The position numbers and the translations under genes were made by a program. A DNA stretch of 24,000 bases from Candidatus Heimdallarchaeota archaeon (GTDB lineage Archaea > Asgardarchaeota > Heimdallarchaeia > Heimdallarchaeales > JAJRWK01), in assembly GCA_027001645.1 (NCBI GenBank), contig JALTMP010000180.1:12197-36196 (forward strand), given 5' to 3'. Positions 1-24,000 of the stretch are shown one piece after another (positions within the stretch are counted from its first letter, which is position 1; each line of letters opens with the position of its first letter). Under the pieces are notes generated by a model. That model was given only the letters and a program-made list of their open reading frames with translations. It was not told the DNA's origin and did not search any database.

Positions 1-1635
1 AATTGTTTTTACGATCTGCTGTTTTTCTAGATATATCAAGACAGAATCTATATCCGCTTGTGCTTCTGAACGAAACATTGAATGGAGAACATGGAGGGGA
101 AGAGGATTCCCTAATATTCCAAGAGCAGAGAGAATATTTTTCCCTATCATTTCAAGATCTTGGGGTATTCTCAGGAAAGCAAGGTCCCGAATAAGACGAG
201 AAAACTCAATGTTCTCATTATATCGTGGTATGTTTCTTTCGGTAATGGGGCACCGGGAAAGAATAAAACTTGCCTCTTCTGGGGTAATCTTTCTCAAATC
301 GATTCTGAGAGGGGCATCAGCCCCTGAAGTTTGGATAAAGCCAAGAACTCTCTGCCCGCCCATTGTTGTTTCGTCAACTGACAAGATTAAGCAAAGATTG
401 GGAGAATTGAGACTGAGCAGTCGAAGAATATTTAGCTGTTGTTGGAGGCTAGCAAGATGAGCATTGTCGATTACTAAGCTGATTTTGTAGTGTTTTGCAA
501 TCTCAACGACAACAGTTTGAAGAAGAGTCCAGATTTTGTAATTTGTTATTGAGGATGAAGCGATTCCACGCCTTGCAGCATCAAGTGATTTCTCTATCAT
601 GAGTAAGCCTGTTTTTCCAAAAATGGTTCGTAATTCATCTTTGCTAAATTTTGCTCGAAAATTTTCTAGAATGAGGTTAATGTAAGTAACTTGATACCAA
701 TGTATCCCAAAAAAATTGACGCTCAAATGAAAGAACCCTTCCTTCGTGAGGGTTGAAGCAATGGCATTACAATATGCTGTCTTGCCTACTCCCGAACCTC
801 CAGAAATAAGAATCGTCGTTGGCTTGTTCGCGTTGTGGCGTTCTTTCACCTTATGCGTGATGTAGGTTAATGATTTGACGTAGTCGTTGAAGTCAGGGTA
901 GTAAGTAATCTGGCCCGTATTTTCGAATTCAGCCTTTCCACCAAGCTGAATCAATACTTCCTTGGCGTCCTTGGGTCTCTGAGATTTGCGAAACGCAACT
1001 AGCTTATTAATTTGGGAAGCAAAAATTTGAGGGATGGATGGATTCAAATCTTCAATTTTAGACGTGATCCCATTCAAAACATTGCTCTTGATAACATTGC
1101 GATTGAAATGATCGAAAGGATTTCTACCCGTAAAAATTTCAAAAAGAACTATTCCCAGATTGTAGAGGTCGCTTCTGGCATCAAGTAAGCCTTCAAACAT
1201 AGATTCAGGGGGTCGATATTGAATAGGGAGGGTGATTTTTGGATTGAGGAATGAAGCACCATAAAGTGACAATTTTCCGTGATATTGCGTTCCGGAAGGA
1301 GTATCCTCTGCAACAATGCGGAGAGAGCGAGGGACTATATGACCATGAAGAAAACCATTTGAATGCAAAACGTGGAGTGCAAGCAACCAGTCAATTAACA
1401 CCTGTTTGATTTCTTCTTCTGAAAGATTACTTATCTCAGTAGCATCAAGCGTATCTTTGATAATGTAAATAACCCTTAGATCAGAATCTCTTGTTGCCAT
1501 TGTAGCATTTATTTTCGCAAAAAGCCGAGGATACTCATTGGAGAATCTCCTCAGAGTTTCTATTTTTTTGAGAACGTAAGAGAGATCGCTTCCGCACTGG
1601 ATTAATAGCTCCTGACTATCATCCTCCTTCCGCAT
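1..1635 (-). CDS. Degenerate protein-kinase-like domain fused to an AAA/STAND-type P-loop NTPase. The N-terminus is complete and the C-terminus runs off the left edge.
   Basis: My own translation; this ORF is absent from the supplied track because it is open-ended. ATG at 1635-1633, in-frame stop upstream at 1665-1663, and no stop down to position 1 (545 codons). Kinase C-lobe-like strings: ALHVLHSNGFLHGHIVPRSL (HGH at 1339-1347), KLSLYGASF, YRPPES, SDLYNLGIVLFEIFTGRNPF. P-loop GGSGVGKT at 778-801. Walker-B-like SLVIDNAH at 457-480. A helical/winged-helix-like tail follows (LSALGILGNPLPLHVLHSMF). Confidence 0.75.
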   Translation of the reverse strand, partial: MRKEDDSQELLIQCGSDLSYVLKKIETLRRFSNEYPRLFAKINATMATRDSDLRVIYIIKDTLDATEISNLSEEEIKQVLIDWLLALHVLHSNGFLHGHIVPRSLRIVAEDTPSGTQYHGKLSLYGASFLNPKITLPIQYRPPESMFEGLLDARSDLYNLGIVLFEIFTGRNPFDHFNRNVIKSNVLNGITSKIEDLNPSIPQIFASQINKLVAFRKSQRPKDAKEVLIQLGGKAEFENTGQITYYPDFNDYVKSLTYITHKVKERHNANKPTTILISGGSGVGKTAYCNAIASTLTKEGFFHLSVNFFGIHWYQVTYINLILENFRAKFSKDELRTIFGKTGLLMIEKSLDAARRGIASSSITNYKIWTLLQTVVVEIAKHYKISLVIDNAHLASLQQQLNILRLLSLNSPNLCLILSVDETTMGGQRVLGFIQTSGADAPLRIDLRKITPEEASFILSRCPITERNIPRYNENIEFSRLIRDLAFLRIPQDLEMIGKNILSALGILGNPLPLHVLHSMFRSEAQADIDSVLIYLEKQQIVKTI

Positions 1636-1765
1636 GGTCTTCACTTTTTCTTTAGAATGAGATTATATCTAACTTTTCACAAGGTAATCTTGATCTTTTG
1701 AAAGCATCACAAAAAACAACATAATTCAGGCATAGGATCGCAAGAATCGCTGATATCGTTCTGAC

Positions 1766-2263
1766 CTACAAGAAATCTTGAGAAGAAGGCGACGAACTAG
1801 AGGGAACCGGACCGAGTGTATGTTCGAGGGCGAGAATAATTGAAAACATAGCTCGATTAACTGCATCAATCGCATGGGCAAACAGTGTCTTAGTTAGACC
1901 ATCTTCATATGCAATATGAGCAATGCCCACACCGGTTACCTCTGTCACAGGCTTTCCCGGAGGAAGAAGAAGAAAACTTACGGGAAGAAGATTAACATCT
2001 CTTCTAACATTATACCAGAAGCTTTTCTTTTGCTCAGGCTTGAGGCTTTGTAATTGCTGAATATGGTTCGGATGGAATTTCAAGGCGGCAGCTACATCCA
2101 CCCTATCAGGTTGTTTCTCCGGAATTTTCACTTCAATATAACGCTGAGGAGCAATTTCTATGACAACACTATAAAGAAATCCTTGCTTAGGTACATCTCT
2201 TTTGAAAAAACCCATCTCTGAGATCCATTTATTCAATTTGGAAGCTAGCGTAGATTTAGGCAC
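1766..2263 (-). CDS. Hypothetical 165-aa protein with a Ser/Pro-rich C-terminal tail, located immediately upstream of the pseudokinase-NTPase on the same strand.
   Basis: ORF track entry with a GTG start at 2263; an alternative ATG lies at codon 17 (MGFF). The composition looks protein-like. The alpha/beta pattern is vaguely reminiscent of YbjN/chaperone-like small proteins, but I cannot confirm this. The start codon is uncertain. Confidence 0.55.
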   Translation of the reverse strand: MPKSTLASKLNKWISEMGFFKRDVPKQGFLYSVVIEIAPQRYIEVKIPEKQPDRVDVAAALKFHPNHIQQLQSLKPEQKKSFWYNVRRDVNLLPVSFLLLPPGKPVTEVTGVGIAHIAYEDGLTKTLFAHAIDAVNRAMFSIILALEHTLGPVPSSSSPSSQDFL

Positions 2264-2422
2264 AGAAAAAGTAAGGTAAGGAATGGATTAAAACTTTCTA
2301 TTGATACCAGAAGGACATACTTTGCGAATACAAGCAAATCTTTGTAATATGATCACTTTGAAGCAACTCTCCAATTGATTTAAGAAGCTCTCAATTCCCA
2401 AGTAGATACGAAAGGGGTAAAA

Positions 2423-4336
2423 ATGTCGAAACTGGCTCATGACATCTCTCATTTGGGTAACGTGCTAAGGGCACGAGCTGTATCCCAGATCAGAGAACAT
2501 TCCACACAATTTGCCAACATACCAGAGTTTTACCGAGATCAATTGAGTCATGTAATTATTCAGAAATGGGATCCTGAAAACGCAATTGCTACTGCGAAGG
2601 ATCTGTTCGGAAAAACAAAACTACGATATGCGGCAATTGATGGAACCGAAAGAACAGATCCCACGTTTGACCTAATGATTTTTTATGGGGGGGCATATGC
2701 TGCTCTAGGATCAATTGACTTGGAAATTAGAGAGCCAATTCAAAGCGTTACGATTGATTCTCAATTAACGACAGGAGGCGTTGGGGTAGCAGCTTGTATT
2801 CCTGTATACATTTCAGAGATACCTGAAATTGAACTGGCAAGACTGAAATTTTCCCATGAGAAAGAAGATCAAAAAGAAACCAGAACAATTAACGATATCT
2901 TTGACGAAACCGTCATTGATAATTCTCAGATCGCTAATGACATTATGTTACTGGCAGAAATCAGACTTGGGGAAACACTGGCTAAAACGAAACACTACGA
3001 CGTGATTATTCTAGATCGCTATTTAGCCGGCACACATGCTAACCTGTTAGCAAAAACAGTTAGTTTCAACTCATATGAGCAAGAAAGTAGCTTAATTGGG
3101 TTAGAAACAGAATTCGGAGAAGTTACTAAAGCAGATCTTTGGTTCAATCGATATCGGCCATTCAATAAAAGAATAGACATCCCACCCCCGAGGGGCGAAT
3201 ACCTTTCCCATAGAATCTTTTTTGAATTAGAACAAAGAGAAGAATTGTCATTAAGTCAGCTAATAGAAGAATTCGGACTCTCAGATTCCCCCAGAGTCAT
3301 TGGTCGAGTCAAAAAAGCAATCGAACTCTTAGAGAAAAATGACGTCGTGACCGTGATTGGAGAAGGAAAAGAAACCGAAATAATCCTTTCAGATACTTAT
3401 AAGCAGTCATTTGCAAGAATTTTAGCCGCAAAAGAAACCATTGTGTCCAAATTATTTGATTTGGAGGACAAGGACACAAACCCACTTAGGATTGATGTTA
3501 AAGGAGAAAAAAGATGGCTAACTACTGTAGATCTCGCCTTGCTTTCTCTGTTCAGCTTCAATTCACTGGTTCATGAAGCACAAACAAGACCTTTCTTACT
3601 AATTGGGATAACAAAAGATACGTATAGCCGCGATTTTCGTAATCAGTTCTTGAATTTTCTCAATGCGTTTCCTGAGTCTCCCGTAAAAATCGATATGAAA
3701 ACAAAGATGGCCCTCCCTCAAACAGATAGAGGATTACTCCAAGCTGTCTCACACGTGGTCCTTGATGAGTTACATCCCCCCTGGGCAACCCAAGAATACG
3801 ATACTGCATTTAGAACCATGGGTCCAAAAAAAGGAGAATTATGGCCAACAATGTCTGGAAGCCATCAAAACATAATATTATCTGAAAGGCTTTTCGTAAA
3901 ATCTTTTATTCAATTGAGAGAGGGAAAAACCAATCCCGAACTTCGATCTACTGTACTCATGACAGATAGAGTCGTTCTTGAAAAAGATCTAAAACACGCG
4001 ATTAGGTTGCCTAACTTAATTCACCATTATCGGGGGATAAGCGAACACGTGCGTCCTTTAGTAATGCCGGCGAATGCAAAAGATAATCCAATACAGAATT
4101 TAATCATGCGAATCTTGACGCTCCTCGACGCTCCCTCAATTCCAGAAGCAATGGGACACAACAAACCACTATTTGTAGCAGACAAAGTATGTAAATGGTT
4201 TGGAGAAGTTTTTGGTGGTATTGTGTCCTCAACTAAGCAATGGATGGAAACACATAAGGACATAAGATCCTACGCATTCCACTTAACATCATTTAGGGAA
4301 AAAAGAACTGATTTTGAACAAACAAGGAAGGGATAA
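2423..4336 (+). CDS. nurA: NurA-like nuclease (637 aa) with a large internal insertion containing a winged-helix-like segment.
   Basis: Colinear NurA-family motifs as I remember them: RYAAIDGTE (AIDGT at 2633-2647), DIMLLAEIRLGE, YDVIILDRYL (2999-3025), LLIGITKDTYSRDF (3596-), PQTDRGLLQ, KPLFVADKVCKW near the C-terminus. SD-like AAAGGGG lies 5 nt upstream of the ATG. The stop lies 2 nt before the HerA-like start. Confidence 0.7.
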   Translation: MSKLAHDISHLGNVLRARAVSQIREHSTQFANIPEFYRDQLSHVIIQKWDPENAIATAKDLFGKTKLRYAAIDGTERTDPTFDLMIFYGGAYAALGSIDLEIREPIQSVTIDSQLTTGGVGVAACIPVYISEIPEIELARLKFSHEKEDQKETRTINDIFDETVIDNSQIANDIMLLAEIRLGETLAKTKHYDVIILDRYLAGTHANLLAKTVSFNSYEQESSLIGLETEFGEVTKADLWFNRYRPFNKRIDIPPPRGEYLSHRIFFELEQREELSLSQLIEEFGLSDSPRVIGRVKKAIELLEKNDVVTVIGEGKETEIILSDTYKQSFARILAAKETIVSKLFDLEDKDTNPLRIDVKGEKRWLTTVDLALLSLFSFNSLVHEAQTRPFLLIGITKDTYSRDFRNQFLNFLNAFPESPVKIDMKTKMALPQTDRGLLQAVSHVVLDELHPPWATQEYDTAFRTMGPKKGELWPTMSGSHQNIILSERLFVKSFIQLREGKTNPELRSTVLMTDRVVLEKDLKHAIRLPNLIHHYRGISEHVRPLVMPANAKDNPIQNLIMRILTLLDAPSIPEAMGHNKPLFVADKVCKWFGEVFGGIVSSTKQWMETHKDIRSYAFHLTSFREKRTDFEQTRKG

Positions 4337-4338
4337 AA

Positions 4339-6204
4339 GTGATTACAGAAGAAACTATGAAAAAATATTTCACGGATATGGATGGGAAGCTAAAAGCTAG
4401 GCTTTCTCATGTTCTCTTAGCAAGGACATCTTATGACCGAAGCACACAAGGAGTATCCTCTAAGTATAGTTGCATTGTAAAAATACAATACCACAAGCAG
4501 TTAATGGCAGAACTAGAAGAAGGCATGCTTTTTGCAGTTGAAAACTTTCGCTCAAAAGATGACAATCGCCGGTTTACTCTCATGGAAATCTCTAGGGTCT
4601 ATCCTGAACATTATGGATTAAAGGGCCTATCTGATTCCAGCTTTTACCCGCTTCAATTTGAGGTTATAGAGCAGTCTAGAGCGGACTGGGAGTTCAACGA
4701 TCCTAATACCATGATTATTCATGCATACTGCATTCCGGTCAACTACGAACTGATAATTGATTCGAAGGGCGAAATCTCCTTCAAGAAAGGATTTGTGTAT
4801 CCGATTGTTGCGGAAAAGGCGTATATCGTAAATAAGGAAATCATTGACCACATGTATAATGATAAGGTTAGGCAACGAATGAATTGGGATATTGCAAAAA
4901 CAACGAGTCACTCGGAAAAAGACCCAAGACTCGGGGTCATCAAAATGTTCGAGGGGCAAGGAGAAATCCCCATTTATGTTGATTTTGATCGTCTTGTAAG
5001 ATATCATTTTGGGATTTTCGCATTCACAGGGGGAGGGAAAAGCAATCTCATGTCAAACCTATTGCGAAGGCTGATCAAACACACAAAGGATACAAAAATT
5101 GTTATTTTTGACATTAGCAATGAATACGTTTGTTTGTTGCTTGATCTCTTCTCTGATCCAACCATTAGCGCAACAGTTGTTCTTGATGAAGAAGTAACCA
5201 ATAAAGAGCAATTCTATACCAGTTTCGCCAAACCCCGTAGCCTAGAAGATGCAGACTGGCTTAAGCCCACATTTGACAAAGTGTGGGAAATGAAAGATCG
5301 TGTCCGATTCCTTCAGCCTGACGAGGCGGGTCGACCAACATATCAATCACTCATAAGAGACCTAGAGCTACTGCGAAGAGATAATGCAGAAAAGCCAACC
5401 AACTTGCGTGCGATTCAGGAAGTAACGGATAGTCTGAATCATATAATCCTAGAAAACAAAGTTTCCACAAACACTGCCGTGAGTCCACAAATATTGTTGG
5501 AATTTGCGGAAAAAGCACTGCAGATATTCCAAGAATACAAGGTGTGGAATCGCAGTGCTCTCTTCACCTGGGCAGAAACTCTCCCACGCGTTGCTTCTCG
5601 AATTGAGGCTGCAGAAGAAATCCCCTTTGACCCCCGAAAAATCACAGCAAAAGAGTTACTAGATCTCATTGAAGGAGAGACTAGACTTGTTTGTCTATCT
5701 ATAAGTGATCCTGTGATTTTAAAGAAACTTGCAACAGAACTTACCTATCAGGCCCTACACCGAAGGAAGAAGCAATTCAAAACCTCTCCGCAAGTTCTCT
5801 TCGTATTTGATGAAGCACAAGAATTCATCCCAAATGCGTCATCAGGAATAAATCAAGACGTTTCAAGAGCAGTAGAAATGCTCTTGAGACAAGGAAGAAA
5901 GTATGGACTAGGGGGTTGTATTGCTACACAACGATTGGCATACCTTAATACTAATGCCTTACAACAACTACATACCTATTTTGTGGGAACTCTCCCGCGA
6001 CCATATGATAGAGGGGTTGTTAGCGAGCAGTTCATGATCGACATTGGTATTCTGGAAAAAACGCTAGAATTTGGACCCGGAGAATGGCTGCTAAGTAGCT
6101 ACATTGCGACTGGTATCGAAAATGTTCCTATCTTTATCAAAGCTGATGATTCCGAAAAAGAACTGGAAAGATTGATTTCCAAACGAAAAAGCAAGGCGAG
6201 ATAG
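4339..6204 (+). CDS. herA: HerA/FtsK-superfamily (DUF87-type) hexameric ATPase/translocase homologue (621 aa).
   Basis: GTG start preceded by AGGAAGGG. The N-terminal region is barrel-like (LFAVENFRSKDDNRRFTLMEISRV). Walker A is FGIFAFTGGGKSNLMSNLL (5020-5046), followed by KIVIFDISNEY. Walker B is QVLFVFDEAQEFIP (5794-5826). RKYGLGGCIATQR is typical of HerA-like proteins. Confidence 0.85.
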   Translation: MITEETMKKYFTDMDGKLKARLSHVLLARTSYDRSTQGVSSKYSCIVKIQYHKQLMAELEEGMLFAVENFRSKDDNRRFTLMEISRVYPEHYGLKGLSDSSFYPLQFEVIEQSRADWEFNDPNTMIIHAYCIPVNYELIIDSKGEISFKKGFVYPIVAEKAYIVNKEIIDHMYNDKVRQRMNWDIAKTTSHSEKDPRLGVIKMFEGQGEIPIYVDFDRLVRYHFGIFAFTGGGKSNLMSNLLRRLIKHTKDTKIVIFDISNEYVCLLLDLFSDPTISATVVLDEEVTNKEQFYTSFAKPRSLEDADWLKPTFDKVWEMKDRVRFLQPDEAGRPTYQSLIRDLELLRRDNAEKPTNLRAIQEVTDSLNHIILENKVSTNTAVSPQILLEFAEKALQIFQEYKVWNRSALFTWAETLPRVASRIEAAEEIPFDPRKITAKELLDLIEGETRLVCLSISDPVILKKLATELTYQALHRRKKQFKTSPQVLFVFDEAQEFIPNASSGINQDVSRAVEMLLRQGRKYGLGGCIATQRLAYLNTNALQQLHTYFVGTLPRPYDRGVVSEQFMIDIGILEKTLEFGPGEWLLSSYIATGIENVPIFIKADDSEKELERLISKRKSKAR

Positions 6205-6241
6205 TAGCAAGGTTTTAGAAAGGAAAAAAAGACTTGCCGTT

Positions 6242-6805
6242 GTGTATTTACAAGGTCATATTGGTGTATCTGCGCTAATCTTGCACTTCTTGGAAAAAAA
6301 GGGAATAAAAATTATTTTTCCCGTGGCTCTTTTTTCATCAATGCTTCCAGATTTTATTGACAAGCCTCTTGAGTTTCTTTTTCTCTTACCAGGAAGGTTC
6401 GTTGGCCATATGATCTTAACATGGCTCATTGTCGTAATGCTTGGAAAGGGAATCGCTACAAGAATGAATCGACCCGACGTGTTCATTTATTCTTATAGCC
6501 TGGCATTGGGGGCAATGTTGCATATAATTGAAGATTTTAGGGATCCTATTCTTTTGAGAACTGTTTTCTGGCCATTATTTGGCTGGTCTCTACCCTCACA
6601 AAATGGAAGATTTGATTTCCTTCTTGGGTTAAAAGATCCGTATTACGCTGTTCTTGAAGGAATTGGCTTAGCACTAGTTTTTCTTGTCGGAATCGATAGA
6701 GGCTGGGAAAAAGAGGAATTCATAAAACTGGGCGGGATACTGGTTGCTTACTGGATACTCTATCTCTCGTTTTACGCAATTTTCATAGGCATCCAAATAA
6801 ATTAG
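6242..6805 (+). CDS. Polytopic membrane protein, YdjM/DUF457-like putative metal-dependent hydrolase.
   Basis: GTG start after GGAAAGGAAAAAAAG. About 5-6 hydrophobic helices. His/Asp-containing strings lie at helix ends: N-terminal LQGHIG, LPDFIDKPLE, FVGHM, LHIIEDF. This pattern resembles the LexA-regulated YdjM family. The assignment is by pattern only. Confidence 0.55.
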   Translation: MYLQGHIGVSALILHFLEKKGIKIIFPVALFSSMLPDFIDKPLEFLFLLPGRFVGHMILTWLIVVMLGKGIATRMNRPDVFIYSYSLALGAMLHIIEDFRDPILLRTVFWPLFGWSLPSQNGRFDFLLGLKDPYYAVLEGIGLALVFLVGIDRGWEKEEFIKLGGILVAYWILYLSFYAIFIGIQIN

Positions 6806-6853
6806 CACAATTAATTATTGAACTAAATGACCCTCATTGCTGAGAAAAATAGT

Positions 6854-7660
6854 TTACTTGAGTTGTTCTAACATCAACTGCTCTCTTTCTTTGTAATGAT
6901 AGGCGGGTCGCATTTCCTCGATAGCTTCCATTATTCGGTTCACAATTAATTGGGAAGCTTCCTTCCCTTGTGGCAAGTCATAGTAATCTTCAAGAGGAAC
7001 CGGGCGACCGTATTCAACCGTAATCTTGATCTTGCGAAAGCCTGGTCCCTTGGTAGGCATTTTTCCTACGGGCATGGCTAGCTCGGCCCCATCGATAAAC
7101 ACGGGAATGATTGGGGCTCTTGTCGCATGGGCAATCCAGCCAGCACCTAATCTGCCTGGGTTGAGGGTTCTCATCCAGGGCTGCTTGTGTCTTTGACCTT
7201 CGGGGAACCAGAGCAAGTCCTTGCCTCTCTTGACTAACTCGATAGCATATTTGACGACGTGGATCTGTTTTGCACCTTTTCTTACTGGAAACGCATTGAG
7301 GTTTGAGAGGAACCACGAGCTGAGGGGATGCTTGAAAAGCTTTTCATCAGCCAGAGCATGAATTTTTCTTTGAGGGAAAAATCCTTTTCCTACTAGGAAA
7401 CCATCCAAATGGCTAATATGGTTGGGCATGAAAATAACGTTTCGGCGAGGAACGCGCTCGCGACCAATGTACTTAATCTTCCACATGATGTCGAAAGAAG
7501 TACTTAGGAGGGGACCAACTAGATAATACAAGGCTTTTCTCGTTTTAAAGGTGTATCGGAAATAGTCGGTGGCACCAGCCTTGGTCGTAGGTGTGAGCGG
7601 ATATTGCGAAGGTCGAGCTCGCTTGGAGATGCTCTGACTCTCAGCTTTCCGTAATGTCAT
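6854..7660 (-). CDS. plsC: 1-acyl-sn-glycerol-3-phosphate acyltransferase-like (PlsC/LPLAT family).
   Basis: Acyltransferase motif I NHISHLDG (HX4D), motif III FPEGQRH, and motif IV APIIPVFIDG, all colinear and correctly spaced. Confidence 0.85.
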   Translation of the reverse strand: MTLRKAESQSISKRARPSQYPLTPTTKAGATDYFRYTFKTRKALYYLVGPLLSTSFDIMWKIKYIGRERVPRRNVIFMPNHISHLDGFLVGKGFFPQRKIHALADEKLFKHPLSSWFLSNLNAFPVRKGAKQIHVVKYAIELVKRGKDLLWFPEGQRHKQPWMRTLNPGRLGAGWIAHATRAPIIPVFIDGAELAMPVGKMPTKGPGFRKIKITVEYGRPVPLEDYYDLPQGKEASQLIVNRIMEAIEEMRPAYHYKEREQLMLEQLK

Positions 7661-7678
7661 GTGTGAAGATCAGACTAC

Positions 7679-7689
7679 AAATATAAAAA
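7679..7689 (-). promoter_or_regulatory. TATA-box-like element (minus-strand TTTTTATATTT) upstream of the plsC-like gene.
   Basis: The AT element lies about 18-20 nt upstream of the ATG at 7660, and no SD-like sequence intervenes. This is consistent with an archaeal promoter giving a leaderless or very short-leader mRNA. Confidence 0.4.
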
Positions 7690-7845
7690 ATATTCGACAA
7701 CGAGCCTTTTTCCTCGCAAAATAATGGTTTTCTGTGGTAAAATATGTACTACTGCGCGGGTACGTGGCTCGGGAGAAACGATCTAGTGCAAGATTTAGAC
7801 GCACTTAGAAAAAAAGAAGTAAAAACGAGAAAATTTGCGCTTGAT

Positions 7846-10416
7846 TCATTCAAGGAAATCAGTCGCTAACATTTTTCCCTTTCTCTGAATTAGCAATGCC
7901 CTTACATCACGAATGATCCAAGATAGGATCGCTAAGCCGATCAAGGAGAATAGAAATAATTTCAGGAGTTGAGAACCATTGTCTCGGGAGAGAAGAGAAC
8001 CGACACTGAATGAGGATTTAACTAGCTCGAGAACAAATTCGTCGTACACTAATTTTACTAAGTACCGATTTGTGGCATCATAATATCGCGTGAAGCCTTC
8101 CGTGTCCTCCACCCGCAGAACAGAATGCTTGGATCCGTCTGACAGCGTTATGGTGGTTTTTTCGACAACTACTCCAAACGAAGGAGACCCCCATTCTGCG
8201 AGATAAATGTCACTCACAGCAACATCTGGAAGAAAGAAAGGATTCCAACTGAAAGGGGTCGTTATGTCGAGCCATGAGCCCAAAATATTAGACGGACGCA
8301 AAAGAACAGTGCCATTATCTATTGTTCTTAGAAAACTTCGAGTAACAAATGTGTCATTCACGGTGGCAAAGAAAAGATTGAAGGCATTTTCTGCGAATGT
8401 AAGCTGGAGAAACTTAGAGGTTGAAACATAATGATAAATTGGAAGGAGCTCCCCCTCAAAAGAATAAGTCATTCTCTGAGAAACAAAATCCTTCGGCGTT
8501 GAAGGCACTTGAAGCCCAAAAGAGATGGTGAAGTTACTGGGATACAAAGTTAACTGATATTCGAGAGACGAGGACTTACCAATGGATGGCAGGGAATTAA
8601 AGTAAACGTCATTTGTGCTACGAAAACTTTGTCCACGAACATTCACAGTTCCAAGACTGACCGGGGGCAAGAGGGATCTTGCGCCCAATAATGTTCTCAA
8701 ATCAAAAGAGATGTGAAACTGCTCAGAGACACCCTCTGATTCTATTTGCGAGGAAGAAATAAGGGGAAAAATCATACGAAGAGGGTAGTCATGCACTCCG
8801 GGTTGCAATTGGATGGGTGTGACTCGAAGAGGAAAAATACTCGAGGAAGATCGGCCTTCAGATGTTTGCGGTCCAACTCTTGCAAATAAAGTAGTAGCAA
8901 CGGATGAATAAATGGTAATTGTTGTTGAAAACTCTAAGAACCCCAAGGATGGGGAAAAAGTAGGCTTATTTATGCTCAAAATCTCAACACTAGTTGCTTC
9001 CCAAGATTCAAGAACAAAAGCGGGAAGTGAATCAATGGTTTCTGCAGGTATCCCATCTTTGTACAAAGCATCAATCTGTGTGACCATAAAGGGGGCAATT
9101 AGAGGATCAGAAGAACTGCCGTATGAGACCTTTGAGAAAAACCATGAGGACGGGAATTCTCCTGAATAGATAGAAATATTCTGATTGCTTTTGGTTTTAG
9201 GTAGAACAATGGGGATTGGTATTCCTAAAACAGTTAGCATAACCATCGGATATGTTGAATTGAAAGCTTGGACCGTGATTCGAATGGTTTCATAGGCCGT
9301 ATTGTTATCTTTGTCAAGTGGAGTGAGAGTTATTTCTGCCTTTTTTTTGGGAGACTGAAGAATTGAAGAAGTGATTTCAGATTTGATCTTGTCGAGCGGG
9401 ACTGAAAGCTTAAGCGCAGTGTTAAGATATAGATTTTTGCCAGAGTAAACCGTTTCCATAATTGCGTAGAGTGGAAAGAGGACAAGAGCATCCCCCGGGG
9501 TGCCAGATAACGCATAGGTAATTAATTGGGTGATCTCACCAAAAGGAATCTCAACGCTAAAAGAAGAGTTCTGTATTTGAATGGGAATCGCTTCATAGGG
9601 TTCTTTAATGGGGGTAGTTTGAGAAATCAAAAGATTCGAATCATTTTCTTCTTTAAGGAAGAGGGCTGAGGGGGGAACTACGATTGGCATCGGTATGAGC
9701 CACGCAGAAAGAGAAGATAACGAAAAGCGGGGTTCTACTATTCCTCTGAATGTTAGAACATTTAGACCGTTCGTTCCTTCTCTAGAAACCTCTTGGACTG
9801 CAAAAACAGGGTCAAGCATTTCTATTTCTATAAGACCGATCTCTTGCATCTCTCGGTTCTCGAGAATCGTTAGTTGGATCGATAAGGGTGGCCGAACAAA
9901 AGTAGCAAATATGCTAAGTTTAGCTTGGAAACGCAAGGAATCAATTTCTGGACCCATTATTTCCTTGGGATCACGAATTAGGAAAGGAGAGTTTTGGAAG
10001 GGGAAGAATAACTCAGCAGTAACAAATTTATTTACACCGGGATCTTGAAACTCGATTTTCGAAGAAGGAAAGGGATAGGAATCAATTTCTGTTAGCAATA
10101 AGGAAGACGTATCATTTGATATTAATATGAGCTTTCCATTAAATTCAATTGCATTAACCCCCAATTGTGGGAATTCAACAAAAAGAGAAAACACAACACT
10201 AATCCCATCAATTTTTCCGTTACCATTAGCGTCATGTAATCTCGTATTAACAATTTGCAAATCCGAGAAGTCTGGTGAAGCGACAACAGAAGTGCTATCA
10301 GTAAGAGGAGTCGTCGGAACAAACAAGTGAATAAGAAATGGTGACGTAAAAGTGGCTAGCAATAGCGTTGCTAGAATAGCAATGAATCCTACCAACACAA
10401 CGGGGGTTCGCTTCAT
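7846..10416 (-). CDS. Large (856 aa) secreted or membrane-anchored surface protein of unknown family.
   Basis: N-terminal hydrophobic signal/anchor (VVLVGFIAILATLLLATF). C-terminal TM helix plus basic tail (LFLFSLIGLAILSWIIRDVRALLIQRKGK). The body is Ser/Thr/Pro-rich and looks beta-rich, with several N-x-S/T sequons. A Ca-binding-loop-like DANGNGKID lies at 10207-10233. Confidence 0.75.
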   Translation of the reverse strand: MKRTPVVLVGFIAILATLLLATFTSPFLIHLFVPTTPLTDSTSVVASPDFSDLQIVNTRLHDANGNGKIDGISVVFSLFVEFPQLGVNAIEFNGKLILISNDTSSLLLTEIDSYPFPSSKIEFQDPGVNKFVTAELFFPFQNSPFLIRDPKEIMGPEIDSLRFQAKLSIFATFVRPPLSIQLTILENREMQEIGLIEIEMLDPVFAVQEVSREGTNGLNVLTFRGIVEPRFSLSSLSAWLIPMPIVVPPSALFLKEENDSNLLISQTTPIKEPYEAIPIQIQNSSFSVEIPFGEITQLITYALSGTPGDALVLFPLYAIMETVYSGKNLYLNTALKLSVPLDKIKSEITSSILQSPKKKAEITLTPLDKDNNTAYETIRITVQAFNSTYPMVMLTVLGIPIPIVLPKTKSNQNISIYSGEFPSSWFFSKVSYGSSSDPLIAPFMVTQIDALYKDGIPAETIDSLPAFVLESWEATSVEILSINKPTFSPSLGFLEFSTTITIYSSVATTLFARVGPQTSEGRSSSSIFPLRVTPIQLQPGVHDYPLRMIFPLISSSQIESEGVSEQFHISFDLRTLLGARSLLPPVSLGTVNVRGQSFRSTNDVYFNSLPSIGKSSSLEYQLTLYPSNFTISFGLQVPSTPKDFVSQRMTYSFEGELLPIYHYVSTSKFLQLTFAENAFNLFFATVNDTFVTRSFLRTIDNGTVLLRPSNILGSWLDITTPFSWNPFFLPDVAVSDIYLAEWGSPSFGVVVEKTTITLSDGSKHSVLRVEDTEGFTRYYDATNRYLVKLVYDEFVLELVKSSFSVGSLLSRDNGSQLLKLFLFSLIGLAILSWIIRDVRALLIQRKGKMLATDFLE

Positions 10417-10492
10417 TATGCGTTAGTTGGATTCCGACCATCATAAGTATTCTCAATCTAGGTCAAGAGAAGGAAAGGAAAACTATGGCTGA

Positions 10493-11899
10493 TTATTCGC
10501 CTGGAAAAACCATGCGCCGAAGGTCTAAAGCAACGTCAAGTTCTTCTGGGGAAAGAATCCCTTCATCCAAGGCAACTTCACGAATTGTTTTTCCCTCTTC
10601 GAAGGCCTTCTTAGCAATTCTTGCAGCATTATCGTATCCAATGTACGGATTGAGTGCGGTAGCTAACATGAGGGATTGCTCAACAAGGAAACGAATGCGA
10701 TCTTCATTCGGTCTGATACCTTTAACGCATCGCTCATTGAATGAGAGCATGGCGTTACGGAGAAGGTTAACTGATTCCAGGACATTATAGGCAATGAGGG
10801 GCTTTGCAGTATTTAGATCAAATTGTCCACCAAAGAATCCACCAATAGCTACCGCTTGATCATTCCCTATAATTTTCATGCATACTTGCACAAGCATTTC
10901 TGCTTGCGTTGGATTAACTTTTCCTGGCATTATTGAAGATCCCGGTTCGTTTGCTGGAAGAATCAGTTCACCGATCCCACAACGAGGACCAGAACCAAGG
11001 AGACGAATATCGTTTGCAATCTTGATTAAAGCCACTGCCAGAGTTCGAATGAGGCCAGACAGGGTTACCATCTTATCATGAGCGGCAATATCTGCAAAAC
11101 GATTCTTGGCCGGAGCAAAGGGCAGTTGTAACTCTTCTTTCAAGTACTGACAAGTTTTTTCGGCTAACTGGGGATGGGCATTTAGACCCGTCCCCACAGC
11201 AGTTCCTCCAATCGGAAGTTCGCACAGAAGAGGAATTAATGCTTCTAAATTCTTCTGAATCGATAGAAGTTGTGTTGCATATGCACTGAATTCTTGGCCA
11301 AGAGAAATGGGAACTGCGTCTTGAAGGTGTGTTCTACCAATCTTTATGATTTCCATATATTCGTGAGCTTTTCTCTCCAGTTCTTGCTTAAGTGTTTCAA
11401 TAGCGGGAATTAATTGATCTCTAACTGCTAAAGCTGCGGAAATGTACATTGCTGAAGGAATAACATCATTCGAGCTTTGCCCACGATTCACGTGATCATT
11501 AGGATGGACAGGATGTTTTTTGCCTCTTTGTCCGCCCAAAAGCTCGCTTGCAAGATTTGCAATCACCTCATTAGCGTTCATGTTTGTTTGTGTGCCACTT
11601 CCTGTCTGAAAGACATCTATGGGGAACTGATCCCACATTTGTTTTTCCAGAATTTGCGTTGAAGCCTGAATTATCCCGTCTGCGATTTCATCATTGAGCT
11701 CACCTAAGTCCTTGTTTGCTTTTGCAAGAGCCCTTTTGAGTCGGATTAGAGATTCTAAGAAAATAGGGGGAAAAACAATCCCGCTAATCGGAAAATTCTC
11801 TATTGCTCTTTGCGTTTGGGCTCCCCATAGTGCTTCATTTGGAACTTTCACAGAACCTAAGCTGTCGGTTTCAATACGATAGTTTTCCATGTTAATCAT
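10493..11899 (-). CDS. fumC: Class II fumarate hydratase.
   Basis: The N-terminus RIETDSLGSVKVPNEALWGAQTQRAIENF is FumC-type (LWGAQTQR). The superfamily signature GSSIMPGKVNPTQAE (10904-10942) is the FumC-like variant rather than the AspA-like one. SSNDVIPSA and TGSGTQTNMN motifs are present. The true start may be the second in-frame Met (MENYRIE). Confidence 0.93.
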   Translation of the reverse strand: MINMENYRIETDSLGSVKVPNEALWGAQTQRAIENFPISGIVFPPIFLESLIRLKRALAKANKDLGELNDEIADGIIQASTQILEKQMWDQFPIDVFQTGSGTQTNMNANEVIANLASELLGGQRGKKHPVHPNDHVNRGQSSNDVIPSAMYISAALAVRDQLIPAIETLKQELERKAHEYMEIIKIGRTHLQDAVPISLGQEFSAYATQLLSIQKNLEALIPLLCELPIGGTAVGTGLNAHPQLAEKTCQYLKEELQLPFAPAKNRFADIAAHDKMVTLSGLIRTLAVALIKIANDIRLLGSGPRCGIGELILPANEPGSSIMPGKVNPTQAEMLVQVCMKIIGNDQAVAIGGFFGGQFDLNTAKPLIAYNVLESVNLLRNAMLSFNERCVKGIRPNEDRIRFLVEQSLMLATALNPYIGYDNAARIAKKAFEEGKTIREVALDEGILSPEELDVALDLRRMVFPGE

Positions 11900-12053
11900 T
11901 CTTAGTAAAGAAATTGCAATTAAGTAATTGTTGAATCCTCCGAGTTTTTTGATCCGAAGTAAAACCGCAGTTTGAAAAAAATATTATTCTACTCGAAATG
12001 CTTTCACATAAGGACATTCTTACATTGTCATCAGAAAATTTCGAGGAATCGGC

Positions 12054-13514
12054 ATGTTCGGAGAATTTGGCACAGAAGAGGATCTAAGAAAAGTCGCGGA
12101 CACGATCTATTCTATCATCACAAACCATTATGCGCAGCTTTCTCAGGGAGATGTTTTCCCGTCAGATGAAGAATTAATACGGACGATGACAGAAGTCCAT
12201 TCCACATCTTTTCCGGACGAACCATCGCTTTCAATCGATAACCTAGGAGATTGGCTTTGGCAAATTCGCAAAAGGAGCCTAGCTGTCTGGCACTCTCGAT
12301 ATGTTGGACATATGGACAGCGGGATTATTCCTGAGCTGAGTTTTGTTGATGCTTTTATTTCAGCCCTAAATCAGAATCTCCTTGCGTGGGAACTAAGCCC
12401 TATTGCCACATACATTGAAAAGCAAGTTATCAAGTGGTTCGTGGGCAGATTCGGCTTACCCCAAGACACTGCCGGCGGTACTTTTGTAAGCGGAGGAACA
12501 GTTGCGAATCTTACGGGATTATTTCTGGCGTTGTATAAGCGGTTCCCGAATGCAATCCGAGAAGGGATTAGAAATCTTGCTCCCACTGCAATCTTTGCAA
12601 CACAAGAGATACATTATTCAATTGTCAAAAGCGCTTCTATTCTTGGTCTTGGCACAGATTCCATTGTTTCGATTCCAACTACCGATTCTGGTACCATTGA
12701 CTTGAACGAACTCGAAAAAGCAATAGACGAATCCGATAGAATCCCTCTTGCGATCATTGGAGTCGCAGGGGTAACAAATTCAGGAGCAATTGACCCGTTG
12801 AGTGAAATCGGGAGAATTGCGAAGAAAGAGAAGGCTTGGTTCCATGTGGATGCTGCTTATGGCGGAGCTCTAATATTATCTGAAGAACACAAAAACAAGC
12901 TAAAAGGGATTGAACAAGCCAACTCAATCACTTTTGATCCACACAAGTGGCTTTGGTTTCCCAAGAGTACCGCAATGATTATTGTTCGGGATCAAGCAGA
13001 TCTTCAATTGTTGGATCATCAAGCTTCCTATATGCCAGTGCATCCAAGCAATGTTTCTGAAACAGGAATTGATAAGAAAAGCCTAGGAAAGCAGACCATT
13101 CAAGGAAGTAGGCGGTTTGACGCGTTTCGCATTTGGTATGCCTTCCAGCGATTTGGTGTAACACCTTTTGCACAAGGGATCACGCGGACCATTGAATTAG
13201 CACAACAAATCAGTCTTTACGTTAGTCAAGATAAACGAATTCTGCAACTGTTGTTTGAGCCAGAAACTAATATCGTATGCTTCAAAATCAATTCTTCAAT
13301 CGTTTCAAGCTTAAAACAGCGTGAAAGATTGACTAAATTGGCTCATGAAAGACTAGAAGCCTCCGGAAAAGGCTGGGTTTCCAGAACAATCATCAAGAAC
13401 GAGCCAGTACTAAGAATGGTCATATTGAATCTCAACACTCGGCTTGATGACCTGAAAAAAATAGTCGATTCTTTAGAAAACTTTCTCTCTGCTGAAATTG
13501 AAAGACGACAATAA
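12054..13514 (+). CDS. Pyridoxal-phosphate-dependent group II amino-acid decarboxylase.
   Basis: SGGTVANL, HVDAAYGG, and the PLP-lysine motif SITFDPHKW (DPHK at 12936-12947). Length is 486 aa. Substrate (Tyr/Asp/Glu/diaminobutyrate) cannot be assigned by eye. Confidence 0.88.
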   Translation: MFGEFGTEEDLRKVADTIYSIITNHYAQLSQGDVFPSDEELIRTMTEVHSTSFPDEPSLSIDNLGDWLWQIRKRSLAVWHSRYVGHMDSGIIPELSFVDAFISALNQNLLAWELSPIATYIEKQVIKWFVGRFGLPQDTAGGTFVSGGTVANLTGLFLALYKRFPNAIREGIRNLAPTAIFATQEIHYSIVKSASILGLGTDSIVSIPTTDSGTIDLNELEKAIDESDRIPLAIIGVAGVTNSGAIDPLSEIGRIAKKEKAWFHVDAAYGGALILSEEHKNKLKGIEQANSITFDPHKWLWFPKSTAMIIVRDQADLQLLDHQASYMPVHPSNVSETGIDKKSLGKQTIQGSRRFDAFRIWYAFQRFGVTPFAQGITRTIELAQQISLYVSQDKRILQLLFEPETNIVCFKINSSIVSSLKQRERLTKLAHERLEASGKGWVSRTIIKNEPVLRMVILNLNTRLDDLKKIVDSLENFLSAEIERRQ

Positions 13515-13558
13515 TTTACTTTAAAGCGAATCTCAGAGTATATGGTAAAACACGGTGA

Positions 13559-15028
13559 TTGTCAGAAATGTCTGATAGACAAACAGTTCATGCACAAATT
13601 AGAAATGTATTCGAAAGGGAACTAGGAATCGAGTTTCTTCCCGAGGAACGGGCCGAGTTAGAGGAGTTTAGCAAAGCAGTGAATCATCGAGAAAATATAA
13701 TCATCGGATACGTACATCAACTTGATGATCACCAGGTTATTCTGCGACCCTCGCTTTTTTCTCTTAACAAATCAATCATTTGTGTTTTAGGAAGAGAATT
13801 AGAACCACCTCCCAATAACGCAAAAATAAAGGCCGATGGGAAGTGGAAGAGAATCCCTTATCTCGAAAAGAACGAATACAAATCTTCTGATGTTTTTCAG
13901 ATCTTTTCTTGGACGATTCTTCCAAGGCCCATTGTAGAACTGCCCCTCTCCTATGAAGAGGTTCTCTCTTTTTTTGTCGATGATATGGGAATTGAGTTCA
14001 AAGATCCATACCTAGCAAATAGACTTCTCTATCATGATGCCTTGCTGGCAAACGCAATTAGTGCAGCTCCGATTCCTGAACGAATGATAGGAGGGTTATT
14101 CTCTACAGTAAGCTACCTGAATAATTACAAGACATTAGCACAGCGAGCATTGTCCCGAATTCGAAGAATGGTTCCCAGTACACAGCTTCGCAAGAGAATG
14201 GGGATGAGGTCTGTTGAATTTCATTATTACAAACTAATGGACGTTAGAAAAATCAGAGAACAAAAATCTCTATTAACCCGAAGAACGAGACTTCTCAGCC
14301 TAGAACCGTTAAGCGAAATTTCAGCCAGCTTCCACTTGCATGAAGCGAAGATAGAAAAATTCGCCTCAAAGAAATTTTATGGAGACATTAACTTTCTTTT
14401 ACCTCCCACTCTTCAAGTGAGAAAGAATCTTCCCACAGAAGAAAAACTTCTTTTTGAATATAGCTCTCTCTTCTCGGACAAGGCCGTACTTCCAGCAACA
14501 TTACACATTCCCCTTTTCTTCATTGCTACTCACATCAATATGCCAATAATTGAACATGCTACAATTAAGAGCGAAGAAAGGCTCGTTTCTAGGGAATTAG
14601 AAAAAATAACAAGTGAAATTCCCTCAGTTCTGATTGGGAAAAACAAACTAATCGATCCTTCTCGTTTGTCAGAGCAAGCAATAAGAACAGCTAGTTATCT
14701 CTCGCGCCGTGTTCACTCACAAAAAACGGATGAAAAAACCGTCCGGGCAGCACTAGCGCAAATCTTTGAATTGTCAAACAAGTTTATCGAAGATTTATCA
14801 TTACATGAAAAAATGGGAACCCCAAAACTAAGTTCCATGCAAGCAACTATTCTCAAAGCAATCGAAAGGCTTAGCCCAAATAATGAACCAATAAACAAAA
14901 AAGAAGTTATTCAAGAATTGGAGAAAAAAAGGTTTTCACGAGTTGAATTAGAACAGGAAATTGAAAAAATGCTTAACATGGGATTGATTTATGTCCCTGC
15001 TCCCGGCAAAATTAGAATCGTAAGATAG
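13559..15028 (+). CDS. MCM-derived protein with decayed AAA+ motifs and a retained C-terminal winged helix (489 aa).
   Basis: The track start is TTG at 13559. ATG at 13568 with GGTGAT 8 nt upstream is the more likely start. Colinear resemblance to archaeal MCM: ISAAPIPERMIGGLF vs SIAPSIYG..LFGG; YLNNYKTLAQRALSRIRRMVP vs GDPGTAKSQ.L..v..aPR; KKFYGDINFLLPPTLQVRKNL (14399-14428) vs NP.fGRY...nI.LPPTILSRFDL; IDPSRLSEQAIRTASYLSRR....TDEKTVRAAL vs It.RQLEalIRlsEA.Ak..l...Vt.eDa..Ai; C-terminal WH ...EIEKMLNMGLIYVPAPGKIRIV. That this is a real CDS is high confidence. The family call is moderate confidence. Confidence 0.55.
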   Translation: MSEMSDRQTVHAQIRNVFERELGIEFLPEERAELEEFSKAVNHRENIIIGYVHQLDDHQVILRPSLFSLNKSIICVLGRELEPPPNNAKIKADGKWKRIPYLEKNEYKSSDVFQIFSWTILPRPIVELPLSYEEVLSFFVDDMGIEFKDPYLANRLLYHDALLANAISAAPIPERMIGGLFSTVSYLNNYKTLAQRALSRIRRMVPSTQLRKRMGMRSVEFHYYKLMDVRKIREQKSLLTRRTRLLSLEPLSEISASFHLHEAKIEKFASKKFYGDINFLLPPTLQVRKNLPTEEKLLFEYSSLFSDKAVLPATLHIPLFFIATHINMPIIEHATIKSEERLVSRELEKITSEIPSVLIGKNKLIDPSRLSEQAIRTASYLSRRVHSQKTDEKTVRAALAQIFELSNKFIEDLSLHEKMGTPKLSSMQATILKAIERLSPNNEPINKKEVIQELEKKRFSRVELEQEIEKMLNMGLIYVPAPGKIRIVR

Positions 15029-15146
15029 AGAAAATGTTTGAAGTTGTCTATCTCTTTTTCCATTCATCTCCAAATAATCTAGCCTTGAACACAAACGACG
15101 CGGATGTTCAACAGTTCCTACCATCTGAGGTTATCGATTCATAGGA

Positions 15147-17720
15147 TTATAGGAAATCGTCAAGACGAACTTTATACTCCCCCAATACCTCATCTAAGGA
15201 AAGGTTAAGATTGAAGCGATTAACTGCCCTAATTGCTTCCAACATGTAGTAGTGCCGATCAACACGTTTGAGATTTACCAAATCAGGATGTCTCGCTCTA
15301 TCTCTGATATTCCCCTTTCCTTCAATAACCACAAACGGAAAATAAGAAAATTCCTTCCAAGCGTGCTCTGGGTCGATATTTTTCTGCTTGCAATAATGAA
15401 TGAATGCACCAACTGCCGGAGGAATTATTTCATATTCACTTGGTGGTTTCTTGATAGGTCCAAGCAGAACCAATTGATGACGAATCTGTTCTTCATCAAA
15501 TTTGAGGATTTGAGCAATGAATCGTCTCATTTCGTTCCTAGCAAATTCCAAGTCTCCTGTTTTCAACACTAACTCAATCGCTTTTTTCTGGGCTTCTCGT
15601 GAGAACAGAGACCAGTCACTTCGTATCGCCTCAAACCCAACAATGACAATCTGTTTTGTCAATACCGATGCATAAGTGTATCTCTTCTTTGCCCCCTTGT
15701 GAAACAATATGCGAAAGGCGACATCTTGGAGCTCTAGTCTCATCTGCTCAGGAAGTTCCTTTCTCAAAAACTCTACAAGCTCGGAGATCTGAGGAATCCT
15801 TGAAACAACCTCATCTCTTGAATGAGGGGCTGTTTCCCACAACGCTTCAATTTCTCGTTTTAGAGGAGTCTCAATAAAAACAGAATCCGTATCGCCATAG
15901 ATCGTTTCATACCCCTCTCCGAACTCCGTAGTTTTCTCTCTTAACTCGCTTAGGTAAAGCCGACCAATCTCTGTAATTGTCGCTGCAATTTGAGAATTAT
16001 ACAATCTGCTCCCGATAAAATTATAGCTGCCGAAAGTGGAATTCGCAACAATCTTCAGAGCTGTGCTATATGCTTGCAATGCCCGAATCACAGATTCATC
16101 AGCTTGGTTTTCCAATGCATCTTGGAGCTGATTTTTTACTTGGACTCTCTTAGAAAAGATCATTTCTTGCATCAGAGCCATTGTGGTCCGGGGGTACTTT
16201 GCGAATCGCTCTCTTGGGTCCTTTGCATTCGGCTTCGTGAAAGATTCTGCCCCTACATTATGGGCAATTATTATGCTTGGATACATGCTCGTAAAGTCAC
16301 AAATTACAACTCCAGTAGCAATTTCCTTTTTCGGCGAAAAAACCAGCCCTCCCTTTGCAATTTGATGATCTTCTAATCTTTCCTTTCTCCCTTTTACTCC
16401 CGGAGATGCTGGAATTAGAATGTTCGATTCGTGCATCACTCTAAACAATAGAAACTCTCCCGCCTGTCTCGCAGTATAATACATCGCCTCCCCTGCAGGC
16501 GCACCTGTAATTCTTATTACCTCAAGCCATTCTGGCAAGCCCAATCTAAACCAAAGTCGATACGTAAGTTCTGCATCTTTAAGCGCGTATTTCGCAAATA
16601 AGTCAAGGGCATCAGCATTAGTGAGTCCTTTTCTCCAACTCTCCCCATGTGTTGTGAATAATTCTAGTTTTCCCTCTCCCAAAATCGCTTGCGCAATTGA
16701 GTTCAACGATTTGCTTCCGTCCTCTGTGTGTATGTGTGATGATTTTCGAATAATATCAAATGCAAGAACCCCTGGAATCAACCATCCATGACCATACTCC
16801 GGTTTTCGAGGGAATCTGTCCATAAACGGCGTCATTAGGGATGGCCTTAGTCCAAGGTTTTTGATTCTCTCAATAAGATATGGAAAATCAAACCGGTCTC
16901 CGTTAAACGTGATTAAAACATCCGGATCGATATTTTTCCACAAAAACTTGAATGCTTGTTTTAGGATTTGTCTCTCTTCATCGTCTGAGTCCTTTTGGAG
17001 AACGAATATCTTTTCTTTTCTTTCTTCTTCAGTTCTGCCATAGCAAAAACTGATTGCCGTTATTCTTCTCTTTGCTTCCCTTATTATGCTTGCTAACGAT
17101 TCACTATCAATATCCGGATCTGCATCCGCATCGATCTCTATATCTAAGCTAGCAATCATTGGCGGGTGTGTTGTAAGATCAACGGGGCTCAAATGGCTTG
17201 TCCGCCTCAATCCTTGGCGAGAAGGAATACCATTCTGGATTCTGATCCCTTGTAGACAAAACAACCCCGTATCCAAGAGAAAGCGATGAGTAAAAGGAAT
17301 ATCTGCTTCAAAAGTCTCAATTCCCTGCTGATCAAATATCTGTCGTATTTGAGGAATCGCCCATGGATGTTTCCCTACAATCCTACAGATCTTGACTCTT
17401 TCACTCCCCTCATATCTGTATTTTGACACCATCTCTGCTTTAACATACCAATCTGAAAAAAGACGATGCTTTCTTTGCAATAACCTTGCCTTTTCCACTG
17501 AAGTATTTGCATAAAAATAAGGCAAGAAATCCTGTATCGAGATTCTTCTCCGAACTCCATCTCTTCCCCGCAAATACAAAATTATTTCAGCAATTTCGCG
17601 GTCTTTGGTTTTCCTTTTTCGATAGTCTATATCTATCAACCTAGCAACATTTTCAGACTCATCAAATGTGATTGTTTTCGCTTCTTCCAATGATTGCGTA
17701 TGGGATTGGTCTAGCCTCAA
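15147..17720 (-). CDS. polB: Family-B DNA polymerase with a complete set of 3'-5' exonuclease and polymerase motifs.
   Basis: Exo I SLDIEID (17136-17144), Exo II FNGDRFDFPYL, Exo III YALKDAELTYRL, Pol A DFTSMYPSII, Pol B KIVANSTFGSYNF, Pol C IYGDTDSVF (YGDTDS at 15882-15899), and KKRY (GAKKRYTY). TTG start preceded by GGAGAGAGGAGTGA. The motif order is uninterrupted, so there is no intein. Confidence 0.95.
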   Translation of the reverse strand: MRLDQSHTQSLEEAKTITFDESENVARLIDIDYRKRKTKDREIAEIILYLRGRDGVRRRISIQDFLPYFYANTSVEKARLLQRKHRLFSDWYVKAEMVSKYRYEGSERVKICRIVGKHPWAIPQIRQIFDQQGIETFEADIPFTHRFLLDTGLFCLQGIRIQNGIPSRQGLRRTSHLSPVDLTTHPPMIASLDIEIDADADPDIDSESLASIIREAKRRITAISFCYGRTEEERKEKIFVLQKDSDDEERQILKQAFKFLWKNIDPDVLITFNGDRFDFPYLIERIKNLGLRPSLMTPFMDRFPRKPEYGHGWLIPGVLAFDIIRKSSHIHTEDGSKSLNSIAQAILGEGKLELFTTHGESWRKGLTNADALDLFAKYALKDAELTYRLWFRLGLPEWLEVIRITGAPAGEAMYYTARQAGEFLLFRVMHESNILIPASPGVKGRKERLEDHQIAKGGLVFSPKKEIATGVVICDFTSMYPSIIIAHNVGAESFTKPNAKDPRERFAKYPRTTMALMQEMIFSKRVQVKNQLQDALENQADESVIRALQAYSTALKIVANSTFGSYNFIGSRLYNSQIAATITEIGRLYLSELREKTTEFGEGYETIYGDTDSVFIETPLKREIEALWETAPHSRDEVVSRIPQISELVEFLRKELPEQMRLELQDVAFRILFHKGAKKRYTYASVLTKQIVIVGFEAIRSDWSLFSREAQKKAIELVLKTGDLEFARNEMRRFIAQILKFDEEQIRHQLVLLGPIKKPPSEYEIIPPAVGAFIHYCKQKNIDPEHAWKEFSYFPFVVIEGKGNIRDRARHPDLVNLKRVDRHYYMLEAIRAVNRFNLNLSLDEVLGEYKVRLDDFL

Positions 17721-17883
17721 TTCACTCCTCTCTCCATATTAGTCACATTCGAATCAACTAAGAACTTTCAGCCCAAATATGATCCAGTTCTGTTTTTTCA
17801 AGAAAGCCCTTTTTCATTGTGTTTTACAGACAAAAAATACGCATTCAAAACGCACCATCATGCATTGCTAAGAGGAATAATAC

Positions 17884-17958
17884 GCTCCCAGGCTATGGGG
17901 GGCATGCCCGGGAGCCACTTCGATGCACTCGCGACCTCGCGGAGTGAGCATGAACTCC
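17884..17958. ncRNA. Candidate small structured RNA or structured UTR element: a GC-rich island with nested hairpins in the polB/EndoV-like intergenic region.
   Basis: Locally about 65% GC in a roughly 40% GC background. Stem GCTCCCAGGC (17884-17893) pairs with GCCCGGGAGC (17906-17915) with 1 mismatch. Perfect palindrome GGGCATGCCC at 17900-17909. Hairpin CACTC-GCG-ACCT-CGC-(G)-GAGTG at 17926-17946. Alternative stem GGAGT/ACTCC (17941-17945 / 17954-17958). Neither family nor strand could be assigned. Confidence 0.25.
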
Positions 17959-18065
17959 ATGAAATTTTAATATTTCAATGGAACGCTCCTTCTGGAACGT
18001 ATGTTCTATAATATTTGGTCATCCCATTCTTTATAAATCCATCGGCGCCACCTTTTACACTACTT

Positions 18066-18659
18066 CTAAACTGAAAATGACCGATCCTTTGAAAAATACG
18101 TTTTCACGGCATGACGTGCAAAATTTCGAAAGGGTAGCGACGCATGGTTCCGGTGTATCTTTTGAACAATCCATTCAAGCTCCTCCAATTCAACTCCCCA
18201 ACCAATTGAATAAAAAAAACCCTTTTTCAGCTCTCCTCTCAGAACTGCAAACCCTGTCTGCTCTCCTCTTGTTTCTAACTTATAGAGTTGCATCCCATAG
18301 TAACCCAAGTCCCCAACGAAATCTGTAACCCTGCTGTATGGTAGCAAACTATGGGCGACCCCTATTGACTTTACTCCCAAGGCCGCGCCTATACTACAAG
18401 CCAATCCCCAAAAGCGAGGATGTGCTTGGCCGTGTCCCAAAACCAATAAGAAATCATAATTTTCCGTAAAACGAGATATGAGATTTATCCATTCGTTCGC
18501 TTCATGCCATGCCCTCTCTTGTGAGACATAGCGTAGCTGAGAAGTATTCTGATATAAACAGGCCTTATCAATTAATCCTCTTTGAAGGTCCCACAACACA
18601 ATACAGCATCTGACCATTGAATCTTGAGCCTGTAAATACGGGAATAATATCTTCTTCAT
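18066..18659 (-). CDS. Endonuclease V-like protein (197 aa), short and with non-canonical active-site positions.
   Basis: [37 protein letters not shown] ([10 protein letters not shown] at 18414-18443) aligns to the EndoV core DGxGxxHPRxxGxAsHxGxxxxxPtIGvAK. Leu stands where the conserved Asp is expected, and His where the AK Lys is expected. The N-terminus is about 25-40 aa shorter than E. coli or Thermotoga EndoV. The start lies 16 nt downstream of the WD40 stop. Confidence 0.7.
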
Positions 18660-18675
18660 ACTTCACTAAACTGCT

Positions 18676-20058
18676 CTATGAGAATTGCGCAATCCATTCT
18701 AATTCAATTAACCACGTGATTTCCTCTGTATACCGAATAACGGGATATCCACTTTCAGTGATGCTTAGGAAAAACTCGATGCGTTCAGTGATTTCCTTGA
18801 TTTTTGCGGTGTCTTCAAGAAATGTGGCAACTTCACTTAAGAATTCTTTTTCCTTCTCGTAAGAAAACACTAGACAGATGCTTGCCCCAATTATCAATGG
18901 ACTTGGATATGATGGGGGAGAAACGTTTTTCGGCCGAACTTTCTTTAACAGCTTAATCGGCTTAAACTCCACTAAGTCATAAGTATAAACACGCCTTCTG
19001 TCTACAAGAAATAGTACCTGCTCATTAATTGAGAGCTTCTCAACCTCTCCTCTTGGTGGAGTAATGTGAAATGTTGGTTCCGATGCTGGGTATTCGTAAA
19101 TTTCCACTACCGCACCATCATAAAGTGCTAAGACACTACGATTTGCAACAATTATCCTTGGTTGTCTTATTGGAGGAACTACACGAAGTTCGCGGTAAAT
19201 TTCTGCGTCCCAGAATCGAAGACATCCTGTTTCATCTCCTGTAAGAATGCCCTTGTCTGTGATCCCGCTAGCTGTCAACGCATTGGTATGCCCAAGAAGC
19301 GTTGCTTTGAGCTCAAAATTCTGCAAGCTCCATATCTTTGCCACTCCATGTTCCGAACCTACGAGAACATGGGTTGAGGACCCTGCAAGAATGCTTGGTT
19401 TTCCTATCCCACTGAATCGGTGAATTTCTGCAAACGACACCAAATCCCAAACAATTACAAGATCATCCTGACCTGTGGATATCAAATGATACTCCGTTAA
19501 GACAACATCTGTTACCTTTCCAGCATGTGCAACAACAAATCCAATTCTTGACTTCTGTTCAAGATCCCAGACCTCGAACATTCCATCTTCTCGTCCCAAC
19601 GCGACATAGCCTCGACTAACATGAACTGTTGTATAATTTATTCCTTCGCTACGTATTTCGAGAGACTTTATCTCGTTTTCAAAAACATAAGCTACGTCTC
19701 CAGAAACAATACATGTGAAGTCTTCGCTTGCTGAGAAATCGGTAAATGAATTGTTTTCTGGCAACGCTATTTGAAACTCTAATTCGGATGTACTAGTGTT
19801 CCAGCACTGAATATACTCGTTCCTAACACTAACTAAAAATTTCGTTGGTTTTGCAAGGATCGCTTTGGTAATGGGGGCGGTAAATTGCACGATAAAGAGC
19901 ATTTTTTGTTTTTCTAAGTCCCACAAGACTATTGAATTGTCCGCTGAGCAAGAAAGAACAAGGTAATCATAACAGCTAATATGGGTTACTGTGTCGGAAT
20001 GTCCTTCCCTCAAAACTGCTGGAATAAATAAAGGATGTTCCCTATGATGTTCTTGCAT
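18676..20058 (-). CDS. WD40 beta-propeller protein with a C-terminal extension of about 150 aa of unknown function.
   Basis: Repeated WD-like units: HSDTVTHISCYDYLVLSCSADNSIVLWDL, HAGKVTDVVLTEYHLISTGQDDLVIVWDL, HGVAKIWSL, GHTNALTASGITDKGILTGDETGCLRFWD. Confidence 0.85.
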   Translation of the reverse strand: MQEHHREHPLFIPAVLREGHSDTVTHISCYDYLVLSCSADNSIVLWDLEKQKMLFIVQFTAPITKAILAKPTKFLVSVRNEYIQCWNTSTSELEFQIALPENNSFTDFSASEDFTCIVSGDVAYVFENEIKSLEIRSEGINYTTVHVSRGYVALGREDGMFEVWDLEQKSRIGFVVAHAGKVTDVVLTEYHLISTGQDDLVIVWDLVSFAEIHRFSGIGKPSILAGSSTHVLVGSEHGVAKIWSLQNFELKATLLGHTNALTASGITDKGILTGDETGCLRFWDAEIYRELRVVPPIRQPRIIVANRSVLALYDGAVVEIYEYPASEPTFHITPPRGEVEKLSINEQVLFLVDRRRVYTYDLVEFKPIKLLKKVRPKNVSPPSYPSPLIIGASICLVFSYEKEKEFLSEVATFLEDTAKIKEITERIEFFLSITESGYPVIRYTEEITWLIELEWIAQFS

Positions 20059-20082
20059 ATTTCATGCTAGTAAATGATTTCA

Positions 20083-20092
20083 TATTATAAAA
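20083..20092 (-). promoter_or_regulatory. TATA-box-like element (minus-strand TTTTATAATA) upstream of the WD40 gene.
   Basis: The element lies 24 nt upstream of the ATG at 20058 with no SD-like sequence between. This spacing is expected for an archaeal promoter producing a leaderless mRNA. Confidence 0.4.
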
Positions 20093-20302
20093 GAATCCGT
20101 GGAAGAATGGCTGATTGATGGAGCCGAGTGACTCGACTCAGTTCATCGATCCCCCAAAGGGTACTCCCTGGGTCTTAAGGTTCTCGACTCCAAGAACTGG
20201 TCGAAAATCCAAAGTATAAGCATTGTTATGGGTTCGCATAGGACCAATCTCACCTTCTTCCCCCAAACTTGTTTGAAACTTCTGGCGGCCCTTTTTCAGT
20301 AA

Positions 20303-21433
20303 CTAATCTGAAAATTCAGTCAATATCCATCGTTTGATAGTTTCTGACGCTGCGATTACTTCTCTAATGGGCACTCGCTCATTTGTCTGGTGACATAGGT
20401 CTGGATCTCCCGGCCCAAAGATGATGAATGGGACGGGCTCTTGTTCCCGAACACATAGAATCGCCGCATCAGTCGCGTACCTCAAGCCTGTTATCTGTTT
20501 TTGCTCTCCAGTTACTTCTGAAACGATATTCAATACATCTTCTGCCCAGACAATGTCGGGATTCTCTAATGGAACCAATCTATGAACCACTTCCATTGTA
20601 TATGAGAACTCCGTTCGGGTATCTTCTTCTGCAAGAATATTCTTAAGCTTAGAATCAACGTCTTCGAGACTAGAGTGGGGTGAAATGCGGTAGTCCAAAG
20701 ATACAAACGTTGTTTCAGGAACAACATTCGGTTTCGTGCCGCCCCTGATCACGCCAATATTTAAGGAAGAAGGGCCTACCAATTCGTGATCATCACTCGG
20801 GATTGCTTCGTAAAATCGGGGCAAAATTCTGGCCATTTCTACGATACTATTTTTTCCTAAGTGAGGGTATGCTCCATGTGCACTCTTACCGTGCACTGTC
20901 ACGTTTACCCAGAAGACTCCCTTTTCCGCAATGCCAATGTTAAGACTTGTCGGCTCTGCAATGAGGATCTTTTCCACACCTTCCATCATTCCCTTTTCAA
21001 CAGCTCTTCTGGCCCCGTTCATGTTGATCTCTTCTTCAGTCGTTAAGATTAGGCGAACTTCTGGAGTTGGCTTGTCAGATGAAGCTAAGTCGAGAAAGGC
21101 TCTGACAATGCTCGCGATGCCTCCTTTCATATCAACAGAACCCCTTCCCCAGACATGATCATCAACAATTTCACCCGCGAGAGGATCGTGAGCCCATTTG
21201 CTTTTTTCACCAATCGGAACGGTGTCCAAGTGCCCTGACAGTGCAACCGTGTGATCCAAATCACCTTTTATGGTTGCATAAAGATTGGATCGTTCGGGGC
21301 TATATTCATCAATCTCTGCAGCAATCCCTACCTCCTTAATTGCATCTCTTATTAGGCTAGCCGCTTGCAAGCTCCTTCCTTCTTGGGTGTCTAATCGAAG
21401 CAAAGATTGAAGCAATTCAATCGCTTGATCCAT
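20303..21433 (-). CDS. M20-family metallo-deacylase/peptidase (ArgE/DapE/LysK-like).
   Basis: SGHLDTVP, GRGSVDMKGG, LILTTEEEINMNG and HGKSAHGAYPHLG motifs. I place the start at the internal Met (MDQAIELLQ, ATG at 21433). The first 26 residues of the track ORF (MSNLFLFFPLNHFFSNVQILSFVFYR) look like translated AT-rich leader. Confidence 0.88.
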   Translation of the reverse strand: MDQAIELLQSLLRLDTQEGRSLQAASLIRDAIKEVGIAAEIDEYSPERSNLYATIKGDLDHTVALSGHLDTVPIGEKSKWAHDPLAGEIVDDHVWGRGSVDMKGGIASIVRAFLDLASSDKPTPEVRLILTTEEEINMNGARRAVEKGMMEGVEKILIAEPTSLNIGIAEKGVFWVNVTVHGKSAHGAYPHLGKNSIVEMARILPRFYEAIPSDDHELVGPSSLNIGVIRGGTKPNVVPETTFVSLDYRISPHSSLEDVDSKLKNILAEEDTRTEFSYTMEVVHRLVPLENPDIVWAEDVLNIVSEVTGEQKQITGLRYATDAAILCVREQEPVPFIIFGPGDPDLCHQTNERVPIREVIAASETIKRWILTEFSD

Positions 21434-21538
21434 ACGGTAAAAGACGAAAGAGAGGATTTGAACATTACTAAAAAAGTGATTCAAAGGGAAGAAAAGAAAA
21501 AGATTGCTCAAATCAGTGTTTAGTTTATCCCCGTTGCT

Positions 21539-22969
21539 CTAGTGGGGCTTTGAAATTGCCTCAAGGTCTTCCCTGACTTCCTTTGGCGGTGGAGGGATGA
21601 AACCTTCTCGCATTAACATTTTGGTCATCTGCTCGGAACGCATAATCATCGAGCTCGCCTTCTCTAATAGCTCTGCTCTCGAAGGCTTGATCCTAGCAAT
21701 TCCATGCCTTATTGCTGCTTCACCAACAGCTACGGCTTCATTGATGAAGACTTCTCTTTGTTCCATTGTTGGCACAATATGGTCCGGTCTCAGCCCATCT
21801 ATTTCAGCAACCTCTGCAATCGCATACGATGCCGCTAGCACCATTTCATCAGTTATTGTAGTTGCTCTAACATCAAGAGCACCTCTGAATATTCCAGGAA
21901 ATCCCAAGCTATTGTTAATCTGGTTATCAAAGTCGCATCTTCCCGTAGCAACTATTGCTGCTCCTGCTTCCTTAGCATCCCAAGGCCAGATCTCTGGCAA
22001 TGGATTCGCACAACAGAACACAATTGGGTTCGAAGCCATGCTTCTCACATGCTCTTTAGTTACCGTCCCCGGTTTTGGAGTGGACATAGCAATAAGAACA
22101 TCTGCTCCTTCAACTGCTTCACTTAATCCGCCGACCTTTCCTTCAGCATTTCCTCGAACAGCGAACTCCCATTTCTGCGGGTATTTATTTTTCAAGATTT
22201 TTCGATCTTCTCTATTTGGATGCAAGATGCCCTTACTATCCACCATGATAACATTTGACATCTTGGCTCCCGCCGTGACAATCAACCTTGCTATTGCAAT
22301 ATTCGCCGCCCCTGCTCCCAGAAACGTGATCTTGACTTCATTAATCCTTTTCCCCACTATTTTTAACGCGTTAATAAGTCCCGCTAAAGTAATTGCAGCA
22401 GTTCCTTGCTGATCGTCATGCCAAACCGGGATGCTTACCTCTTTGTCTTTTCTTAATCTATCAAGAATTTCAAAGCACTTCGGTTGAGAAATATCTTCCA
22501 GATTGATTCCTCCGAATGATGGCTGAAGCCACTTCACGAATTGAATGATCTCCTCGGGTTCGTGAGCATTTGTGCAAACCGGAAATGCATCAACCCCACC
22601 TAGATATTTGAATAACAACGCCTTTCCTTCCATCACAGGAAGTCCTGCTTCTGGACCAATATTTCCTAACCCCAGGACGCGCGATCCGTCTGATACTACA
22701 GCTACCGTGTTCCACTTAAAAGTGTGCTCATAAGCTGCATTCATTGATCCTGACTTCATGTCTTCTTCTATTATGCGACAAGAACGAGCAACACCAGGAG
22801 TGTACCAAATACTGAAGTCTTGCATTCCCTTGACTCGACATTTAGGAACAACTTCTATTTTCCCGCCATAGTATGGGTGGAGGATTGCTGCTAATTTTGA
22901 AGGGATTCTTGCTCTCCTCTTTAGTTCATCTATGGTTGGCTTTTCCTTTTCATCTATGACTCGTTGCAT
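21539..22969 (-). CDS. NAD(P)-dependent malic enzyme (short prokaryotic type).
   Basis: N-terminal [14 protein letters not shown]...[25 protein letters not shown], Rossmann [14 protein letters not shown], and [15 protein letters not shown] lies 3 nt upstream of the ATG. Confidence 0.93.
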
Positions 22970-23561
22970 TTGATCACCGTAACACTTAACCTCACTCTTT
23001 TTTTGTTGTGCAATAAAATATATTTGTTAATTAAGATTTGGAATTATGGTGTTTTTTATCAAAACTCATCAACTATTTTTCAAAAAATAGTAGGATAAAT
23101 GTATCATGTAGCGATCTCCTATTTTCTCCCTCGCCCCCTACCCTATTCGGAACGAGGGGAATCCATGCTAGAAAAACGGTCTCCTACTTATCTTGCTTGC
23201 TTTATGCGTTTATTGTACAATCTTCGCATGTTTATTACAACATCATTGTTGCGGTTATGTGCTGGAGGTATGAACATGTCAAGCGGCTCACAACAGTCAA
23301 ATCACGGGGTAAAACTGTATGGGGATACATACCTGTTCAAGTATGCTGTTTTTTGGAAGGGAGAACCCTTGAGTCTGGTTGCATATTGCTCCTTACTGCA
23401 TTCTGTATTAGCCTTGTCTTAGCGGTTCACACCATAACCGTTGTGTTAATCTTCCTTAGTAATCGAAGTGATTGGATTTGTCTTAACAAAAAACCAGAAA
23501 TGATTTAGAATATTTACTGCAATATCAAATTTAGAGGGAATAACTTTAGCGGTGTACCTGA

Positions 23562-24000
23562 GTGACAAGTCAAATTAGAGCCGAGCATCCCATAACCCTT
23601 TATCTTGTGAAAAAGAATGGGAAAATCTTGCAATTTCAACACAAGGATGGCTACTATCCTCTCACCTATTCTATATACTCTCTCTGCACGGGATCTCCTC
23701 AATCTATCATTGCTCTTGCAGAGGGAATCTACTCAAAATCATATCCTTTTCTTCAAACTATCCTACTTACTAAGCCAGAACCTCACTTAGCAAAAGTTGC
23801 AATTTATAGAGAAAAGGATCTGCATGAAGACGAAGTCCTTGTTGCCTTAAAACCTGTCAAAGTTTTCAAAGAGCTTGATGTAGAAGCTATTCTGAATATT
23901 CAGCGATTTGAATCCATTTTCGACAATTTCGTTCAAGGATTTTCAATCCATGTTGGTAATGACTTAGTCCCCATCGCGCTAAATGATCGGTTTTGCAAGT
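23562..24000 (+). CDS. Hypothetical protein, 5' partial view. The ORF runs off the right edge.
   Basis: My own translation; not in the supplied track. The frame is open from the TGA at 23559-23561 to the window end, about 146 codons. Candidate GTG starts lie at 23562 (GGTG about 9 nt upstream) and 23607, with no in-frame ATG. The translation looks protein-like (..KNGKILQFQHKDGYYPLTYSIYS...KPVKVFKELDVEAILNIQRFESIFDNFVQGF..). No family recognised. Confidence 0.45.
   Translation, partial: MTSQIRAEHPITLYLVKKNGKILQFQHKDGYYPLTYSIYSLCTGSPQSIIALAEGIYSKSYPFLQTILLTKPEPHLAKVAIYREKDLHEDEVLVALKPVKVFKELDVEAILNIQRFESIFDNFVQGFSIHVGNDLVPIALNDRFCK

Follow-up and report, generated by a model that had tools for sequence, protein, structure and literature searches.

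The left end of the 24-kb window (the whole stretch of DNA analyzed here, 24,000 nt) carries five adjacent genes, which raises the question of whether they form a single functional module or whether a smaller conserved unit sits among unrelated neighbors. The original prediction favored a five-gene sensor-plus-effector module, and defense roles are known for STAND NTPases as well as for HerA scaffolds. HerA-NurA is also the standard example of an archaeal machine for end resection, and nearly all work on it comes from thermophiles, where it sits with Mre11-Rad50. Combined, the results reported here identify the region as a conserved two-gene operon encoding a NurA-like nuclease and a HerA-like ATPase, and chromosomal DNA-end processing is its most likely role, a reading that is favored with reasonable rather than high confidence. 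The pair is a so far undescribed version of an established machine for DNA processing.

The positions and identities of the five genes were confirmed by the ORF coordinates and Pfam. The minus strand encodes a DUF2299 protein of 165 aa (1766..2263; PF10061, 3e-22), previously listed as an unknown protein, and a pseudokinase-AAA_16(-TPR) protein (1..1635; Pkinase 5e-9, AAA_16 1.2e-7 and AAA_22 by Pfam). The plus strand encodes the long NurA-like nuclease of 637 aa (2423..4336), the HerA-family ATPase of 621 aa (4339..6204) and a YdjM-family membrane protein of 187 aa (6242..6805; PF04307 at 5e-8, above the cut-off). The spacers also agree with those first described, with 159 nt at 2264-2422, 2 nt from the NurA-like stop to the HerA-like start and 37 nt from the HerA-like stop to YdjM. 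The domain guesses for a dead kinase with AAA_16, for DUF87/HerA and for YdjM were right according to Pfam and, for the loss of the kinase motifs, an alignment with StkP, and the NurA guess was upheld by the AlphaFold2 (AF2) fold while falling below threshold in Pfam.

The 159-nt divergent intergenic region (2264..2422, read from the sequence) separates the DUF2299 and NurA-like genes and presumably holds the promoter of the NurA-like/HerA-like pair; an AGGGG Shine-Dalgarno-like motif lies directly 5' of the NurA-like ATG at 2423. A scan of the window for bacterial-type promoters and terminators returned matches at chance level, the model being bacterial and inapplicable to an archaeon. On the leftward side, one point of the original prediction is corrected. 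A 130-nt gap containing an ATATAAT (TATA-like) element, approximately 27 nt upstream of the kinase-NTPase ATG (1635-1633), separates the DUF2299 stop from the kinase-NTPase start, and a single transcription unit is not required.

To compare gene neighborhoods, 87 loci encoding a relative of the NurA-like protein (approximately 82 of them independent) were searched by tblastn with the five window proteins, and only the NurA-like and HerA-like genes stay together. The kinase-NTPase is found only in the 90%-identical sister locus L011, YdjM likewise only in L011 (74% identity), and DUF2299 only in L011 and in L004, a 61%-identical Heimdallarchaeota orthologue. L004 keeps the NurA-like and HerA-like genes, has neither the kinase-NTPase nor YdjM, and carries its DUF2299 gene in a different position, on the opposite flank of the pair and past an acyltransferase. 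A module composed of a pseudokinase-STAND sensor, a DUF2299 adaptor, a NurA/HerA effector and a YdjM membrane effector could draw on the adjacency of the genes and their shared divergent intergenic region, on the retention of all five in L011, and on PADLOC matches to the kinase and HerA domains. Against this, the three extra genes occur in none of the other approximately 80 loci, L004 lacks two of them and has the third elsewhere, the kinase-NTPase is an orphan, and the 130-nt gap ahead of its gene contains a separate TATA-like element. The five-gene module is therefore rejected, since the kinase-NTPase, YdjM and DUF2299 fail to recur beyond close relatives, and it is judged highly improbable. 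The AAA_16 and 204-aa proteins of L007, considered as an analogue of the STAND-plus-small-protein combination, showed no similarity to the window proteins, which also argues against such a module. The original prediction had named non-conserved neighbors without wider co-occurrence, and adjacency of the pair to mre11/rad50, as observations that would speak against it; the former was found and the latter was not seen. The genes for the pseudokinase-STAND protein, DUF2299 and YdjM are unrelated, lineage-specific bystanders, YdjM being a lineage-specific addition downstream of the HerA-like gene.

The kinase-NTPase itself extends past the left window edge, with 545 of its 1136 aa inside, and the full-length protein on the complete contig (L001) shows a faint TPR match. 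Its alignment with StkP begins at the C-lobe and lacks the N-lobe; HRD is replaced by HGH, the catalytic-loop K by V and N by S (HGHIVPRS in place of HRDLKPxN), and DFG is absent. Because the HRD, K and N residues are changed and the DFG and N-lobe are missing, the domain reads as a pseudokinase, outside what defines an active Hanks-type Ser/Thr kinase. The P-loop GGSGVGKT is present. The order of kinase, AAA_16 P-loop NTPase and TPR is the same as in PknK-like STAND proteins, from which the window protein differs in lacking the N-lobe and catalytic residues, in being an orphan, and in being linked to the pair within one lineage only. At E<=1e-10, the only homologue recovered was the protein itself. 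The association of a STAND NTPase with the pair, as originally proposed, does not extend beyond L011 and is already absent from L004.

The NurA-like protein, annotated at the source as 'hypothetical protein', matches Pfam NurA (PF09376) over residues 125-206 only, with a score of 17.3 bits (E=0.0035) that falls short of the 21-bit cut-off, and the profile of its family reached no PDB sequence at E<=10. The AF2 model (pLDDT 80, pTM 0.84) nevertheless returned NurA structures as all ten best Foldseek matches in the PDB (including 9x1m_G, 3taz and 2ygk; E 4e-9 to 5e-6), with target-normalized TM values of 0.30-0.57, and the protein is accordingly modeled with an RNase H-like NurA fold. Sixteen family members share invariant D73 (IDGT), E179, D198, D399, D435, D460, D515, E575 and D587 (ADK motif). 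The spacing from E179 to D198 is 19 residues, which we take to resemble that of canonical NurA, and by spacing and fold D73, E179, D198 and D587 are putative NurA active-site residues. An inserted winged-helix (wHTH-like) domain is encoded at 3185..3460 on the plus strand (approximately residues 255-346, with exact boundaries inferred); residues 260-322 of the AF2 model display a helix-strand-helix-helix-hairpin pattern, MarR/ArsR/PefR and viral winged-helix proteins match it in part at Foldseek ranks 11-27, and Pfam gives faint matches to HTH_24, MarR, HTH_27 and RuvB_C. The family comprises 577 representatives at 50% identity, with a length of approximately 640 aa.

The second component of the pair, annotated at best as 'ATP-binding protein' or 'HerA-like ATPase', matches DUF87 (PF01935) at 4e-20 with 73 bits, well over the cut-off of 23. 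At least 95% of 68 orthologues share its Walker A TGGGKS (230-235) and Walker B D491-E492. All of the top 50 Foldseek matches of its model were HerA chains (E down to 3e-15), and although the pLDDT is only 67 (moderate), the model indicates a HerA fold with HAS barrel, RecA-like core and helical bundle. The protein reaches only 57 bits against the 970-bit cut-off of NF040819, the NCBIfam equivalog of the canonical repair HerA. Among PADLOC models it fits PDLC01055 best ('HerA, Type III coevolved', 2e-41), mainly over the C-terminal third. PADLOC recognized the HerA-like ATPase and the kinase domain and gave no match for the NurA-like, DUF2299 or YdjM proteins.

Coupling of the two genes is the most consistent feature of the comparison, with HerA-like adjoining NurA-like in 85 of the 87 loci. 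In most loci the two ORFs as called share 23-44 nt, compared with the 2-nt spacing of the window, and the genes intervening in five separated loci are miscellaneous, so that no constant third gene was found between them. A genome scan with a 9-sequence NurA-like alignment placed the pair in at least 303 GTDB species genomes, mostly Bathyarchaeia together with scattered Asgard lineages, among which its distribution is patchy. HerA-like identity between Asgard archaea and Bathyarchaeia is 50-55%. The 217 immediate neighbors are most commonly MFS, GNAT, ribosomal S7, ABC transporter and tRNA synthetase proteins by Pfam, and a convergent 2-oxoacid:ferredoxin oxidoreductase (POR) operon follows the pair in 25 of 51 judgeable loci, among which NurA-like identity falls to 57%. 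The pair is missing from near relatives of these POR-linked loci (L096 and L109) and from all five loci with 73-74% POR identity. A minority of loci lie in defense islands (L007 and L008) or in an integrase-bearing element (L094/95).

No recurrent neighbor cluster other than POR was found beside the pair in 82 loci, mre11/rad50 included, and the mre11/rad50 families are not among the commonest Pfam families of its neighbors in approximately 80 species. Within the 24 kb, no protein has a Metallophos, SbcC or Rad50 match in Pfam, which bears out the earlier observation that Mre11/Rad50 is missing; an 856-aa ORF considered as a possible Rad50 had no Pfam match at E<=1. The original view that the pair is distinct from the canonical resection operon, and undescribed, was sound. 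The archaeal HerA-NurA systems of Sulfolobus, Pyrococcus and Thermococcus (2ygk, 3tai, 4d2i, 9x1l) are likewise encoded by adjacent, coupled nuclease and ATPase genes, and share the NurA and HerA folds, a putative conserved acidic triad and the Walker motifs; a HerA6:NurA2 translocase-nuclease mechanism is likewise expected (PMC12977600). The present pair differs from them in lacking neighboring mre11/rad50 in the window and in approximately 80 related loci, in the greater length of the nuclease (approximately 640 vs. 320-450 aa) and its winged-helix insertion, in having no sequence-level match to solved NurAs and a score under the Pfam NurA threshold, in the 57 vs. 970 bits of the HerA-like protein against the NCBIfam equivalog, and in its mesophilic and uncultured Bathyarchaeia and Asgard hosts as opposed to thermophile models. 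Stand-alone herA-nurA genes without adjacent mre11/rad50 are also found in Deinococcus radiodurans and Thermus thermophilus, where they are dispensable (PMC7776575), and Deinococcus NurA carries a lineage-specific extension that regulates its activity (PMC12977600). These bacterial systems resemble the present one as stand-alone pairs, and in Deinococcus also in an extra segment of NurA, but the segment here is an internal winged-helix insert and not an N-terminal arm, and no sequence-level relationship was detected.

Several of these observations bear on whether the pair serves defense, either as an autonomous system against mobile elements or by supplying the restriction component of a modification-dependent one, with HerA loading on invader DNA ends, the NurA-like protein destroying the DNA and the winged-helix insert aiding self/non-self distinction. 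This explanation is a serious but distinctly less probable one. It draws on L007 (Ca. Borrarchaeum), where the pair begins 15 nt after a FokI-cleavage/Mrr_cat nuclease gene amid AAA_5 (McrB-like), EVE, methyltransferase and AAA_16 genes, on L008, where its surroundings include genes for GmrSD, PIN-MazE, HEPN-nucleotidyltransferase and a number of TGT paralogues, on the integrase-bearing element of L094/95 with its TGT and HNH genes (described below), and on presence and absence that differ between close relatives. Additionally, the HerA-like protein is best matched by PDLC01055, the model for a HerA/NurA pair associated with type III CRISPR (clusters 57/58 of Shah et al. 2018; PMC6546367) that also lies outside the Mre11-Rad50 operon, and Sir2-HerA/Nezha, DUF4297-HerA and TdpAB are structural precedents that set a hexameric HerA-family ATPase beside an effector gene, with folds indistinguishable by Foldseek. 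The window, however, contains no type III or other cas genes, methyltransferase or other defense genes among its proteins (Pfam), and no CRISPR array, tandem repeats, tRNA or ncRNA, and the NurA-like protein has no PADLOC counterpart. Its effector is a NurA-fold nuclease, unlike the Sir2, DUF4297 or TdpB of the HerA-scaffold systems, and only the NurA-like and YdjM genes adjoin the HerA-like gene. Most loci lie in housekeeping context outside defense islands, PADLOC matches are few among 139 upstream neighbors, the long-lived POR synteny is unusual for defense genes, and the HerA-like protein is strongly conserved between Asgard archaea and Bathyarchaeia.

The integrase and HTH element of L094/95 can be read in two ways. 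It holds a divergent copy of the pair with HNH, two TGT genes, MazG and many small ORFs, and TGT and HNH genes occur again beside the pair in L008 and L015 (75-80% identity). One possibility is a widespread and so far unrecognized two-gene immune nuclease of Bathyarchaeia and Asgard archaea that in some lineages would provide restriction alongside 7-deazaguanine (TGT/DpdA-like) DNA modification, comparable to TdpAB with TdpC; the window has no tdpC-like modification gene, candidate TGT paralogues are confined to the distant L008 and L094, and this version is unlikely. The other is that the pair serves the DNA metabolism of a mobile element, through replication-linked end processing or packaging by an FtsK/HerA-type motor with a nuclease, the chromosomal copies being domesticated or remnant. 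The L094/95 element itself and the distant members L091-93, surrounded by unannotated genes, would fit, whereas no relatives were found in IMG/VR viral contigs, neither the window nor most loci contain integrase or other mobile-element genes, and the chromosomal synteny is stable; a mobile-element role is very improbable.

DNA-end processing by the pair is favored because of its conservation, the identity of the two proteins, their distribution, the housekeeping context and the lack of conservation of the other three genes. The most likely machine, by analogy with the cryo-EM structure of T. kodakarensis HerA6-NurA2 (PMC12977600), is an ATP-driven translocase-nuclease of the HerA6-NurA2 type, from which we infer stoichiometry, substrate and physiological role. 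A HerA hexamer would use ATP to draw in a DNA duplex, starting at a free end, and feed it into a NurA dimer seated on the hexamer face. There the strands would come apart and be cleaved by an acidic active site that depends on metal, and the winged-helix insert may add a DNA-binding or DNA-selecting surface. In Bathyarchaeia and some Asgard archaea, such a complex would act without Mre11-Rad50, either in accessory recombination or repair or in the degradation of broken DNA. Counting against this role are the non-universal occurrence of the pair, the loci in defense islands and integrase elements, and the type III HerA model being the best match.

The pair defines a separate family, in which a nuclease of approximately 640 aa with an internal winged-helix domain is paired with a highly conserved HerA; its members come from several Asgard lineages and from uncultured Bathyarchaeia, of which hundreds carry it. 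For annotators, this provides a name for genes now recorded as 'hypothetical protein' or 'ATP-binding protein', and it removes the pseudokinase-STAND, DUF2299 and YdjM genes as a false lead to further module parts. The two proteins also constitute a compact target for investigating how these archaea handle DNA ends, or eliminate foreign DNA, in the absence of the canonical operon.

The window encodes all five genes that the original prediction had combined into a sensor-plus-effector module. On the minus strand, a kinase-NTPase gene (1..1635, truncated by the left edge and starting from an ATG at 1635-1633) encodes a Pkinase C-lobe (5e-9) and, after it, a P-loop NTPase of the AAA_16/AAA_22 type, and a gene for a 165-aa DUF2299 protein (3e-22) lies upstream of it (1766..2263). 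On the plus strand, the gene for a 637-aa NurA-like protein (2423..4336), whose NurA match falls below the Pfam threshold, is followed by that for a 621-aa HerA/DUF87 ATPase, starting 2 nt past the NurA-like stop (4339..6204), and, 37 nt further downstream, by that for a 187-aa YdjM-family membrane protein (6242..6805). The housekeeping character of the flanks was also borne out, the remainder of the 24 kb including genes for an acyltransferase, fumarase, PLP decarboxylase, family-B DNA polymerase, endonuclease V, WD40 protein, M20 peptidase and malic enzyme. Neither Mre11 nor Rad50 was found among the proteins encoded in the 24 kb, in agreement with the original prediction, and the window yielded neither a CRISPR array nor any tRNA or Rfam RNA.

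Three routes were used to trace the NurA-like family; they yielded 18 close proteins, 577 representatives at 50% identity from a full HMMER pass, and at least 303 loci in GTDB species genomes. Bathyarchaeia make up the majority of 80 retrieved loci, with the others including Heimdallarchaeota, Jordarchaeia, Ca. Borrarchaeum, Freyarchaeota, Wolframiiraptor and Hadarchaeota. When the window proteins were compared by tblastn with 87 loci of this family, only the HerA-like protein stayed beside the NurA-like protein, recurring in 85 of them; the kinase-NTPase and YdjM recurred only in a 90%-identical sister genome (L011), and DUF2299 in that genome and a 61% Heimdallarchaeota relative (L004), where it is located past the acyltransferase and where both the kinase-NTPase and YdjM are absent. 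The five-gene module, which was to fail without co-occurrence outside this genome, is therefore refuted on its own terms, because three of the genes do not co-occur beyond close relatives. Two proteins encoded near the pair in Ca. Borrarchaeum, one with AAA_16 and one small, were considered as counterparts and rejected, being unrelated to the window proteins. The functional unit is very probably the two-gene NurA-like/HerA-like pair, conserved in the order NurA-like then HerA-like, with ORF calls overlapping by 23-44 nt in most loci. Five loci (L022, L025, L050, L059, L064) carry one to three unrelated genes within the pair, encoding DUF998, acylphosphatase, GATase_4, an HTH protein and polyprenyl synthetase; in L064, the HerA-like gene was not found downstream of the NurA-like gene.

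The NurA-like protein scored 17.3 bits against the Pfam NurA model (cut-off 21 bits) and matched no PADLOC or NCBIfam model, and a search of PDB sequences with its family profile gave no match at a cut-off as loose as E<=10. An AlphaFold2 model built from 16 homologues (pLDDT 80, pTM 0.84) settles the identity of the 637-aa protein as NurA-type in predicted structure, because its ten best PDB matches are all NurA (Thermococcus, Pyrococcus, Sulfolobus; E 4e-9 to 5e-6); to sequence methods, the same protein is barely visible. Ranking after NurA were winged-helix proteins (MarR, ArsR, PefR, viral winged-helix proteins), which fit a helix-strand-helix-helix-hairpin segment at approximately residues 255-346, a central position within the modeled NurA core; Pfam support for a winged helix in this segment is faint. 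Four residues are invariant across the family, D73 (in IDGT), E179, D198 and D587 (in ADK), and their spacing and the fold suggest that they form the NurA acidic active site.

The HerA-like partner retains both Walker motifs, TGGGKS (A) and DE (B), which are conserved in 95% or more of the 68 orthologues compared, and the 50 best Foldseek matches of its model, which is only of moderate quality (pLDDT 67), are all HerA chains, from both repair and defence complexes. Between this genome and Bathyarchaeia, identity is 50-55% for the HerA-like protein vs. 33-38% for the NurA-like protein; judged by these values, the former is far more conserved than its partner. The pair is likely a translocase-nuclease of the HerA-NurA type. 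In the solved Thermococcus kodakarensis complex, six HerA subunits move duplex DNA into a NurA dimer, where the strands are separated and cut (PMC12977600). By analogy with this complex, a HerA-like hexamer of the same architecture would translocate duplex DNA into a NurA-like dimer, which would separate the strands and cut them, with the winged-helix insert possibly serving as an additional DNA-contacting module of the NurA-like protein. A literature search did not find the NurA-like/HerA-like family described, and source annotations of its members read "hypothetical"; the pair is a variation on the known HerA-NurA theme rather than a new system.

On the complete contig, the kinase-NTPase extends to 1136 aa (L001:2190-5600), with faint C-terminal TPR repeats. 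Its alignment to the solved kinase StkP begins only at the C-lobe and places HGHIVPRS where HRDLKPxN is expected, with DFG absent, which upholds its earlier labeling as a pseudokinase. A search of 5.8 billion proteins at E<=1e-10 returned only the protein itself, so that this pseudokinase-AAA_16-TPR protein appears, from sequence searching, to be effectively an orphan. The proposed leftward unit holds insofar as both genes lie on the minus strand, but a 130-nt gap containing an ATATAAT element divides DUF2299 from the kinase-NTPase, and a single leftward transcript is therefore not required.

Genome maintenance is only slightly favored over defence as the role of the pair. Across 217 directly adjacent genes, the Pfam families seen most often were MFS, GNAT, ribosomal protein S7, ABC transporters and tRNA synthetases, and only a handful of 139 upstream neighbors are plausible defence matches. 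The same convergent 2-oxoacid:ferredoxin oxidoreductase (POR) operon lies downstream of the pair in 25 of 51 judgeable loci, among which NurA-like identity falls to 57%, and no NurA-like relatives were found in viral contigs in three scans. Together, the housekeeping neighbors, few defence matches, POR synteny and empty viral scans favor a chromosomal, vertically inherited function. A role in defence or restriction is considered unlikely, although several loci point toward it. In Ca. Borrarchaeum weybense (L007:5907-21154, on a 905-kb contig), a FokI-cleavage/Mrr_cat nuclease gene sits 15 nt ahead of the pair in what looks like a defence island, together with AAA_16 and a 204-aa protein, UDG, an AAA_5 McrB-like protein and its partner, EVE, and an N6/N4 methyltransferase. 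In a metagenomic locus (L008), the pair is surrounded by genes for GmrSD, PIN-MazE, HEPN-nucleotidyltransferase and TGT paralogues. A divergent pair, found within an integrase-plus-HTH element (L094:1514-21833; the same element in L095), precedes HNH, two uncharacterized genes, a TGT (possibly DpdA-like), MazG, a second TGT and an AAA_22 protein, a gene set that may be a mobile 7-deazaguanine-related cassette. Its TGT is 75% identical to the one adjoining the pair in the metagenomic locus (L008:13745-15226), and its HNH shares 80% identity with a gene adjoining the pair in another locus (L015:4595-5320).

Also consistent with an accessory or defence role, the top PADLOC model for the HerA-like protein is the type III CRISPR-associated HerA (PMC6546367), and the pair is patchy across Asgard. 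In a reverse test of presence and absence that started from the POR beta subunit, two close relatives (L096, L109) lacked the pair, as did all five loci at 73-74% POR identity. The metagenomic contig L096 (10948-20818) encodes a POR beta subunit 89% identical to that of locus L010, and neither the pair nor the EamA gene is present within 9.9 kb downstream; the pair therefore varies in presence among fairly close relatives. In a neighbor-joining tree, the Heimdall clade forms a long separate branch. Two loci from MAGs labeled bacterial (L076, Ca. Sulfotelmatobacter; L084, Dormiibacterota) are nested inside Bathyarchaeia clades of the NurA-like tree, and L076 shares the Bathyarchaeia POR synteny; these labels are probably due to binning contamination.

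Two ORFs in the window lack any above-threshold Pfam family. An 856-aa ORF (7846-10416, minus strand) has no Pfam, PADLOC or NCBIfam match, even with the cut-off relaxed to E<=1, and is 63% identical to its counterpart in the sister genome, and a 489-aa ORF (13559-15028, plus strand) has only faint C-terminal winged-helix matches (MCM C-terminus, RPA_C, DUF6293_C) and is 51% conserved in the Heimdallarchaeota relative (L004/L012). The 22-kb locus of this relative lacks fumarase, PolB, EndoV and the 856-aa ORF; it shares the PLP decarboxylase, acyltransferase, malic enzyme, M20 peptidase, WD40 protein, NTP-transferase and 489-aa ORF homologue with the window, in reshuffled order and orientation. 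In the most distant pair found (L091-L093), the NurA-like protein is 24% identical to that of the window; behind this pair come genes for a 381-aa DUF6884 protein and several proteins lacking annotation, in an order identical in the three assemblies.
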